The notes under the pieces are model-generated. The model was not told the DNA's origin and did not search any database. It saw only the letters and a list, made by a program, of their open reading frames with translations. Made by a program: the position numbers and the translations under genes. A DNA stretch of 64,000 nucleotides. It comes from an uncultured Clostridia bacterium (GTDB lineage Bacteria; Bacillota; Clostridia; Christensenellales; Borkfalkiaceae). Within the stretch, counting starts at the first letter, position 1; the number at the start of each line of letters is the position of its first letter. The stretch spans positions 378-64,377 of the forward strand of contig CANQUN010000003.1 in assembly GCA_947627065.1 (NCBI GenBank). Reading direction: 5' to 3'. Below, one piece after another: positions 1-64,000 of this stretch.

Positions 1-1526
<1,526 letters not shown>

Positions 1527-1560
1527 TTATTTTAAGGCCGCATCTTCCCGACCGCAAACA

Positions 1561-1589
1561 ATTATACAACAAATATTTTATTAAGTCAA
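1561..1589 (-). promoter_or_regulatory. sigma-A-type promoter for PFOR (TTGACT-17-TATAAT on minus strand)
   Basis: + strand shows attata (1561-1566) and agtcaa (1584-1589), i.e. TTGACT, a 17-nt spacer and TATAAT when read on the minus strand, about 65 nt upstream of the ATG. Confidence 0.5.
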
Positions 1590-1838
1590 CACTACGCGCG
1601 CACATACAAACTATTTTTCATGGAATAATTATCTTTTTACCCCCATCCGCACTCCCGAAAGGTGCAATTTGCGACTTCCAAACCTGCAATCCGCAACCCC
1701 AAACCCATAATCCGCAACCAAGCAAGCCGCAACCCGTATTCGCAAACCCTCAACCCACAAAACCCGCATATCCAGCCCCGCCAAATGCGCGGTGCAAAGA
1801 GGGGAAAATGTTAAATTAAGTCCCTCGGGCGCAAAGGT

Positions 1839-1867
1839 TTGCTTTTACGGCGGCGTTGTGCTATAAT
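1839..1867 (+). promoter_or_regulatory. promoter TTGCTT-17-(TGc)TATAAT directly abutting the ecfA1 start (leaderless candidate)
   Basis: TTGCTT 1839-1844, 17-nt spacer, TATAAT 1862-1867 preceded by TGc. The ATG at 1874 is only 6 nt after the -10 and no SD is present. Confidence 0.5.
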
Positions 1868-1873
1868 GTTGGC

Positions 1874-2704
1874 ATGAACGCTATAGAGATAAAGGCGCTT
1901 GGCTTTTCTTACGGAGACGTGCCCGTCCTTCACGGCGTAAACCTCACCGTGGAGCAAGGCGAATCCGTCTGTCTGCTCGGCAGAAACGGCAGCGGCAAAT
2001 CTACCCTCGCAAGGCTGATAAACGGGCTGCTCCTTCCCAAGGAAGGGGAGGTCAGGGTTTTCGGCATGTCGTCTGCGGACAAGGATTCCCTGTTTGAAAT
2101 AAGAAAACGCGCGGGCATGGTCTTTCAGAATCCCGACAACCAGACCGTCGCTTCCATAGTGGAGGACGATCTGGCGTTCGGACCCGAAAACATCGGCGTC
2201 CCGCCCGAGGAGATAGGGGAGAGGATAACCGAAGCCCTCGCCGCCGTCGGCATGGAAGCCTACCGCCGTTCCACCCCAACCCGCCTTTCGGGCGGGCAGA
2301 AACAGCGCATAGCCATCGCGGGCGAACTCGCGCTGCGGCCGGACATTCTCATTCTCGACGAGTCCACATCCATGCTCGACCCGAGGGGGAGAAAGGAGGT
2401 CATGAACGTGATTACCCGCCTGAATCGCGAAAAAAACATGACCGTCATCAACATAACCCACTACATGGACGAGGCCGTCGGCTGCGACAGGGCGGTCGTT
2501 CTTTCGGGCGGCACCGTGGTGGCGGACGGCTCCCCGCAGGAGATATTTTCCATGGGCGCACGGCTTGAAGAATACGGCCTCGGCCTGCCAAAAGCCGCCT
2601 ATATCGCACAAAAACTCACAGAAAACGGCCTTCCCCTGCCCAAGGGGATATTCACGGCCGAGACGCTTGGAGACAAACTATGCGAATCGTTTCAAAAGGA
2701 CTGA
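1874..2704 (+). CDS. ecfA1: ECF transporter ATPase component EcfA1
   Basis: MNAIEIKALGFSYG..., Walker A GRNGSGKST, signature LSGGQKQR, Walker B ILILDE. Followed by a second ATPase and EcfT. Start trimmed from the track's 1856 to the ATG at 1874. Confidence 0.9.
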   Translation: MNAIEIKALGFSYGDVPVLHGVNLTVEQGESVCLLGRNGSGKSTLARLINGLLLPKEGEVRVFGMSSADKDSLFEIRKRAGMVFQNPDNQTVASIVEDDLAFGPENIGVPPEEIGERITEALAAVGMEAYRRSTPTRLSGGQKQRIAIAGELALRPDILILDESTSMLDPRGRKEVMNVITRLNREKNMTVINITHYMDEAVGCDRAVVLSGGTVVADGSPQEIFSMGARLEEYGLGLPKAAYIAQKLTENGLPLPKGIFTAETLGDKLCESFQKD

Positions 2705-3681
2705 CATACGTTTACGACAAGGGTTCGGAATTTGCTTCCAAGGCGCTTGACGGCGTAAACCTCACCGTCGAATCGGGCGAATTTTTCGGCATAATCGGCT
2801 GCACGGGCAGCGGCAAATCCACCTTCATCCAGCACATCAACGGGCTTGTCCCCGTGCAGGAAGGGTCGCTTACCGTCGGCGATACCGACCTCAAACGTTA
2901 CACCCGCAAGGAATACCGCAAACTCTCCCGCACGCCCGATGGTCGGGAAATCTGCCGCCCGGACGGAAAGAAGCGGAGTTTCCGCGCCTACAAAAAGGCC
3001 AAAGCCGCCGAGATGAAGGCGCTGCGCGCCGCCGTCGGCATGGTCTTTCAGTATCCCGAATACCAACTTTTCGGGGACACCGTGTACGCCGACGTGGCCT
3101 TTGCCCTCGACAACTTCTTTCCTTCCATGACCGCGGAGGAAAAGCAGGCCGCAGTCGCCGCCGCGCTCGGTTTCGTCGGGCTCGATTACGATGAAATAAA
3201 GGACAAATCGCCCTTCGACCTGTCGGGCGGGCAAAAGCGGCGCGTGGCCATCGCGGGCGTAATCGTTGCAAAGCCTAAGATTCTCGTCCTCGACGAACCC
3301 GTCGCGGGTCTCGATCCGCAGGGTAAAAAAGAACTGATGGCCCTCCTTCACAAACTCCACGGTCCCGTGGCGGAAACGGTCATAATCGTCTCGCACGACA
3401 TGGACGACGTGGCCGAAAACTGCACCCGCGTAGCCGTGTTCGACGGGGGTAAGGTCGTCGCCGTTCTCACTCCGTCAGAACTCTTTGCAAGGGAGGATAT
3501 CCTCGCCTCGGCGGGGCTGGATCTGCCCGTCACGGCCTATCTCAAAAACAGGCTCGGGGCGGCGGGCATAGACGTTGAGACAAACTACAGGACGGACGAT
3601 TTCATCCGCGCCGTCTCCCAAAAATATAACGATTACCCGCCTGAATCGCACAAAAACGGGCAAACGGAGGGAATATGCTGA
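2680..3681 (+). CDS. ecfA2: ECF transporter ATPase component EcfA2 (carries a basic ~35-aa insertion)
   Basis: Walker A GCTGSGKST, LSGGQKRR, ILVLDEP. GGAGA sits 8 nt before the ATG. Overlaps the ecfA1 end, as is typical of the ecfA1-ecfA2-ecfT module. Confidence 0.9.
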   Translation: MRIVSKGLTYVYDKGSEFASKALDGVNLTVESGEFFGIIGCTGSGKSTFIQHINGLVPVQEGSLTVGDTDLKRYTRKEYRKLSRTPDGREICRPDGKKRSFRAYKKAKAAEMKALRAAVGMVFQYPEYQLFGDTVYADVAFALDNFFPSMTAEEKQAAVAAALGFVGLDYDEIKDKSPFDLSGGQKRRVAIAGVIVAKPKILVLDEPVAGLDPQGKKELMALLHKLHGPVAETVIIVSHDMDDVAENCTRVAVFDGGKVVAVLTPSELFAREDILASAGLDLPVTAYLKNRLGAAGIDVETNYRTDDFIRAVSQKYNDYPPESHKNGQTEGIC

Positions 3682-4508
3682 AAGACGTAACCTTTGGCAG
3701 TTACTACCCCGCGCGCTCGTTCGTGCACTCCATGGACCCGCGTTTCAAGATACTTGCCGTCATCGCCTACATCGTGTTCATATTTCTGGCAAAGACCTTT
3801 TACGCCTTCCTTCCGCTCCTCGCGTTTCTGGCGGTTGCCGTCGCCGCGTCGCGCGTGCCGCTCAAATCCGTGCTTCGCAGCATCAAGGGCATAATCTTCC
3901 TGCTCGTGTTCATGGCCGTCGTGCACGTGTTTCTCGGCGGAAACGGCGACGTTGTGGAAATTTCGGGCGTAAAACTGCAATTCTGGATATTTTCCATAAC
4001 CTATTCGGGTCTCATCGGCGCGCTGTTTTTAATGTGCAGGCTCACCATGCTCGTCATGGGCACCTGCATTCTCACGCTTACCACCGCGCCCATGGAACTT
4101 ACCGAGGGGATAGAACGCCTGCTCGCCCCGCTCAAATACGTTAAATTCCCCGTGCACGAACTCGCCCTAATCATGAGCATCGCCCTGCGCTTCATCCCCA
4201 CGCTCATGGAGGAGACGGACAGAATCGTCAACGCGCAGAAATCCCGCGGGGCGGACTTTGAAAGCGGCAACCTCGTAAAGCGCGTCAAGGCCATGGTGCC
4301 CGTGCTCATCCCGCTGCTCGTCGGCGCGTTCAGACGTGCGGAAGAACTCGGCGACGCCATGGACAGCCGCTGCTACTCGGGCGCCAAGGGCAGAACCAAG
4401 TACAAAAAACTCCGCTTGACCTATCGGGACGCGGTCGGCTTCATTGTCATCTCGGCAGTCGGCGCGGCGGTAATCGTCATGTACTGCATGCTCCCCGCAC
4501 TGCTGTAA
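3675..4508 (+). CDS. ecfT: ECF transporter transmembrane component EcfT
   Basis: Polytopic membrane protein with the conserved ARG/ALRFIP...ARGA-type coupling helices (IALRFIPTLMEETDRIVNAQKSRGADFE). GGAGGG RBS; overlaps the ecfA2 stop. Confidence 0.9.
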   Translation: MLKDVTFGSYYPARSFVHSMDPRFKILAVIAYIVFIFLAKTFYAFLPLLAFLAVAVAASRVPLKSVLRSIKGIIFLLVFMAVVHVFLGGNGDVVEISGVKLQFWIFSITYSGLIGALFLMCRLTMLVMGTCILTLTTAPMELTEGIERLLAPLKYVKFPVHELALIMSIALRFIPTLMEETDRIVNAQKSRGADFESGNLVKRVKAMVPVLIPLLVGAFRRAEELGDAMDSRCYSGAKGRTKYKKLRLTYRDAVGFIVISAVGAAVIVMYCMLPALL

Positions 4509-4673
4509 ACCCCCTAAAACGCACATTATCGGGCAAAAATGCCCGTTCCGCCTCGCCGCGTTTCCCTCAAAAAATCACCGCAGAAAATCCCCAAACATCT
4601 GCAATCGCCGCCCCGACGATTCGCGACCGTCGGGCGCCGTTCCCGCAGTTATAAACCCAAACCAAAAAAAGAC

Positions 4674-5411
4674 ATGAAGATAAAGATAACCGTTTCATAC
4701 GACGGAACCGACTATTGCGGCTGGCAAATCCAGCCGAACGGCGTGTCCGTCCAGCAAAAACTGCAAGAGGCCGTCCTTGCCCTCACGGGCGAAAACGTGT
4801 GCGTTACGGGCAGCGGAAGGACGGACGCGGGCGTTCACGCTCTCGGGCAGGTGGCAAGTTTTCCCACGGCTTCGTCCGTCCCGCCCGAACGCTTCGCTCC
4901 AGCCCTCAACACCCTGCTCCCGCGGGACGTAAGGGTGCTGTCGTCCGAGGCCGCGCCCGAGGACTTCAACGCCCGTTTTTGTGCGAAAAAGAAGACTTAT
5001 CTCTACAGAATGTACTCCTCGGCAACCGTCCTGCCTCTGCTCGACAGGTACGCCGCGCAGGTAGAACGGCCGCTCGACGTCGCCGTCATGGACGCCGCCG
5101 CCCGAATGTTCGAGGGCACGCACGACTTCGCCGCCTTCATGGCGACGGGTTCCGCCGTGGAAACTACCGTCCGCACCGTTTATTCCGCCCGCTGCACGGG
5201 CGGGGAAGAGGGGACGGTCTGCTTCAGGATAACGGGCAACGGCTTTCTCTACAACATGGTCCGCATAATGGCGGGCACCCTCGTCGGCGTGGCCGAAGGC
5301 AAAATTTCGTCTGCCGACGTCGCGCGTGCGCTCAGCGGCGGCCCCCGCACCCTTGCGGGCAAAACCATGCCGCCCCGCGGCCTCACGCTCCTCTCCGTCG
5401 ATTACGACTGA
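4674..5411 (+). CDS. truA: tRNA pseudouridine(38-40) synthase TruA
   Basis: MKIKITVSYDGTDYCGWQIQPNG...GSGRTDAGVHALGQV (catalytic Asp motif). Start moved to ATG 4674; the track's 45-aa N-terminal extension is proline/arginine-rich junk. Confidence 0.9.
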   Translation: MKIKITVSYDGTDYCGWQIQPNGVSVQQKLQEAVLALTGENVCVTGSGRTDAGVHALGQVASFPTASSVPPERFAPALNTLLPRDVRVLSSEAAPEDFNARFCAKKKTYLYRMYSSATVLPLLDRYAAQVERPLDVAVMDAAARMFEGTHDFAAFMATGSAVETTVRTVYSARCTGGEEGTVCFRITGNGFLYNMVRIMAGTLVGVAEGKISSADVARALSGGPRTLAGKTMPPRGLTLLSVDYD

Positions 5412-5683
5412 CCGCAACCTCATTCGCTTTGTAGATTACGTCGGAACCCTTGCCCGCACATCACCGCACCGTTCACCGCGCAAACGTCAACCACTCAACT
5501 CCACCACTTGCACAACGCCGCTGTACCACCCGCACCGTCCGCCAACCCCGCAACCCAACGCGCGGCCGTCGCTCTGTTCATTACGCCGCCCGCACCAAAG
5601 CCAACGCCGCACGCCAAAATCCCCCCAAACATCGGCAAAAAATTACCGTTTTCGGTTTTTTTTCGCAAACCTTCAAAAAACGC

Positions 5684-5712
5684 TTGACATTATATAATTA
5701 TTTTAATAAAAT
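5684..5712 (+). promoter_or_regulatory. promoter TTGACA-17-TAAAAT for rplM-rpsI, followed by a ~95-nt leader
   Basis: TTGACA 5684-5689 and TAAAAT 5707-5712. The leader 5720-5811 contains hairpin potential (ccgaggaaataattttttcgg / gccccttcggagagac). It could be an L13-type autoregulatory leader, but this is not verified. Confidence 0.45.
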
Positions 5713-5811
5713 ATTACAGTATGATTGTGTACCGAGGAAATAATTTTTTCGGACTTAGCCCCTTCGGAGAGACGTTTTCCTTGAATATAAAATAAGACAA
5801 GGAGTAACAGT

Positions 5812-6252
5812 ATGAAAACTTATATGGCCAAAGCGCAGGACGTTGAAAGAGCCTGGTACGTCGTAGACGCAACGGGCATGCCTCTCGGCCGTCTTGCTTC
5901 CCGCGTGGCGGCAATCCTTCGCGGTAAAAACAAGCCCATATTCACGCCTCACGTCGACACTGGCGATCACGTAATCGTAATAAATACCGACAAGGTCGTG
6001 CTTACGGGCAAAAAGCTGGATAAAAAGTTCTACACCTACCACAGCGGTTACATCGGCGGTCTCAAACAGATTCCTTACAGAACCATGTTGGAAACCAAGT
6101 CCGACCTCGCCGTGTACGAAGCGGTCAAGGGCATGCTCCCCAAAAACAGCCTCGGCAGGCAGATGCTCAAAAAACTCAGGGTCTACAAGGGCGCAGAACA
6201 CAAGCATGAAGCGCAGCATCCCATCGTTCTCAATTTAGGAGGTAATGAGTAA
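5812..6252 (+). CDS. rplM: 50S ribosomal protein L13
   Basis: [58 protein letters not shown] is the canonical L13 sequence. AAGGAG RBS. Confidence 0.97.
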
Positions 6253-6665
6253 TGGCTAAAATCGCATCCAAAAAGAAGGTTCAATATTGGGGTACCGGCA
6301 GAAGGAAAAAGGCCGTAGCGAGGGTCAGGCTCATTCCCGGCGGAACAGGTTCGATAATCATCAACGGCAGAGATATTGACGAATATTGCGATCTCGAAAC
6401 CATGAAGTTCGTCATCCGCCAGCCGTTGGTTCTCACCGCAACCGACAGCAAGTACGACGTTTTTGTCAACGTCAACGGCGGCGGCTTCACGGGTCAGGCA
6501 GGCGCAATCCGCCACGGCATAGCCAGGGCGCTCATCGTTGCCGAACCCGAACTCCGTCCCGCAGTCAAAAAAGAGGGTTTCCTCACCCGCGACCCGAGAA
6601 TGAAGGAAAGGAAGAAATACGGTCTCAAAAAAGCCCGTCGCGCTCCTCAGTTCTCCAAGAGATAA
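6252..6665 (+). CDS. rpsI: 30S ribosomal protein S9
   Basis: The ...[19 protein letters not shown]...[25 protein letters not shown]-terminus is diagnostic for S9. Confidence 0.97.
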
Positions 6666-6692
6666 TTTCAATTTCAAATCTCAACCAAATCC

Positions 6693-6721
6693 AAAAGCCG
6701 CGGCCTTTCGCCGCGGCTTTT
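6693..6721 (+). terminator. intrinsic terminator after rpsI
   Basis: AAAA GCCGCGGC ctttc GCCGCGGC TTTT: an 8-bp GC stem, 5-nt loop and T-run. Confidence 0.8.
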
Positions 6722-6786
6722 ACTATATACAAAAACGGCGGGCAGTCAGCCCGCTCACCGACAGTCCGCAACATCTTTATATAATC

Positions 6787-6835
6787 CTTGGCGCCTCCAT
6801 GGGAGGAGCCGGCGCGTAAGCGCCTGAGGTGGGCA
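6787..6835 (+). repeat. two-hairpin element, solitary copy (variant with GTAA loop)
   Basis: CTTGGCGCCTCC-atg-GGAGGAGCC GGCGC-gtaa-GCGCC TGAGGTGGGCA. Same architecture as the copies at 36970, 37115, 37228, 37387, 39660, 39770, 54559 and 54653. Confidence 0.8.
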
Positions 6836-6937
6836 TTACAACACATAACAAAGCGGTTTGGCGAAAGCCAAACCGCTTTTCTGTATATACAAAAAAACGG
6901 CGGGCAAATTTATCCGCCGTTTTAGTAAAAACCGACG

Positions 6938-7092
6938 TTTTGTGAGATTCAGGCCACTTCTTAATTTTGCGGCCGCAATGCAATCCGTGCCGAAATATGC
7001 CGATAATGCGCGATTCAGGGCACTTCTTATTTTGTGGCAACAATACATCCAATGCCGAAATGTGCCGTTTTTGTGCGTTTTAGGCCGCTTTT
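6938..7092 (+). repeat. three tandem copies of the ~25-nt word (TTTTGTGAGATTCAGGCCACTTC / ATAATGCGCGATTCAGGGCACTTC / TTTTTGTGCGTTTTAGGCCGCTTTT)
   Basis: Read directly at 6938-6960, 7003-7026 and 7068-7092. Members of a family with about 30 copies in the window. Confidence 0.75.
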
Positions 7093-7173
7093 ACGCATAG
7101 CCTCAATAAATTACGCACCGTAGCCAAACAATATGCCCGCAAGTTAAACCAAAAATTGCACGGGCAAAACGGA

Positions 7174-7854
7174 TTACAGTACGGAGAGGAGTTTCAGTGT
7201 AACGTCCCTTACCGAAAGGGCGGCGGCGTTGACAGCGGACATGAAGTCCGAGGCTCCGCCTTCTGCGTCCGAAACGGCCTTTATCATGACGAGCGGTACG
7301 CCCGACACGAGGCAGGTGAGGGCGACGCCCGCGGCTTCCATCTCGCACACTTCCGCGCCGAACCTTGCGGCGAGCGCGGCTTTTTCGTCGTTGTCGTCCA
7401 CAAACTTGTTACCCGAGGCGCACACGACCTCTTCGAGAGAGGGGACGGCCTGTTTCGCAAGGGCAAGCAGGCTCCTGTCGAGCGGAATGCGCACGTCGGG
7501 TAAAAATTCGTACCTGCCCGCGGGTATGCCGTCGATGGCGGAGGTGTCAATTTCATAATGCACCACGTCGGAAACGATAACCGCCTTTTCAAGTCCGTGC
7601 TTTTGGCTCAGACTTCCGCACACGCCAAAGTTGACGACAGCGTCCACGCCGAAGGCGGAAATCAGGTGCTGCGTCGCGCCCGCGGCGAGAATTTCGCCCA
7701 CGCCGCTTTCAACAATATAAATCTGCTTGCCGCCGAACTCGGCCGACAGGATGTCCCTGCTGCCCAGCCTTCCCGCAGTCTGCGTCTTGCCCAAAACGGC
7801 GAGCAGAGGGGAAAGTTCCTTTGTCATGGCGACCACAATTCCAATCTTTTTCAT
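7174..7854 (-). CDS. mtnN: 5'-methylthioadenosine/S-adenosylhomocysteine nucleosidase family protein
   Basis: MKKIGIVVAMTKE..., EMEAAGVA and VSDAEG motifs match the MtnN/Pfs PNP_UDP_1 fold. The start lies 1 nt after the upstream gene's stop (operon). Confidence 0.8.
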   Translation of the reverse strand: MKKIGIVVAMTKELSPLLAVLGKTQTAGRLGSRDILSAEFGGKQIYIVESGVGEILAAGATQHLISAFGVDAVVNFGVCGSLSQKHGLEKAVIVSDVVHYEIDTSAIDGIPAGRYEFLPDVRIPLDRSLLALAKQAVPSLEEVVCASGNKFVDDNDEKAALAARFGAEVCEMEAAGVALTCLVSGVPLVMIKAVSDAEGGASDFMSAVNAAALSVRDVTLKLLSVL

Positions 7855-7855
7855 G

Positions 7856-8776
7856 TCAGTCCACTATGGGTTTGCCCATGGAAAGGGCGAGCACGGCTTT
7901 AATCACGTGCAGGTAATTTTCGGAAAGGTCGAGCACGGCCGAAGCGCCGCCGTCGGCCACATCCTCGTCGGCGTCGGTCTCCCTGTCAACGGGCGCAGGC
8001 TGCAGATAAACCGCGTTTTGGGCGGCTTTTGCCATTATCATGTCGGTAACTTTGTAGTCCTCGCCCATCTGGTCGCCGCCTGCAACGTACACCGCGTCCA
8101 CGCCCGCAACGCCTTCACGAATATCCCTGAAAACGTTTATCGGGGCATAGATTTCGGAAGAAGCCACCAACTCCTCGGCGGGTGCGTAATCTTTGAGGGA
8201 AACGGCGTTGACGCGCACGCCGCACTTCATGCACCCCTGCACCATAAAACTGTGCGCCCGCATGTTGCCGATGACGGCAACGTTCAGATCCTTCAGCCTG
8301 CCGAACCGCTCCCACAGAGTCATGAGCGCGGCGAGGGCAACGCACGGCCCCGTTGTCCCGTGGGAGTTGAGCACGGGCAGGTCGGTGTGTTCTTTCAAAA
8401 GTTCCGCGTCCCGCCAGTCGGCGGTGTTCACGGCTATTCCGTTGACGCCGTAACGCTTGATCACGGGCAGAAAGTCCCTGTCCTCAACCAGCGTTTCGAG
8501 TTGCGTGCCGCCGAGGGGCAGGATGATGGGCGTGCCGCCAAGTTGCCTCACGGCTATTTCAAAGGCGATTCTCATGCCCGAATATGCGGCCTTGGAAACG
8601 AGAAGAACCTGCTTGCCCGCAAGCGAAAACTGCTTTTCTCCCACGGCGTTCTTGCGCTTGAGAATGCGCGCGGCGTACAGAATTTCACATATCTCCTCGG
8701 GCGAAACCGACTTGAGATCGACGAGACTTCTTCCCTTAAATCCGCCGTATTTGGGGCGGTAACCGTTTATGTCCAT
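7856..8776 (-). CDS. aspartate/ornithine carbamoyltransferase-fold protein lacking the canonical carbamoyl-phosphate motifs
   Basis: LAGKQVLLVSKAAYSGMRIAFEIAVRQLGGTPIIL...VAVIGNMRAHSF... aligns by eye to the ATCase/OTCase scaffold. Start set to ATG 8776 (MDINGYR...), with GGAGG 5 nt upstream and TATAAT at 8793-8798 (minus). Confidence 0.65.
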   Translation of the reverse strand: MDINGYRPKYGGFKGRSLVDLKSVSPEEICEILYAARILKRKNAVGEKQFSLAGKQVLLVSKAAYSGMRIAFEIAVRQLGGTPIILPLGGTQLETLVEDRDFLPVIKRYGVNGIAVNTADWRDAELLKEHTDLPVLNSHGTTGPCVALAALMTLWERFGRLKDLNVAVIGNMRAHSFMVQGCMKCGVRVNAVSLKDYAPAEELVASSEIYAPINVFRDIREGVAGVDAVYVAGGDQMGEDYKVTDMIMAKAAQNAVYLQPAPVDRETDADEDVADGGASAVLDLSENYLHVIKAVLALSMGKPIVD

Positions 8777-9335
8777 AAAATCCTCCACGAACATTATACC
8801 AAAAATAAGCCGTTCAATCAAGCGTTGAACGGATAAAAATAAAACCGCGTGCCGCCAAGTTGAAATGCGGCCGCTTGCGGCTTGCGTTTTTATATAACGC
8901 CGTCGGTCTGTTGCCTTTTTATGTCGGCGGAAGTTTGCGGCCGTCTTTTACGGTGGCACGCGCGTCGGTTGTCAAACAGAATAAAGAAAAAGTCCAACAC
9001 GCACCCGCTGTCCTTATATAAATAAGGCCATAAATAAAATTGCCGTTCCGCAGGTCTGAACCAAGTCGACGGCAAGTTGAAATCGATCGCGCCGTCCGCC
9101 GGGAACGAAGCGCAAGCCAAACAGTGGACAGCAATACTCCCCACGTTCAACCGCTCCCGCTCGCGGAAAACGGGCGGCCGCCGCAAACCGAAAACCCTCT
9201 TTTTTGTGTGAAATAGGCCACTAATTTCCAAAAACCACCAAAAAATCCGCCCGCAACGGCAAAAAATTGAAATCAAAAGGGCTTTCTCGGCATGTAAAAA
9301 CCGAAAAAGCCCCGTTTTTTGTGTGAAAAAGGCCA

Positions 9336-10037
9336 CTAATCGATGAAGAAGGCGTCCTCTTTTATGGCGGCGCGCAGTTTTTCCACGGCCTTCTTTTCAA
9401 TTCTCGAAATGTACGAGCGGGAGATTTTCATGAGTTTCGCCACTTCCCGCTGGGGCAGAACGGGGTTGCCCTCAAGCCCGTAACGCAGGGTTATAATGCG
9501 GTACTCCCGATCGCTGAGCACGCGCTTGACGGCGGCGAGGAATCTGCCGCGCTGGATGTTTCTGTCCACCTGTTTGAACACGCTGTCCTCGCCAACCGAT
9601 ATGAGATCCATAAAGGTCAACTCGTTGCCGTCCTTGTCTGTGCCGAAGGTGTCGGAAAGCGAAACGACGTTCCTGTGCTTCCTGTTGGAGCGCAGCAACA
9701 TGAGAATCTCGTTTTCAATGCACCGCGCGGTGTAGGTCGCAAGTTGGGTTCCCTTGGAAGGCTGGTAAGTGTTGATCGCCTTGATGAGGCCTATGCTTCC
9801 CACCGAAATCAGATCGTCGGTGTTTTCCGCCCCTTGATATTTTTTGACTATGTGCGCCACCAGCCGCAGGTTGTGGCTTATGAGCAGAGAACGCGCCTCT
9901 TCGTCGCCCTCCCACATGCGGCGGAGATACTCGGCCTCCTTCTCGGGCGAAAGCGGCTTGGGAAAGGACGAGCCGCCGTTCACCGCCGAAGCGAAAAATA
10001 CGATTTTGCCTATGAGATACAGTATTCTTTCAAACAA
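9336..10037 (-). CDS. sigK: sporulation sigma factor K (pro-sigma-K), uninterrupted
   Basis: HNLRLVAHIVKKY, GKGTQLATYTARCIENEILM and ISRSYISRIEKKA are close to B. subtilis SigK rather than SigE. Proposed TTG start at 10037 lies 6 nt after GGAGGTG and gives the pro-sequence MFERILYLIGKIVFFASAVNGGSSFPKPL. An in-frame ATG at 10100 is the alternative. The track's 326-aa form has a G/A/V-rich junk N-terminus. Confidence 0.85.
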   Translation of the reverse strand: MFERILYLIGKIVFFASAVNGGSSFPKPLSPEKEAEYLRRMWEGDEEARSLLISHNLRLVAHIVKKYQGAENTDDLISVGSIGLIKAINTYQPSKGTQLATYTARCIENEILMLLRSNRKHRNVVSLSDTFGTDKDGNELTFMDLISVGEDSVFKQVDRNIQRGRFLAAVKRVLSDREYRIITLRYGLEGNPVLPQREVAKLMKISRSYISRIEKKAVEKLRAAIKEDAFFID

Positions 10038-10332
10038 ATTCTCACCTCCCGCCGGGCTTTCCCCGCGGCATTCACCCGCCTGCGCCGCACGCGCCGTCAT
10101 TCCCGCCGCCGCCCATGTTCGGCCATTGCCCGCACCGCACGTGCCGTCATTCCCGCCGCCCGCGTTCACCGCACCGACCCGCAATGCAAGCCCCAAGACA
10201 ACAATACCGACAACGCCGGACCCGCAGCGCAAACCCAAGACAGCCACCCGACACGCAAGCCCGACCCGAATCCGTAAAATAATCTTTCTGCTCTTAAATA
10301 AATATATTGTCGGCAATGCCGCTTTATTCTTA

Positions 10333-10361
10333 TTGCAAAAAATCGATAAACGTGGTATAAT
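10333..10361 (+). promoter_or_regulatory. promoter TTGCAA-17-TATAAT abutting the SDR start (leaderless or near-leaderless)
   Basis: TTGCAA 10333-10338 and TATAAT 10356-10361. The ATG at 10370 is 8 nt downstream and there is no SD. Confidence 0.5.
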
Positions 10362-10369
10362 TTATTATT

Positions 10370-11173
10370 ATGGAAGGTTATACGCTGGTTACGGGGGCCA
10401 CGGGCGGACTTGGAGAAGAGTTCTGCCGACAGTTGGCCGCAAGGGGAGACAGGCTGTTTTTGACGGGAAGATCGCCCGAACGGCTGGCCGCGCTCAGCGG
10501 CAGGCTGGCCGCCGAATTTCACGCCGTGCAAACCGACTTTTTCCCGTGTATGCTCGACGACGAAAAGCAACGCGCCGCCCTGTTTGCGGACATTGACGCA
10601 AAGGGCGTACGCATCTCCCGCCTCGTCTACGTCGCGGGGGTGGACACCCAACTTGCATTTGAAAAGTACGACCAGCAAAAGTTGCTCTTTCAGACCCGCG
10701 TCAATTTCGAAGCGGCCGTTTCCACCGCACGTTACGCCATGGAAAGGCGGACGCAGGACTTTGGAATCCTTGTAGTCGGCAGTATGTCGTCGGCTTGTCC
10801 CATGCCGTATTTCGCCCTGTACAGCGCAACCAAAATTGCAATCTGTTACTTCTTTTCCGCATTGAGGACGGAACTAAAGGGCAGCGCAAAGGTAACGGTG
10901 GTAATGCCGGGCGGCGTTCCCACAAGGCCGGATATAATAGAGGACATAAAGCGGCAGGGGCTTAAGGGCAGATTGTCGGCAAAGCCCAAGGCGTTCGTCG
11001 TAAAAAAAGCGCTTGCGGGCGCTGAGAAAAACAAACGCATTGTAATCCCGGGGCTGTTCAACAAATTCACTTACTTCATCACAAAAATTGTGCCCGTTTC
11101 GTGGCAGACGGCGTTTGTCGCCAAGCATTGGAGCGGAAGGGAAAAGGACGCATTCACAAGGAGAGACAGATGA
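10370..11173 (+). CDS. SDR-family oxidoreductase
   Basis: N-terminal TGATGGLG Rossmann motif and YSATK catalytic motif (LYSATKIAI). Confidence 0.85.
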   Translation: MEGYTLVTGATGGLGEEFCRQLAARGDRLFLTGRSPERLAALSGRLAAEFHAVQTDFFPCMLDDEKQRAALFADIDAKGVRISRLVYVAGVDTQLAFEKYDQQKLLFQTRVNFEAAVSTARYAMERRTQDFGILVVGSMSSACPMPYFALYSATKIAICYFFSALRTELKGSAKVTVVMPGGVPTRPDIIEDIKRQGLKGRLSAKPKAFVVKKALAGAEKNKRIVIPGLFNKFTYFITKIVPVSWQTAFVAKHWSGREKDAFTRRDR

Positions 11174-12000
11174 GCAGAGCGGACGATATTTTTATAGAAA
11201 ACTGCAAGGATATAATAGAAAACGGCGTGTGGGACACGGACAAGCAGGTCCGCCCCCGCTGGCAGGACGGCACGCCCGCCCACACCGTCAAAAAGTTCTG
11301 CATAGTCAACAGGTACGATCTGAGGGAAGAATTTCCCGCAATAACCGTCCGCCGCACCGCTTTCCGTTCTGCCGTGGACGAACTTTTGTGGATCTGGCAG
11401 AAAAAATCCAACAACATTCACGATCTCAAAAGCCACATCTGGGACTCGTGGGCGGATGAGACGGGCAGCATAGGCAAGGCCTACGGTTACCAACTCGGGG
11501 TCAAGAACAAGTATCCCGAAGGGATGTTCGACCAGGTGGACAGGGTTATCTACGACCTAAAGCACAACCCCGCCTCCCGCAGGATAATGACCAACATCTA
11601 CAACTTTGCCGACCTTAACGAAATGCACCTCTATCCGTGCGCCTACTCCATGACCTTCAACGTCAGCGGTAACGTGCTCAACGCCATACTCAACCAGCGT
11701 TCCAACGACATGGCGGTTGCAAACAATTGGAACGTCGTGCAGTACGCCGTTCTCCTCAAGATGATGGCGCAGGTTTCGGGCTTTACCGCGGGCGAACTCG
11801 TTCACGTAATTGCCGACGCGCACATCTACGACAGGCACATCCCCGTCCTCAAAAAACTGTTCGACAACCCGCGCTACCCCGCGCCGAAATTTCGGATGAA
11901 CGAGGACGTAAAGAATTTTTACGACTTTACCGTCGACGATTTCTCCCTCGAAGGTTACGAGTTCACACCATTCGATTCGCGGTTTGAGGTAGCTGTGTAA
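11170..12000 (+). CDS. thyA: thymidylate synthase (ThyA)
   Basis: DGTPAHT, ELLWIWQ, NPASRRIM, YPCAYS (catalytic Cys), RSNDMAVANNWNV, and it ends ...FEVAV like B. subtilis ThyA. ATG 11170 overlaps the SDR stop (ATGA). Confidence 0.95.
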   Translation: MSRADDIFIENCKDIIENGVWDTDKQVRPRWQDGTPAHTVKKFCIVNRYDLREEFPAITVRRTAFRSAVDELLWIWQKKSNNIHDLKSHIWDSWADETGSIGKAYGYQLGVKNKYPEGMFDQVDRVIYDLKHNPASRRIMTNIYNFADLNEMHLYPCAYSMTFNVSGNVLNAILNQRSNDMAVANNWNVVQYAVLLKMMAQVSGFTAGELVHVIADAHIYDRHIPVLKKLFDNPRYPAPKFRMNEDVKNFYDFTVDDFSLEGYEFTPFDSRFEVAV

Positions 12001-12500
12001 TGATAGCGATTGCGGCCGTAGACTCAAAGTGGGGAATAGGCAGGGGAGGAAACCTGCTGTTCTCCCTGCCCGAGGACATGAAGTTCTTCCGCCGTACCAC
12101 CCTCGGCAAGGTGATAATAGTGGGGCGCAAAACGCTGGAAACCTTTCCCTCGGCCAAGCCGCTTTTGGGGCGTACCAACGTCGTGCTAACTTCAAAAAAG
12201 GAAGTGGAAGGAGCACTGGCCGTTGGCAGTATGGAGGCGTTAATGTGCGAAATAGGCCACTTTTGCAAGGATGACGTGTTCGTCTGCGGGGGTGAAACCG
12301 TCTACCACCAGCTCATCGGTTATTGCGACAGAGCGCTTGTAACCAAGGTTGAGGCCGACGGCGGGGCGGACGCATTCTTCCCCGACCTTGACAAACTCGG
12401 CTGGCGTCTCGCCAAGGTTTCCGAGCCCATGGAGACGGGCGGCTACACCGTCCGCTTCACGACCTACGAAAATCCGTCGGTAAAAGTTTTTGCAAAGTAA
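12000..12500 (+). CDS. folA: dihydrofolate reductase
   Basis: MIAIAAVDSKWGIGRGGNLLFSLPEDMKFFRRTTLGKVIIVGRKTLETFP. TAATG overlap with thyA. Confidence 0.9.
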   Translation: MIAIAAVDSKWGIGRGGNLLFSLPEDMKFFRRTTLGKVIIVGRKTLETFPSAKPLLGRTNVVLTSKKEVEGALAVGSMEALMCEIGHFCKDDVFVCGGETVYHQLIGYCDRALVTKVEADGGADAFFPDLDKLGWRLAKVSEPMETGGYTVRFTTYENPSVKVFAK

Positions 12501-12638
12501 ACTTTCCGGTCAAAGCCGCCGAAAAGAGGCGCAGCAAAGTAAAACAAAACGATAAAATAAGTAACACAAAAAAGCACCGACGCATAGATAAGTGTGAAGG
12601 GAAAACATAGATAAGGGTAAAAGGAAAAAGGAGGAAAT

Positions 12639-13565
12639 ATGAAAAAATCCAGAGCAAATCTTCTGCTTTTCCTCGTTGCCGTAATTTGGGGCGGCGGTTT
12701 TCTGTTTGCCAAAGTCGCCCTCGAATCGGGATTCGACGCGGGCACCGTCTCCATGTTCCGCGGCCTTTTCCTCATGGTCATTTCCTTCATCATCTTCTTC
12801 AGACACATAATAAAAATCAACCTTAGGGACGTTGTGGTCGGTCTCATCGCGGGCGGAACCAACGCCGCGGGCTTCATTCTGCAAACGTACGGGCAGAGCC
12901 TGACAACAACGTCCCACGCCTCGCTGCTCACGGTGGTTTACGTCGTGTTCGTGCCCATAGTCCTCTGGATATTCTACGGAATCCGTCCCCGCCTCAAAAC
13001 GGTTTTTGCCTTGATTTTGTGCGTTTTAGGCACCTTATTCCTCACCAACATGCTGCGCGAGTCCGAAGGGTCCAGCCTTGTGGGCGATCTCATCGTGCTT
13101 GCGGGCGCGGTCGTGTTCGGCGTGAACATGGCGTATTTAGGGCAGAGCGGAAGGGAGTCGCACTACGGCGTGGTCGCCTTCTTCATGGGTGCGGTCATGT
13201 TCGTCGCCTCGCTCATCTTCTCCTTTGCCACGGGCGGCCCGCACTTCCCGTCCGCCGCAGATCCCGTAGCCTTACGCCGCGGCATAATTTCCATAATCTA
13301 CATCGGCCTGTTTTCCACCGCGCTGTGCCAGATTTTGCAGGTGCTTTGCCAAAGGCACACCTCTCCTGTCTCTGCGAGTGTTATATTGACGTTAGAAGGT
13401 TTATTCGGTTCAATCCTTGCGCTCGTATTCGGCTTTGACGAATTCAGCCTCAACCTCGTCGTCGGCGGTCTGCTGCTCACGGCGGGCGTGTTCGTGCAGG
13501 TGTCCGAAATAAATTGGAAGAAATTGTTTGCAAAACGCCGCAAGAAAGAGGAAAAAGAGGAATAA
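12639..13565 (+). CDS. EamA/DMT-family transporter
   Basis: About 10 predicted TM segments in two EamA-like halves. AGGAGG RBS. Confidence 0.85.
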   Translation: MKKSRANLLLFLVAVIWGGGFLFAKVALESGFDAGTVSMFRGLFLMVISFIIFFRHIIKINLRDVVVGLIAGGTNAAGFILQTYGQSLTTTSHASLLTVVYVVFVPIVLWIFYGIRPRLKTVFALILCVLGTLFLTNMLRESEGSSLVGDLIVLAGAVVFGVNMAYLGQSGRESHYGVVAFFMGAVMFVASLIFSFATGGPHFPSAADPVALRRGIISIIYIGLFSTALCQILQVLCQRHTSPVSASVILTLEGLFGSILALVFGFDEFSLNLVVGGLLLTAGVFVQVSEINWKKLFAKRRKKEEKEE

Positions 13566-13701
13566 TTCCGTAAAACGTGCCGACACTATTGATGTCGGCA
13601 ATCGGAAAGAACGCTCGTTCATTCTTTTCCATCGGTTGCCGTTGATATAGCCTCGGCAACCGTGGACGCCTCCTTTAGCGCTCCGTGATTGCGGGGCGCG
13701 G

Positions 13702-13732
13702 GACGGGCCGTCTCGGCCCGTCTTTATATTTT
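13702..13732 (+). terminator. intrinsic terminator downstream of the EamA gene
   Basis: GACGGGCCG-tct-CGGCCCGTC followed by TTTATATTTT. Confidence 0.6.
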
Positions 13733-13754
13733 ATTCAACCTTGCTCCGCATAAC

Positions 13755-13790
13755 AAAAAGCGCCTTTTTTGTGAGAAAAAGGCGCTTAAT
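13755..13790. terminator. palindromic copy of the ~25-nt word, forming a bidirectional hairpin between convergent genes
   Basis: AAAAAGCGCCTTTTTT-gtgag-AAAAAGGCGCTT. A perfect GCGCC/GGCGC plus A/T stem around the GTGAG core of the repeat family. Confidence 0.5.
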
Positions 13791-13862
13791 TCATCTTTTG
13801 CAATCCGTGCGGTTCCCCGCCGCGGCTTTTGGCTTGGTGTTTTAACTGCCGTTATACGCGGG

Positions 13863-15059
13863 CTATTTATAAAGTTTGGCAAGGCCGCCCTCGGCGGTCT
13901 CTTTGTATATTTTGGAAAGGTCCTTGCCCGTTTCGTGCATGGTTTTCACCACGAGGTCAAAGGAGATCTTGCGCGTTCCGTACAGGAAAGTCGCAAGGCT
14001 CACGCAGTTTATCGCGCGCATGGCGGCAACGGCGTTGCGTTCTATGCAGGGTATCTGAACGAGACCGTTCACGGGGTCGCAGGTGAGGCCGAGGTAATGT
14101 TCCATCGCAACCTCGGCGGCGCATTCGGTCTGGTCAACGGTAAGCCCGCAAAGTTCGCACAGTGCGGCCGAAGCCATGGAACACGCCGACCCAATCTCCG
14201 CCTGGCAGCCGCATTCCGCCCCGCTTATCGAAGCGTTCTCCTTTATGAGACAGCCCATGAGCCCCGCCACGGCCAGCGCGCGTATCACGCTGTCCTCGCC
14301 GTAACCGTTCTTTTCACTCACGTACTTGAGCACGGCGGGCACCACCGCGCACGCCCCGCAGGTAGGCGCGGTAACCACGGTGCCGAGGTCGGCGTTCTCC
14401 TCGCTCACGGCAAAGGCGTAAGAACACACAATCCTGTTCTCACGAGTGCTGTCGCTCTCGCCGTCCGCCCCCTGTGAGTATAGGTATTTGGCCTTACGCT
14501 CCACGTTAAGCCCGCCGGGCAGAACGCCCGATTTGGCAAGCCCCGCGTCCACCGAAGCGAGCATGGTGCGCCACACTTCTTTGAGGAAAGCGCGTATGCC
14601 GTCGTCCTCAAACTTAAAGACGTAATCGGCAAGGCTCATGCCGTTCCGCTTGCAATAATCGGCGGTCTCGCGGAAAGTGGAAAAGGGGTAAACATCGCGT
14701 TTTTGTGCGTTTTCGCGGCCTTCTATCACAATGTCGCCGCCGCCCACGCTCAAAACGCGCACCCTCGCCGTCTCGCGTCCGTGCTCGTAGGCCATGAGGT
14801 CAAGCGTGTTGGCGTGGGGAATATTCTCCTCGGTTTTGTTAAACTCCACCGTGCATGGAATGGGCGCAAAAGTCTCCATGATAACGGCGTCCGTCCTGTG
14901 TCCCTTTCCCGTCATGGCAAGCGAACCGTACAGCACGGCCCCGAACGCGTCGGCATTGGGATTTTCGGCTTTGAATATCAGCGCGGCCTTCTCGGGTCCC
15001 ATGGTGTGGGAGGAGGACGGCCCCTTTCCCGTTTTGAAAATGTCTCTTATGGATTTCAT
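13863..15059 (-). CDS. sdaA: L-serine ammonia-lyase (iron-sulfur dependent, single-chain form)
   Basis: MKSIRDIFKTGKGPSSSHTMGP matches the SdaA N-terminus. Start set to ATG 15059; the track's first codon at 15095 is TTG. Confidence 0.9.
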   Translation of the reverse strand: MKSIRDIFKTGKGPSSSHTMGPEKAALIFKAENPNADAFGAVLYGSLAMTGKGHRTDAVIMETFAPIPCTVEFNKTEENIPHANTLDLMAYEHGRETARVRVLSVGGGDIVIEGRENAQKRDVYPFSTFRETADYCKRNGMSLADYVFKFEDDGIRAFLKEVWRTMLASVDAGLAKSGVLPGGLNVERKAKYLYSQGADGESDSTRENRIVCSYAFAVSEENADLGTVVTAPTCGACAVVPAVLKYVSEKNGYGEDSVIRALAVAGLMGCLIKENASISGAECGCQAEIGSACSMASAALCELCGLTVDQTECAAEVAMEHYLGLTCDPVNGLVQIPCIERNAVAAMRAINCVSLATFLYGTRKISFDLVVKTMHETGKDLSKIYKETAEGGLAKLYK

Positions 15060-15341
15060 CAAGTAGATTTTACCAAAAGGCCGCCGCTTTGTCAACCCTT
15101 TCGGCCGTATGTTTCAACTTGCCCCGTGCTTTCCGTTCCGCCATTCGCCCCGCCGCTCCGAAACTTGCACAACCCACCGCAACTCACCGCAACCCGCGTA
15201 ACCCACCGCACAAACCACCGCACCCACGCAACCCGCAAAGCCAAACCCGCCCAGTGCGCCCCGTTTTTGGTTTTGCAAATGCTTTGACAAAACGCCGATT
15301 ATCTGTTATACTTATAAGGTTAAAGACAACGGACGGTGAAT

Positions 15342-15836
15342 ATGAGAATACTCGGAATAGACCCGGGCTTTGCCACCATCGGCTTCGGCGTTATCGACGC
15401 TGAAAAGGGCAGGGCGGTCGCCGTGGATTACGGCACCATAAAAACCCCAAAGGAATTGAGTTTTCCCGACAGGCTCATCATGATAGAAAAGGGCGTTACG
15501 GAACTCATTTCCACCTATCATCCCGATCAGGCGGCGCTCGAGGAACTGTTTTTCAACACCAACATCACCACGGGCATAAACGTCGCCCACGCGAGGGGGG
15601 TCATTCTGCTCGTGCTTGCCAAACAACTCGGCGGCAAACTGTTTGAATACACGCCGCTGCAGATAAAACAGGCCCTCACGGGTTACGGCAGGGCGGACAA
15701 GCAGCAGATAATGCAGATGGTAAAAACCTTTTTGAGGCTTGACAAAATCCCGCGTCCCGACGACGCGGCGGACGCGCTTGCCGTCGCCCTCTGCCACAGC
15801 CAGACCAACCGCCTCGGCGGTCTGTTCTCTATTTAG
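15342..15836 (+). CDS. ruvC: crossover junction endodeoxyribonuclease RuvC
   Basis: MRILGIDPGFATIGFGVID...PDDAADALAVALCH. ATG 15342 is used because the track starts at GTG 15336. Confidence 0.9.
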   Translation: MRILGIDPGFATIGFGVIDAEKGRAVAVDYGTIKTPKELSFPDRLIMIEKGVTELISTYHPDQAALEELFFNTNITTGINVAHARGVILLVLAKQLGGKLFEYTPLQIKQALTGYGRADKQQIMQMVKTFLRLDKIPRPDDAADALAVALCHSQTNRLGGLFSI

Positions 15837-15951
15837 TAAAACGTCTGCCGCGGGGCGAACCGCCGTCGGTCCGTTCGGACCCGCGGTGCCGAGGACAGCG
15901 GGGAGCGGTCGGCTTTCCCTCACCTTATCTCAAAGCAATTTCGGAGGAATC

Positions 15952-16533
15952 ATGATAGGATACATCAGCGGAAACGTCATGGAAATCACGCCCGGCGGCG
16001 TGCTTATCGAAAACAACGGAATAGGTTACGAGGTCGCGGTTACGGCTTCCGCCCTCGAGCGGCTCGCCCGCGAACGCCGCGGCGGAATCTACACCTACCT
16101 GCAATTGAGAGAGGACGGCGTGTCCCTCTACGGCTTTGACAACCTTGCCGAAAAGAACATGTTCATAAAACTCATTTCGGTTTCGGGCGTGGGACCCAAG
16201 ATGGGCATAACCATCCTTGCGGGCATGAGTCTCAAAGATCTGGCAACCGCAATCGCCACGTCCGACGCAAAGACGCTTTCCCGCGTCAAGGGCTGCGGCA
16301 AAAAGACGGCCGAGCGCATAATAGTCGAACTGCGTGAAAACGTCTCTTCCATCGACCTCGAAGGTCTGCCCGCGGGCTTGCCCGCCTCTGCCGACGGAGA
16401 CTCCGTGATAGCCCTGATGAGTCTCGGTTTCACCCGTTCGGAAGCCGAGAGGGGAGTTGCCGCAGCGCACGCTTCGGGCGCGCAGACCGTGGAAGAAGTC
16501 ATTGCTGCTGCACTCAAGAATTTAGCCAAATAA
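15952..16533 (+). CDS. ruvA: Holliday junction DNA helicase RuvA
   Basis: MIGYISGNVMEITPGGVLIENNGIGYEV...LISVSGVGPKMG. GGAGG sits 6 nt upstream of ATG 15952. Confidence 0.92.
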   Translation: MIGYISGNVMEITPGGVLIENNGIGYEVAVTASALERLARERRGGIYTYLQLREDGVSLYGFDNLAEKNMFIKLISVSGVGPKMGITILAGMSLKDLATAIATSDAKTLSRVKGCGKKTAERIIVELRENVSSIDLEGLPAGLPASADGDSVIALMSLGFTRSEAERGVAAAHASGAQTVEEVIAAALKNLAK

Positions 16534-16556
16534 ACTGAGAAAAAGGCGGTTTTTAT

Positions 16557-17612
16557 ATGATTGAAACGGATGACGAGAGATTGATCGTTTCCACAAAAAC
16601 CGAATACGACGACGTAGAGAACATCCTTCGCCCCAAGAGCATGGCGGGTTACGTCGGCCAGCAGAAGGTAAAGGAAAACCTCACCGTGTTCATGCAGGCC
16701 GCTAAACTGAGGGGAGAAGCGCTCGACCACGTTCTTCTTTACGGTCCCCCGGGGCTTGGCAAAACCACGCTCGCGCACATCATAGCCAACGAGATGGGCA
16801 CGAGCATAAAGGTAACCTCGGGTCCTTCCATAGAAAAGGCGGGCGACCTCGCCGCCATACTCACCAACCTCGAGAGCGGGGACATTCTGTTCATAGACGA
16901 AATACACAGGCTCAACCACACCGTAGAGGAAATACTCTACCCCGCAATGGAAGATTATTCGCTCGACTTTATCATCGGCAAAGGTCCTTCGGCAAGGAGC
17001 GTGCAGATACCGCTCAAACCCTTCACGCTCATCGGCGCGACCACGCGTGCGGGAATGCTGTCCTCTCCTTTGAGGGATAGATTTGGCGTTATATGCAGGT
17101 TGGAAATGTATTCTGTTGACGAACTTGCGGAAATAGTAACGCGTTCCGCCATCGTGCTCGGCGACGAAATTTCCCCCGACGCCGCCAAGGAACTTGCCAA
17201 GCGCAGCCGCGGTACGCCGAGAATAGCCAACAGATTCTTAAAGCGTGTGAGGGATTTTTCATCGGTCAGGGGGCACGAGACCATAAATCTCGAAACCACG
17301 TCCGACGCGCTCGACCGTCTCGAAGTGGACGAGTTGGGGCTGGACGCCATAGACAAAAAACTTCTGCTTTCCATGATGGAAAAGTTCGGCGGCGGTCCCG
17401 TGGGACTTGATACGCTCGCCGCCACCGTAAACGAGGACCCCAACACCATAGAGGACGTTTACGAACCCTACCTTCTGCAACTCGGTTTCATTTCGAGAAC
17501 GCCGCGCGGCAGGGTCTGCACGGTAAGGGCGTATGAACATTTGGGCAAGAAACCGCCCAAGAACAACAAATACCAGATGTCCGTATTCGACGACGGCTTT
17601 GAGGACTTATGA
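16557..17612 (+). CDS. ruvB: Holliday junction DNA helicase RuvB
   Basis: [12 protein letters not shown]..., Walker [24 protein letters not shown]. Confidence 0.97.
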
Positions 17613-18628
17613 CATCTACCAAAGATTTTTACTACGACCTGCCCGAGGAGTTGATTGCGCAGACCCCCGCCGAACCGCGGGACAGTTCGCGCCTGCTCGT
17701 TTACAACAGGGCGACCGACGAGGTAGAACACCGTTTTTTTCGCGATATAGGGGACTATTTGCATAAAGGCGACCTCGTCGTGGTCAACGACACCAAGGTT
17801 TTGCCCGCAAGGCTGCACTTCAAAACCGAGCACGGCGGAAGCGTGGAAGTTCTGCTTCTCAAACGCCTCAACCTCTCCGATTGGGAGGTTATCGTGCGCC
17901 CGGGCAAAAAGGCCGCGGAGGGCAGACGGCTCTATGGCGACGGGCTGAATCTCACCGTCCTGTCCCGCACCGACTCGGGCGGCAGAATCGTCCGTTTCGA
18001 GTGGCAGGGCGTGTTTGAGGACGTGCTGTCCCGCGTGGGCGAAATGCCGCTGCCGCCTTACATTCACACCAAACTTGCCGACAAGGACAGGTACCAGACC
18101 GTCTACTGCAAGACCGAAGGTTCGGCCGCCGCTCCCACCGCGGGGCTTCACTTCACGCCCGAACTCATCGAAAGGCTCAAAGCAAGCGGTGTGGAATTTG
18201 CCGAAGTTCTGCTCCACGTGGGGCTTGGCACCTTCCGCCCCGTCAAGACCGACGACGTCGAACACCACACCATGCACTCCGAATTTTATGCGATAAACGC
18301 GGCTAATGCCCAAAAAATCAACCGCGCCAAGCAGGAGGGCAGGCGGGTTATAGCCGTGGGCACCACCGCCGTCCGCACCCTCGAAACGGTGGCCGACGAG
18401 CACGGTTTTGTCCGCGAATGTTCGGGCGACACCAACATCTTCATCTACCCGCCCTACAAATTCAAATGCGTGGACGCGCTCATCACCAACTTCCACCTTC
18501 CCGAATCCACGCTCGTCATGCTCGTCTCCGCCTTCGCCTCTCGTGAGAAAGTCCTCGAATTATATAATTTGGCAGTACAGAAACGTTACCGCTTTTTCAG
18601 TTTCGGCGACGCGTGCCTGTTTCTATAA
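17609..18628 (+). CDS. queA: S-adenosylmethionine:tRNA ribosyltransferase-isomerase QueA
   Basis: [25 protein letters not shown]...GEMPLPPYI...[13 protein letters not shown] overlap with ruvB. Confidence 0.95.
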
Positions 18629-18677
18629 GCGGCGTAATACTGTGTCAATCTCCGCGTGACTGCGGGTCACGTACGCC

Positions 18678-18934
18678 ATAGTACGCTCCCCTTGTCATGC
18701 TCGATTTCCTTGTCTTACTTGCTTCTGAAAACAGGCGATGCTCGTCTTATAGCCGTCGAAATACTGCGTTCCGCTGCGGCAACCCTCGGTCATTTACGTC
18801 AGAGTAAACTCCCTCGGGTTTTCCTCGCGCGCCTTGTCTTTCTCGGCTCTAAGCCAAGCGCTCGTTTATTATAGCGTTCTCCTTGTCTTGCTCGTTCATA
18901 GAAACAGACGATGTTCGTCTTACAGTCGCAAAAA
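18678..18934 (+). repeat. local direct repeats in the queA-tgt spacer (CCTTGTCNTGCTCG motif x4; ~65-nt unit x2)
   Basis: cttgtc at 18691, 18709, 18833 and 18882. Unit 18678-18763 resembles unit 18870-18934 (..CTCCTTGTCTTGCTCGTTCATAGAAACAGACGATGTTCGTCTTACAGTCGCAAAA). Confidence 0.55.
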
Positions 18935-18980
18935 GACAGGTTATCAAAAACTCAAAATATGCCGTTAATGTGAGAAATAG

Positions 18981-20138
<1,158 letters not shown>

Positions 20139-20186
20139 AAAAAGCGCAAAACTTTCCCGTTCGTCCGCGGCGGGCGGGGGAAACGC

Positions 20187-20215
20187 TTGCAAAATATTCC
20201 AAAATGTTATATCAT
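20187..20215 (+). promoter_or_regulatory. candidate promoter TTGCAA-17-TATCAT giving a ~300-nt yajC leader
   Basis: TTGCAA 20187-20192 and TATCAT 20210-20215. The tandem 30-nt repeats begin at the predicted 5' end. Confidence 0.4.
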
Positions 20216-20520
20216 AATATATAGGGTGCGCAAAGTTGCGTCCGCCACATATATAGGGTACGTAAGGGCGTGTCCGCCCCAAGGCGGTGCGTTCACCGCT
20301 CAACCGGAACCCGCGGCGGTAAAAGGTAAACCCCAACGCCGCAAATCCGCGGCGGTAACACGCAAAATCCGACGCCGCAAATCCGCGTTTTCCAACCGCA
20401 CAACCCATGGCGGGCCATTCGCCCAAGGCGCAACGCCATTGCCCGCAGAATGCCGCGCAATTTCAAGGCGGCGGACAAAATTATAAATTACGGCCCGCAC
20501 CGCGGGCCGCGGAGGTCAAC

Positions 20521-21066
20521 ATGATCTGGAATCTGTTATCTGAAACAACCAACACAACCGGTACGCAAGGCGGCTGCCAGAACAGCGGCACGATTATACT
20601 CATCGTAGCGATGGTGGTCATCCTCGCCGTGATGATGTTCTTCACCAACCGCAGCAACAAAAAACGCCAGAAAGAAGCCGAAGAAAAACTCAAGAGCCTG
20701 CGCGTCGGCGACAAGGTCAAGACCATCGGCGGCATCTGCGGCGTGGTTACCGAAATCGACGATGCCGAAAACACCTTTGTCCTCATGACCGGTTCCGATG
20801 ACGGCGTGTCCTATCTCAAACTCGACAAGTTTGCCGTTTACGAAAAGACCCCGCAGGAAACGCCCGCTGTCCCCGAGGCCGAGGCGCAGACCCCGCCCGA
20901 CGCCCCCTTTGACGAAGACGCGCAGCCCGCAGAGGAAGGGGAGGCTCGCGCCCAAAGCGAAGATACTTCCGATACTCCCGCCCAAGAAGGGGAAACTCCC
21001 GACGGCGAGACAGGCGAACCTACCGAAAAAACGGATAACGACAACGACGTTTCGGAAAACGGCTGA
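20521..21066 (+). CDS. yajC: preprotein translocase subunit YajC with a long acidic/proline-rich C-terminal tail
   Basis: TM segment plus KRQKEAEEKLKSLRVGDKVKTIGGICGVVTEIDD (YajC core). GGAGG lies 6 nt before ATG 20521. The track's upstream extension was rejected. Confidence 0.85.
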   Translation: MIWNLLSETTNTTGTQGGCQNSGTIILIVAMVVILAVMMFFTNRSNKKRQKEAEEKLKSLRVGDKVKTIGGICGVVTEIDDAENTFVLMTGSDDGVSYLKLDKFAVYEKTPQETPAVPEAEAQTPPDAPFDEDAQPAEEGEARAQSEDTSDTPAQEGETPDGETGEPTEKTDNDNDVSENG

Positions 21067-21093
21067 ACGCCCGCCCGACAACTCTAAAATCTC

Positions 21094-21130
21094 AAAAGCC
21101 GCCTGAATCGCACATTCCGGCGGCTTTTTG
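21094..21130 (+). terminator. intrinsic terminator after yajC, with the repeat word in its loop
   Basis: AAAAGCCGCC-tgaatcgcacattcc-GGCGGCTTTTTG. Confidence 0.75.
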
Positions 21131-21381
21131 CGTCCCGCTTTCAACCTTGCCCCTGCTTTTTTTCATGCCCCGTCCTGCCCTTTCGCGCCCCGCCGGACGG
21201 GTTTTTTTCTTCCTTCCGCAACCCCGTCTTGCCTTACCCGTGCCGCATACGGGTACGCCTTTTCCCAACTTAAAGCACTTTTGTAACCCCGTTTTTGCCC
21301 TTTCTCTCAACCGCAATCGGCGGTTAGAGTAATAACGGCGGGCGGCCCCGCGTATATTTAGTTAGAAAAAAGGAGGGACTT

Positions 21382-21762
21382 ATGGAAAGAACAAAAGGTT
21401 TCGGTTTTTCGCTGCTCAAGGGACTGCTCGTGGGACTCAGCGTCTGCCTCGCGCTCATACTCGTGTTCGCACTCGTGCTGAAATTTGCGGATTTAGGCGA
21501 CTTTTGGGTCAAAACGATAAACCAGATAATAAAGTTGTGCGCCGTCGTCGCCGCCTGCTTCGTTTCGGTAAACGGAAGCAAAGGTTACATAAAGGGCTGC
21601 GTCACGGGACTGAGCGTTGTCGTGTGCACCTACCTGCTGTTCGGGCTGGTGTCGGGGTCGCTTTCCTTCGGCTGGGGCACCGCGCTCGAACTCGTCTACG
21701 GAATAATCGTCGGCACCCTCGCGGGCATACTCGCCGCCAACGTAAAAAAGAACCCGCAATGA
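21382..21762 (+). CDS. small integral membrane protein (YrzE/TIGR04086-like, by recollection)
   Basis: 126 aa with about 4 TM segments. AGGAGGG RBS. Its position between yajC and the SCIFF genes is typical of Clostridia. Confidence 0.6.
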   Translation: MERTKGFGFSLLKGLLVGLSVCLALILVFALVLKFADLGDFWVKTINQIIKLCAVVAACFVSVNGSKGYIKGCVTGLSVVVCTYLLFGLVSGSLSFGWGTALELVYGIIVGTLAGILAANVKKNPQ

Positions 21763-22035
21763 CCGTTTTTGAGAGAAAAAGGCCACTTTTCACTCTAATC
21801 CCGCGTTTTGCCGCCGCCCGTTTGCGCCCTTAAACGCCCGCACTACCGCCCTTAAAAAGCGGCTTTGACGGGCGGTAAATTTCTGTCCGTCGGGCAGATT
21901 CCCGCCTTGCGCCGCGGATACAGGCGCCGCCCGTTTGTCCCCGCTCGTCTGTCTGCAATCCTGCAATTCCGCCGCGCCGTTTGTGGGCATTTACCGAGGT
22001 CTGCAAAACGCGTCGCAAAAGTTTGGTCAAAACGC

Positions 22036-22064
22036 TTGTAATTTTCCGCAATATATAGTATAAT
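22036..22064 (+). promoter_or_regulatory. promoter TTGTAA-17-TATAAT for scfA
   Basis: TTGTAA 22036-22041 and TATAAT 22059-22064, about 30 nt upstream of the scfA ATG. Confidence 0.55.
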
Positions 22065-22094
22065 AAAATTACAAAAGTTACGGAGGAATACATC

Positions 22095-22256
22095 ATGTCG
22101 AGAATAAAGACGATAGCCAAGGCCCAAAAGAGGACGGTTTCCGGTTGCGGAGAATGCAGGAGCACCTGCCAGTCGGCCTGCAAAACCAGCTGCACCGTCG
22201 GCAATCAGTCGTGCGGCAAGATCACCAGAGAAGGCAAGATAGAAGAAAACAAATAA
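22095..22256 (+). CDS. scfA: SCIFF (six-cysteines-in-forty-five) ranthipeptide precursor, 53 aa; not in the ORF track
   Basis: Hand translation: MSRIKTIAKAQKRTVSGCGECRSTCQSACKTSCTVGNQSCGKITREGKIEENK. The GCGEC..TCQSACKTSCTVGNQ.C core is the SCIFF signature. GGAGG lies 7 nt upstream, and the gene sits immediately 5' of the radical SAM maturase. Confidence 0.9.
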   Translation: MSRIKTIAKAQKRTVSGCGECRSTCQSACKTSCTVGNQSCGKITREGKIEENK

Positions 22257-22277
22257 TTTACATAAAAACCCGGCCGA

Positions 22278-22311
22278 GAGGAGTGATTTTGTTTTCACTC
22301 CTCGATTTTTT
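22278..22311 (+). terminator. hairpin plus T-run between scfA and scfB (partial terminator / attenuator)
   Basis: GAGGAGTGA-ttttgttt-TCACTCCTC followed by GATTTTTT. Confidence 0.7.
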
Positions 22312-22327
22312 GCCTTTACGGAGAAAT

Positions 22328-23659
22328 ATGGTTCACACTTTTGAATTTGACGGAAAATATTACCTGTTCGACCCGGAGGCCTGCGCCCTTCACGAATGCG
22401 ACGCGCTGACCGCCGAAGTGGTAAAGAAGATGAGCGGTAAGCCGTACTGCCTCGATGGGGCCGACCCGCAGGCCGTTGCCGAAATAGAGGCCGACATCCG
22501 CGAACTTAAAAAAAACGGTCTGCTGTTCGCCCCGCCCGAAGAGGCGCAACCCCAAAAGAGCAAGTACCTCAAGGCCCTGTGTCTGCACATCTGCCACGAC
22601 TGCAACATGCGCTGCGCGTACTGCTTCGCTTCGGAAGGGACTTACAAGGGCAAGCGCGAATACATGAGCGCGGCAACCGCAAAGGCGGCAATCGACTTTC
22701 TCATTGCCAACTCGGGAGACAGGAAGATTCTCGAGGCCGACTTTTTCGGCGGCGAGCCTCTCATGAACCTTGCCGTCGTCAAAGAAACCGTCGATTACGC
22801 GAGAAAACGCGGGGCAGAGACGGGCAAGACCTTCCTGTTCACGCTCACCACAAACGGCGTTCTCTTAAACGAGCAGACGGCAAAGTGGCTGAACGAGGAG
22901 ATGGAAAACGTGGTTTTGAGTCTCGACGGCAGGCCCGAAGTCAACGACGCCATCCGCAAGACCGTCAACGGCAAGGGAACCTTTTCGCTCATCGTCGAAA
23001 ACTTCCGCCGTTTCGTCGCCATGCGCGGGGACAGGAGTTACTACATCCGCGGCACGTTTACCAACAAGAACCTCGATTTCGGCAAGGACGTGGAATACAT
23101 AGCCGACCTCGGCTTCAAGGAAATATCCGTCGAGCCTGTCGTGCTCCCGCCCGAACATCCCCTCGCCATACCCGACACCGCACTGCCCGCAATCGCCGAG
23201 GAGTACAGGCGGCTCTCCCGCGAATACATAAAGAGGAAGAAGGAGGGCAGGGGCTTCAACTTCTTCCATTTCGTAATCGACCTCGAAGGCGGGCCGTGCC
23301 TTACCAAGCGCGTAAACGCCTGCGGCGCGGGCAACGAATATCTGTCGGTAGTCCCGTCGGGCGACCTGTACCCCTGCCACCAATTCTCCGATAATCCCGA
23401 TTTCAGAATGGGCAACGTGTTCACGGGCGTCATTGACGAAAAGATACGCGACATATTCAGAAACTCCTCGCTCTACACCCGCAAGGGCTGTGAGGACTGC
23501 TTTGCCCGTTACCACTGTTCGGGCGGATGCGCCGCCAACAACTACAACTTCAACGGCGACGTGAACATCCCCTACAAGCCCACTTGTGAGATGATGAGGG
23601 CACGTATGGAATGCGCCTTGCACGTTCTGGCGGAAACAAAAAACGCCGATAATGCGTGA
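22328..23659 (+). CDS. scfB: SCIFF radical SAM/SPASM peptide maturase
   Basis: CNMRCAYC (CX3CX2C), C-terminal SPASM cysteines (CGAGNEY...CHQF...CEDCFARYHCSGGCAANN). Start ATG 22328 (MVHTFEFDGKYYLFD). Confidence 0.92.
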   Translation: MVHTFEFDGKYYLFDPEACALHECDALTAEVVKKMSGKPYCLDGADPQAVAEIEADIRELKKNGLLFAPPEEAQPQKSKYLKALCLHICHDCNMRCAYCFASEGTYKGKREYMSAATAKAAIDFLIANSGDRKILEADFFGGEPLMNLAVVKETVDYARKRGAETGKTFLFTLTTNGVLLNEQTAKWLNEEMENVVLSLDGRPEVNDAIRKTVNGKGTFSLIVENFRRFVAMRGDRSYYIRGTFTNKNLDFGKDVEYIADLGFKEISVEPVVLPPEHPLAIPDTALPAIAEEYRRLSREYIKRKKEGRGFNFFHFVIDLEGGPCLTKRVNACGAGNEYLSVVPSGDLYPCHQFSDNPDFRMGNVFTGVIDEKIRDIFRNSSLYTRKGCEDCFARYHCSGGCAANNYNFNGDVNIPYKPTCEMMRARMECALHVLAETKNADNA

Positions 23660-23993
23660 TTCAGGCCACTAATTGCAAAACGAGCCGCCAGCCGCCACTT
23701 GCACACCCGCGTCCACCCACCATTCCGCCCGCACATATACCCGTCATTCTGCATTATCTGCACATTTGCGCACCCGTTGCACTTTATTTCCGCCCGACGC
23801 CACTTGTAAATCCCGCATTTACACCCCGCCACGCCAAAATAAGGACGGCAACCGACAAAACAAAGACGGCCTCGCGCCAAAATAAGGACGGTCGTTCGCC
23901 AAAACAAGGACGGCCGGCGGCGGAACAAAAACGGCCGATAATGTGCGAAAAAGGCCACTAATTCAAAAAAAAGGTTGCCCTTGGGAGGAAGTT

Positions 23994-24485
23994 ATGCCCG
24001 TTACTACAGGTAAAGACGTTTACATTCATCCGCTCGCCCACGTCTCGGGAGACGTGTCGCTTGGCGACGGAGTCAGCCTTTGGCCGGGCGCTTCGGTCAG
24101 GGGGGACAGGAGCGCCATTGTCATCGGCAAAGGCTCCAACGTTCAGGACAACGCCACCGTGCATTCCGAAGCGGCCTACCCCGTAACCATCGGCGCCAAC
24201 GTAACGGTCGGGCACAATGCCGTAGTCCACGGCGCAACGGTGGGCGACAACACCATCGTCGGCATGGGCGCGATAATTCTCGACGGAACGGTTGTCGGCA
24301 GCGGCTGCATAATCGGCGCGGGCGCGGTCATCGGCGGAAGAAAGAACATTCCCGCCCGTAGCGTGGTTGTCGGCAACCCGTACAGGATACTGAGGGAAGC
24401 GACGGACGACGACGTTGCCCGCAACGCAAAAAACGCCGAGGAGTACGCCGAGGCCGCCGCAAAGTACAAAAACGGCGAAATCTGA
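23994..24485 (+). CDS. gamma-carbonic-anhydrase-family (left-handed beta-helix, YrdA/PaaY-like) protein
   Basis: Hexapeptide repeats; IHPLAHVSGDVSLGDGVSLWPGASVRGD...VGHNAVVHG. GGGAGG RBS before ATG 23994. Confidence 0.85.
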   Translation: MPVTTGKDVYIHPLAHVSGDVSLGDGVSLWPGASVRGDRSAIVIGKGSNVQDNATVHSEAAYPVTIGANVTVGHNAVVHGATVGDNTIVGMGAIILDGTVVGSGCIIGAGAVIGGRKNIPARSVVVGNPYRILREATDDDVARNAKNAEEYAEAAAKYKNGEI

Positions 24486-24742
24486 CCCCAAAACCCGCAA
24501 CAGCGCAAGAAATCGCCGCTCAGGCAACCCAAAAACAAAGGCTTGCCAACCCGCAACAGCGCAAGAACCCGCGGTTCACCGCAAACCGTAGACCACAAAA
24601 CCCGCGGTTCGCCCCAAACTAACCCCAAAAAACCCGCGGCCGACCCGAAAAAACACGGAAAATCGCCGCCGCCCGCACAAACCCCGAAATGCGGCCTTTC
24701 CAAATTATTTCCAACTTTTTGGGTTAAAGGCCTCAATATTCG

Positions 24743-24772
24743 TTGACAACACCTATCAAGTAATTATATAAT
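24743..24772 (+). promoter_or_regulatory. promoter TTGACA-18-TATAAT for secDF
   Basis: TTGACA 24743-24748 and TATAAT 24767-24772. Confidence 0.45.
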
Positions 24773-24854
24773 AGTAAAAGCGCAATTATATTATCTTATA
24801 TAAATACGCGCGTGCAACAAAATGAATGCCGGGTATTTCCGGCAGGAGGCAACA

Positions 24855-26156
24855 ATGGGTAAAGGTAAATCAATAACACTGCTTTCCATACTCTGCGTCT
24901 TCGTGGCATTCTTTGCCGTTATCAGTTTTGTCCGCTTTGATATCCCGTTTGCATACAACGGCCAGTATCATACGTGGAACGGCATAGCCAACACGATAGA
25001 GCAGGGTATAGACCTTAAAGGCGGTTACTACGTCGTGCTCGAAGCCAACCAGAAGAGCGACGGCAGCAACGCCGATATCGACAGAGCCATAACCGTCCTT
25101 CAGGACAGGCTTGAAAGAAAAGGGTATACCGAGGCGACGATCGTCGCTCAGGATATAGGTGAAAACGCCAAGATAAGAATCGAGATTCCCGAAGTTGACA
25201 ACGCCAACGAGATAATGCAGATCATCGGATCCACTGGCGAACTGAAGTTTACCGATTCATCCACGGCGGACAGCGGAACCGTTTATCTCACCGGCGACGA
25301 CGTTACGGGTGCATCGGTTAGCATGAACAACTCCGGCAAATACGTGGTCGTGCTCAACTTCACGCCCGAGGGCGGCAACAAATTCGCCGCCGCTACCGAG
25401 GCGCTTGTAAATTCCACCATGTACGTCTGGCTGGGCGACGAGATAATATCGCAGCCCACCGTAAACGAAAAGATAGTGGGCACGAGCGCGACGATAGAAT
25501 CGTTTGACGAGTACGAGCAGGCAGAAGCGATAGCCTCCGTCATAGACAGCGGCCGCCTCCCGCTCGAATTCGAGATAAGCGAAGCGCAGCTCATCAGCGC
25601 GACCCTCGGTGAAAAGGCTCTTTCCAGCAGCCTTATAGCGGGCGCCATAGGTCTTGCCGTGATATTCGTCATAATGTGCGTTATGTACGGCGGTCTCGGC
25701 CTCGTCGCAAGCCTCGCGCTCATCATCTACACCGTGGCCCTCGTCATGCTGCTCGCCTTCATTCCGGGCATACAACTGACGCTGCCGGGCATAGCGGGTA
25801 TCCTTCTCAGTATAGGTATGGCAATCGACGCAAACGTCGTTATCTTTGAGAGAATACGCGAAGAATACGCCACGGGCAAGACGGTGCAGTCGTCCATACA
25901 GGCGGGCTTCCACCGTGCGGTCATTACGGTTATCGACGCAAACGTAACCACCCTGATAGCGGCCGTCGTTCTGTGGATAATCTGCCCCGGTTCCATCAAG
26001 GGCTTTGCGATAACGCTGTTCATAGGCGTGCTGCTGTCGATGATAACCGCAATTTTAATAACGCGTTGGCTCATCAAACTCTTCCGTCCCATCGTGGGCA
26101 AGGAGAAAGAGGCGGCCTTCTTACATCTTAAAAGGGGGGCGGAAGTAAATGAATAA
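24855..26156 (+). CDS. secD: protein translocase subunit SecD
   Basis: GIDLKGG..., STGELKF, a large extracytoplasmic domain and then 5 C-terminal TMs. AGGAGG RBS before ATG 24855. Confidence 0.93.
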   Translation: MGKGKSITLLSILCVFVAFFAVISFVRFDIPFAYNGQYHTWNGIANTIEQGIDLKGGYYVVLEANQKSDGSNADIDRAITVLQDRLERKGYTEATIVAQDIGENAKIRIEIPEVDNANEIMQIIGSTGELKFTDSSTADSGTVYLTGDDVTGASVSMNNSGKYVVVLNFTPEGGNKFAAATEALVNSTMYVWLGDEIISQPTVNEKIVGTSATIESFDEYEQAEAIASVIDSGRLPLEFEISEAQLISATLGEKALSSSLIAGAIGLAVIFVIMCVMYGGLGLVASLALIIYTVALVMLLAFIPGIQLTLPGIAGILLSIGMAIDANVVIFERIREEYATGKTVQSSIQAGFHRAVITVIDANVTTLIAAVVLWIICPGSIKGFAITLFIGVLLSMITAILITRWLIKLFRPIVGKEKEAAFLHLKRGAEVNE

Positions 26157-27201
26157 GACTCCTAAAATAGTAGAAAAATCCACCATTTTCTTCATCATAA
26201 GCGCAATGATAATAGCGGTTGGCATAGTCCTTTTGATAGTACCCGGCATGAACCTCGGTCTCGACTTCACGCCCGGTGCAACCATTACGTTTGAAGTCAA
26301 CGCCACTTACGACAGCGCAAAGGCAAACGAATACCTTTCCCAAGTAGAGAGTTATATAGAAGAAGCGGGATTCACCGTTGAAAGCAGCCGTAAGAGCCAG
26401 TCCAACAACCATCTCGGCCTTCAGTACAACCTCACTTATAACGACGAAGATCTCAACGGTGAAAACTACAGCGAGACCATAGGCGATGAAGAATCCGAGT
26501 TCGTTCAGGGCATCAAGGAAAAGATCAACGCCATGGAGACGATGGGAGAAGGCGAGGAGTTCTTTGTGGGCTACGCTTCGGCAACCACTTCGCCGGACGC
26601 GACGCGTTCCACCGCAGCCAAGGCCTTCATAGCCATCGCCGTGGCAATCGTGTGCATGCTCATCTACATCGCCATAAGGTTCAGGCTCACCTCTGGTATC
26701 GCGGCGGTCATCGTCCTCATACACGACGTGTTCGTCATGATAACCCTCACCACCGCCTGCCGCATAACGGTCAACATCACCTTCATAGCCGCGGTCATCA
26801 CGGTAATAGGTTACTCCATCAACGCCACGATAATCGTGTTTGACAGGATAAAGGACAATCTTGCCAAGTATAAAGACCAGGGTCTTTCGGACGTGCAGAT
26901 AGCCAACATTTCCATAAAGGAAACGATAAGGAGAACGCTGCTCACCACCATAACCACCCTCGTCATGATAGGCCTCATCGCCATAGTCTGCTCGATAAAC
27001 GACGTTACCTCGATAATAGAGTTTGCCCTGCCCATAATCTTCGGCCTGCTCTCGGGCCTCTATTCGGCAATCGTGCTGTCGAGTTGCGTATGGGTACAGG
27101 TGAGAAAACTGTTTGCCAAATTCACGCGTAAATCCAAAAAGGGTTACAGCAAGTACGCCAAGGAAAAGAGCGTGGATAAGAGCGTAAAGGCAGAAGCCTG
27201 A
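26149..27201 (+). CDS. secF: protein translocase subunit SecF
   Basis: GLDFTPGATITF..., C-terminal TM bundle with VFDRIKDN. Overlaps the secD end. Confidence 0.93.
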   Translation: MNKTPKIVEKSTIFFIISAMIIAVGIVLLIVPGMNLGLDFTPGATITFEVNATYDSAKANEYLSQVESYIEEAGFTVESSRKSQSNNHLGLQYNLTYNDEDLNGENYSETIGDEESEFVQGIKEKINAMETMGEGEEFFVGYASATTSPDATRSTAAKAFIAIAVAIVCMLIYIAIRFRLTSGIAAVIVLIHDVFVMITLTTACRITVNITFIAAVITVIGYSINATIIVFDRIKDNLAKYKDQGLSDVQIANISIKETIRRTLLTTITTLVMIGLIAIVCSINDVTSIIEFALPIIFGLLSGLYSAIVLSSCVWVQVRKLFAKFTRKSKKGYSKYAKEKSVDKSVKAEA

Positions 27202-27220
27202 AACACCACACTACAACGGA

Positions 27221-27245
27221 CGGGCGAGGAATCTCGCCCGTTTTT
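27221..27245 (+). terminator. intrinsic terminator after secF
   Basis: CGGGCGAG-gaat-CTCGCCCG TTTTT. Confidence 0.8.
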
Positions 27246-27268
27246 GATACGCAGACGGGATAAAAGAT

Positions 27269-29563
27269 ATGATTGTAACGAGGCGGCAGTTCGACCCCGA
27301 CCAACTTAATACAATTTCGCAGATCGCCGCGGTCGCGGGCGTGTCCGTCCGGACGGCTTCCATCGTGTTCGCCCGCGGGATAGACACCGTGGAAAAGGCA
27401 AAACGTTTCTTTTCCCCGGGTGCGGCGCACTTTTCGTCTCCGTTCGCCTTAAAGGGCGTAAAGGAGGCCGTGGAGCGCATAACCCGTGCGAGGGATGAGG
27501 GAGAAACCGTCGTCGTTTACGGCGATTACGACGTGGACGGCGTGTGCGCTTCCACCATACTCGTCAAGGCCCTTGCAGTGTTCGGAATAGCGGCGGACGC
27601 CGTCGTGCCCGAACGTTCGGACGGATACGGCCTTTCCGAAAAGCAGATAGACGACGTCATGGAACGTTACAATCCCGACCTCATCATCACCGTCGACTGC
27701 GGCATATCCTCGGTAAACGAAGTCGAGTATATCCAGAGCCTCGGCGTGGACGTAATAGTAACCGACCACCACGAACTGCCCGAAGTTCTGCCCGACTGCA
27801 CGACCGTAAACTGCAAACTACCCGGGCAGGATGTCTTTGAATTTCTGTGCGGCGCGGGCGTCGCCTTCAAGTTAGCGGAGGCGCTCATCGGCAAGGCGGC
27901 GTATTCTTACCTCGACCTCGCCGCCCTTGCCACCGTTGCGGACAGCATGCCCCTCGTCGACGAAAACAGGGACATCGTGTACGAAGGCCTCAAGATCATC
28001 GCTTCCTCCAACACGCGGCGTGCGATAGCCGCGCTGATCGAAATATCCAAGATAAAGGAAATAACTTCCACCACTCTCGCTTACAGTATAGCCCCGCGCA
28101 TCAACGCGGCCGGCAGGATGAACGACGCGGCTGCCGCCCTCAGGCTGTTCATGTCCGAGGACGACGGGGAGATAGAAACGCTTGCCGCACGCCTCAACGA
28201 TTACAACGCCAGGCGTCAGGCCGAATGCGACGCGCTCTACCGCTCAGCCCGTGCAAAACTCATGAAAAAGGGGGCTTACGACAGGGCGATCGTCCTTGAG
28301 GACAGTGGCTGGAACAACGGAATAGTCGGCATTGTCGCAGCAAAACTCGTGGAGGAATTCAGCCGCCCCGTCATACTCTTTGCAGGCAGGGACGGGCTGC
28401 TGCACGGTTCTGCCCGCAGTGTGGACGACATAAATATTCTTGACGCAATCGCCCGCAACAAGGAGTTCCTCGTGGAGTTCGGCGGCCACGCGCAGGCGGC
28501 GGGCGTAACCATAAAAGCCGAGAATCTCCCCGCCTTCGAGCGCGGCCTCAACGATTATCTCAAAGAAAAATACCCTCGTCCCGTAACCGCGGGCATATAC
28601 GAGGTGGAGTTTATTGCAGACAGCCCCGTCTCGGTGGAATTTGCCAAGGAACTCGAACTGCTCGAACCCTTCGGCACGGGCAACAAAAAGCCGCTCTTCG
28701 CACTCAATGCGCCCATCCGCAGGATAGACAGCCTGAAAGCGGGCACCGACCACATCACCGTTTCCACCGATATAATAGAACTCATCTACTTCCACGGCGC
28801 GCAGTACGGCGAACTGCTCAACGCTCCCGTCGGCAAGACCATCGTGTTTGAAACCAACGTCTCCCGCTACAACGGCAAGGACAGCCTGCGCGGCTACATA
28901 AAGGGCTTTGAAACCGAACTTGTTGCGGGAAAGGACCTCGGGCTTGAACTTTTCATGAAGAACGTTCAAAGCGTCCTTTGGCAAAACGCCGCAAACCCCG
29001 TGCGCCTTTCCGAAGAACAGATCGGGGAAAAGATAGAAGCGAGCCTTTCAGAGCCTTACGGTACCGTTTACGCCGCCAGCACGCTCAAATCGCTGCAGAA
29101 TTTCCCGTCGCTCACGGGTCTGCCCGTCTGTCTCGGCGCGCCGCGCAGCCGCAACCTGTCGGCGTGCGTCGTAATCGTCCCCTCGGGAGAGGGATTGGAA
29201 GGTTACAGGCGCATGATATACCTCGACGAGCCGCTTGCCTACCCGCCCTTCGAGGGTGAAATTTTCGTCAACGGAGACCTCACTGTCGCGTCCATGCTGC
29301 CCGAGGTTACCGCCACGAGGCAGGCCGTCGGCGAGGTCTATTCTTTGATAACGGGGCATAAGTACATCAAGGCAAACTCGTCGAGAGAGTTGTACTTCAA
29401 ATTGGAAAAAGTGCCCCAAATCTCACGTTATCAGTTTGTTTTTGCCGTTGAAGTGTTTGCCGAACTCGGGCTTGTGTCCTTTTCCAAAGGCAAGCTCACG
29501 TTTGCGGCGGGCGGCAAGCGGGACCTTAAAGATTCCCGCATATTCGTAAAGTTCGGCGGATAG
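27269..29563 (+). CDS. recJ: single-stranded-DNA-specific exonuclease RecJ
   Basis: DHH motifs: VVVYGDYDVDGVCAS, TVDCG, IVTDHH, GGHAQAAG. Confidence 0.93.
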   Translation: MIVTRRQFDPDQLNTISQIAAVAGVSVRTASIVFARGIDTVEKAKRFFSPGAAHFSSPFALKGVKEAVERITRARDEGETVVVYGDYDVDGVCASTILVKALAVFGIAADAVVPERSDGYGLSEKQIDDVMERYNPDLIITVDCGISSVNEVEYIQSLGVDVIVTDHHELPEVLPDCTTVNCKLPGQDVFEFLCGAGVAFKLAEALIGKAAYSYLDLAALATVADSMPLVDENRDIVYEGLKIIASSNTRRAIAALIEISKIKEITSTTLAYSIAPRINAAGRMNDAAAALRLFMSEDDGEIETLAARLNDYNARRQAECDALYRSARAKLMKKGAYDRAIVLEDSGWNNGIVGIVAAKLVEEFSRPVILFAGRDGLLHGSARSVDDINILDAIARNKEFLVEFGGHAQAAGVTIKAENLPAFERGLNDYLKEKYPRPVTAGIYEVEFIADSPVSVEFAKELELLEPFGTGNKKPLFALNAPIRRIDSLKAGTDHITVSTDIIELIYFHGAQYGELLNAPVGKTIVFETNVSRYNGKDSLRGYIKGFETELVAGKDLGLELFMKNVQSVLWQNAANPVRLSEEQIGEKIEASLSEPYGTVYAASTLKSLQNFPSLTGLPVCLGAPRSRNLSACVVIVPSGEGLEGYRRMIYLDEPLAYPPFEGEIFVNGDLTVASMLPEVTATRQAVGEVYSLITGHKYIKANSSRELYFKLEKVPQISRYQFVFAVEVFAELGLVSFSKGKLTFAAGGKRDLKDSRIFVKFGG

Positions 29564-29565
29564 AT

Positions 29566-31698
29566 ATGTACGATTTACTCGAAACAATTCAGCATACTTA
29601 TTCTCAGAGCGAGTCCGAGATTCTGACCCGTGCCTTTTACTTTGCCAAAGAAGCGCACGCCAACCAGAAGCGCGCCTCGGGCGAAGATTACTTCACCCAC
29701 CCATGCGCCGTTGCCGAGATACTCATCGACCTCGGAATGGACGCTTCCACCGTTGCCGCGGCCTTTCTGCACGACACCATCGAGGACACCCCCGTTTCCG
29801 AAGGCGACATCCGCAAGGAATTCGGGGACGAGATTCTCCTGCTCGTCAAAGGCGTAACCAAACTCGACAAGATAGAGTTCAAATCGCAGGAAGAAGAGCA
29901 GGCCGAAAACTTCAAAAAGATATTCGTCTCCATGGCCAAGGACATAAGGGTCATAATCATCAAACTTGCCGACAGGCTGCACAACATGCGCTCGCTCAAC
30001 TTCCTCTCGCACGAGCGGCAGCAGCGCATGAGCAAGGAGACGCTGGACATCTTCGCCCCGCTCGCGGGTAGGCTGGGAATTTCGCAGATAAAGTGCGAAT
30101 TAGAGGACTTATGCCTCAAATACATCGACCCCGAAGCCTACGAATACCTTGCCGCCAACATCAACGAGAAACTTGCCGAACGGCGCAAGTTCGTGGATTT
30201 CGTCGTCAAGGAAATACAGGAGATACTCGACGAGTCGGGCATAAACGGAGAGGTTTTCGGCAGGGCTAAGCACTTTTACAGCATCTATAAAAAGATGAAG
30301 AATCAGGGCAAGAGTCTCGAGCAGATCTACGACCTCATTGCCGTGCGCGCCATCGTTGACGACATCGACCAGTGCTACGAACTTTTAGGCAAGATTCACA
30401 AGAAGTGGAAGCCCATCCCCGGCAGGATAAAAGACTACATCGCCATGCCCAAGCCCAACATGTACCAATCCCTGCACACGACGGTGGTTACCGACTTCGG
30501 GCAGACTTTCGAAATTCAGATAAGGACAAAGGAGATGCACCGCATGGCCGAGTTCGGTATAGCGGCGCATTGGAAATACAAGGAAAACAAGACCGTAGAG
30601 GACAGTTTCGACACCCGCCTCTCGTGGATACGCGAGGTCATGGAGTGGCAGGGCGGAGTCAAAGATTCAAAGGAATTTCTCGAATCGCTCAAAGGGGACG
30701 TATACTCGAGCGAGGTGCTCGTTTTCACCCCCAAGGGAGAGGTCAAAAGCCTTGTAAAAGACGCCACGCCCATAGATTTCGCTTACAGCGTCCACACGGA
30801 AGTAGGCAACCGCTGCGTGGGTGCCAAGGTCAACGGAAAGATGGTTCCGCTCAACACCACCCTGCAGGTGGGAGACGTGGTGGACATACTTACCTCCAAA
30901 ACTTCCAAAGGACCCTCGTGGGACTGGCTCAAGATAGTAAAGAGCGCGGGTGCAAAAAACAAGATCCGTCAGTTCTTCCGCCGTGAAATGCACGAGGAAA
31001 ACATAAAACTCGGCAAATCCATGCTCGAGCAGGAAGCCCGCAACAAGGGCTACAACTTCTCGGAACTGATTAACCCCGTCAGCATGGAGAGGATACAGAA
31101 CAAACTTTCCTTCTCCACTCCAGAGGAGATGTACATGGCTGTGGGCGGCGGAATAGTAACCGTCAATCAGGTTCTCGTAAAACTCATCGACCTCGCCCGC
31201 AAGGAAACGCCGCGCAAGGAAGTTACTCCCAAGGTGATAACCCACCACAACTCCACGGGCGACGTAATAGTAAAGGGTATGGAAGGGCTGCTCGTGCGGT
31301 TTGCGGGCTGCTGCAACCCCGTCCCCGGGGACAGGATAATCGGCTTTGTCTCGAGGGGAAGAGGGGTTACCATCCACCGTGCGGACTGCCCCAACATGCG
31401 CGCCGAGGACAGGGAGCGCATAATCGAGGCGCAGTGGTCGGGCAAAATAGGCACCGATTACATCGTTTCGGTGGAGATACACGCCGAGGAAGAAGCGCCC
31501 ATTCTCTCCGTGGTAACGGGCATCTGCGCACAACTCGGCCTGTTCATAACTTCCATAAACGGCAGGATAGACACAAAACTGAGAAGGGCCGTCCTCAACA
31601 TGACGGTCAAACTCAACACCGCCGCCGATCTCGACGCGTTTATCAAAAAAGTCTCGTCGGAAAAGACGGTAATAGATGTTTTCAGGACGGTAACCTGA
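29566..31698 (+). CDS. relA: bifunctional (p)ppGpp synthetase/hydrolase RelA/SpoT homolog
   Basis: HD domain (HPCAVAEIL...LHDTIEDT), synthetase (RAKHFYSIYKKM...YQSLHTTV), then TGS and ACT regions. Confidence 0.95.
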   Translation: MYDLLETIQHTYSQSESEILTRAFYFAKEAHANQKRASGEDYFTHPCAVAEILIDLGMDASTVAAAFLHDTIEDTPVSEGDIRKEFGDEILLLVKGVTKLDKIEFKSQEEEQAENFKKIFVSMAKDIRVIIIKLADRLHNMRSLNFLSHERQQRMSKETLDIFAPLAGRLGISQIKCELEDLCLKYIDPEAYEYLAANINEKLAERRKFVDFVVKEIQEILDESGINGEVFGRAKHFYSIYKKMKNQGKSLEQIYDLIAVRAIVDDIDQCYELLGKIHKKWKPIPGRIKDYIAMPKPNMYQSLHTTVVTDFGQTFEIQIRTKEMHRMAEFGIAAHWKYKENKTVEDSFDTRLSWIREVMEWQGGVKDSKEFLESLKGDVYSSEVLVFTPKGEVKSLVKDATPIDFAYSVHTEVGNRCVGAKVNGKMVPLNTTLQVGDVVDILTSKTSKGPSWDWLKIVKSAGAKNKIRQFFRREMHEENIKLGKSMLEQEARNKGYNFSELINPVSMERIQNKLSFSTPEEMYMAVGGGIVTVNQVLVKLIDLARKETPRKEVTPKVITHHNSTGDVIVKGMEGLLVRFAGCCNPVPGDRIIGFVSRGRGVTIHRADCPNMRAEDRERIIEAQWSGKIGTDYIVSVEIHAEEEAPILSVVTGICAQLGLFITSINGRIDTKLRRAVLNMTVKLNTAADLDAFIKKVSSEKTVIDVFRTVT

Positions 31699-32318
31699 TG
31701 AAGTACGAATGTTTCGGTAACGGAATTTTAGATTCCAACAGTTATCTCGTTTGCGGCAGCCGCCACGCCGTCATAATAGACGCGGGCGTCCCCGCAGAAA
31801 AACTGCTCTGCAGGGCCAACAAACTCGGCCTTGCGGTCTCGCACGTTCTTCTCACGCACGGCCATTTCGACCACACGCGCTACGTCGGCGAATACAGGAA
31901 GCACGGCATCAAGGTGGGCGTGTGCAACATGGAATTGGCTCTGCTCAAATCCCCGTTTTCCAATCTCTCGCGGGATTTTGACGAGCCGCTCAAGGGCGTT
32001 ACGGCAGATTTCACTTTCCGCGGGGGCGACTACGTAGAGGTTGGCGAACTCACTTTCAAGGTTCTTCTAACTCCCGGCCACACCGCAGGCTCGTGCAGTT
32101 TTTTGTGCGATAATGTGTGTTTTACGGGGGATACGCTGTTCCGCGGGTCGGTCGGCAGAACAGACTTTCCCACGGGCAGCGCAACCGAACTTGCCCGTTC
32201 GGTAAACGACAAGTTGCTCTCTCTCCCGCCCGAAACAATCATTCTCCCGGGACACGGCGAGGCGACCACCGCGGGAGAAGAAAAGATGACCAACCCATAT
32301 TCGGAGGCGAGATGCTGA
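31698..32318 (+). CDS. MBL-fold metallo-hydrolase
   Basis: LLTHGHFDH motif and TPGHTAGS. ATG 31698 overlaps the relA TGA. Confidence 0.85.
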   Translation: MKYECFGNGILDSNSYLVCGSRHAVIIDAGVPAEKLLCRANKLGLAVSHVLLTHGHFDHTRYVGEYRKHGIKVGVCNMELALLKSPFSNLSRDFDEPLKGVTADFTFRGGDYVEVGELTFKVLLTPGHTAGSCSFLCDNVCFTGDTLFRGSVGRTDFPTGSATELARSVNDKLLSLPPETIILPGHGEATTAGEEKMTNPYSEARC

Positions 32319-33676
32319 CAACCGACAGCGGGTTCTACCCCGACCTCAAGGAGATCGTAGACCTGTTTGAAGGCGGCGGCGCGCTCGACGTCGTTCACAC
32401 TTCCCGAGAGGAGAACGGCGTTTTCTTCAACCGCGTGCAGATATCGGACAGGACGTTTGAAACCGAAGACGTCTGCCCTTACTCCACCGCCGTCGAGAAA
32501 AAGAGATATTACAAGCGTTTTGCCAAACTTTCGCTCTACAAGGCCATCTCCGCCGTTACGGGCGAAACCATGCCGTGGGGCGCGCTGACGGGCATACGTC
32601 CCGTCAAACTCGCTTACGGCCAAGGGGAGGACAGATATTCCTTCCTGACCGACACCATGCTCGTTTCCCCCGCCAAGGCGTCGCTCGTCATGGACATAAT
32701 AGAGGCGCAGAGGGGAATTTACGAGGTGGACGGCAGCAACGTGGACTTCTTCGTCGGCATACCGTTCTGCCCCACAAGGTGCTCTTACTGCTCCTTCGTC
32801 TCGTCGGTAATCGGCAAGGCCAAAAACCTTGAAGAGTACGTTGACGCCCTCGTCAGAGAGATAGCGGCAAGCAGAGAATTGTTCACCAAACTGCGCAGCG
32901 TTTACGTGGGCGGCGGCACTCCCATATCCCTGCCGAAAACGCTGTTAATGCGTGTTTTAGGGGCTTTATCCGTTTTCCAAGGCGTTGAATACACCGTGGA
33001 AGCGGGCAGACCCGACATGATGGATAAGGACGTTTTAGCCCTCTTGAAGGACAGCGGCGTAACCCGCGTCTGCGTCAACCCGCAGAGTTTCAACGACGAC
33101 ACGCTCCGCCGCATCGGGCGTATGCACACGGCCGAGCAGGTGGAGGAGGGTTTCCGTCTTGCCCGCTCCTTCGGCTTTGACATAAACATGGACGTAATCG
33201 CCGGCTTGCCCGGCGAAAAGCCCGAGGACTTTGCCAAAACAATCGCCCGTGCGCTCGCCCTCGGTCCCGACAACATAACCGTGCACACCCTGTGCTTAAA
33301 GCGCGGCTCCGAACTTAAAGAAAGCGTGGACAGGCTGCCCGCGGGCGCCGTGGCGGAAATGGTGGACCATGCCCGTTCGGAACTGACCCGCGCGGGCTAT
33401 TCTCCTTATTACCTATACCGCCAGAAGTACATGGCGGGCAATCTCGAAAACACGGGCTACACCCTGCCCGGCAAGATTTGCGTTTACAACGTGGACGTCA
33501 TGGAAGAAACGGCTTCCAACATAGCCTGCGGCGCAAACGCCGTGTCCAAACGCGTGTTCCCCAAAGAGAACAGGATAGAACGTTACGGCGCACCCAAGGA
33601 CATTGCGTCCTACATCGCCAAACTGCCCGTCATCATCGAGGAGAAGAACAAACTGTTCTCGGGTCTCGACGGCTGA
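32312..33676 (+). CDS. HemZ/HemN-like radical SAM coproporphyrinogen-dehydrogenase family protein
   Basis: GIPFCPTRCSYCSF (CX3CX2C) and YVGGGTP. GGAGG lies before ATG 32312. relA-MBL-hemZ synteny is common in Clostridia. Confidence 0.8.
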   Translation: MLTTDSGFYPDLKEIVDLFEGGGALDVVHTSREENGVFFNRVQISDRTFETEDVCPYSTAVEKKRYYKRFAKLSLYKAISAVTGETMPWGALTGIRPVKLAYGQGEDRYSFLTDTMLVSPAKASLVMDIIEAQRGIYEVDGSNVDFFVGIPFCPTRCSYCSFVSSVIGKAKNLEEYVDALVREIAASRELFTKLRSVYVGGGTPISLPKTLLMRVLGALSVFQGVEYTVEAGRPDMMDKDVLALLKDSGVTRVCVNPQSFNDDTLRRIGRMHTAEQVEEGFRLARSFGFDINMDVIAGLPGEKPEDFAKTIARALALGPDNITVHTLCLKRGSELKESVDRLPAGAVAEMVDHARSELTRAGYSPYYLYRQKYMAGNLENTGYTLPGKICVYNVDVMEETASNIACGANAVSKRVFPKENRIERYGAPKDIASYIAKLPVIIEEKNKLFSGLDG

Positions 33677-34199
33677 TTTTGTGTCTTAACCTAAACCTCG
33701 GTTCCGGTCGTAATCGCCCGAATGTGGCCTTTTTCTCACATTTCCGCCGCTTTTCGGCACCGCTGCCCGCCGCCGCGTCCCGTTTAACAACCCGTTCAAA
33801 CCACCCCGCAAACCGTGAATACAACACGTTGCAACCCACACCCGCAACCCATTGCAACTCACACCCGCACACCGCTCAAACCTTGTTATAATCCGCGGCC
33901 GTAACCTGCATAATCCTCGCCTTAACCCGCGGCCGAACACGCCCCCGTACGGACGATTCAACCCGCCCCGCAACACGTTGCAACCCGTCCCAAATCACGA
34001 CAGCAACATGTCGCAGCAGCCCCATAAACAAAAAAATTTTGCCGTTTTGCAAAATTCCGTCAAAAACGGTTTACTTTTTATCTTGTTTATGGTAATATTT
34101 TATAGTACCCGTCGCTTGGCTTTGCGGGAACTCTGACGCATTGCCCCGGTCTCGGGCGTATCACGGGCATACCGCCCAATAAAAACGGAGGAATTGAAA

Positions 34200-34463
34200 A
34201 TGGAAAAGGAACTTAAGCAGTCGATCATCGCCGATTACGCGAGGCACGAGGGAGACACCGGTTCTTCCGAGGTGCAGATAGCGTTCCTCACCGAGAGAAT
34301 CAACCATCTCAACGAGCATCTCAAAGCCAACCCGGGAGACAAGCATTCCCGCCGCGGCCTGCTCAAGATGGTCGGTAAGAGAAAGGGTCTGCTCGACTAT
34401 CTCAAGAAGACCGACCTCGAAGGTTACAGAGCCATCATAGCCAAACTCGGTCTGAGGAAGTAA
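34200..34463 (+). CDS. rpsO: 30S ribosomal protein S15
   Basis: [60 protein letters not shown] 34187-34191 is 8 nt before ATG 34200; the track's start at 34194 is a TTG only 2 nt after the SD. Confidence 0.95.
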
Positions 34464-34504
34464 TTCTCCCAAGGAGAAATACTCCCGCCATAATTCAGAG
34501 TGAA

Positions 34505-34537
34505 AGGGGGTCGGTGTTTTCCGTCCCCCTGTTTTTT
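34505..34537 (+). terminator. intrinsic terminator after rpsO
   Basis: AGGGGGTCGG-tgtttt-CCGTCCCCCT followed by GTTTTTT. Confidence 0.75.
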
Positions 34538-34733
34538 GAAAAAACGGAAAAAGCCGCCCAAAACGCGCATTATTCCGCAAAAAACCCGCCCGCGCCTCGG
34601 GCATGCGCCGCGCAAACCAAACGCGCAGGAATCTGGCACGAAACGCCAAGGCAATCCTAAAACGCGACGGGCGGAGATATAAATAAAAAAACGATAAAGA
34701 GTTAAAAGCATAAAGAGTAAAAAAGGAGATAAG

Positions 34734-36833
34734 ATGCTGGAAAATTACAGAGTTTTCAAAACAGAGATCGGCGGCAGAGAAGTAACCGTCGAAACGGGCA
34801 AGTACGGCGGACAAGCCAACGGTTCCTGCCTCATAAGATGCGGGGACACCGTTGTCATGGTCAACACCTGTATGAGCGAAAAACCGAGAGACGGAATGGA
34901 TTTCTTCCCCCTGTCGGTAGATTATGAAGAAAAGATGTACGCCGTCGGCAAGATACCGGGCGGCTTCAAAAAGAGAGAGGGCCGCGCGAGCGACAAGGCC
35001 ATTCTGACCTCCCGCCTCATCGACAGGCCGATAAGGCCGCTCTTCCCCAAGGGCTTGTTCAACGACGTTACCGTCACGGCAACCGCCCTTTCGGTGGATA
35101 CCAACATTCCTCCCGAACCCTTCGCCATGCTCGGCAGTTCGGTCGCCCTCAGCATTTCGGACATTCCGTTCGCAGGCCCCACGGGATCGGTGCTCGTGGG
35201 CATGGTAGACGGTAATTACGTCATCAACCCCGATTCCGCCCAGAGAGAAAGAAGCGCGCTTTCCCTTTACCTTTCCGGCACCAAGGAAGCCATAATGATG
35301 GTTGAAGCGGGCGCCAAGGAAATAAGCGACGACGAGATGGTGGGCGCCATTCTCTTCGGCCATGAAGAAATCAAAAAGCAGTGCGCTTTCATAGAATCCA
35401 TCGTCGCCGAGGTCGGAAAACCCAAGAGGGAGATGGAACTTTACCACGTTCCCGAAGATCTGGACGCGGCCGTCCGCGCCTACGCTTCCGAAAAACTCGA
35501 TTGGGCGCTTGACACCTTTGACAGGCAGATCCGCCAGACCCGTCAGGACGAAGTGGAAAAGGACTGCATCGAGCATTTTGCCGACGTTTACGAGGGAATG
35601 GAGAGGGAAATAAAGGATTCTCTCTACTACATAACCAAAGAGAAGGTCCGCGCCAAGATAACCAACGGCGGCGTCCGCCCCGACGGCAGAAAGTTGACCG
35701 ACATCAGACCCATCTGGTGCGAACACGGCGTCCTGCCGAGAGTTCACGGCTCGGGCGTGTTCACGAGGGGACTCACTCAGGTTCTCACCACCTGCACCCT
35801 CGGCACCATAAGCGAAGTGCAGAAACTCGAAGGTCTCGACGACGAACAGTACAAGAGATACCTCCACCACTACAACATGCCCGGTTACGCTTCGGGCGAA
35901 GCCAAGCCCCTGCGCAGCCCCGGCCGCCGCGAGATAGGCCACGGCGCCCTTGCCGAACGCGCGCTCGAACCCGTCATTCCTTCCGAGGACGAGTTCCCCT
36001 ACGCCATAAGGCTGGTGTCCGAAGTTCTCTCCTCCAACGGCTCCACCTCTCAGGCCAGCGTCTGCGGCTCCACCCTCGCCCTCATGGACGCGGGCGTTCC
36101 CATCAAGGCGCCCGTCGCGGGCATAGCCATGGGCCTTATCAAGGACGTGGACAGCGGCAAGATTTCCATAATGAGCGACATACAGGGTCTTGAAGATTTC
36201 CTCGGAGACATGGACTTTAAGGTAGCGGGTACCGCAAAGGGCATAACCGCCATCCAGATGGATATAAAGATCAAGGGAATTGACGAAACCATTCTCCGCA
36301 AGGCCATATCGCAGGCCAACGAGGGCAGGCATTTCATTTTGGGCAAGATGCTCGAATGTATCCCCGAACCAAACAAGGAACTTTCCAAATACGCCCCCAA
36401 GATCATAACCTTCACCATCAACCCCGACAAGATAAGAGAAGTCATCGGCTCGGGCGGCAAGGTTATCAACAAGATTATAGAGGAAACGGGCGTCAAGATA
36501 GACATAACCGACGACGGCAAGGTCAACATAGCCACCTACGGCGAGGACATGACCAACGCCAACAGGGCAAAGGCCATAATCCTCTCCATAGCCAAGGATC
36601 TCGAAGTCGGCGACATGTTCATCTCCACCGTCGCGAGAATACTCCCCAAAGTCGGTGCTTTCGTCGAACTCTCCCCGGGTAAGGACGGCATGATTCACAT
36701 CTCCAAGATGAGCGACCACAAGATAAACAGCGTCGAGGACGTCCTGTCCATAGGCGACACCGTAAAGGTCGAAATCATCAAGATAGGAGAAAAGGGCATA
36801 GACCTCAAACTCCTCGAAAAGATGGACAACTGA
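34734..36833 (+). CDS. pnp: polyribonucleotide nucleotidyltransferase (PNPase)
   Basis: Two RNase PH domains, then KH and S1 domains (GDMFISTVARILPKVGAFVELSPGKDGMIHISK). AAGGAG RBS. Confidence 0.97.
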   Translation: MLENYRVFKTEIGGREVTVETGKYGGQANGSCLIRCGDTVVMVNTCMSEKPRDGMDFFPLSVDYEEKMYAVGKIPGGFKKREGRASDKAILTSRLIDRPIRPLFPKGLFNDVTVTATALSVDTNIPPEPFAMLGSSVALSISDIPFAGPTGSVLVGMVDGNYVINPDSAQRERSALSLYLSGTKEAIMMVEAGAKEISDDEMVGAILFGHEEIKKQCAFIESIVAEVGKPKREMELYHVPEDLDAAVRAYASEKLDWALDTFDRQIRQTRQDEVEKDCIEHFADVYEGMEREIKDSLYYITKEKVRAKITNGGVRPDGRKLTDIRPIWCEHGVLPRVHGSGVFTRGLTQVLTTCTLGTISEVQKLEGLDDEQYKRYLHHYNMPGYASGEAKPLRSPGRREIGHGALAERALEPVIPSEDEFPYAIRLVSEVLSSNGSTSQASVCGSTLALMDAGVPIKAPVAGIAMGLIKDVDSGKISIMSDIQGLEDFLGDMDFKVAGTAKGITAIQMDIKIKGIDETILRKAISQANEGRHFILGKMLECIPEPNKELSKYAPKIITFTINPDKIREVIGSGGKVINKIIEETGVKIDITDDGKVNIATYGEDMTNANRAKAIILSIAKDLEVGDMFISTVARILPKVGAFVELSPGKDGMIHISKMSDHKINSVEDVLSIGDTVKVEIIKIGEKGIDLKLLEKMDN

Positions 36834-36838
36834 TGACA

Positions 36839-36866
36839 ATCCGCGGGAGTCATCCCGCGGATTTTT
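36839..36866 (+). terminator. intrinsic terminator after pnp
   Basis: CCGCGGGA-gtca-TCCCGCGG ATTTTT. Confidence 0.85.
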
Positions 36867-36969
36867 GTATCCGAAACCCTCCGCTTTTGCGAGAAAAAGG
36901 CCACTTCTTGCTTTTTTCGCTATCCCGTCCCTTGGCCCCAACCCCAACACAACCCGCGCACCCGTACCT

Positions 36970-37557
36970 TTGGCCCCTCCCGAGGAGGGGCCGGCGTGCA
37001 CGCGCCTGAGGTGGGCAACGTACCCCAAAAACCTCATTTTTGTGAGATTCAGGCTGCTTTTGCCTCTACTTCGCCCATCAACCCGCGCCGCCGCTCTGAT
37101 CACTAAACACTAACTTGGCCCCTCCCGAGGAGGGGCTGGCGCGCACGCGCCTGAGGTGGGCAACGAACCTCGCCCATCAACCCGCGCCGCCGCTCTGATC
37201 ACTAATCACTAAACACTCGCCACTAACTTGGCCCCTCCCGAGGAGGGGCCGGCGCGCACGCGCCTGAGGTGGGCAACGTACCCCAAAAACCTCGTTTTTG
37301 TGCGATTCAGACGGCTTTTGCCTCTATCTCGCCCGTCAACCTGCCTCGCCGCTCTGATCACTAATCACTAAACACTCATCACTAACTTGGCCCCTCCCGA
37401 GGAGGGGCCGGCGCGTAGCGCCTGAGGTGGGCAACGAACCCCAAAAACCTCGATTTTGCGCGATTTAGGCGGCTTTTGGGCTAATCATACCCTTTAACCA
37501 AACCAACAATCTCAACGGTTTTGGTGTACCCTCGCCCATCAACCCGCGCCGCCGCTT
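36970..37557 (+). repeat. tandem array of 4 composite units (two-hairpin element + ~25-nt word + CTCGCCCATCAACCCGCGCCGCCGCTCTGATCACTAA..ACTAAC segment)
   Basis: Two-hairpin copies at 36970, 37115, 37228 and 37387 (unit lengths 145, 113, 159 nt). Word copies at 37037, 37295 and 37454. C segments at 37069, 37169, 37328 and a partial one at 37531. Confidence 0.85.
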
Positions 37558-37650
37558 CCTTACAGCCCCAAAAGCAACCCGCCAACCAGCGGTAATAAAC
37601 GCGGACGCCCCGCCGTATAATATACCGATTATCGAATTATAAGGCGAGAA

Positions 37651-38364
37651 ATGGGTATATTATTAAAGGGCCGCAGGCTTGCGGCCGCGTCCAATCTGCT
37701 GCTCATCGTAATAACGCTCACGGTTGCCGCCGTGTGCTTCATTCCGCAGCCCGCTGCCACCGTCTCCGCGCCCGCTCCTTATACCTGCGGCAACAGGCAG
37801 AGCAACAAAGTTTCGCTCATGTTCAACGTTTACGAAGGGGCGGAACAAGTGGGCGAAATACTCGATATTCTGCGAAATAGGGGACTTAAGGCCACTTTCT
37901 TCATGGGCGGGTGCTTTGCCGACGACCACACTGATCTGCTCGTGCGCATAGCGGCGGAGGGGCACGAACTTGCCAACCACGGTTACTTTCACATCGCGCA
38001 GGACACGGCGGACGAGGAGAGGAACCGCGAGGAAATAGAGAGCACGGATAAACTGATAAGAGCGGCAACGGGCGTAAAGCCCGTGCTGTTCGCCCCGCCG
38101 TCGGGCGCGTACGGCCCCGCCACGCTTAATGCCGCACGGCAACTCGGCTACTTCGTCGTGCTCTGGTCAAAGGACACGATAGATTGGAAGTACTCCGACC
38201 CCGACAAGGTGTACACCCGTGCGACGGACGGAATCAAGGGGGGAGACCTCGTGCTCATGCACCCCAAACCGCACACCGTGCAGGCGCTGCCGCGCATACT
38301 CGACAGGCTCGCCGCGCTCGGTCTCGTGCAGACAACTGTTTCAGAAAATATTTTCGGAGAATGA
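37651..38364 (+). CDS. polysaccharide deacetylase (NodB-homology; YlxY/PdaB-like)
   Basis: N-terminal TM, ATFFMGG, HELANHGYFH, APPSGAY. pnp-deacetylase-M16 peptidase synteny as in B. subtilis pnpA-ylxY-mlpA. Confidence 0.85.
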   Translation: MGILLKGRRLAAASNLLLIVITLTVAAVCFIPQPAATVSAPAPYTCGNRQSNKVSLMFNVYEGAEQVGEILDILRNRGLKATFFMGGCFADDHTDLLVRIAAEGHELANHGYFHIAQDTADEERNREEIESTDKLIRAATGVKPVLFAPPSGAYGPATLNAARQLGYFVVLWSKDTIDWKYSDPDKVYTRATDGIKGGDLVLMHPKPHTVQALPRILDRLAALGLVQTTVSENIFGE

Positions 38365-38366
38365 AT

Positions 38367-39596
38367 ATGGTTAAACTAAAGACATACCCCAACGGTCTCA
38401 GGCTCATCGTCAAATCGCTCGAAGGCGTGTTTTCGGTAACGGCGGGCGTGCTCGTCGGTGCGGGTTCCCGCTACGAAACGGCCGAAAACAACGGAATTTC
38501 CCACTTCATCGAGCACATGCTCTTCAAGGGAACAGAAAAGCGCACGGCGTTTGAAATTTCGGACGCCATCGACCGCATAGGCGGGCAGATCAACGCCTTT
38601 ACAACCAAGGAGACAACCTGCTATTACGTCAAGTCCACCGCCGAACACACCGAGGAAGCGGCGGAAGTCCTCGCGGACATCTTCTTCCACTCCCGCTTTG
38701 ACGAAAAGGAGACCGAACGTGAAAAGGGCGTAATCAAAGAGGAGATAAACATGTACGAGGACACGCCCGACGAACTCTGCTTTGACCTGCTTGCCGAAGC
38801 CCACTTCGGCAACAGCGGGCTGGGCGCTTCCGTCCTCGGTCCTGCGGAGAACATCGACGCCTTCACCCGCAAGGACATAGACGACTACATGGCGCGTTTT
38901 TACCTGCCCCAAAACACCGTCATCTGCTTTGCCGGCAACATAACTTTTGACGAGGCCGAACGCATCACCGACGAGTATTTTGCAAACTCCTTTCCTCAAA
39001 AAGTGGCCTTTATCCCACAGGAATCGCCCTGTCCGGTCATTTTTGGCAGAAAGGACAAGAAGAAGGAGATAGAGCAGGCGCACGTCTGTTTTGCCTACCG
39101 CGGCTGCGCTTACGGCTCGAAAGAGGTCGACTATTTCAACCTGTTCAACACCGCCCTCGGCGGCGGAATGTCAAGCGTGCTGTTCCAGAAGGTGAGGGAA
39201 GAGTTGGGGCTTGCCTACAACGTCTACTCCTTCGTTTCAACTTACAAGGACTGCGGCGTTCTCGGCGTCTACGCGGGCGTAAACCCGTCCAACCTCGACC
39301 TTGCCGTCAACTGCATTCTCGACGAAATCGCCAAATTCAAGCGCAGCGGCCTTACCGAATACGAGTTTGAACGGGCGAAGGAGCAGATAAAGGGCAACTT
39401 CATCTTCAGTCAGGAATCCAATTCCTCGCAGATGCTGCTCTACGCAAAATATCTGCTGTACACGGGCAAGATTTTCGATTTTGAAAAGAAGATACAAACC
39501 ATAAACTCGGTGGGCAGAAAAACCCTCAACGCCTTCATAAAGGACGAATTTGACATCTCCGCCTACTCCAAATCCATCGTCGCCAAGGACATCTGA
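38367..39596 (+). CDS. M16-family zinc peptidase (MlpA/YmxG-like)
   Basis: GISHFIEHMLFKGT (inverted HxxEH zinc motif). Start ATG 38367 lies 6 nt after GGAGA; ATG 38361 is the alternative. Confidence 0.88.
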   Translation: MVKLKTYPNGLRLIVKSLEGVFSVTAGVLVGAGSRYETAENNGISHFIEHMLFKGTEKRTAFEISDAIDRIGGQINAFTTKETTCYYVKSTAEHTEEAAEVLADIFFHSRFDEKETEREKGVIKEEINMYEDTPDELCFDLLAEAHFGNSGLGASVLGPAENIDAFTRKDIDDYMARFYLPQNTVICFAGNITFDEAERITDEYFANSFPQKVAFIPQESPCPVIFGRKDKKKEIEQAHVCFAYRGCAYGSKEVDYFNLFNTALGGGMSSVLFQKVREELGLAYNVYSFVSTYKDCGVLGVYAGVNPSNLDLAVNCILDEIAKFKRSGLTEYEFERAKEQIKGNFIFSQESNSSQMLLYAKYLLYTGKIFDFEKKIQTINSVGRKTLNAFIKDEFDISAYSKSIVAKDI

Positions 39597-39616
39597 CCCA
39601 GCCCTGAAACCCTCGA

Positions 39617-39818
39617 TTTTGTGCGATTCACGCGGCTTTTGGGTAACCGAACTAACACATGGCCCCTCCCGAGGAGGGGCCGGCGCGGAGCGCCTGAGGT
39701 GGGCAACGCCCCCCACAGCCAATCTGCTTCGCTGCTCTGCTCGCTAATCACTAAACACTCATCACTAACTTGGTCCCTCCCGAGGAGGGGCCGGCGCGGA
39801 GCGCCTGAGGTGGGCAAC
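39617..39818 (+). repeat. repeat cluster: one ~25-nt word and two two-hairpin elements separated by a CACTAA-rich segment
   Basis: Word at 39617-39643; two-hairpin copies at 39660-39707 and 39770-39818; GCTAATCACTAAACACTCATCACTAAC at 39743-39769. Confidence 0.8.
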
Positions 39819-40020
39819 GCCTCCAACCCGACCCGACAGCCCTTTTTTGTAAGGAGCGGCTGTTTGTCTCGCCCCCATCAAAGGCTCTCGATTATATAAA
39901 AACCCCCGATAACCTGCGAAAAAGCCCACTTATTCATCTTGTAAAGCCTCTTGTCCCGCCAAACCCAAAAACCAAACCCAACAACCAAAACCCGCCAAGC
40001 CGTTACCCAATCCAAACTCA

Positions 40021-40051
40021 AAGAAAAGAACCGTCCCTTTCGGAACGGTTC
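40021..40051 (-). terminator. intrinsic terminator after the 45-aa peptide gene
   Basis: Minus strand: GAACCGTTCC-gaaa-GGGACGGTTC followed by TTTTCTT. Confidence 0.7.
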
Positions 40052-40057
40052 TTCTTT

Positions 40058-40195
40058 TCAGGCCGAGCGGGTGCAGCCGTTCGTGCCCGAGGCGGAGAGC
40101 AGAGCGAGCAGAAGGAGCGTCTGTGTAATGTTGACGTCCCCGCCCGCCGACATCATCAGTATCAGCGCAAACAGTACGATATTGTCGGATAACAT
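40058..40195 (-). CDS. 45-aa hydrophobic peptide, function unknown; not in the ORF track
   Basis: Hand translation: MLSDNIVLFALILMMSAGGDVNITQTLLLLALLSASGTNGCTRSA. GGAGG (40202-40206) lies 6 nt upstream of the ATG and the terminator follows directly. Divergent from the arsR-family gene. Confidence 0.55.
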   Translation of the reverse strand: MLSDNIVLFALILMMSAGGDVNITQTLLLLALLSASGTNGCTRSA

Positions 40196-40266
40196 CTTAA
40201 ACCTCCATTTCGACAATTTTTCTCGTTATATCATTATATTCGGCAAAATAAGAAAATATGAACGTC

Positions 40267-40295
40267 TTGACACCTGCGCAAACGTGTAGTATCAT
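40267..40295 (+). promoter_or_regulatory. promoter TTGACA-17-TATCAT for the arsR-family gene
   Basis: TTGACA 40267-40272, TATCAT 40290-40295, AAGGAG 40302-40307, ATG 40317. Confidence 0.55.
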
Positions 40296-40316
40296 GTTTT
40301 TAAGGAGACAAAAAAC

Positions 40317-40655
40317 ATGGACAACATTCTTCAACTTGACAAAAGGACGCAAGAACTTGTGGAAAACTGCATGCTTTCCGACAGCATCCTTTCCGAACTC
40401 ACCTATTTTTTCACCATCTTTTCCGACAAGACCCGCCTCAAAATGCTTTCCGCACTCGCCGTGTCGGGAATGTGCGTCAGCGATCTTGCCAACATTCTCG
40501 GCCTCAACCAGACAACCGTATCCCATCAGCTGAGGCTTCTCAAAAACCTCGGCGCGGTCGAATGCGAGCGGAAGGGAAAGATAATCACCTATTTTCTCAA
40601 AGACGAGCTTATAGGCGACGTGCTTATGAAGGGCATGGAATTTCTCGCAATCTGA
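40317..40655 (+). CDS. ArsR/SmtB-family transcriptional regulator
   Basis: FFTIFSDKTRLKMLSALAVSGMCVSDLANILGLNQTTVSHQLRLLKNLG (winged HTH). It has a single Cys where ArsR has CVC, and no alpha-5 His cluster. Confidence 0.85.
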   Translation: MDNILQLDKRTQELVENCMLSDSILSELTYFFTIFSDKTRLKMLSALAVSGMCVSDLANILGLNQTTVSHQLRLLKNLGAVECERKGKIITYFLKDELIGDVLMKGMEFLAI

Positions 40656-40728
40656 ATCCGACCTACTTTCCCAAAGACAAGCCTGCGGCGACGTGCTTAT
40701 GAAGGGCATGGAATTTCTCGCTATATGA
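40614..40728 (+). repeat. direct duplication of the last 42 nt of the arsR-family gene (period 73 nt)
   Basis: 40614-40655 versus 40687-40728: 35/35 identical nt, then gcaatctga versus gctatatga. Both copies encode GDVLMKGMEFLAI-stop. Confidence 0.85.
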
Positions 40729-40795
40729 AAACAAATTCTTGTTTTTTCCGTGCGGATGTGTTAAAATATATATAATAATTCCGTTTTGGAGAACG

Positions 40796-42625
40796 ATGAT
40801 GGGAAACATTGAGGATAAACTTAAGCTTTTGCCCGAGAACCCCGGCTGTTATCTCATGTACGACAAGGACGGCAACGTCATATACGTCGGCAAGGCCAAA
40901 GTCCTTAAAAACAGGGTGCGCCAGTATTTTTTCAACACCCAGAAAAACGAAAAGACCGCGCAACTCGTCTCCAACATAGCCGATTTCAAATACGTCATAA
41001 CCAACTCGGAGATAGACGCCCTTTCCCTTGAAAACAACCTGATAAAGAGGTACAAGCCCAAGTACAACATTCTCTTGAAGGACGACAAGCAGTACCCCTA
41101 CCTCAGGATAGACCTCAAAGAGGATTTCCCCACGTTTGCCATCGTCAGAAAAGTAAGGCGGGACGGGGCCAAATATTTCGGTCCCTTCATGGGCGGCGTA
41201 ACCGTAAACGAGGTGCTTGACATAATCTACACCTGTTACAACCTCCGCCGCTGTACGGAAAGGCTGTCGGCGGACAAGCCCAAGCGCGAATGCCTCAACT
41301 ACCACATGAAACTCTGCCTTGCTCCCTGCTCGGGCAAATGTTCGAGGGAGGAATACTTAAGCAGGGTCTATCAGGCCGTCGATTTCCTCAACGGAAACGA
41401 CGATTCGCCCGTCAAAGTTCTCACCGAACGCATGCAGAAATATTCCCAAAAGGAAGATTTCGAACTTGCCATGTCTTGCAGGGACAAACTGAACATGCTC
41501 GCGGGCATAAAGGAAAAGCGGATTACCTCCATGAACCGCTTTGTCAACGCGGACATAATCGCCATCACGGGCAACGGCATCTATCAGGTGATAACCGTTT
41601 TGGTAACGCGCGGCGGCAGAATGCAAGGCGTCAAGAACTTCAGCATGGACGAGGGCGTGGATACGGAAGGGGAGGCTTTGGAAGATTTCATCATGCAGTA
41701 CTACAAGGAAGAAAACGGCGTTCCCGACGAGATAATCACCAACGTCGAGATACCCGACGCGCCTTTGGTAGAACGCATATTCCGTGCAATGTCCTCAAAA
41801 CTCGTTACGGTCGTCTGCCCCAAACAGGGCGACAAGCGTAACCTTGCCCTCATGGCCGAAAAAAACGCCGTGGAATATCTCGAAAAATCCGTCAGCAGAA
41901 TACGCCACAAGGACGACATGACCGTCGTCGCATGCGAGCGGCTCCGGGAGATTCTCAAACTTTCCTCATACCCGAAACGCATGGAATGTTACGACATTTC
42001 CAACATAAGCGGCACGGACAAGGTCGGCTCCATGGTCGTGTTTACAGACGGCGAACCCGACAGGGACAGTTACCGCAGATTCAGGATAAAAACGGTAGAG
42101 GGCAGCAACGATTTTGCATCTTTGCAAGAAGTGCTGCGCCGCCGCCTCGCCAAGATAAACACCCCCGACGAGGTGTCCTTCCCCAAGCCCGACCTCGTGA
42201 TAATCGACGGCGGCAAGGGGCAACTGTCCGCCGTAAAGGCCGTCTTTGACGACATGAACGTTCAGGGCATTGACCTCATATCCCTCGCCAAGCGTGAGGA
42301 GGAAATCTACACGCTCTTTGACGATTATCCCGTCATTCTCGACAAGCGGGATTACGTCCTTCGGCTGCTGCAGCGCATAAGGGACGAAGCCCACCGCTTT
42401 GCCATAACCTACCACCGCACGATAAGGAGCAAACGTATGCTCACGTCCGCACTCGAAAGCGTGCACGGCATCGGCGCCAAACGCCGCAAACTTCTCATCA
42501 AACGTTTCGGCACGGTCGAGGAGATTAAAAAAGCCACCATAGAAGAACTCATGGAAGTCGACAGCATAGGCAGAAAGCAGGCGGAAATGATAAAGAACTA
42601 CTTTGAAGAGGACAAAAATTCATGA
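40796..42625 (+). CDS. uvrC: excinuclease ABC subunit C
   Basis: LLPENPGCYLMYDKDGNVIYVGKAKVLKNRVRQYF (GIY-YIG), UVR domain, C-terminal (HhH)2. Start is ATG 40796 or 40799. Confidence 0.95.
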   Translation: MMGNIEDKLKLLPENPGCYLMYDKDGNVIYVGKAKVLKNRVRQYFFNTQKNEKTAQLVSNIADFKYVITNSEIDALSLENNLIKRYKPKYNILLKDDKQYPYLRIDLKEDFPTFAIVRKVRRDGAKYFGPFMGGVTVNEVLDIIYTCYNLRRCTERLSADKPKRECLNYHMKLCLAPCSGKCSREEYLSRVYQAVDFLNGNDDSPVKVLTERMQKYSQKEDFELAMSCRDKLNMLAGIKEKRITSMNRFVNADIIAITGNGIYQVITVLVTRGGRMQGVKNFSMDEGVDTEGEALEDFIMQYYKEENGVPDEIITNVEIPDAPLVERIFRAMSSKLVTVVCPKQGDKRNLALMAEKNAVEYLEKSVSRIRHKDDMTVVACERLREILKLSSYPKRMECYDISNISGTDKVGSMVVFTDGEPDRDSYRRFRIKTVEGSNDFASLQEVLRRRLAKINTPDEVSFPKPDLVIIDGGKGQLSAVKAVFDDMNVQGIDLISLAKREEEIYTLFDDYPVILDKRDYVLRLLQRIRDEAHRFAITYHRTIRSKRMLTSALESVHGIGAKRRKLLIKRFGTVEEIKKATIEELMEVDSIGRKQAEMIKNYFEEDKNS

Positions 42626-43449
42626 AATACAGGATGGTCGTTTCCGATTTTGACGACACCCTTCTGTCATCCGCCCACACCGTTTCCACCGCCAACCTCA
42701 AGGCGATAAAGGAGTACGAACGTGCGGGCGGTAAATTCGTCATAGCCACGGGCAGAATGCTCAACACCATTCTCGCCACCGTCGCCCCGTTCGGCCTCAC
42801 GGGCGAAATAATCGCCTTTCAGGGCGGTGTCGTCGCCGACGTTACGAGCGGAGAGGTCCTCATGAAAAAGTATCTCGACAGCGCCGCCGCTTACGAGATT
42901 TTAGATGATATAAGAAAATTCGGTTACTACGTTCAGGCGTACGCCAACGGAAGGTACTACATCAACAGAATGACCGAAAGGACAAAATATTACACCGCGG
43001 TCAACAACCTCCAACCCATAGTCGTCGGCGAGGACGTAGCGGGTTATTTTCGTGAAAAAGGCCTCAAATTCGATAAAATAGTGTTCGGCCTCAACGACAG
43101 AGCCGAGGACGACGATTATTCCGAGGTCGAAAAAACGATAAATTTCTTCAATAATAAATACGCGGGCAGGGTAATCTTCAACACCTCCAACATCCTGCTC
43201 ATAGAAGCCGTCTCCGCGGGCTGCACCAAGGGCGAAGCCGTCAAATTCGTCGCTGATCGCAACGGCATTTCACGCGAGCAGGTCATCTGCGTGGGAGACG
43301 CGCTCAACGACCTTTCCATGATAGAATGGGCGGGTCTCGGCGTCGCCGTTTCCAACGCGCCGCAAGGCGTAAAAGACCGTGCGGACGCCGTAACCGTCTC
43401 CTGTAATGAGGACGCCATCGCGCGAGTCATCCACGACTACTGCCTGTAA
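42622..43449 (+). CDS. Cof-type HAD-IIB phosphatase
   Basis: VVSDFDDTLL (DxD), ATGR, GDALNDLSM. ATGA overlap with uvrC. Confidence 0.85.
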   Translation: MKYRMVVSDFDDTLLSSAHTVSTANLKAIKEYERAGGKFVIATGRMLNTILATVAPFGLTGEIIAFQGGVVADVTSGEVLMKKYLDSAAAYEILDDIRKFGYYVQAYANGRYYINRMTERTKYYTAVNNLQPIVVGEDVAGYFREKGLKFDKIVFGLNDRAEDDDYSEVEKTINFFNNKYAGRVIFNTSNILLIEAVSAGCTKGEAVKFVADRNGISREQVICVGDALNDLSMIEWAGLGVAVSNAPQGVKDRADAVTVSCNEDAIARVIHDYCL

Positions 43450-43561
43450 CGTCCCGCACCCACGCGGGCTAAACTCCGCCACCACCCAAAAACCCCCTAA
43501 ATCGCACGGGAATCGACCAAAATCCGCTTACCACCCTGTACTATAAACAGACTAAATTCAT

Positions 43562-43626
43562 ACTATCGTTAAAGCGCAAACAACACTATCGTTAGTTGCA
43601 GACCGCATATAAATCACACTATCGTT
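43562..43626 (+). promoter_or_regulatory. three direct ACTATCGTT repeats upstream of hprK (candidate operator)
   Basis: ACTATCGTT at 43562-43570, 43585-43593 and 43618-43626 (spacings 23 and 33 nt). The last copy ends 12 nt before the hprK ATG. Confidence 0.4.
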
Positions 43627-43638
43627 TGGGATAAAATT

Positions 43639-44559
43639 ATGGACGACATGAAAGAATACACGGCCACCGTTTCGGTAAATGAATTTGCCGAGGCCCTCAA
43701 CCTCAGGGTGATAAACCCCGGCAGGGGCACCATTCCGCTCGCTTCGCAAAACATCTCCCGCCCGGGCCTTCAGTTAACGGGATATTTCGAGCATTTCGAC
43801 CACACGAGGATTCAGGTCATCGGCATGGCCGAGCACGAATACGTCGCCACCCTCGACAAGGCAAAGCGGGCTCAGGTCGTCAACGAACTGTTCAGCCGTG
43901 AAATTCCCTGCCTCATCGTCGCCCGCAACCTCGACGTTACCGACGACATAACCGAATGCGCCTCCCGCTACGGCTGCCCGCTGTTCGTCTCGGGTCAGGT
44001 AACAACGCAGGTCGTCAACGACCTTTTCCATTATCTCAGCCGCACGCTCGCCCGCGAGACCATGCGCCACGGCGTCCTGCTCGACGTTTCGGGCGTGGGC
44101 ATTCTTCTTGAAGGCGAAGCGGGAATCGGCAAGAGCGAACTTGCCCTCGAACTCATCGGCAGGGGGCACCGCCTCGTCGCCGACGACTGCGTGATCATCC
44201 GCCTCATCAACGACAACATCGTCGGCACCGCCCCCGACAAGATACGGGGTTACATGGAAATACGCGGCCTCGGCATCATTAACATCCAGACCATGTACGG
44301 CCCGGGTTCCATGAGAACGGAAAAGACAATCGACATCGTCGTCCACCTCGAAAAGTGGGATGAAAACAAGGAGTACGACAGGATAGGGGACATTAACCTC
44401 ACCGAAGAGATCCTCGGTGTGGAAAAATTCAAACTCTTAATCCCTGTGTCGCCCGGCCGCAACATTCCCATCATCATCGAAACGGCCGCCCGCAAGTACC
44501 GCCTCAAGCAGTACGGATACGACGCCGCGCAGGAACTTCTCGACAAAACCCTCAGGTAA
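43639..44559 (+). CDS. hprK: HPr kinase/phosphorylase
   Basis: RPGLQLTGY..., GVLLDVSGVGILLEGEAGIGKSELALELIGRGHRLVADD, MEIRGLGIINI. Confidence 0.93.
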   Translation: MDDMKEYTATVSVNEFAEALNLRVINPGRGTIPLASQNISRPGLQLTGYFEHFDHTRIQVIGMAEHEYVATLDKAKRAQVVNELFSREIPCLIVARNLDVTDDITECASRYGCPLFVSGQVTTQVVNDLFHYLSRTLARETMRHGVLLDVSGVGILLEGEAGIGKSELALELIGRGHRLVADDCVIIRLINDNIVGTAPDKIRGYMEIRGLGIINIQTMYGPGSMRTEKTIDIVVHLEKWDENKEYDRIGDINLTEEILGVEKFKLLIPVSPGRNIPIIIETAARKYRLKQYGYDAAQELLDKTLR

Positions 44560-44783
44560 CCCAACTCCCCAAACATTCCACCACTCCCTTTGGCGTAGCG
44601 TCTCCTCATCACCATACCCGCCCGAACACCCCATCGCCAACCCATTGAGGAACACTCCCATCGTTAAACCTCGGTCGTAACTCCTCATCATCACCCTTTC
44701 TGGTGCAACATCTTATCGCCAACCTCTTGTGGAACGACCTATCTCCAAACACCCCAGAATAATTCACATCATCATAAAAACCA

Positions 44784-44818
44784 AAAAAGCCGCGAGGTCT
44801 TTACCCCGCGGCTTTGTT
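44784..44818 (+). terminator. hairpin terminator 225 nt downstream of hprK
   Basis: AAAAAAGCCGCG-aggtctttaccc-CGCGGCTTTGTT. Confidence 0.55.
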
Positions 44819-44954
44819 ATGTCCGCCCGACTTTTGTGTTCGCCGCCTCTTCTGCCGCCGGGTTTCTCGACAAAAGCCTCGGACGATCCGCGAGCAATTT
44901 TACAAAATTCGACGAATAAAGTGGCAATATTTACAGAAAGTGCAGGCTGAACGC

Positions 44955-44990
44955 TTGCCTTTTTTACAATTATGAGGTATAATTGTCGTA
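44955..44990 (+). promoter_or_regulatory. spo0A promoter TTGCCT-17-TATAAT with an adjacent 0A-box-like TGTCGTA
   Basis: TTGCCT 44955-44960, TATAAT 44978-44983, TGTCGTA 44984-44990 (6/7 to TGTCGAA). A second near-box, TTCGACG, is at 44908-44914. Confidence 0.4.
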
Positions 44991-45027
44991 TAGAAGTTAA
45001 AATTGTAAAATCTATGGACGGTATATC

Positions 45028-45777
45028 ATGAAATATTCTGTGGCATTACTGATGGACGGCGGCGGAGAGTTGCGGAGCGAACTTGAAAAGGATGGAGACT
45101 TTGCGGTTGTGGCCGAAACCTCGGACGGGGACAGGGGGCTTGCCGAAGTGCTCGCCTCAAAGCCCGACGTCGTGATTCTCGACCTCGTGCTCAAAGGCAT
45201 GGACGGGCTTACCCTGCTCACCCGACTCAAAGAGAACGGTTACGAAGGCAAGCGGGCGGTCTACTCGGCGTGCGCGGGGGACGAAACCATCCGTTCGGCC
45301 ACCCGCCTCGGTGCAGATTTGTACCTCGTGCGTCCGCTGCGTGCGGAGATTGTCGTGGAACGCATAAAGGCCCTTACCGAAAAGAACCTTCCCGAAACCA
45401 AAGCGCGTGAGGACGGCGCGGCGGATCTCAGAATAAGCAACGTCTTCCTTTCCGCGGGCATTCCTCCGCACATCAAGGGTTACGGATTTCTGCGTTCGGG
45501 CGTAAAACTCGCCATGAAGGACCCCGCCATCCTCGGCAACATAACCAAGCAGCTTTACCCGACCATCGCCCGCGAGTACGGAACCAGTCCCAGCAAGGTA
45601 GAACGCGCCATCCGCCACGCCATAGAGGTGGCGTGGAACAGAGGAAGGATCGACAACCTCAACTCCATATTCGGCGTAAACTTCTACAAGGCGGGGGACA
45701 AGCCCACCAACGGCGAATTCATCGCCCTCGTCGCCGACCGCCTTATTCAGGAACAGCGCATGGGCAAACTCGGGTAA
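45028..45777 (+). CDS. spo0A: sporulation master regulator Spo0A
   Basis: C-terminal GIPPHIKGYGFLR...ITKQLYPTIAREYGTSPSKVERAIRHAIEVAWNRG...KPTNGEFIALVADRL is the diagnostic Spo0A effector domain. The receiver domain is present with the acceptor Asp (VVILDLVL). Confidence 0.93.
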   Translation: MKYSVALLMDGGGELRSELEKDGDFAVVAETSDGDRGLAEVLASKPDVVILDLVLKGMDGLTLLTRLKENGYEGKRAVYSACAGDETIRSATRLGADLYLVRPLRAEIVVERIKALTEKNLPETKAREDGAADLRISNVFLSAGIPPHIKGYGFLRSGVKLAMKDPAILGNITKQLYPTIAREYGTSPSKVERAIRHAIEVAWNRGRIDNLNSIFGVNFYKAGDKPTNGEFIALVADRLIQEQRMGKLG

Positions 45778-46001
45778 ATCCTGACCACAGCGTAAGAATA
45801 CGGTATGGGCAAACTCGGGTAATCTAATACAGAAATAATGTCGTCAACTCGGATAAGTGCCCTAAATCTCACAAAAACGCCCATTTTAGCCTTCGCGCAC
45901 CCATGCAAAACACCCTTTCGATTTACCTCTCCGCCACTCGTCCGCGCTGACCGTTTTGACCCAAATATTCATCTTTAACCGCTAAACTCCATGACACAAA
46001 T

Positions 46002-46033
46002 AAAACCCTGTGAAAATACTCACAGGGTTTTTT
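46002..46033. terminator. bidirectional hairpin terminator in the spo0A downstream spacer
   Basis: AAAA CCCTGTG-aaaatact-CACAGGG TTTTTT. Confidence 0.65.
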
Positions 46034-46363
46034 GTTGGTTTTTGCTCTTTTCGCCCGCACAAGGGCAAAAGGCAACGCCTTTTTATCTCCCACAGAGGTA
46101 AAGGGACGATGTCTTTCCTCATCTCAAAACGAGGAGAGAATTTTCGGCATTTTCTCAAAAGTGGCCTGAATCGAACATTATTGGCACATTTTAGCAGACG
46201 TGTATCCTCGTCAGATGTATACATGCGTATATGATGATATGTATATGTGTGCCGCAACGCACCTTTCCAATCCGCCCCGCAATTACGCCGCGCCGGCGGT
46301 TGGGGCAGAGCAAACCGCGCCGGACATCTTTCATAATGTTCCGTCCGTTACATATATTATACC

Positions 46364-47323
46364 ATGAAAGTATTTGCCAAATGGGCGGTCGCCCTGCTGT
46401 TTGCGGCCTTCCTCGCGGCCGCTCCCTTCGCTCTCGAAGCGGCGTTTTTACCCAAGGCGTATGAGGCCGAGGCCGTCGGCGTGCTCGTGGTGTGGCACAT
46501 CGACTCCTTCGAGGGCGGAAAAGGTTCGCGGCGGGCGTTTCTCGAAAAGACGGCGGCGTCCTTTGAGGCGGCGCACGAGGGACTTTACGTTTCGATAATA
46601 AACCACACCAACGCCAGCGCGGAGACAAGTGTGCAAGCGGGAAATGTGCCCGACGTCATCTCCTTCGGAACGGGTCTTTCGGTTGCCGCCGATATTGCAA
46701 AACCCCTTAAAACGCACAAAAACGGCTGTTTTTTCAATTCGGGCGCCCTCGGCGGAACCGCCTGTTTCTACCCTTACGCGTACGGAATGTACCTTAAATT
46801 CACGAGGAGTGGAGAAGGCTCGGTCGTCTCCCGCGGGGCGGACAATTTCTCACGGTTTGCCCTGCTGCTCGCGGGCGTTGCTGCAGACGAGGAGCTGCCA
46901 CCTTCCGAAGCCTGCGCCCGTTTCGCATCGGGCAAGGCGGGTGTGCTTTACGGCACGCAGAGGGACGTTTACAGGCTGAGCGGCAAGAACGTGGAATACT
47001 CGGTCGAACCGCTCGGCACCTTCACCGACCTCGTGCAGTACGTAGCGGCGACATCGCTATCCGACGCGCGCCTTGCGGCCGCCAAGGAATTTTGCGAATA
47101 CCTCATCTCCGACGAGGTGCAGCGCCGCCTTGCGGAAATCGGGCTGTTTTCTCCGACGGGCGCCGCCGTTTCGTACGGCGTTCCCGAGATGGACGCGCTG
47201 AAAGCCAAGCGCCCGACCGAGTGTTTCAGCCCCTTCGTGGACGCGGCCGCCCGCCTCAGCCTCATGCAGGCCGACGGTCAAGAAAAATTTTTGGAGAAAT
47301 TTCGGGATTACCTCGAGCAATAG
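46364..47323 (+). CDS. secreted solute-binding-protein-like protein (orphan; no permease nearby)
   Basis: Signal peptide MKVFAKWAVALLFAAFLAAAPFA. VVWHIDSFEGGKG...FEAAHEGLYVSI...AGNVPDVISFG resembles SBP family 1 N-lobes. No SD; an AT-rich -10-like TATATT lies 5 nt upstream. Confidence 0.55.
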   Translation: MKVFAKWAVALLFAAFLAAAPFALEAAFLPKAYEAEAVGVLVVWHIDSFEGGKGSRRAFLEKTAASFEAAHEGLYVSIINHTNASAETSVQAGNVPDVISFGTGLSVAADIAKPLKTHKNGCFFNSGALGGTACFYPYAYGMYLKFTRSGEGSVVSRGADNFSRFALLLAGVAADEELPPSEACARFASGKAGVLYGTQRDVYRLSGKNVEYSVEPLGTFTDLVQYVAATSLSDARLAAAKEFCEYLISDEVQRRLAEIGLFSPTGAAVSYGVPEMDALKAKRPTECFSPFVDAAARLSLMQADGQEKFLEKFRDYLEQ

Positions 47324-47356
47324 TTTGTAAATAAAAGAGGAATAGTGTAAAATATA

Positions 47357-48283
47357 ATGGAACAGATATACGATCCCGAACGACTCGCCACGGCCCTCGT
47401 CGCCACCGCCATCCCGCACGTTCGCGGGGAGAGGCTTGCCGCGCACACGACCATCGGCATAGGCGGAACCGCCGACTTCTACCTGACCCCGCGCACGGAG
47501 GCCGAATTCAACGAGGCCGTCGCCCTGTGCCGTAGCGTCCGCGCAAAATTCACCGTTCTCGGCGGGGGAAGCAACGTTCTCGTGTCGGACGCGGGCTTTC
47601 GCGGCGCGGTGATTTCCACCGAAAAACTCTGTAACATATCCGTGGAAAAGAGGGCGGGAGACCTCGCGTTCATCCGTGCGGAAGCGGGCGTTCCGCTCGC
47701 TAAACTCACTCACTTCGCATGTGAAAACGGCCTTGGAGGCACGGAGTTCCTTGCGGGAATCCCGGGCAGCGTGGGCGGCGCGTTGGCCATGAACGCGGGC
47801 TGTTTCGGCCGATCCGTGTCGGACATCACCGTCTCCGTCCAAGCGGCAGACGGCAGAAAAACGGTGATTTTAAGCCGCGAGATGTGCGGCTTTGCCTACC
47901 GTAACAGCGTCTTTCCGGGTGGCGGCATTTTTGCAATAAGTGCCCTTTTTCTCACAAAAACGGCCAAAAAGGACAAGATAGAAGAGACGACAAAAGCGTT
48001 TTTGTCCATGCGCCGCGGCCAGCCCCGCGCAAGGAGCATGGGCAGCGTTTTCAAAAACACGGCCGCCTATCCCGCTGGCCGACTGATAGAGGAAAGCGGC
48101 CTTAAAGGCACCCGCGCGGGCGGCGCCTGCATCTCGCAAGAACACGCCAACTTCATCGTAAACGTCGGTTCGGCCTCGGCCGAGGACGTGCGCACGCTCA
48201 TAGCCATCGCCAAAGCCGCGGTGAGGGAGAGGACGGGCATAACCCTTGAAGAAGAGATAAGATACATAGGAGAATTCACTTGA
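47357..48283 (+). CDS. murB: UDP-N-acetylenolpyruvoylglucosamine reductase
   Basis: HTTIGIGGTADFY, GGGSNVLV, GSVGGALAMNAGCFG, SVFKN. Confidence 0.92.
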   Translation: MEQIYDPERLATALVATAIPHVRGERLAAHTTIGIGGTADFYLTPRTEAEFNEAVALCRSVRAKFTVLGGGSNVLVSDAGFRGAVISTEKLCNISVEKRAGDLAFIRAEAGVPLAKLTHFACENGLGGTEFLAGIPGSVGGALAMNAGCFGRSVSDITVSVQAADGRKTVILSREMCGFAYRNSVFPGGGIFAISALFLTKTAKKDKIEETTKAFLSMRRGQPRARSMGSVFKNTAAYPAGRLIEESGLKGTRAGGACISQEHANFIVNVGSASAEDVRTLIAIAKAAVRERTGITLEEEIRYIGEFT

Positions 48284-49053
48284 AACTTTACGCCGATTAC
48301 CACACCCACACCGTGTTCAGCCACGGTTCGGGCACGGTGATGGAAAATGCCCGTGCCGCCGCTGCGGCGGGGCTTAAAGAGATGGCCGTGTCCGACCACG
48401 GGTTCGCCCACCCATTCTTCGGGCTGAAGAGAGAAGCGCTGCCCGCCCTCCGCCGTTCTGTGGAAGAAGCGTCGCGCTCAACGGGCGTCCGCGTGCTCAT
48501 GGGCATCGAGAGCAATTTTGTGGACGGAAGGGGCACGTGCGATCTCAAAGAAGAGGATTACGACAAGTTCGACGTGTTCCTTGCAGGCGTCCACGTAATG
48601 GTGAATTATCGCGATTTAGGGGCTTTTTGGAACATGGGCGTCCTTTCTCCCGCCGTAAATTCCTTTGGCGGAACCCTCGACGGAAAGGTGAAAAGTTACA
48701 TCACGGACGTTTACGTCAACGCCGTAAGGCGGCAGCCCATAGACGTGATAACCCACCTTGATTACAGGGTCTTTGCCGACGTTAAAGAAGTGGCGGCTTG
48801 CTGCAAGGAATACGGCACCTACATCGAGATAAACACCAAAAAGACGCACATGACCGACGAGCAGTGGCATGCCGTAATGGAAACGGGCGTCAACTTTGTA
48901 ATCGGTTCGGACGCACACTCGCCCGACCGCGTGGCCGACGCCGACCCCGCCTTTGCACTTATGCAGCGGGTGGGCATTCCCGCCGAACGCGTCCACAATC
49001 TGGACAGGCTCCCCTCGTTCAGATTCGCGGCGTACAAGAGGGGACAAAGATGA
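48280..49053 (+). CDS. PHP-domain phosphoesterase (histidinol-phosphatase family)
   Basis: TTG start 8 nt after AGGAGA. MKLYADYHTHTVFSHGSG...VSDHG...GSDAHSP. Confidence 0.8.
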   Translation: MKLYADYHTHTVFSHGSGTVMENARAAAAAGLKEMAVSDHGFAHPFFGLKREALPALRRSVEEASRSTGVRVLMGIESNFVDGRGTCDLKEEDYDKFDVFLAGVHVMVNYRDLGAFWNMGVLSPAVNSFGGTLDGKVKSYITDVYVNAVRRQPIDVITHLDYRVFADVKEVAACCKEYGTYIEINTKKTHMTDEQWHAVMETGVNFVIGSDAHSPDRVADADPAFALMQRVGIPAERVHNLDRLPSFRFAAYKRGQR

Positions 49054-49158
49054 ATTTCACGCGTAGAGTAAAAGATTCGGCAAAAGGAATCTGCCGCCAA
49101 CCCGCATTCGCGGCGTACAAGAGAGGACAAAGATGAATTTCACGCGTAGAGTAAAAGA
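49023..49158 (+). repeat. 53-nt direct duplication of the PHP-stop / whiA-start junction (period 83 nt, 1 mismatch)
   Basis: 49023-49075 and 49106-49158: ATTCGCGGCGTACAAGAG(g/a)GGACAAAGATGAATTTCACGCGTAGAGTAAAAGA. 30-nt spacer ttcggcaaaaggaatctgccgccaacccgc. Confidence 0.9.
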
Positions 49159-50176
49159 GGAGTTGACGGCCAAAGCCTTCGACTCAGACTGCTGCAAACT
49201 CGCCTGCATTTCTGCATTTTTAAGGACGAGCGGCTCGGTCGTGTCCGACGGGCGGAACATAGGTTTCTCCTTCACCACAGAGAGCGCGTCCACCGCAGAA
49301 TACTTCAAAAATCTCATAGAAACCCGCTTTTCCCTCAAACCGCTCCCCGTTGCCGCCAAATCCCAACCCGCGGACAAGCAAGCCGATGATCGGCCGCAAC
49401 CTGCGGACAAGCAGCCCGACGTTCGGTCCGACAACGTGCAGGACAAAACCAAAGGCATGCGCGGTGCGGAAAAGGAGAAGATAACTGTCGAATACATCGA
49501 CGACACCACCCTCGGCATACTTTCTGAACTCGGCATTCTTTCGCTCACGCCCGAAGGCGTGTCGGTCAGGGTGGAGATTGACAAGTACCTCGTGGAGGAG
49601 GAAGAAAGCAAGCGCGCGTACATCGCCGGGGCGTTTTTAGGCGGCGGAAGTTGCACCTTGCCTTCGGACGAGGCGGGCAAGCGGGGCGGCTACCACTTTG
49701 AAATAGTCTTTTCTTATTACCGCACGGCTTCGGACTTCGCGGTGCTCATGGCCGAATTCGACATTCTCGTCAAGTTGATTTCGAGAAAGAACACCTTTGT
49801 CGTGTACATCAAAAACAACGACGAAATTCAGGAAGCCCTGTCGCTGATGGGTGCGGACAACGCCTCGCACGAACTTGCCGAAACGGTGGTTTACAAGGAC
49901 ATGAACAACACGGCCAACCGCAAGAGAAACTGCGATTTAGGCAACATTGACAAGCAGGTCAAGGCTTCCGAAAAGCAGTGCGCAGCCATAGAGGTCATCA
50001 TGAAAACCGTGGGGCTGGACGCCCTCCCGCCCGAACTCGCCGCGCTTTGCCGCCTGCGCATGAAGGACAGTTACCTCACCTACGAGGAGATGGCGGAAGA
50101 ACTCGGCATATCCAAGAGTTGCGTCAACCACAGGATGCGCAGGGTAATGAAGATAAAAGAGGAACTCAGCGACTGA
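49133..50176 (+). CDS. whiA: DNA-binding protein WhiA (with a ~40-aa low-complexity insertion)
   Basis: MNFTRRVKEELTAK..CCKLACISAFLRTSG..., LAGLIDADG-derived middle region, C-terminal HTH (MAEELGISKSCVNHRMRRV). Confidence 0.9.
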   Translation: MNFTRRVKEELTAKAFDSDCCKLACISAFLRTSGSVVSDGRNIGFSFTTESASTAEYFKNLIETRFSLKPLPVAAKSQPADKQADDRPQPADKQPDVRSDNVQDKTKGMRGAEKEKITVEYIDDTTLGILSELGILSLTPEGVSVRVEIDKYLVEEEESKRAYIAGAFLGGGSCTLPSDEAGKRGGYHFEIVFSYYRTASDFAVLMAEFDILVKLISRKNTFVVYIKNNDEIQEALSLMGADNASHELAETVVYKDMNNTANRKRNCDLGNIDKQVKASEKQCAAIEVIMKTVGLDALPPELAALCRLRMKDSYLTYEEMAEELGISKSCVNHRMRRVMKIKEELSD

Positions 50177-50503
50177 ACGTGGCCGCCCGCCGCAGTCAAA
50201 AGCGGCGTTCCGAAAACCGCAAGCGGCAACCGCTCGTAAAATTCAATTAGTGGCCTTTTTCTCACAAAAACGCGCAAAAACGGTAAAAATCAAGCCGAAC
50301 CGAAAAATCCCGTCAAAAATCCGAAAAGTGGCCTGAATCACGCAAAACCCGCATTTTCGCCCAAACGGCAAGCGGAGCCAACCTTGCCCCAAAATCATAA
50401 GACCGCAAGCCAAAACAACCCAAATCATAAAAGCATAAACAACCGACACAGAATAAAAACCATTAGACCAACCCACACAAAATAAAAAGCGTAAGAGGAA
50501 GAT

Positions 50504-53500
50504 ATGACCGATTTTGTGCATTTACACGTTCATACCGAATACAGCCTGCTCGACGGAGCGGCCAAGATAGACGAGATATTCAAGGTCGTCAAGGAGCTGG
50601 GACAGAGCGCGGTGGCCATAACCGACCACGGCAACATGTACGGCACCCTTTATTTTGCCGAACTTGCCAAAAAAGCGGGCGTTCAGCCCATAATCGGCTG
50701 CGAGATGTACATGTGCGACGACATGACCCGCAAGGGCGGAAGGGTGGACGCCGAAAACGACCACCTCATACTTCTTTGCAAAAACAAAACGGGTTACAAA
50801 AACCTCATACGTCTCGACAGCGACGCGTGGGTGGACGGCTTCTACTTCAAACCGAGGTCGGATTACAACCACTTGAAGGGCCACACCCAAGGCCTCGTCT
50901 GCCTTTCGGCGTGCATCGCGGGCAAGATTCCCAAACGGCTGCTGCGCGGCGACTACCAAGGGGCAAAGCAGACCGCCCTCGAACTGAAAGAACTGTTCGG
51001 CGACGACTTTTACATAGAGATACAGGACCACGGTCTTGAAGAGGAAAAGGTCGTGCGCCCCTTGCTCATAAAACTTGCCGAAGAGGTGGGCGTAAAACTC
51101 GTTGCCACCAACGACGCGCATTACCTTACCAAAAAGGACAGCGAGATGCAGGACGTAATGCTGTGCATAAACACCAAGCGCACGCTCGACGACCCCAACC
51201 GTCTGAGATTCGGCTCCGACGAATACTATCTAAAGAGCGGAGACGAAATGCTCTCCCTTTTCCCCGACCACCCCGAGGCAATAGCAAATACCCTCGAAAT
51301 CGCACAAAAATGCAATGAAGAACCCGTCTTTAACCTCACCGCCAAGGGCGACCCCATAAGGGACAAGACGCTGATACCCGGGTACGTTCCGCCCGACGGA
51401 AAGACCCCCTACGAGTACCTGAGAGAACTTGCCGAAAACGGTCTTAAAAAACGCTACAAGGAGATCACCCCCGAGATAAGGGAGAGGTTCGAGTACGAAC
51501 TTTCCACCATAGCAAAGATGGGTTATCTCGAATACTACCTCATAGTTTGGGACTTCATCAACTACGCGCGCGAGCACGGCATTCCCGTCGGCGCGGGCAG
51601 GGGCAGCGGCGTCAGCAGCATAATAGCCTACTCGGTCGGCATAACCGACGTGGAGCCTCTCAAATACTCCCTCGTGTTCGAGCGGTTTTTGAATCCCGAA
51701 CGCGTCAGCATGCCCGACTTTGACATAGACTTCTGCAACGAGCGCAGAGGAGAAGTGATAGAGTATGTCAGGAACAAGTACGGTGCGGACAAGGTTGCGC
51801 AGATAGTAACCTTCGGAACCCTCGCTTCCAAGGCGGCCATAAAGGACGTGGCCCGCGTTTACAACATTCCGTTTTCGGATGTCAACAAGATAACCAAACT
51901 CATGGACTCCCGCTGCACCATAGCCGAATCCCTCGGCTTTGTCAAAAACAAGGACGGCGTGGACGTGTGCGTGAGAGAACTCAAAGAACTTTACGACACC
52001 GACCCCACCCTCCACAGGGTCATCGACATGGCGCTGCGGCTTGAAGGAATGCCCAAAAACATCTCCCAGCACGCCGCGGGCGTAATAATCTGCGCCAAAC
52101 CGCTTGCGGACAACATTCCCCTTTCCAGAAACGGAGAGGACGTAGTAACGCAGTTCGACATGAAGGAGGACGAAGCCCTCGGCCTGCTCAAGATGGACTT
52201 CCTCGCCCTGCGCACCCTCACCGATATAAAAAAATGTCTCGATTACATTGAGGAAGATTACGGCATAAGGCCCGACTTTCAGGAGATAGGTTACGACGTA
52301 AAGGAAGCCTACGACCTGATTGGAGAGGGCGAGACGGACGCCGTGTTCCAACTTGAAAGTCCGGGCATGAAGAGGTTCATGCGGGAACTCAAGCCCGCCA
52401 ATCTCGAAGATATAATCGCGGGCATCTCCCTCTACCGCCCGGGTCCCATGGATTCCATACCCAAGTACATAAAGTACAAGAGCCACCCCGAAACCATAGT
52501 CTACAAGCACCCCATGCTCGAGTCCATACTCAAGGTTACCCACGGCACGCTCATATATCAGGAGCAGGTCATGGAAATCGTCCGCAAACTTGCGGGTTAC
52601 AGTTTCGGGCAGTCGGACATAATCCGCCGCGCCATGGGCAAGAAGGACGTGGACGAAATGGCCCGCCAAAAGAAATTTTTCATCTTCGGCATGCCCGCCG
52701 ATGGGGACAAGCCCGCCATAGAAGGCGCGGTCGCTCGCGGCGTGCCCGAGGACGTTGCGGGTGAAATATTCGACGAAATGGCGGGTTTTGCAAAGTACGC
52801 CTTCAACAAATCCCACGCGGCGGCTTACGCAGTCCTCGCTTACCAGACGGCGTATCTCAAAAAGTTCTACCCGCACGAGTTCCTCGCCGCGGTTCTCAAC
52901 AACAGGATAGACAAGATAGAGGAGACCACCAAGTATATCCAGTACCTCAAAGACAAGGGAATCTCCGTTCTGCCTCCCGACATTAACCGCTCCAAAGCCT
53001 ACTTCTCGGTGGAAAACAAGTGCGTGCGTTACGGCCTCGTCGCCCTCAAGAACGTCGGCCTTCAGGCCATAGAATCCATCGTCGAGGACAGGGATAAAAA
53101 CGGCCCGTTCATATCGTTTGAAAACTTCGTGTCAAGATGCTCGGGCAAACTGCTCAACAAACGTCTGGTGGAAAGTCTCATTCTCGCGGGCACATTCGAC
53201 TGTTTCGGCGTTCCCCGCGCCCGCCTCATGGCCGTTTACGAAGAACTGCTCGACAGGGTCGCGGGCATAGCCAAGCAGAGGGAGAGCAACCAGATTTCTC
53301 TGTTTGACGGCATGCTCGGGCAGGACAACACCGTTACCGTGGATTACCCCGTCGAGATAGAAGAGTACGACCAGAAAACCAAGTTGATGAAGGAAAAATC
53401 CGTCATCGGCGTGTACATTTCGGGCCACCCGCTCGAGGATTACCGCGAAAAATTCAAGGGCATGTTCACCACCCAGATACTCGAATATTACGAGGAGGAC

Positions 53501-54043
53501 GAGGATGGAGAAAAGACGTATACCGAACTGGTGGACGGCACCCGCGTTACCATGGGCGGCATGATATCCTCGTGGTCGAGAATAATGACAAAGAGGGGAG
53601 ACTTCATGGCATACATCACCCTCGAGGACGTCTACGGTCAGATAGAATGCGTCGTTTTCCCCAAGACTTACGACAGATTCAAGGACTTTATAAAGGAAGA
53701 AGAGGTCCTCAAAATAACGGGCACCCTCAGATACGAAAAAGGGTCGGAACCCAAGATAAACGTCGAATCCATAGAGGTTTACGAGGACGTGCAGGAAGAG
53801 ATTCCCGAAGTCAAGACGAGCGGCGAGCGTGATTGGCTGCTCATAACCCTGCCCCCCGAAAAGGAAGATATCGTAGACGATCTCATCGACATCTTCGGCT
53901 ACTATCAGGGCGACGTCAACGTCGTGCTCGAAAAGGGCGGCAAGCGTTACAAACTCAACACCCCCGTCCGCCGCTGCAACGCTCTCGAGGGCGAACTCTC
54001 CGCCCTTCTCGACGAGGGCGAATACTCCTTCTTCCGCAAATAA
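50504..54043 (+). CDS. dnaE: DNA polymerase III alpha subunit (DnaE type)
   Basis: FVHLHVHTEYSLLDGA (PHP), GRGSGVSSIIAYSVGITDV, PDFDIDF, OB fold near the C-terminus. 1179 aa. Confidence 0.97.
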   Translation: MTDFVHLHVHTEYSLLDGAAKIDEIFKVVKELGQSAVAITDHGNMYGTLYFAELAKKAGVQPIIGCEMYMCDDMTRKGGRVDAENDHLILLCKNKTGYKNLIRLDSDAWVDGFYFKPRSDYNHLKGHTQGLVCLSACIAGKIPKRLLRGDYQGAKQTALELKELFGDDFYIEIQDHGLEEEKVVRPLLIKLAEEVGVKLVATNDAHYLTKKDSEMQDVMLCINTKRTLDDPNRLRFGSDEYYLKSGDEMLSLFPDHPEAIANTLEIAQKCNEEPVFNLTAKGDPIRDKTLIPGYVPPDGKTPYEYLRELAENGLKKRYKEITPEIRERFEYELSTIAKMGYLEYYLIVWDFINYAREHGIPVGAGRGSGVSSIIAYSVGITDVEPLKYSLVFERFLNPERVSMPDFDIDFCNERRGEVIEYVRNKYGADKVAQIVTFGTLASKAAIKDVARVYNIPFSDVNKITKLMDSRCTIAESLGFVKNKDGVDVCVRELKELYDTDPTLHRVIDMALRLEGMPKNISQHAAGVIICAKPLADNIPLSRNGEDVVTQFDMKEDEALGLLKMDFLALRTLTDIKKCLDYIEEDYGIRPDFQEIGYDVKEAYDLIGEGETDAVFQLESPGMKRFMRELKPANLEDIIAGISLYRPGPMDSIPKYIKYKSHPETIVYKHPMLESILKVTHGTLIYQEQVMEIVRKLAGYSFGQSDIIRRAMGKKDVDEMARQKKFFIFGMPADGDKPAIEGAVARGVPEDVAGEIFDEMAGFAKYAFNKSHAAAYAVLAYQTAYLKKFYPHEFLAAVLNNRIDKIEETTKYIQYLKDKGISVLPPDINRSKAYFSVENKCVRYGLVALKNVGLQAIESIVEDRDKNGPFISFENFVSRCSGKLLNKRLVESLILAGTFDCFGVPRARLMAVYEELLDRVAGIAKQRESNQISLFDGMLGQDNTVTVDYPVEIEEYDQKTKLMKEKSVIGVYISGHPLEDYREKFKGMFTTQILEYYEEDEDGEKTYTELVDGTRVTMGGMISSWSRIMTKRGDFMAYITLEDVYGQIECVVFPKTYDRFKDFIKEEEVLKITGTLRYEKGSEPKINVESIEVYEDVQEEIPEVKTSGERDWLLITLPPEKEDIVDDLIDIFGYYQGDVNVVLEKGGKRYKLNTPVRRCNALEGELSALLDEGEYSFFRK

Positions 54044-54130
54044 CCCCCTAAAACGCACAAAAACGGCACATTTTGTGTTGTCGCGCCTCATAACCCCTCA
54101 ACTGTTCTCGGCAGATTGTTCAGGCCAAAC

Positions 54131-54420
54131 CTTTGTCAGTTGGTCGTAAATCCATTTCGGCCGTTTGCGCTCTTGCCGTGCCAACCTATTGTTGGCCGAT
54201 TGCTACTCTCAATTCTTTTTTGGGTTAGTTGTGCGCTTACCCAAAACCCTTTGTAGGTTCGGCCACTCCGTCCCGCCAACTATTTGTCGGTCAGTTACAA
54301 CTTCAAAATCCTTTTTGGGTCGGTTACGCTCTTACCTCGCTCCCGCTTGTCGGTCGGTTACATGCTTGCCAAAACCCTTTTGTTGGCTCGGTTGTAAAAT
54401 CCCTTTGTCGGTCGATTAGT
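54131..54420 (+). repeat. about 10 degenerate direct repeats (20-34 nt period) with core CC(C)TTTGTCGGTCGGTTAC
   Basis: Units start at 54131, 54152, 54181, 54215, 54242, 54276, 54310, 54342, 54375 and 54401. G/T-rich on the + strand. Confidence 0.6.
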
Positions 54421-54558
54421 CCCCTAAAACGCACAAAAACGCCACATTTTGCCTCTGTACGGCGCTGCGGATAACCGTCATCTGCCCGCACAACTCATCA
54501 CCTTTCGATACCGTACCGCGGAACTTCCCGCGGTATTTTTCATTGCCGCCCGTCCGAC

Positions 54559-54699
54559 TTGGCGCCTCCTCGGGAGGAGCTGTCGCGGAGCGACTGAGGT
54601 GGCCCTCAAACAATCCGTCAACCCCACCGACACTCGGGCAACCGCGCCCGACTTGGCGCCTCCTCGGGAGGAGCTGTCGCGGAGCGACTGAGGTGGGCC
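54559..54699 (+). repeat. two copies of a sequence variant of the two-hairpin element (94-nt period)
   Basis: 54559-54605 and 54653-54699: TTGGCGCCTCC-tcg-GGAGGAGCT GTCGC-gga-GCGAC TGAGGTGG(C/G)C. Confidence 0.8.
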
Positions 54700-55067
54700 T
54701 TCCATTCGCCTCCCAATCGCCGCTAATAGTCTCAAACAATTGCCTACCCGTCGCCGCCATTGCCATCGTTTCCACCATTTCAGCCGTTATCGCCAAGCCG
54801 TGCCGCAACGACGTATGCCCGCAAGCACACCCGCACACTTGCACATCTGTTACGGCCGCCCCAACACCCGCCAAAGCCGCACCGGAGAGGGCAGCCAAAC
54901 ACCCCGCCACGACTGCGCAAACGTGCATTTGTACCCGCAAAACGATAATTTTGCGCATTTTTTGCCGCCGTTTTCAAAGCGCGTGTTATTTTTTCACACT
55001 TTTCAGGCACTTTGCGGGTTGCGGCGTAAAGTTTCACCAAATCAACACAATTATTTTCTTAAAAGTA

Positions 55068-55096
55068 TTGAAATTGACTTTAATGTGTAGTATAAT
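55068..55096 (+). promoter_or_regulatory. promoter TTGAAA-17-TATAAT for the glg operon
   Basis: TTGAAA 55068-55073 and TATAAT 55091-55096, about 50 nt before the glgB ATG. Confidence 0.5.
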
Positions 55097-55147
55097 GTTT
55101 TGGTAAAGTAGGATATACTAAGTGTATCCGTATCGGGCGGAACTGAA

Positions 55148-57028
55148 ATGACAGATAATTACGAATTACCCATATTCCTTTTCCACCAGGGGACAAACTT
55201 CTACGCGTACGAATTTTTAGGTTCGCACTTCGGGGAGAAAAACGGCAAGCCCGGGGTCTATTTCCGCGTGTGGGCGCCGGAAGCAAAGGCGGTGTCCGTC
55301 GTCGGCTCCTTCAACTTCTGGAACACGACCAAAAACCCCATGGAACTCATTGACGACAGCGGAATTTACGAGACCTTTATACCAAAACTCAAAAAGTACG
55401 ACAAGTACAAGTACGCCATAACCTCCGAGAGCGGCACGGTGTTCAAGGCCGACCCTTACGCCGTCCACAGCGAAACGCCGAGCGGAACGGCCTCTCAGAT
55501 TTATTCGCTGGACGGGTTCAACTGGACGGATGAAGAATACGTTGCGGCACGCAACGCGACAAACGTGTACTCCGGACCCATGAACATCTACGAGGTGCAC
55601 CTCGGTTCGTGGAAGAGGAACGAGGACGGCAGTTATTACGACTACCGCAGGCTTGCCAAAGAACTCGTCAAGTACGTCAAGGACATGAACTACACGCACA
55701 TAGAGTTGATGCCCGTGTCCGAATATCCCTACGACGGGTCGTGGGGCTACCAGATAACGGGGTACTTTTCGGTAACCTCGCGCTTCGGCACCCCGCACGA
55801 CTTCATGTACTTCGTCAACGAATGCCACCGCCACGGCATAGGCGTCATCGTCGACTGGGTGCCCGCCCACTTCCCCAAGGACGAGCACGGTCTCATAGAG
55901 TTCGACGGCCGGCCCCTTTACGAAAACAAGGGCTGGGACCGCATGGAGCACAAACGCTGGGGAACGAGGCGTTTCGATTACGGCAGGAGCGAGGTGCAGA
56001 GTTTCCTCATTTCCAACGCCGTGTTCTTCTTTGAAAAGTACCACGTGGACGGCCTGAGGGTGGACGCGGTTGCGAGCATGCTCTATCTCGACTACGACAA
56101 GGCCCCGGGCGAATGGATACCCAACCAATACGGAGAAAACAAGAATTTAGAGGCGGTCGCCTTCCTGCAAAAACTCAACTGTGCCGTGTTCGAACGTTTC
56201 CCTTATGCACTGATGATTGCCGAGGAATCCACGGCTTGGCCCATGGTAACCCGCCCCACGGACGTCGGCGGTCTCGGCTTCAACTTCAAGTGGAACATGG
56301 GCTGGATGAACGACACGCTTTCCTACATACAGACGGACGCGTACTTCCGCAAGTACGAGCACAACAAACTCACCTTCCCCATGATGTACGCCTTTTCGGA
56401 AAATTACGTTCTGCCCATCTCGCATGACGAAGTGGTGCACGGCAAAAAGTCTCTCATCGACAAGATGCCGGGTTCTTATGAAGAAAAGTTTGCCAACGTG
56501 CGCGCGTTCATGTGCTACATGATGGCGCACCCGGGCAAGAAACTCATGTTCATGGGCTGCGAATACGGGCAGTTCAAAGAGTGGGACTTCGGTTCGGGTC
56601 TGGAATTTTTCATGCTCGGCTACGAAAAGCACAGGCTGCTCAAAGACTTTTTCAAAGAGATAAACGGCATCTACCGCACCACCCGCGCCCTGTACGAGAT
56701 AGAGGACGGATGGGACGGGTTTGAATGGATTGACTCCGACGACAGGGACAACAACGTGATTGCCTTCAAACGCATGGACAGGGAAGGGGGAGAGACGCTG
56801 GTCGTCATCAATTTCTCGGGCGTCGCGCGCGAAAATTACCGCATAGGCGCAGACGAGGGCAAGTACAAGGTAATTCTCAACACCGACCTCAAACGTTTCG
56901 GCGGGGAGGAAAAGTTTACAAAACGCGTCTACCGCACCGTCAAAAAACCCATGCACGGCAAGGAACATTCCATTCCCGTCAACCTCAACAGTTTCTCGGG
57001 TCTGTATCTGCAAAAGATAAAACAATAG
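55148..57028 (+). CDS. glgB: 1,4-alpha-glucan branching enzyme
   Basis: GH13 motifs DWVPAHF, GLRVDAVASM, AEEST and SHDEVVHGK, with an N-terminal CBM48-like region. Confidence 0.96.
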   Translation: MTDNYELPIFLFHQGTNFYAYEFLGSHFGEKNGKPGVYFRVWAPEAKAVSVVGSFNFWNTTKNPMELIDDSGIYETFIPKLKKYDKYKYAITSESGTVFKADPYAVHSETPSGTASQIYSLDGFNWTDEEYVAARNATNVYSGPMNIYEVHLGSWKRNEDGSYYDYRRLAKELVKYVKDMNYTHIELMPVSEYPYDGSWGYQITGYFSVTSRFGTPHDFMYFVNECHRHGIGVIVDWVPAHFPKDEHGLIEFDGRPLYENKGWDRMEHKRWGTRRFDYGRSEVQSFLISNAVFFFEKYHVDGLRVDAVASMLYLDYDKAPGEWIPNQYGENKNLEAVAFLQKLNCAVFERFPYALMIAEESTAWPMVTRPTDVGGLGFNFKWNMGWMNDTLSYIQTDAYFRKYEHNKLTFPMMYAFSENYVLPISHDEVVHGKKSLIDKMPGSYEEKFANVRAFMCYMMAHPGKKLMFMGCEYGQFKEWDFGSGLEFFMLGYEKHRLLKDFFKEINGIYRTTRALYEIEDGWDGFEWIDSDDRDNNVIAFKRMDREGGETLVVINFSGVARENYRIGADEGKYKVILNTDLKRFGGEEKFTKRVYRTVKKPMHGKEHSIPVNLNSFSGLYLQKIKQ

Positions 57029-57070
57029 CGGCGTCCGCTCAGGTCTTTGCTCTTGCGGAAAACGGCCGTT

Positions 57071-57175
57071 AATGCGCGAAAAAGGCCACTTTTTGCCGCG
57101 ATGTGTCAAAAAGGCCATTTTGCCGCCAAGCACCAAAAATGGCACTTTTGCCGCAAAGCACCAAAAAACACCGCC
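57071..57175 (+). repeat. three to four tandem ~28-33-nt units derived from the 3' half of the ~25-nt word
   Basis: AATGCGCGAAAAAGGCCACTTTTTGCCGCG / ATGTGTCAAAAAGGCCATTTTGCCGCCAAGCACC / AAAAATGGCACTTTTGCCGCAAAGCACC / AAAAAACACCGCC. Confidence 0.6.
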
Positions 57176-57237
57176 ATGTAAGACGGCTTTATATACAAGG
57201 GCTTTCGGAATGAAAGCCCGCTTAAAGGGAGGAAAAT

Positions 57238-58428
57238 ATGTACAAGAAAAAAGAATGCGTGGCCATGCTCCTCGCAGGGGGGCAGGGCAGCAGACTGTAC
57301 GCGCTGACTACAAAGATAGCCAAGCCCGCGGTTACCTTCGGAGGGAAGTACAGGATAATAGACTTTCCGCTTTCCAACTGCGTCAATTCGGGCATAGACA
57401 CGGTGGGCGTGCTCACGCAGTACCAGCCCCTCGTGCTCAACGAGTACATCGGCAACGGCCAGCCGTGGGATCTGGACAGATCGTTCGGCGGCGTGCACAT
57501 CCTCTCGCCCTATCAGGCAAAGAACCGTTCGGACTGGTACAAGGGCACCGCCAACGCCATCTACCAGAACCTCTACTTCATCAAGACTTACGACCCCGAT
57601 TACGTGCTCGTGCTGTCGGGCGACCACATATACAAGATGGACTATTCGGCAATGCTCGATTTTCACAAGGAAAACGGCGCCGCCTGCACCATAGCCGCCA
57701 TAAAGGTGCCCATGGAAGAAACTTCCCGCTTCGGCATAATCAACACGGCGGAGGGCGGCAGGATAACCGAGTTTGAAGAAAAGCCCAAGCACGCCCGCAG
57801 CGACCTTGCGTCCATGGGAATTTACATATTCAACGCAGACAAACTCTACTCTTATCTCGAGGCCGACGACGCCGACCCCAAGAGCACCAACGACTTCGGC
57901 AAGGACATTCTGCCCAAGATGCTGGCGGCGGGCGAAAGGCTGTTTGCCTACACCTTTGAAGGTTATTGGAAGGACGTTGGGACGATAGAATCCCTGTACG
58001 AGGCCAACATGGACCTGCTCGGCGAAAATCCCACCCTCGACCTTTCGGACTCGGGCTGGCGCATACATTCCCGCAACCCGATAGCCCCGCCGCAGTACGT
58101 GGGCAAGGACGCAAAGATACGCAATTCCATAGTGTCCCTCGGCTGCGAGATAGAGGGCACGGTGGAAAACTCCGTTCTCTCCTCGGGCGTTGTCGTCGGC
58201 AAGGGCGCGGTCGTAAAGGACAGCATAATCATGAGCGGCGCAGAGATTGCCGACGGAGCCGTCGTAACCTACTCCATCGTGGATGAAGAAGCGCGCGTGG
58301 GCGCCTCTGCCCGCGTGGGAGAGGAAAGGGCGAGCGGCAACGGCATAACCGTCGTCGGCAGGGGCTGCAAGGTAGATGAAAACGCCGTGGTAGGCGGCGG
58401 ACAAATACTCGATATTTGTGAGAAATAG
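57238..58428 (+). CDS. glgC: glucose-1-phosphate adenylyltransferase
   Basis: [38 protein letters not shown] is the canonical GlgC N-terminus. GGGAGG RBS. Confidence 0.96.
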
Positions 58429-58438
58429 GGGGTAAATC

Positions 58439-59554
58439 ATGAGTAACGCGATAGGAATAGTATTTTCCAACATACACGACAGCGACCTGCCCGAACTTAC
58501 GCAGCAGCGCACGCTCGCTTCCATTCCCTTCTGCGGAAGGTACAGGCTCGTAGACTTCACGCTCTCCAACATGGTCAATTCGGACATAACCAAGGTGGGC
58601 GTAATTACCAAGAGCAACTACCAATCGCTCATGGACCACATCGGCAGCGGCAAGGATTGGGATCTTGCAAGAAGGTACGGCGGGCTGAGGATTCTGCCCC
58701 CGTTCGGCGTGCAGGAAAACTCGTCCCTGTACAACACGCGGCTCGAAGCGCTCAAAAACAACGTGGGTTTCATAGAGAAATCAAGCGAAGAATACGTTGT
58801 GATGACCGACTGCGACCTCGTGTGCAACATGGATTATGACGAAGTAATCCGTTTCCACATCCGCCGCAACGCCGACGTAACGCTCGTTTACAGCATGGCG
58901 GACGCCGCCGAGATGACCCCCACCAACAACACCGTCCTGTCTTTGGGAGATGGCGGCAAGGTGGAAGAAATGGCGTTTGCCCCCAGAGTGCACGGCAAAG
59001 TTCCGCTGTTTGCCAACGTGTTCGTCATGAAGCGCGACCTTCTCTACAACCTCGTAAAGGACGCTATTTCCCACAATAAACACCATTTTTCGTCCGAAGT
59101 CATCGCCGAGAACATCGACGCTCTGCGCATCTACGGCTTTGAACACCGCGGCTACATCGCCAAGATAACCTCGCTCGTCAGTTATTACGAAAAGAGCATG
59201 GAACTGCTCGACCGCGACAGGATGAACGAGATTTTCTTCAACAACAACGTGTTCACCAAAGTAAGGGACAGCGCGCCCACCGTTTACGGGGACGACGCGT
59301 CGGTCTCCAACTCCCTCATAGCCGACGGCTGCGTGATAGAAGGCAAGGTTAAAAATTCCATACTCTTCCGCGGGGTAAACGTCGCCAAGGGCGCGGTCGT
59401 GGACGGGTGCATCCTCATGCAGGACACAGTCGTCTGCGAAAAGGCCTCCCTCAAATGTATAATCACCGACAAGAACGTCGTCATCACCGAACGGCGCAAA
59501 CTTGCGGGATGCGACGTCAATCCCTTCTATCTGAGAAAGGGTTCCACCGTATAG
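58439..59554 (+). CDS. glgD: glycogen biosynthesis protein GlgD (non-catalytic ADP-Glc PPase subunit)
   Basis: GlgC paralog lacking the G-rich nucleotide loop (GIVFSNIHDSDLPELTQQRTLASIPFCGRYRLVDFTLSNM). Lies immediately after glgC as in Firmicutes. Confidence 0.9.
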   Translation: MSNAIGIVFSNIHDSDLPELTQQRTLASIPFCGRYRLVDFTLSNMVNSDITKVGVITKSNYQSLMDHIGSGKDWDLARRYGGLRILPPFGVQENSSLYNTRLEALKNNVGFIEKSSEEYVVMTDCDLVCNMDYDEVIRFHIRRNADVTLVYSMADAAEMTPTNNTVLSLGDGGKVEEMAFAPRVHGKVPLFANVFVMKRDLLYNLVKDAISHNKHHFSSEVIAENIDALRIYGFEHRGYIAKITSLVSYYEKSMELLDRDRMNEIFFNNNVFTKVRDSAPTVYGDDASVSNSLIADGCVIEGKVKNSILFRGVNVAKGAVVDGCILMQDTVVCEKASLKCIITDKNVVITERRKLAGCDVNPFYLRKGSTV

Positions 59555-59716
59555 GCGCCCCTGCGTAAACCGCCTCCAAAAAAGGGCGGACGGAGCGTGC
59601 GCGGGCAACCCGCAACCAAACGCCCGTAAAGCCCAAAAGTGCCCCGAATCGCACAAAAACCCCAAATTTCAAAAACACCCGTAATAGCAAATACGGATTT
59701 TCGATAAGGAGAAAAT

Positions 59717-61162
59717 ATGCTTGAAGAGATCAAAGTGAAAAAATGCGTTATGTTCGCCGCGTCCGAATGCAACCCATTCGTGGGTACGGGCGGCCTTGCC
59801 GACGTCATCGGTTCGCTGCCCGCCGCGCTTGCCGAAACGGGCGAATTTGACGTTATCGTCGTGCTGCCGCTGTATTCCCGCACGGATGAGGCGTACAGAA
59901 AGAAGATGCGCTTTTTGGGCAGCATCAACGTCCCGCTGTCGTGGAGGAACCAGTACTGCGGGGTGTTCACGCTGGCCGAGAGGGGAGTGAGATATTTCTT
60001 TCTGGACAACGAGTATTACTTCAAACGCAACGCCGTTTACGGAGAGTACGACGACGGGGAAAGGTTTGCATTCTTCTCCAAGGCCGTGCTTGAAATAATG
60101 CCCTTTATCGACTGTTATCCGCACATTCTGCACTGCCACGACTGGCAGACGGCGCTGTCGGTAATCTACCTCAAAACGTTGTACGCGGGGCGTTACAGAT
60201 ACAAGGACATAAAGGCGGTGTTCACCGTTCACAACATAGAGTATCAGGGCAAGTACGGTTACGACTGTTTTGCCGACCTGTTCGGCCTGCCCGAATATTC
60301 CCGCCCCATGCTCGACTTTGACGGCTGCATAAACCTGATGAAAGGCGCAATCGAGGTGTGCGACAGGTTCACTACGGTCAGCCCCACTTACGCCCGCGAG
60401 ATAACCGACGGTTACTTTGCCCACGGCCTTGAAGAAGTTGTGCGCCGCAACTCGGGCAAACTTTCGGGCATACTCAACGGAATCGACACCGAACTTTACA
60501 ACCCCAAGACCGACCCCAAACTCTTTGCCACCTATTCAAAGACGAACACCGAGGGCAAGGAAGAGGGCAAGCGCATGCTTCAGGAAATGCTCGGCCTGCC
60601 CGTCAGGGGAGACGTGCCCGTCGTTTCCATGATAAGCCGCCTTGTCGCCCACAAGGGTCTCGACCTTGTCAACTGCGTGCTGGAAGAATTCTTGCAGCAG
60701 GACGTGCAGTTCATAGTCCTCGGCACGGGAGACGCGGTGTACCGCAACTTCTTCTTTTACCTTGCCGAACGCTACAAGGGCAAGATGAGGTTCATTGCCG
60801 AATTCAACAAGGACCTTGCCGCCAAGATATACGCGGGGTCGGACATATTCCTCATGCCCTCCCGTCAGGAGCCGTGCGGGCTTTCGCAGATGATAGCCGC
60901 GCGTTACGGCACCATTCCCGTCGTCCGCCGCACGGGCGGCCTTGCGGACAGCATAGTTCCCATCGGGGAAGAAGGCGGGTTCGGCTACGTGTTTGACAAC
61001 TACAACGCACACGAGATGCTCTTTGCCGTAAAGAGGGCGGCGGAAGAATATAAAAACAAACCTCTGTGGAAAAAATATGTAAAGAAAGCCATGGAAGCCG
61101 ACTTCGGCTGGAAGAAATCCGCCGCGGGTTACGCCGCAATGTACGACGGTTTGCTCTTTTAA
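59717..61162 (+). CDS. glgA: glycogen synthase (ADP-glucose type)
   Basis: MFAASECNPFVGTGGLADV (KxGGL-type motif), HCHDWQTAL, SRQEPCGLSQM. AAGGAG RBS. Confidence 0.95.
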   Translation: MLEEIKVKKCVMFAASECNPFVGTGGLADVIGSLPAALAETGEFDVIVVLPLYSRTDEAYRKKMRFLGSINVPLSWRNQYCGVFTLAERGVRYFFLDNEYYFKRNAVYGEYDDGERFAFFSKAVLEIMPFIDCYPHILHCHDWQTALSVIYLKTLYAGRYRYKDIKAVFTVHNIEYQGKYGYDCFADLFGLPEYSRPMLDFDGCINLMKGAIEVCDRFTTVSPTYAREITDGYFAHGLEEVVRRNSGKLSGILNGIDTELYNPKTDPKLFATYSKTNTEGKEEGKRMLQEMLGLPVRGDVPVVSMISRLVAHKGLDLVNCVLEEFLQQDVQFIVLGTGDAVYRNFFFYLAERYKGKMRFIAEFNKDLAAKIYAGSDIFLMPSRQEPCGLSQMIAARYGTIPVVRRTGGLADSIVPIGEEGGFGYVFDNYNAHEMLFAVKRAAEEYKNKPLWKKYVKKAMEADFGWKKSAAGYAAMYDGLLF

Positions 61163-61211
61163 GGCTTTTCGGGGAAAGGATGATTATTTTACGCGAGGTG
61201 TAGGCCCGACA

Positions 61212-63644
61212 ATGTACGAAGTCAAAAATTTTAATGCAAAAGAAGCGAAAACGATCATCGAAGGCAAACTTTCGAGATTTTTCGGAGTAACGGGGCAGGA
61301 GGCCACGACCGACCAGTTCTACAAGGCCGTTGTCATGGCCGTCAGGGACATTCTGCTCGAAAAGAGAAACAAGTACCACCAGACCGTCAAAAAGGCCAAG
61401 GCAAAGAGGGTGTATTACCTCTGCATGGAATTTCTGCTCGGCCGTTCGCTCAAAAACAACGTTTTCAATTTAGGCATAGAAAGGAGCCTGAACGAGGCGC
61501 TGGCCTCCTTCGGCACTTCTTTGGAAGAACTCTATGAAATGGAGCCCGACGCGGGCCTCGGCAACGGCGGTCTCGGCCGTCTCGCCGCCTGTTTTATGGA
61601 CGCGCTCGCCTCGGGCGATTACCCCGCCATGGGCTATTCCATAAGGTACGAATACGGTCTTTTCAAGCAGAAGATCGTGGACGGCTGGCAGACCGAACTG
61701 CCCGATATATGGCTGCCCGGGGGAGAAGTTTGGCTCACCCAGCGTGCGGACAAGACCTTTACCGTCAAGTTCGACGGCCACATCCGCGAAGTGTGGAAGG
61801 AAGGCGGAATGCAGATTGAGTATTTCGACTATCAGGAGATAGAAGCCGTTCCTTACGACATGATGATATCGGGTTACGGGTCGGAGGCCGTGTCCGTTTT
61901 GAGACTGTGGACGGCGCAGAACAAGCACAAGTTCGACATGCGCTCTTTCTCTCAGGGCGACTACATGCGCAGCATGCAGGCCGACAACGAGGCCGAACTC
62001 ATCTCCAAGGTTCTCTACCCGTCGGACAACCATTTCGAGGGTAAGTCCCTCCGTCTTAAACAGCAGTATTTCCTCGTCTCGGCTTCCTTGCAGAACATCC
62101 TTTCCGAGCACCTGCACCGTTACGGCACGCTCGACACCCTGCCCGACAAAGCCGCCATCCACATCAACGACACACATCCCGCCCTCGCCGTGCCCGAACT
62201 CATGCGTCTACTCATGGACGAACACGGTTATTCGTGGGAGAGCGCGTGGGACATAGTGCACAGAACCATCGCTTACACCAACCACACGGTCATGAGCGAG
62301 GCGCTCGAATGCTGGAACGAGGATCTCATAGAACGCCGCCTGCCCAGAATCTACGCCATAATCAAGGAGATAAACCGCCGTTTCTCGGCGGACATGTGGC
62401 AGCGTTACCCGGGAGATTGGAACAGGATAGAACGCATGAGCGTAATGTCCCACGGCCAGATTCGCATGGCCAACCTCTCGGTCATCGGTTCGCACAAAGT
62501 CAACGGCGTCTCCGCCTTGCACAGCGACATAATAAAGAACAGCATATTCAAGGATTTTTACGAGGTTACGCCCGAAAAGTTCACCAACGTTACCAACGGC
62601 ATCGCCTACCGCAGGTGGCTGTGCCAGTCCAATCCCGAACTTTCCGCTCTCATATCTTCCGCCATCGGCGACGGGTTCAAAAAGGACGCTTCGCAACTTT
62701 CCCGCCTCACCGCCTTCACGGGGGACAAGAACTTCCTCACCGACCTCAACGCCGTCAAGGCGACTAAAAAGAAGCAGTTTGCCGAATACGTCCTCAAACG
62801 CACGGGTCAGGTCATCGACCCCGACACCGTGTTCGACGTTCAGGCCAAACGCCTGCACGAGTACAAGCGGCAGCTGCTCAACGCCATGAACATCATCTCC
62901 CGTTACGCCGAACTCAAGGACGACCCGTCCGCGCCCTGCACGCCCACCACCTTCATCTTTGCCGCCAAGGCCGCGCCGGGCTATTACATGGCAAAGGAGA
63001 TAATAAAACTCATCTGTTTCATAGCCGAGGACGTCGCCAAGGACCCCGTCCTCCGTCAGAAACTCAACGTCATATATCTCGAAGATTACAGCGTTACCAT
63101 GGCCGAAAAACTCATGCCCGCCGCCGAGGTAAGCGAACAGATTTCCACAGCGGGCAAGGAAGCGTCGGGCACGGGCAACATGAAGTTCATGATAAACGGC
63201 GCCCTCACCGTCGGCACGCTCGACGGGGCCAACGTGGAAATGAAGGAAGCCGTGGGGGACGACAACATATTCATCTTCGGCCTCACCGCCGCAGAAGTCG
63301 GGTACATCTGGAAGCACGGTTACCATTCCACCGCCTATTACAACGACAACGTAAAACTCAGGCGCGTCATCGAAATGATGAAAAAGGGCTTTAACGGCGA
63401 AAGTTTTGAAAACCTCGTCAACTACCTGCTCACGGCCTCGCCTGTCGCCGACCCGTACATGTGCATGGCGGACTTCGGCGCTTATCAGGACATTCACGCC
63501 GCCGTGGACGCCGCTTATGCGGACAGGCTCCGCTGGGCAAAGATGAGTCTTTGCAACATAGCGGGCAGCGGCAGATTCTCCGCCGACAGGGCCATCGAGC
63601 AGTACGCCCGCGAAATCTGGGGGCTTACCCCCACCAAAGGATGA
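61212..63644 (+). CDS. glgP: glycogen/maltodextrin phosphorylase
   Basis: YYLCMEFLLGR, GNGGLGRLAAC, EASGTGNMKFMINGA (PLP Lys motif). Confidence 0.96.
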   Translation: MYEVKNFNAKEAKTIIEGKLSRFFGVTGQEATTDQFYKAVVMAVRDILLEKRNKYHQTVKKAKAKRVYYLCMEFLLGRSLKNNVFNLGIERSLNEALASFGTSLEELYEMEPDAGLGNGGLGRLAACFMDALASGDYPAMGYSIRYEYGLFKQKIVDGWQTELPDIWLPGGEVWLTQRADKTFTVKFDGHIREVWKEGGMQIEYFDYQEIEAVPYDMMISGYGSEAVSVLRLWTAQNKHKFDMRSFSQGDYMRSMQADNEAELISKVLYPSDNHFEGKSLRLKQQYFLVSASLQNILSEHLHRYGTLDTLPDKAAIHINDTHPALAVPELMRLLMDEHGYSWESAWDIVHRTIAYTNHTVMSEALECWNEDLIERRLPRIYAIIKEINRRFSADMWQRYPGDWNRIERMSVMSHGQIRMANLSVIGSHKVNGVSALHSDIIKNSIFKDFYEVTPEKFTNVTNGIAYRRWLCQSNPELSALISSAIGDGFKKDASQLSRLTAFTGDKNFLTDLNAVKATKKKQFAEYVLKRTGQVIDPDTVFDVQAKRLHEYKRQLLNAMNIISRYAELKDDPSAPCTPTTFIFAAKAAPGYYMAKEIIKLICFIAEDVAKDPVLRQKLNVIYLEDYSVTMAEKLMPAAEVSEQISTAGKEASGTGNMKFMINGALTVGTLDGANVEMKEAVGDDNIFIFGLTAAEVGYIWKHGYHSTAYYNDNVKLRRVIEMMKKGFNGESFENLVNYLLTASPVADPYMCMADFGAYQDIHAAVDAAYADRLRWAKMSLCNIAGSGRFSADRAIEQYAREIWGLTPTKG

Positions 63645-64000
63645 GGGCGGAATATTACCCCTTGTCAAGGGAATGCAAGAGCGTCAAGGGCGGAATAAAA
63701 ACCTCTGAAATATTGACATTGACGATAGAAACCGAAGGGGAGACCGTTCGGCTTCTGTTACGTCCGGACGGCGGAGAATATGCCCTTTATCCCATGAAAA
63801 AGACGGGCAACCGTTTTTCTGCGGACATCTCGATAAAGACTGCGGGACTTTATTACTATGCGTTTTCCGTTGACAACGTAAGGCTCGGAGCCGCCGCGGA
63901 TTTTTACGGCGAAGGCTACGGCAATCTCGCCGAAAACGGAGAGGATTTTCAGCTCACCGTGTACGACGCGGCGTACTCCACTCCCGCATGGTTCAAGGGC
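63641..64000 (+). CDS. GH13-family alpha-glucan hydrolase (neopullulanase/amylase-like), N-terminal part; runs off the right edge
   Basis: The ATG at 63641 overlaps the glgP TGA (ATGA). Hand translation MRAEYYPLSRECKSVKGGIKTSEILTLTIETEGETVRLLLRPDG...FQLTVYDAAYSTPAWFKG resembles the N-domain plus the W-x-K-G lead-in to the catalytic barrel of GH13 enzymes. Not in the track (open at the edge). Confidence 0.65.
   Translation, partial: MRAEYYPLSRECKSVKGGIKTSEILTLTIETEGETVRLLLRPDGGEYALYPMKKTGNRFSADISIKTAGLYYYAFSVDNVRLGAAADFYGEGYGNLAENGEDFQLTVYDAAYSTPAWFKG

Follow-up and report, generated by a model that had tools for sequence, protein, structure and literature searches.

A mosaic array of an interspersed two-hairpin repeat between the pnp and polysaccharide deacetylase genes of an uncultured Clostridia bacterium

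Overview

Between pnp and a polysaccharide deacetylase gene in the genome of an uncultured Clostridia bacterium lies an array of short composite repeat units. We consider it likely that this array arose by tandem amplification, in place, of an interspersed repeat specific to the species, and that it is not an element dedicated to pnp. Our best reading of its nature is a mosaic array similar to the BIMEs and NIMEs of other bacteria. The repeat in it would be a selfish or structural DNA element, with a core laid out like an intrastrand triplex of the BoxC/TMECO type. The window, by which we mean the whole 64,000-nt stretch of DNA that was analyzed, corresponds to C3:378-64377 of a 1.95-Mb MAG that consists of 104 contigs and has a G+C content of 53.7%. 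Taken alone, the array exemplifies a known phenomenon and is nothing out of the ordinary. It is also a well-delimited case of the mosaic repeats that fill intergenic space in an uncultured gut or rumen Clostridia lineage, and here a terminator-to-promoter gap of 130-320 nt has been expanded to 817 nt.

Organization of the array

The array covers 588 nt of the spacer between the two genes (36834-37650), and its features are listed in Table 1. The initial annotation had described four head-to-tail composite units in this spacer, the second of them without the module that we call the word. Reading of the sequence, a repeat finder, and an alignment of the units all bear out this description, with unit lengths of 145, 113, 159, and ~170 nt and with the word present in units 1, 3, and 4. 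Every unit opens with a core of 50-51 nt that has the consensus TTGGCCCCTCC-CGA-GGAGGGGCY, GGCGC-loop-GCGCC, TGAGGTGGGCAACG. The word is a module of ~48 nt (ACCCCAAAAACCTCGTTTTTGTGCGATTCAG.CGGCTTTTGCC), and a third module, mod3, consists of CTCGCCCATCAACCCGCGCCGCCGCT followed by CTGATCACTAA(TCACTAA)ACACTC..CACTAAC, with a copy number of the (TCACTAA)n tract that varies among the units. While mod3 is complete in units 1-3, unit 4 has its first 27 nt alone, and the 49-nt filler in unit 4 is single-copy sequence, with the BLAST copy number down to 1 over 37487-37527. Units 1 and 3 lie 258 nt apart and are 92% identical over 144 nt. The core, word, and mod3 motifs are absent from 100 dinucleotide-preserving shuffles of the window.

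Table 1. Features of the pnp-deacetylase spacer and its surroundings (positions in the window)
Feature	Position	Strand	Basis
pnp (polynucleotide phosphorylase, 699 aa), upstream flank	34734..36833	+	Pfam RNase_PH x2, PNPase, KH, S1; relatives up to 93% identity
pnp intrinsic terminator: 11-bp stem, 4-nt loop, TTTGT tail	36838..36871 (stem-loop 36838-36863)	+	terminator scan
Copy of the word family (GAGAAAAAGGCCAC variant), directly past the terminator	36877..36920	+	~25 BLAST copies; nhmmer family 'modD'
Putative degenerate lead-in, like the first part of mod3 (CAACCCGCGCACCCGTACC)	36951..36969	+	sequence reading and unit alignment
Unit 1: core 36970-37020, word 37021-37068, mod3 37069-37114 (heptamer tract short)	36970..37114	+	repeat finder, alignment
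Unit 2: core 37115-37165, mod3 37166-37227, without word	37115..37227	+	repeat finder, alignment
Unit 3: core 37228-37278, word 37279-37327, mod3 37328-37386	37228..37386	+	repeat finder (family D4), alignment
Unit 4: core 37387-37436, word 37437-37480, unique filler 37481-37529, partial mod3 37530-37556	37387..37556	+	repeat finder (family D5), alignment
Conserved leader of the deacetylase gene: TATAAT 37616-37621 (putative promoter role) and AAGGCGAGAAATG (RBS and start codon)	37612..37650	+	alignment to relatives
Polysaccharide deacetylase gene (237 aa), downstream flank	37651..38364	+	Pfam Polysacc_deac_1; pnp-deacetylase-M16 synteny in many relatives
Second, smaller array past the M16 peptidase gene: word 39600-39658, core 39659-39708, mod3 39709-39769, core 39770-39819	39600..39819	+	repeat finder, alignment

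The array is bracketed by an intact pnp terminator on its 5' side and by the conserved block of -10 box and RBS of the deacetylase gene on its 3' side. The terminator, which had been called before from the sequence, is real, and the terminator scan found it to be the only terminator-like site on the + strand in 36700-37750. The array starts ~100 nt past this strong terminator and ends just short of the deacetylase -10 box. No promoter-like site was found in a scan of the array. The smaller array past the M16 peptidase gene had been described as a recurrence, at 39617-39818, of the same module order. The modules there are indeed similar to those of the pnp array, but their real order is word, core, mod3, core, with the word before the core and not after it.

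Two other classes of repeat were considered for the pnp array and ruled out. Its copies vary by 1-nt changes in loop length, and a codon model predicts no gene in the array, so it is not a coding repeat. Nor is it a CRISPR array, since the segments between the cores are themselves repeats (~495 copies of the word and 9 of mod3) that are 68-92% alike between units. The flanking genes, pnp and the deacetylase gene, likewise do not fit a CRISPR locus.

Genome-wide occurrence of the modules

The core occurs throughout the MAG: a strict pattern matches it 114 times, and nhmmer finds 148 hits. These copies fall into 86 clusters (38 singletons, 38 doublets, 6 triplets, and 4 quadruplets), and the pnp array is the joint largest of the 10 clusters that have 3-4 cores. 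Other core arrays adjoin frr, clpX, and phoH as well as pyridoxal-kinase-like, TetR-family, ABC-transporter, and pilin-like genes; no functional theme unites these neighbors, and nothing ties them to RNA decay. Outside predicted genes lie 107 of 121 core copies, including 32 at contig edges, and the 14 copies called "genic" were so placed by a crude, self-trained gene finder. The core thus agrees with the definition of REPs and BIMEs as extragenic imperfect palindromes of 20-40 nt with more than 100 copies.

The type of core found in the pnp array is the two-hairpin form, t1. In subtype t2, hairpin 2 is swapped for GNC-GAACGGAGTGA-GNC, the 3-bp stem of which co-varies. Subtype t3 is a short form, CCCCCTCC-CGA-GGAGGGGG-ATTCA-GGGGGTGGGCAAC, and is mostly paired with t1 or t2 in an inverted, tail-to-tail arrangement.

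The word family has ~495 nhmmer hits genome-wide. Both orientations occur, with 96 copies in convergent spacers versus 22 in divergent ones, and the word copies in the pnp spacer have the minority orientation. The "modD" family found by nhmmer has 374 hits, 277 of which overlap the word family. There are nine hits of mod3 in the genome, and it adjoins a core at every place inspected. It therefore behaves as sequence carried along between cores and not as an independent element.

Distribution among relatives

The gene order rpsO-pnp-deacetylase-M16-ArsR-uvrC is conserved in relatives, and in those with pnp adjacent to the deacetylase gene, the spacer is mostly 100-190 nt long. In the closest congener (L104, with a PNPase that is 93% identical), the spacer is 323 nt long and has one word-like copy without a core. 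Comparison of the locus in related genomes, which the initial annotation had recommended, thus reveals spacers of ~100-320 nt and a core in none of them. The last ~40 nt ahead of the deacetylase start codon form a block that is conserved in L001, L002, L104, and a second assembly of the species (Logan contig L103).

The strict core pattern has no matches in 40 relatives, comprising six genomes of the same genus and 34 others, and a looser core pattern applied across the genus likewise has no match in the congeners. Nor does the core occur at any of 80 orthologous pnp loci in relatives. Since the spacers of the relatives have no core, the array was gained after the species split from its congeners, and the core entered the lineage after that split. 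The congeners' intergenic DNA is too diverged for a target-site duplication or an empty site to be defined at base resolution. The word has a different distribution: the same pattern finds 2-25 copies of it per congener versus 168 here, and none outside the genus.

We used the pattern CCYCTCC-N3-GGAGRGG-N2-30-GGTGGG for a wider search for related cores over 301 genomes of the order. Related cores were found in four other genomes, with 410 copies in G081, which belongs to another family, 39 in G240, 20 in G314, and one in G223. The cores of G081 form tandem arrays, some of which have a 124-126-nt period and two alternating spacer types, and these arrays have the same architecture as the pnp array. 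A single further match to the looser pattern, in G017, carries a different tail and probably arose by chance, and a lone match to the core pattern in a JGI metagenome was rejected as a chance match. An origin from a phage or plasmid was also rejected, as a search of IMG/VR with the core pattern and a blastn search of phage and plasmid records with unit 3 were both negative.

The best matches to the PNPase are 92-93% identical to it, and some of them are labeled Christensenellaceae or Candidatus Borkfalkiaceae. These relatives place the genome in an uncultured Christensenellales lineage of the gut or rumen. In the collection searched, there is no PNPase with an identity between 93% and 100%, and no other record of the exact PNPase and deacetylase proteins was found. 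Apart from the MAG, the species is represented in public data by L103 alone, a contig of 996 nt with a deacetylase that is 98% identical. This contig stops 13 nt from the 3' edge of the array; the break fits a repeat at the same place and is uninformative on the number of units.

Growth of the array

All 62 adjacent core pairs in the genome, including those formed by the four cores of the pnp array, are in direct orientation. Furthermore, cores differ at a mean of 3.9 positions within arrays and at 6.6 positions between arrays (permutation p<0.0005). Together with the identity of units 1 and 3, the direct orientation and the likeness within arrays point to growth in place, through either duplication or gene conversion among direct repeats. 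We infer that this growth proceeded through unequal recombination or replication slippage, accompanied by slippage of the heptamers in mod3. The suggestion in the initial annotation that the spacer could be a hotspot for the expansion of a mobile repeat fits these results, given that the core occurs genome-wide, is absent from congeners and orthologous spacers, and is more closely related within an array than between arrays.

The following sequence of events would account for the array. Its backbone is the 50-nt core with its two hairpins, and other modules, namely the genus-wide word with its ~500 copies and the rare, core-linked mod3, lie between the cores. The core settled between the pnp terminator and the deacetylase promoter, in a gap where selection tolerates it. 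Unequal recombination or slippage between directly repeated cores would then have enlarged the cluster, with small-scale slippage occurring within the (TCACTAA)n tract of mod3; growth of this type would give rise to alternating unit types and to the 258-nt periodicity of the double unit. One DNA strand, folded into hairpins and possibly into a hairpin-bridged purine-motif triplex like that of BoxC/TMECO, would be what is copied or tolerated. Effects on the neighbors, such as those on terminator-promoter spacing or through recombination substrates, would be a by-product.

Structure of the core and a possible DNA-structure function

The two hairpins of the core, with stems of 9 bp (hairpin 1) and 5 bp (hairpin 2), are both GC-rich. 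At pair 25-35 of hairpin 2, 112 copies have G-C, 19 have T-A, and 5 have C-G; at pair 6-20 of hairpin 1, 117 copies have C-G and 8 have T-A, and the pair is broken in ~15. These substitutions indicate that both stems are kept by compensatory changes. Hairpin 1 is closed by a G-T pair in 114 copies. Conservation within the core is highest in its tail, CTGAGGTGGGCAAC, which is nearly invariant.

An alternative to a selfish repeat is a selected DNA-structure element, the cores of which would form hairpin-bridged triplexes in ssDNA. The array would then act as a barrier to replication or transcription, as an insulator, or as a recombination hotspot, roles that have been proposed for TMECO and for NIME arrays. 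A class II intrastrand triplex is composed of a 5' pyrimidine arm, a purine arm, and a 3' reverse-Hoogsteen arm, with G.G-C, A.A-T, or T.A-T triads in register and loops of 1-6 nt (Holder et al. 2015, PMC4666352). The order of pyrimidine arm, loop, purine arm, bridge, and G/T tail in the core is that of a class II triplex, and the short variant t3, CCCCCTCC-CGA-GGAGGGGG-ATTCA-GGGGGTGG, has 8/8 triads and loops of 3 and 5 nt. In addition, the invariant T of the tail GGTGG stands opposite the A of GGAGG, which suits a T.A-T triad and not Watson-Crick pairing. The high conservation of the tail is in keeping with this function, as is the same mirror relation that is kept in the related cores of other Christensenellales.

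However, the type of core that makes up the array fits less well. Its t1 cores have 6/7 triads, and 7/7 triads are found in 23 copies that have the purine arm GGAGGAG; one mismatched triad, with A opposite G-C, is present in ~78% of the two-hairpin cores. The t1 bridge between purine arm and tail, which includes hairpin 2, is 16-17 nt long and exceeds the range of loops that defines the motif. Co-variation between the purine arm and the tail was sought as a test of the triplex and is not significant. We regard the triplex as a plausible, unproven property of the core. In experiments on the PIT elements of E. coli, no promoter, terminator, or in-vivo replication effect was observed (PMC4666352). 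Finally, the array is missing from all congeners, which indicates that no conserved function is tied to the pnp-deacetylase site. Weighing these observations, we regard selection for a DNA structure as an unlikely reason for the presence of the array. The array nonetheless offers a compact substrate for asking whether BoxC/TMECO-like repeats form triplexes and how they spread, which has been a question since 2000.

Strand polarity and possible RNA-level functions

In spacers between co-oriented genes, the two-hairpin cores are in gene-sense orientation in 38 clusters and antisense in 5 (p=2.5e-7). Counted as sense to antisense copies, the ratios are 53:3 for t1 and 7:0 for t2, and the orientation of t3 is unbiased (8:9). 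The gene strand coincides with the dominant strand of the contig in all but one case, so replication and transcription are inseparable as causes of the bias. The GC skew is weak and is dominated by local repeats. Judging from the gene-strand bias only, the top strand of the core is probably the lagging-strand template.

The initial annotation had linked the array to pnp, and this link is not supported by the distribution of the arrays. Arrays that match it or come near it in size adjoin frr, clpX, phoH, TetR-family, ABC-transporter, and other genes. Regulation specific to pnp is ruled out by these arrays of the same kind beside unrelated genes and by the relatives that have the same operon without the array. 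Because the array is absent from such relatives, pnp does not need it, and we conclude that its position next to pnp is coincidental. The idea that a repeat array takes part in pnp autoregulation, attractive as it is, thereby loses its ground.

REP elements stabilize upstream mRNA in E. coli, and a comparable RNA-level element could be envisaged here. Transcripts reading through from pnp would contain the hairpins, which would act as roadblocks to 3' exonucleases, as mRNA stabilizers, or as processed small RNAs; the roadblock and small-RNA roles had been put forward in the initial annotation. The sense orientation of the cores in 38/43 clusters and the compensatory changes in both hairpins would be compatible with such an element, as would the G-T closing pair of hairpin 1, which in RNA would be a tolerated G-U pair. 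In 21/61 clusters, a terminator-like hairpin follows the upstream stop codon ahead of the first core; in the remaining ~40, about two thirds of the clusters, there is no terminator before the first core, and many cores are therefore probably transcribed in 3' UTRs.

Several observations argue against this explanation. The array lies ~100 nt past a strong intrinsic terminator and just before the deacetylase -10 box, so it is poorly placed to protect the 3' end of the pnp mRNA, and it is missing in every relative with the same pnp operon. Arrays are not enriched at RNA-metabolism genes, and 7 core copies lie in divergent spacers. The core hairpins are followed by G/C-rich sequence and have no U-tract, and thus they are not intrinsic terminators. 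There is no Rfam 15 match at E<=1 in 36800-37700, and the scan of the array for promoter-like sites was likewise negative. A role as an RNA roadblock or small RNA at the pnp locus therefore appears unlikely from the sequence, and we assign a distinctly low probability to an RNA-level element as the explanation of the array. The cores may have a general RNA-level side effect genome-wide, for example, in protecting 3' ends.

A known RNA family, ribozyme, or riboswitch was rejected for lack of an Rfam match in the array, and the only Rfam hit in 30-45 kb, a RAGATH-18 match at 38498, is due to chance. At other loci, truncated half-cores together with T-runs fit the definition of an intrinsic terminator.

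Mobilization of the core

The core combines structure under selection and strong strand polarity with no recognizable transposase. Neither a search with PF01797 nor a check of inverted core pairs revealed a mobilizing enzyme for it. The only Y1 transposases in the genome are two identical IS200-like copies (PF01797) that have end hairpins of their own, unrelated to the core, and mobilization by a RAYT or by IS200/IS605 was rejected. There are two inverted core pairs within 6 kb, one of which encloses a ThiF-like gene and the other four ordinary genes. Neither encloses a transposase, and so there is no RAYT flanked by inverted cores.

It is conceivable, at rather long odds, that the core is the recognition structure of a hitherto undescribed ssDNA amplification system that works without a transposase of a known kind and builds oriented composite arrays. 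Such a system, if real, would copy the core along with adjacent DNA in one orientation, from the lagging-strand template, and the G081 arrays with their 124-nt period would have been built likewise. The arrays would then record a new way in which repeats propagate, as opposed to ordinary slippage.

Soundness of the assembly

The four units would be an artefact if a repeat in this short-read MAG had been mis-assembled by expansion or chimera formation, and the number of contigs, the 26 of 208 contig ends that lie <=150 nt from a core or word hit, and the break of the second public assembly at the array edge would be compatible with that; we consider it extremely improbable, however. The units are set apart from one another by numerous substitutions and by the presence or absence of entire modules. 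Exact repeats within the array reach 38 nt at most, and each of its 55-mers is unique in the genome, such that ordinary k-mers and reads of 100-150 nt can span the array unambiguously. Moreover, comparable arrays were assembled at nine other internal loci. Collapse or expansion of the array during assembly is thus unlikely, and further units that are identical to the existing ones may exist. As the contig ends illustrate, short-read assemblies break at arrays of this kind, which might also find use as markers of strains.

Comparison with known repeat families

The BIMEs of E. coli, Pseudomonas, and Stenotrophomonas are clusters of REPs and other motifs. REPs resemble the core in being short, GC-rich, extragenic imperfect palindromes that are species-specific and present in more than 100 copies, that are clustered with other short motifs in mosaic arrays, and whose stems are kept by compensatory changes. 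The Y/Z pairs of REPs in BIMEs are resembled by the inverted pairs of core types elsewhere in the genome. However, REPs alternate in orientation within BIMEs, whereas the cores are arranged head-to-tail, and REPs are accompanied by a RAYT, whereas no such gene flanked by inverted cores is present here. The core also adds a second hairpin and a conserved single-stranded tail, and its host is a Firmicute.

The BOX elements of Streptococcus pneumoniae have the structure boxA-boxB(n)-boxC, with internal modules that vary between copies. Like the array, they are modular repeats of a Firmicute whose modules can be absent, present, or multiplied, a variability to which the wordless unit 2 may be compared. 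They are also intergenic and have no known transposase, as is the case for the core. A BOX element, however, is a single bounded element, while the pnp spacer contains an array of a repeated core.

In the NIMEs of Neisseria, dRS3 repeats of 20 bp alternate with RS elements of 50-150 bp, and the number of units in an array differs between genomes (PMC1797815). The pnp array similarly has short conserved palindromic repeats separated by segments of 50-110 nt that belong to repeat families, giving units of ~110-160 nt. The two have only this architecture in common, since the dRS3 sequence ATTCCCN8GGGAAT (PMC1797815) is not present in the core. NIMEs vary in unit number between genomes, and the pnp array is absent from all related species. 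No phage or recombinase is known to use the core. The array therefore works like a BIME or NIME yet belongs to neither, given its direct orientation and the lack of both a RAYT and dRS3.

The BoxC, PIT, and TMECO elements (Hoyne et al. 2000; Holder et al. 2015, PMC4666352) share with the core a G/C-rich arm order of class II, an intergenic location, high conservation, and a patchy distribution between close relatives, and one mismatched triad is common in them as well. The inverted pairs of TMECO types A and B (PMC4666352) are comparable to t3 inverted with t1 or t2. The consensus of TMECO is CCCTCNCCC-N3-6-GGGNGAGGG-N3-GGGNGAGGG (PMC4666352), and that of the core, GGCCCCTCC-CGA-GGAGGGGCY...GAGGTGGGC, differs from it in having the arms CCCCTCC/GGAGGGG/GGTGG instead of CCCTCNCCC/GGGNGAGGG. 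In the array cores, moreover, loop 2 is a 14-nt hairpin. TMECO has no strand bias, whereas the core type of the array is strongly biased, and the cores form tandem composite arrays, with a triplex that is putative here. The core is thus like BoxC/TMECO in layout and unlike it in sequence, loop size, and strand behavior.

Distribution of the word family

Among the modules that lie between the cores of the pnp-deacetylase array, the word is a 25-35-nt element (GTTTTTGTGAGATTTAGGGCACTTTT, with the variant GTGAGAAAAAGGCCAC) for which a whole-genome nhmmer search of the 1.95-Mb source genome returned approximately 495 matches. By spacer type, we counted 96 copies in convergent and 22 in divergent spacers genome-wide. 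The family may have some connection with the 3' ends of genes. Six genomes of the same genus carry 2-25 copies each, and the word is absent outside the genus.

Variants and relatives of the core

A short variant of the core, CCCCCTCC-CGA-GGAGGGGG-ATTCA-GGGGGTGGGCAAC, occurs in approximately 42 copies in the source genome, where we found no strand bias for it. This variant usually neighbors a two-hairpin core in inverted, tail-to-tail orientation, and the resulting doublets end in GTTGCCCACC...GGTGGGCAAC, reminiscent of REPINs or TMECO type A/B pairs. The same genome also contains truncated half-cores with a T-rich run behind them, GGCCCCTCCCGAGGAG(GGACC)TTGTTTATTTTCC; these stand as one to three tandem units upstream of full cores and score as intrinsic-terminator-like.

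Related cores (CCCCTCC-GTG-GGAGGGGGTAGGGGGTGGGG) number 410 in G081, a Christensenellales genome of another family, and some of these form tandem arrays with a period of 124-126 nt in which two spacer types alternate. Within the window, two of the further core copies carry a compensated hairpin-2 variant, GTCGC...GCGAC, together with an altered hairpin 1, AGCTCCTCC...GGAGGCGCC. The third array module, mod3, holds a heptamer tract, (TCACTAA/ATCACTA)n, of about two to four copies depending on the unit; this variation is small-scale slippage inside the larger repeat.

Positions of the repeats and associated features (source genome unless stated)
Feature	Sequence	Position	Strand	Remark
Word copies (examples)	window	36877-36920, 37037-37060, 37295-37318, 37454-37477, 39617-39640		
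Short core variant loci		C30:16401-16725, C33:16662-17073, C14:161-582, C5:2044-4071		outside window
Half-core and T-run sites (examples)		C66:3345 region, C74:4229-4527, C55:126-700, C10:29734 region		
Related-core loci	G081:C1 (L100)	380-1133, 4537-4900		
Further core copies	window	6788-6835, 54559-54581, 54655-54675		
mod3 heptamer tracts	window	37198-37217, 37357-37385, 39744-39768		
IS200-like element		C2:15321-15677	-	Y1 transposase
IS200-like element		C36:299-655	+	identical copy
980-aa open frame	window	34161-37103	-	antisense to all of pnp, reaching array unit 1

Genomic setting of the arrays

Two identical IS200-like elements encode a Y1 transposase (133.8 bits against PF01797) and have terminal hairpins of their own, CCACGCGATAGTCGCGTGG and CCACCCGCTACGCGGGTGG. 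These elements are unrelated to the core repeat. The intergenic DNA around the arrays in the source genome is C-rich and G-poor on the sense strand (for example, CAACCACCCGCACACGACAAATCCCCACACACACCCC), and a crude self-trained gene finder places genes over only ~80% of the genome, a low value for a bacterium of such size. The open frame antisense to pnp is most likely spurious: a self-trained codon model chose pnp on the plus strand with a log-odds of 350 and selected no minus-strand gene over the interval.

Elsewhere in public data, this species is represented by L103 alone, a 996-nt Logan contig of SRR27728186 that encodes a 98% identical deacetylase. It aligns to window positions 37570-37690 and stops 13 nt from the array's 3' edge, consistent with the repeat having interrupted the assembly of a second sample.

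Follow-up and report, generated by a model that had tools for sequence, protein, structure and literature searches.

The nine copies of a structured intergenic element in the 64,000-nt stretch of DNA analysed here (the window), which comes from an uncultured Christensenellales species, belong to a large, previously uncatalogued family of short interspersed DNA repeats whose carriers are gut and rumen Clostridia and, most of all, their phages. Each unit of about 48 nt consists of two hairpins and a tail, and the tail mirrors the purine arm of hairpin 1 instead of complementing it, with G placed opposite G and A opposite A or T. We think it probable that the element is a DNA-level, BoxC-like interspersed repeat with the architecture of a class II intrastrand purine-motif triplex, and that it does not work as RNA. 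That such a triplex forms, and that it is the selected feature, is what the sequence patterns described below suggest, and from the same patterns we infer how the copies may have spread and how they may affect transcription and replication.

A strict pattern that combines hairpin 1, hairpin 2 and the tail has exactly nine matches in the window (positions 6794, 36976, 37121, 37234, 37393, 39665, 39776, 54565 and 54659), all on the + strand, and it was matched in 0 of 100 dinucleotide-preserving shuffles. When the covariance model is run on the window with its filters off, we observe the same nine full copies at 71–86 bits and neither partial nor − strand copies. By the window gene calls all nine lie between predicted genes, namely rpsI and a PNP_UDP phosphorylase gene on the − strand, pnp and a polysaccharide deacetylase gene, an M16 peptidase gene and an ArsR regulator gene, and dnaE and glgB. 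The first-pass annotation of this DNA had reported nine co-oriented, intergenic two-hairpin copies, and it is borne out on this count, on the loops, which differ in sequence and length as it described, and on the substitutions at 36997, 37137 and 39774, which are T on the + strand and give G.T (in RNA, G.U) pairs; 97.6% of the hairpin cells in the window are paired. Its copy coordinates also stand, apart from a trivial offset of 1–2 nt at the start of some copies, and the tail that it called invariant is nearly but not strictly so, since CTGAGGTGGGC is exact in eight copies and has one mismatch (CTGAGGTGGCC) at 54594.

Copies 6787, 39660 and 39770 are present at 99.9% identity in ENA assemblies ERZ27249389 and ERZ27249386, and because these two independent assemblies reproduce them, we conclude that the repeats are not assembly artefacts. 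Exact-protein look-ups returned no strain variants of the window copies, only two short contigs that are 99.9% identical, and after these two matching contigs the next homologue of the M16 peptidase is only 73% identical. A 258-nt segmental duplication (36970–37227 and 37228–37485) lies within the group of four pnp copies, so the independent loci number four only. Of the 51 predicted genes in the window 47 are on the + strand, and thus co-orientation with genes is inseparable here from co-orientation with replication. Copy 1 is placed between a terminator-like hairpin of rpsI and the convergent phosphorylase gene. Copy 8, the window copy nearest to the wider family (GTC...GAC hairpin 2, G.T closing pair), lies 23 nt past a terminator-like hairpin in the dnaE–glgB spacer.

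Table 1. Copies of the element in the window and the parts of copies 6 and 7 (Y, pyrimidine; R, purine).
Feature	Position	Strand	Basis
Copy 1, type B: GGCGCCTCC-ATG-GGAGGAGCC / GGCGC-GTAA-GCGCC / TGAGGTGGGC	6787..6835	+	pattern, covariance model, independent assembly (L085)
Copy 2, type A, first of four 3′ of pnp; G.T pair in hairpin 2 (T at 36997)	36970..37019	+	pattern, covariance model
Copy 3, type A; hairpin 1 closing pair G.T (T at 37137)	37115..37164	+	pattern, covariance model
Copy 4, type A; opens second unit of the 258-nt segmental duplication	37228..37277	+	pattern, covariance model
Copy 5, type A; hairpin 2 loop of 3 nt	37387..37435	+	pattern, covariance model
Copy 6, type A, first of two 3′ of the M16 peptidase gene	39660..39707	+	pattern, covariance model, independent assembly (L086)
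Copy 6, hairpin 1 Y arm GGCCCCTCC	39661..39669	+	sequence, pairing count
Copy 6, hairpin 1 R arm GGAGGGGCC; proposed central triplex strand	39673..39681	+	sequence, pairing, mirror score
Copy 6, hairpin 2 GGCGC-GGA-GCGCC; proposed structured linker returning the tail to the hairpin 1 base	39682..39694	+	sequence, pairing
Copy 6, tail TGAGGTGGGC; proposed reverse-Hoogsteen third strand	39695..39704	+	mirror score
Copy 7, type A; T.G pair in hairpin 1 (T at 39774)	39770..39818	+	pattern, covariance model, independent assembly
Copy 7, Y arm GGTCCCTCC	39772..39780	+	sequence, pairing
Copy 7, R arm GGAGGGGCC	39784..39792	+	sequence, pairing, mirror score
Copy 7, hairpin 2 (linker)	39793..39805	+	sequence, pairing
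Copy 7, mirror-repeat tail TGAGGTGGGC	39806..39815	+	mirror score
Copy 8, type C: GGCGCCTCC-TCG-GGAGGAGCT / GTCGC-GGA-GCGAC / TGAGGTGGCC	54559..54605	+	pattern, covariance model, mirror score
Copy 9, type C	54653..54699	+	pattern, covariance model, mirror score

Outside the window, the covariance model and pattern scans identified more than 100 related copies in two other Christensenellales MAGs and in many gut and rumen phage contigs, with 21 matches to the model in 6 phage contigs and 96 in 30 further contigs. In IMG/VR more than 120 stretches, among the matches listed, contain the core pattern exactly, and the family consensus is GGCTCCCCTGTGTAAGGGGAGCTGTCAGCGAAGCTGACTGAGGGGTTGT. Carrier contigs encode terminase and portal proteins; genes at the carrier loci were called with a codon model trained on the window genes and checked against Pfam and PHROGs, and a self-trained gene caller was dropped, having chosen shadow ORFs in L031. 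Related copies are arranged as singles, as inverted pairs of two subtypes or as tandem arrays. Inverted alpha/beta pairs are found at L087, L091 and L119 and are absent from the window, beta-alpha-beta clusters occur among the relatives, and L119 carries dense tandem arrays. In some phage genomes a cluster of elements sits in nearly every intergenic spacer, and near-identical phage contigs differ in the presence or absence of units. Matches in the GenBank phage collection are confined to unannotated human-faecal "Bacteriophage sp." records.

The closest relatives of the source species are without the element at the same loci, and only 2 of 80 related pnp loci hold relatives of it. The strict element pattern has 0 matches in GTDB species genomes and the window-type pattern 0 matches in IMG/VR; four matches of a looser pattern in JGI metagenome contigs all lack hairpin 2 and were set aside as chance. 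Because these scans of GTDB, JGI metagenomes and IMG/VR, two of them with patterns that proved too specific, gave no true match, the window subtype looks species-specific. The first-pass annotation matched the element to no Rfam or REP family, and Rfam 15 has 0 gathering-level matches in the window, while a permissive Rfam search (E ≤ 10) of 36800–40000 and six carrier loci gave nothing but noise at the elements. In the literature we found nothing relevant on the sequence words of the element or on Christensenellaceae repeats.

In the family alignment (95 aligned matches, 82 of them distinct), 98.4% of the stem cells are paired, compared with 38–57% in slid controls, and compensatory changes are seen in 9 of the 13 pairs of both stems, in 134 cells, where cell counts overstate the number of independent events because many family copies come from related phage contigs. 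The upper stem of hairpin 2 varies in sequence across the family with compensatory changes that keep its pairing, and the 3′ arm of hairpin 1 is 100% purine across six positions. The closing pair is G.T in 50 of the 82 distinct copies. The unit is strand-asymmetric, as had been proposed from the window copies, and the wobble-tolerant strand is the + (purine-rich) strand, which has 12 G.T-type and 3 A.C-type cells family-wide.

The mirror rule for the tail holds across the family, with 620 of 632 tail/arm cells fitting G*G, A*A, T*A or T*C. There are 12 distinct purine-arm types, each with a matching tail, and when the family is collapsed to these types the mirror score is 93/96 versus 70 ± 3.7 for shuffled pairings, a score reached by 0 of 20,000 shuffles in a permutation that corrects only in part for the relatedness of the phage contigs. 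Register-shift controls give 37–47%, compared with 98% in register, and over the 12 arm types the placement of A within the tail follows its placement within the arm, in one register only. A regex re-parse of a larger sample gave 86%, which is a lower bound, alpha-type hairpin 2 having been misparsed. In the window, types B and C fit at 7–8 of 8 positions (copy 1 at 8/8) and type A at 6 of 7, the six type A copies each having one non-compatible triple, a tail A opposite an arm G; in copy 6, for example, GAGGTGG mirrors GGAGGGG at 6/7 compatible positions, with T opposite the sole A of the arm. This code fits an antiparallel purine-motif triplex made up of pyrimidine arm, purine arm, linker and third strand. 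The many tail-T/arm-A cells point to a purine motif on the + strand rather than a pyrimidine motif on its complement, and the wobble asymmetry points to the same strand. A generic triplex scanner, too strict for this purpose, had no match in the window.

The BoxC/PIT repeats of E. coli were reportedly treated by Hoyne et al. in 2000. Holder et al. (2015, PMC4666352) describe BoxC/PIT/TMECO sequences, which occur in E. coli and in further Proteobacteria, as repeats of the class II intrastrand purine-motif triplex kind. Triplex formation by TMECO was shown in vitro by CD and NMR, the latter ruling out G4, and the TMECO triplex was not detected by in-vivo DMS footprinting in E. coli (PMC4666352). 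The present element shares with these repeats the order of blocks on one strand (pyrimidine, loop, complementary purine, linker, mirror purine) and the G*G-C and A(T)*A-T code. In both cases the repeats are G/C-rich, occur in multiple copies and exclusively between genes, and are distributed patchily among close relatives; their inverted pairs always join one subtype to the other, and their loci are unstable (for TMECO, PMC4666352; here, units present or absent between phage contigs). The TMECO pattern, CCCTCNCCC-N3-6-GGGNGAGGG-N3-GGGNGAGGG, has 0 matches in the window, and thus the element is not a TMECO homologue but at most of the same structural kind. The second linker of TMECO is 3 nt, whereas the one here is a 13–36-nt hairpin with a covarying stem (counted as hairpin 2 plus 1 nt, 14–15 nt in the window and up to about 36 nt in relatives), so ITxF-type searches, which take loops of 1–6 nt, would miss the element. 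The hosts here are Firmicutes, and the element is abundant on phage contigs, forms dense tandem arrays (L119) and is strongly orientation-biased relative to genes, whereas TMECO is reported absent from phages, plasmids and transposons and is without such a bias. We know of no precedent for a hairpin as second linker among described intrastrand triplex motifs. H-DNA has the same purine-tract mirror symmetry and antiparallel R*R-Y triples and can stall polymerases in an orientation-dependent way (PMC4538819), but it depends on supercoiling and on one uninterrupted mirror repeat, and half of its other strand stays unpaired, whereas the element has all three blocks on one strand and a hairpin as its Watson-Crick part.

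In the triplex that we propose, the purine-rich strand would carry in order a homopyrimidine arm, the homopurine arm that pairs with it, the second hairpin and the purine-rich mirror tail. Whenever this strand becomes single-stranded, be it at replication forks, within transcription bubbles or in extruded structures, hairpin 1 would fold. Hairpin 2 would be a closed linker that lets the tail return to hairpin 1 and occupy its major groove, running antiparallel to the purine arm and forming G*G-C, A*A-T and T*A-T triples. Units would have accumulated in the dead space that runs from terminators to the next promoter, and in the window the copies are sense to genes and downstream of terminator-like hairpins, which the terminator scans list as separate from the elements. 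The purine strand of the window copies is the coding (non-template) strand, the orientation reported to block RNA polymerase more in vitro, and inside phage operons the opposite, milder orientation predominates: phage copies outside the window are antisense to both neighbours at about 3:1 (40 versus 14, and 101 versus 32 in a larger count). Transcription blockage in vitro is stronger when the pyrimidine strand is transcribed, and purine runs on the coding strand promote R-loops (PMC4538819); by analogy with such T7 RNA polymerase experiments, the orientation bias may reflect transcription blockage. A broader proposal, possible though on balance doubtful, is that this is a widespread phage and Clostridia element under selection for a purine-motif triple helix with a hairpin linker, whose fold is an orientation-dependent obstacle or a recognition structure. 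Candidate roles of the fold would then be a barrier to transcription or replication, or a handle for an enzyme that copies the element between phage and host genomes.

That the unit is instead a substrate of single-strand DNA transposition, REP/REPIN-like or IS200/IS605-PATE-like, which an HUH (Y1) endonuclease of host or phage would copy, seems to us unlikely, and it overlaps with the triplex reading, since the enzyme would recognise the folded strand, that is, hairpins and tail with any base triples; the main difference is a dedicated enzyme that moves the units. Strand-specific folding and a strong orientation bias within replicons speak for such an enzyme, as does a distribution that is patchy across species and massive in phages, with units present or absent between near-identical contigs. 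IS200/IS605 enzymes act on folded single strands, on the lagging-strand template (PMC6006769), and the element resembles IS200/IS605 ends and PATE in the strand-specific folding of single-stranded DNA and in non-canonical base interactions near the hairpin foot, but it has no transposase gene, cleavage tetranucleotide or left-end/right-end pair. With REP, BIME and REPIN sequences it has in common that it is short, structured, high-copy, intergenic and lineage-specific, and that it forms arrays and mosaics with other modules; its two subtypes alternate in inverted orientation, and its inverted pairs and beta-alpha-beta clusters are like those of BIMEs and REPINs. REP is one imperfect palindrome, however, whereas the element is two hairpins and a mirror tail, and all window copies are in direct orientation. 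A GTAG or CGTC tag, a REP criterion (PMC3733652), is not conserved within 10 nt of either end of any window copy, and a lone GTAG and a lone CGTC near window copies, one in a loop and one in a flank, are due to chance. Against transposition we also count that the unit has no terminal inverted repeats of the MITE or IS kind, that filled and empty phage contig pairs show no consistent target-site duplication and have replacement-type junctions, that no IS200/RAYT-like protein turned up when every ORF of the window and of the compared loci was put through a crude motif scan, that the window arrays grew by segmental duplication, and that the BoxC/TMECO analogue is without a known transposase (PMC4666352). 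HDV-like, pistol, twister and other ribozymes, put-type antiterminators, attC sites, CRISPR-repeat mimics and N4-type hairpin promoters were considered and rejected for mismatched topology or for belonging to Rfam families without a match.

It is less likely still that hairpins are all there is to this DNA and no triplex forms, the element being a palindromic repeat, selfish or neutral, that some relatives have exapted as an intrinsic terminator, and that the tail resembles the arm through G-rich composition, G-quadruplex potential or an alternative Watson-Crick helix. The elements do have several G-tracts, but composition or G4 potential fails to explain why tail A tracks arm A over 12 arm types in one register, and NMR excluded a G4 for TMECO, an analogue of this element (PMC4666352). 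With one homopurine and one homopyrimidine arm, the element also allows 4–7 Watson-Crick pairs between its tail and the C-run, CCCC(T), plus the first loop base, and a conformational switch through this pairing is possible. As an account of the tail, a switch between tail and 5′ arm was rejected, as it explains far fewer positions than the mirror rule; in L031 it pairs about 3 nt, judged by eye, versus a mirror match of 8/8. Many phage copies have an A-rich 5′ flank, so that the complement reads as a hairpin and T-tract on the gene-sense strand, and some relatives do have a T-tract on the complement, but window copies have none on either strand because TGAGGTGGGCAAC lies 3′ and CTTGG 5′. Least likely, and in our view very improbable, is a sense-strand RNA element, whether a 3′-UTR stabiliser, a ribosome- or 16S-interacting motif or a small RNA. 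It would account for the co-orientation of all nine window copies with upstream genes and for the G.U-compatible substitutions on the gene-sense strand; the two hairpins fold as RNA in ViennaRNA, where only those hairpins were modelled, and copy 6787 has a promoter-like CCGACA-16-TATAAT on its 5′ side and a terminator-like hairpin on its 3′ side. Co-orientation with genes, which the first-pass annotation had noted for the window copies, is not a property of the family, in which the folding strand is mostly antisense to genes, and this argues against a sense-transcript role by the criterion of gene orientation that the annotation had itself set. In addition, window copies come after terminator-like hairpins, no carrier has an Rfam match, and the absence of the element from the same loci of close relatives is unlike a conserved regulatory RNA. 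The CCUCC and GGAGG that had been read as anti-Shine-Dalgarno and Shine-Dalgarno (SD) words are the pyrimidine and purine arms of the stem, and these words shift with arm composition in relatives (CTCCCC/GGGGAG, CTCCTTT/AAGGGAG, CCCCC/GGGGG), the tail changing as their mirror. Nor is the tail an unpaired SD: its bases follow the code expected of the third strand in a purine motif (G*G, A*A, T*A), a mirror and not a Watson-Crick rule, and purine-motif triplexes are reported not to form in RNA (PMC4666352). An SD or small-ORF reading was also dropped since no start codon lies at a sensible distance past the tail. Of selection on a folded + transcript or on single-stranded DNA, the transcript part is not supported and the ssDNA, REP/MITE-like fallback comes closer.

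BoxC/PIT/TMECO repeats have so far been a curiosity of Proteobacteria and cyanobacteria, and the relevance of their triplex in vivo is weakly evidenced. If the element is a triplex-forming DNA repeat, the 12 purine arms with matching tails and a linker that drifts but stays paired would amount to a natural mutagenesis of a three-stranded fold, and the family would offer evolutionary evidence that such a fold is selected and make the relevance of DNA triplexes in vivo directly testable. Extensive evolutionary covariation between Hoogsteen partners would then support a natural DNA triplex for the first time. The family is very common in gut and rumen phage contigs and so may matter for phage annotation, assembly breaks, recombination hot spots and operon transcription. 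The finding also removes a tempting but unsupported story of a ribosome-binding RNA. In the window, the element explains spacers several-fold longer than those of relatives: where pnp is 91–92% identical, relatives have a pnp–deacetylase spacer of 130–180 bp, compared with about 815 bp here. The arrays in the window grew locally by tandem or segmental duplication, along with other repeat modules.

The two-hairpin element is a genuine, structured feature that departs strongly from chance. A pattern of hairpin 1, hairpin 2 and tail has 9 matches in the window, all on the + strand and all intergenic (9/9), as the first-pass annotation had reported, and 0 matches in 100 dinucleotide-preserving shuffles. 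The nine copies were used to build a covariance model, R1; with filters off it recovered all nine (71-86 bits), and no other match rose above noise. Three of the copies recur at 99.9% identity in two ENA assemblies made independently from this organism. From the pattern and shuffle, model, intergenic and independent-assembly results, we take the observation as confirmed. The 11-mer tail, initially called invariant, is exact in 8/9 copies with one mismatch in the ninth, and across the wider family it varies with the arm. The three stem substitutions described as G-U-compatible are indeed all T on the + strand, giving G.T(U) pairs, and hairpin 2 shows one compensatory change, G-C to T-A, in the two dnaE-side copies. 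Because a 258-nt segmental duplication contributes to the four copies in the pnp spacer, the independent loci number only four. As the + strand carries 47/51 predicted window genes, gene co-orientation is inseparable from replication co-orientation within the window.

The nearest pnp loci belong to rumen and gut MAGs of uncultured Christensenellales/Christensenellaceae; protein identity is 92% and 91% for the top two. In those two the pnp-deacetylase spacer measures ~130-180 bp (terminator, then promoter) versus ~815 bp in the window, where copies of the element, mixed with other repeat modules in a mosaic, make up the additional length. The insert separates a terminator-like hairpin from a TATAAT region, both of them conserved. 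The next-best homologue of the M16 peptidase is just 73% identical. Because the strict element pattern has no match in GTDB species genomes and only chance matches in JGI metagenome contigs, and because the spacers are short in the relatives, the window subtype is a recent, species-level expansion. Two other MAGs carry copies of the same architecture with altered stems: R1 gave one weak match just downstream of pnp in L049 (rabbit gut), and a structural scan gave three further copies in L031, with hairpin 1 as GGCTCCCC/GGGGAGCC and GGCTCCTTT/AAGGGAGCT, hairpin 2 as GTCAYGC/GCRTGAC, and tails TGAGGGG and TGAGGGA. Copies lie directly downstream of pnp in all three chromosomal carriers found, a position that could reflect either an old insertion or a hot spot; the adjacency is inflated by ascertainment, as the loci were all fetched around pnp, yet each locus has 10-20 other spacers.

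The element belongs to a large, uncatalogued, phage-associated family. A second covariance model, R2, used with two pattern scans of IMG/VR, gave about 100 copies in phage contigs, and terminase and portal proteins are encoded on the element-bearing contigs. At least 120 IMG/VR stretches contain the exact core pattern, as do unannotated human-faecal phage records in GenBank. No Rfam family matched at the elements of the window or at those of these carrier loci. The family consensus runs from an A/T-rich flank through GGCTCCCC-[TGTGTAA / TCGCA / TTTA]-GGGGAGCT to GTCnnn-loop-nnnGAC and then TGAGGGGTTGT. Its two subtypes, alpha (GCCTCCCC...GAGGT...GGAGGGG) and beta (GGCTCCCC...GAGCT...TGAGGGG), are often inverted tail-to-tail or grouped in beta-alpha-beta clusters, and one phage (L119) has a beta-alpha-beta/inverted cluster in nearly every intergenic spacer as well as a 920-nt tandem array of ~52-nt period. 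Among 82 distinct aligned copies, stem pairing holds in 98.4% of cells, with compensatory changes at 9/13 pairs (134 cells), against only 38-57% pairing in slid controls; the alignment was model-fitted, which favours the structure. Hairpin 2 varies even inside the single L119 array (GTCGCC/GGCGAC, GTCAGC/GCTGAC, GTCGGC/GCCGAC).

Family-wide, the tail is not constant and has no Watson-Crick complement nearby; instead it mirrors the purine arm of hairpin 1: with the arm read from its base upward and the tail from its 5′ end, G faces G and A faces A or T, while at the first position C faces T, G faces G and A faces A. There are 12 arm types, each with its matching tail, among them (arm from base to loop, then tail) GAGGGGA and GAGGGGT, GAGGGAA and GAGGGAT, GGGGGAA and GGGGGAT, GAGAGGG and GAGAGGG, GAGGAGA and GAGGAGT, GGGGGGA and GGGGGGA, and, in window types B (copy 6787) and C (copies 54559 and 54653), GAGGAGG and GAGGTGG. 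This mirror code is satisfied in 620/632 arm/tail cells. With one haplotype per arm type, 93/96 fit, versus 70 +/- 3.7 in shuffles, a value reached by 0/20,000 shuffles, and shifting the register by even one base lowers compatibility from 98% to 37-47%. A larger regex-detected sample, re-parsed more roughly and containing some parsing errors, gave more matched types, such as arm GAGGAAA with tail GAGGATT. The ribosome or Shine-Dalgarno reading of the tail is thus wrong, because the tail mirrors the purine arm and tracks 12 arm types. A mirror code of G*G, A*A and T*A corresponds exactly to the purine-motif rule, in which the third strand lies antiparallel to the purine strand of a duplex in reverse-Hoogsteen pairing, and the predicted triplex fold of the element is supported by covariation.

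As DNA, both stems fold equally well on either strand, so it is the tail, rather than the hairpins by themselves, that sets the asymmetry. Outside the closing pair, which is G.T in 50/82 distinct copies, G.T-type wobbles outnumber A.C-type wobbles by 12 to 3 cells and favour the purine-rich strand. The frequent cells with T in the tail and A in the arm fit T*A-T on that strand, and on the complement they would require a non-standard triple in the pyrimidine motif. The first-pass proposal of one folding strand, possibly as ssDNA, agrees with this wobble count and with the tail mirror on the purine-rich strand. Its other proposal, a folded sense transcript co-oriented with genes, does not extend to the phages, where the folding strand is mostly antisense. 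A codon model trained on window genes supplied the gene strands, and Pfam and PHROGs assignments served as a check. The model-based set has 40 copies antisense and 20 sense to both neighbours (6/20 of the latter from the window itself), and the larger regex-based set has 101 antisense versus 32 sense, with antisense copies only at 37 loci and sense copies only at 2. According to Holder et al., RNA cannot adopt the purine-motif triplex (PMC4666352). Together, the wobble asymmetry, the T*A cells, the reported lack of an RNA purine motif and the antisense bias point to single-stranded DNA, not a sense transcript, as the functional form.

Pyrimidine, purine and third blocks in order on one strand make a 'class II intrastrand triplex' (Hoyne et al., Holder et al.; PMC4666352). 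The E. coli example, BoxC/PIT/TMECO, reads CCCTCNCCC-N3-6-GGGNGAGGG-N3-GGGNGAGGG, is shown by CD and NMR to adopt a stable triplex in vitro, is always intergenic, varies from strain to strain, and has inverted pairs that always combine one type A and one type B unit (PMC4666352). Our element shares the class II block order, with a triplex predicted from sequence, and its family shares the intergenic location, the variable presence and the inverted two-subtype pairs. Unlike TMECO, to which it has no sequence match, it has a covarying hairpin in place of the 3-nt second loop, and this linker would hide the family from ITxF-type searches, which allow loops of 1-6 nt only. Its hosts are Firmicutes, and it is very abundant on phages, whereas TMECO is reported absent from mobile elements (PMC4666352). 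The element's best placement is in the BoxC/PIT class of intrastrand-triplex DNA repeats, as a new variant with a hairpin linker.

We propose that hairpin 1 would form on an unpaired purine strand, hairpin 2 would close the linker, and the tail would zip into the hairpin 1 major groove from the base upward, giving 6-7 triples for the window subtype and up to 8-9 for many relatives. Folds of this kind are obstacles to DNA and RNA polymerases in vitro; RNA polymerase is reported to be blocked more strongly when the pyrimidine strand is its template, and R-loops to form more readily where the coding strand carries purine runs (PMC4538819). The purine strand is usually the template strand in phage operons, the milder orientation, and is the coding strand in 9/9 window copies, which follow terminator-like hairpins and precede the next promoter; there, blockage would be harmless or even useful as insulation. 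These orientations fit the published blockage/R-loop asymmetry. As to spread, the window arrays grew through segmental duplication, and near-identical phage contigs differ in which single units or alpha/beta pairs they carry (L104 vs L111/L138; L155 vs L111; L161 vs L181). A dedicated single-strand transposase is a possible, less probable agent of spread; the window copies have no conserved GTAG/CGTC tag, and a coarse motif search of the ORFs in the window and the related loci gave no IS200/RAYT-like protein. Filled and empty phage junctions are of replacement type with no consistent target duplication; at one filled site among the compared contigs, ACTCCTT stands on each side of the unit.

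Coordinates of the element and of other features in the window and related loci
Feature	Position	Strand	Sequence or remark
Element, two copies	39660-39818	+	CTTGG-CCCCTCC-CGA-GGAGGGG-CC-GGCGC-GGA-GCGCC-TGAGGTGGGCAAC
Copies downstream of pnp	window 36970-37435; L049:12197-12260; L031:5572-6044
L119 array	L119:7099-8070		920 nt, head-to-tail ~52-nt units, inverted alpha units interspersed
'P' family, example sites	6987-7031, 9183-9229, 13748-13796, 21094-21131(-), 23922-23965, 36868-36913, 39894-39940, 47930-47964(-), 57052-57097	both	AAAAnnGCCGTTTTTGTGCGAAAAAGGCCACTTATT
'P' family adjoining element	37017, 37275, 37433, 39596
pnp-deacetylase spacer	36834-37650		BIME-like mosaic, incl. the 258-nt duplication
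Module A	37069, 37168, 37327, 37530		CTCGCCCATCAACCCGCGCCGCCGCT
Module B	37194-37227, 37353-37386, 39736-39769		C/A-rich, G-poor CACTAA-repeat run
dnaE-glgB spacer repeat	54100-54420		resembles TTTGTCGGTCGGTTAC
Surroundings of copy 6787	6758-6885		promoter-like CCGACA-16-TATAAT
Terminator-like hairpin after copy 6787	6850-6879		strong
Bacterial large SRP RNA	L049:12720-12965	-	131 bits, ~500 nt downstream of element copy

A second, much commoner intergenic repeat, the 'P' family, has about 35 window sites, ~1 copy per 2 kb, and often adjoins the element; some copies resemble an A-tract, variable stem, conserved ~15-nt loop, stem and T-tract. All 80 related pnp loci essentially lack it (one marginal match, E=0.002, L006), and it is therefore also species-specific. 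Module B lies directly 5′ of several element copies, and the ~1.1-kb dnaE-glgB spacer holds five or six copies of a repeat unrelated to the other families. Copy 6787 starts 2 nt after the promoter-like sequence and is followed by the terminator-like hairpin, so this one copy could be transcribed, as a ~95-nt RNA. Five CATTGTC repeats directly after the L119 array have an iteron-like layout and might mark a replication origin. Across the whole window the + strand has negative GC skew (-0.02 to -0.11), though 92% of genes lie there, the opposite of the usual Firmicutes leading-strand skew; in L031 it is positive on the gene strand.
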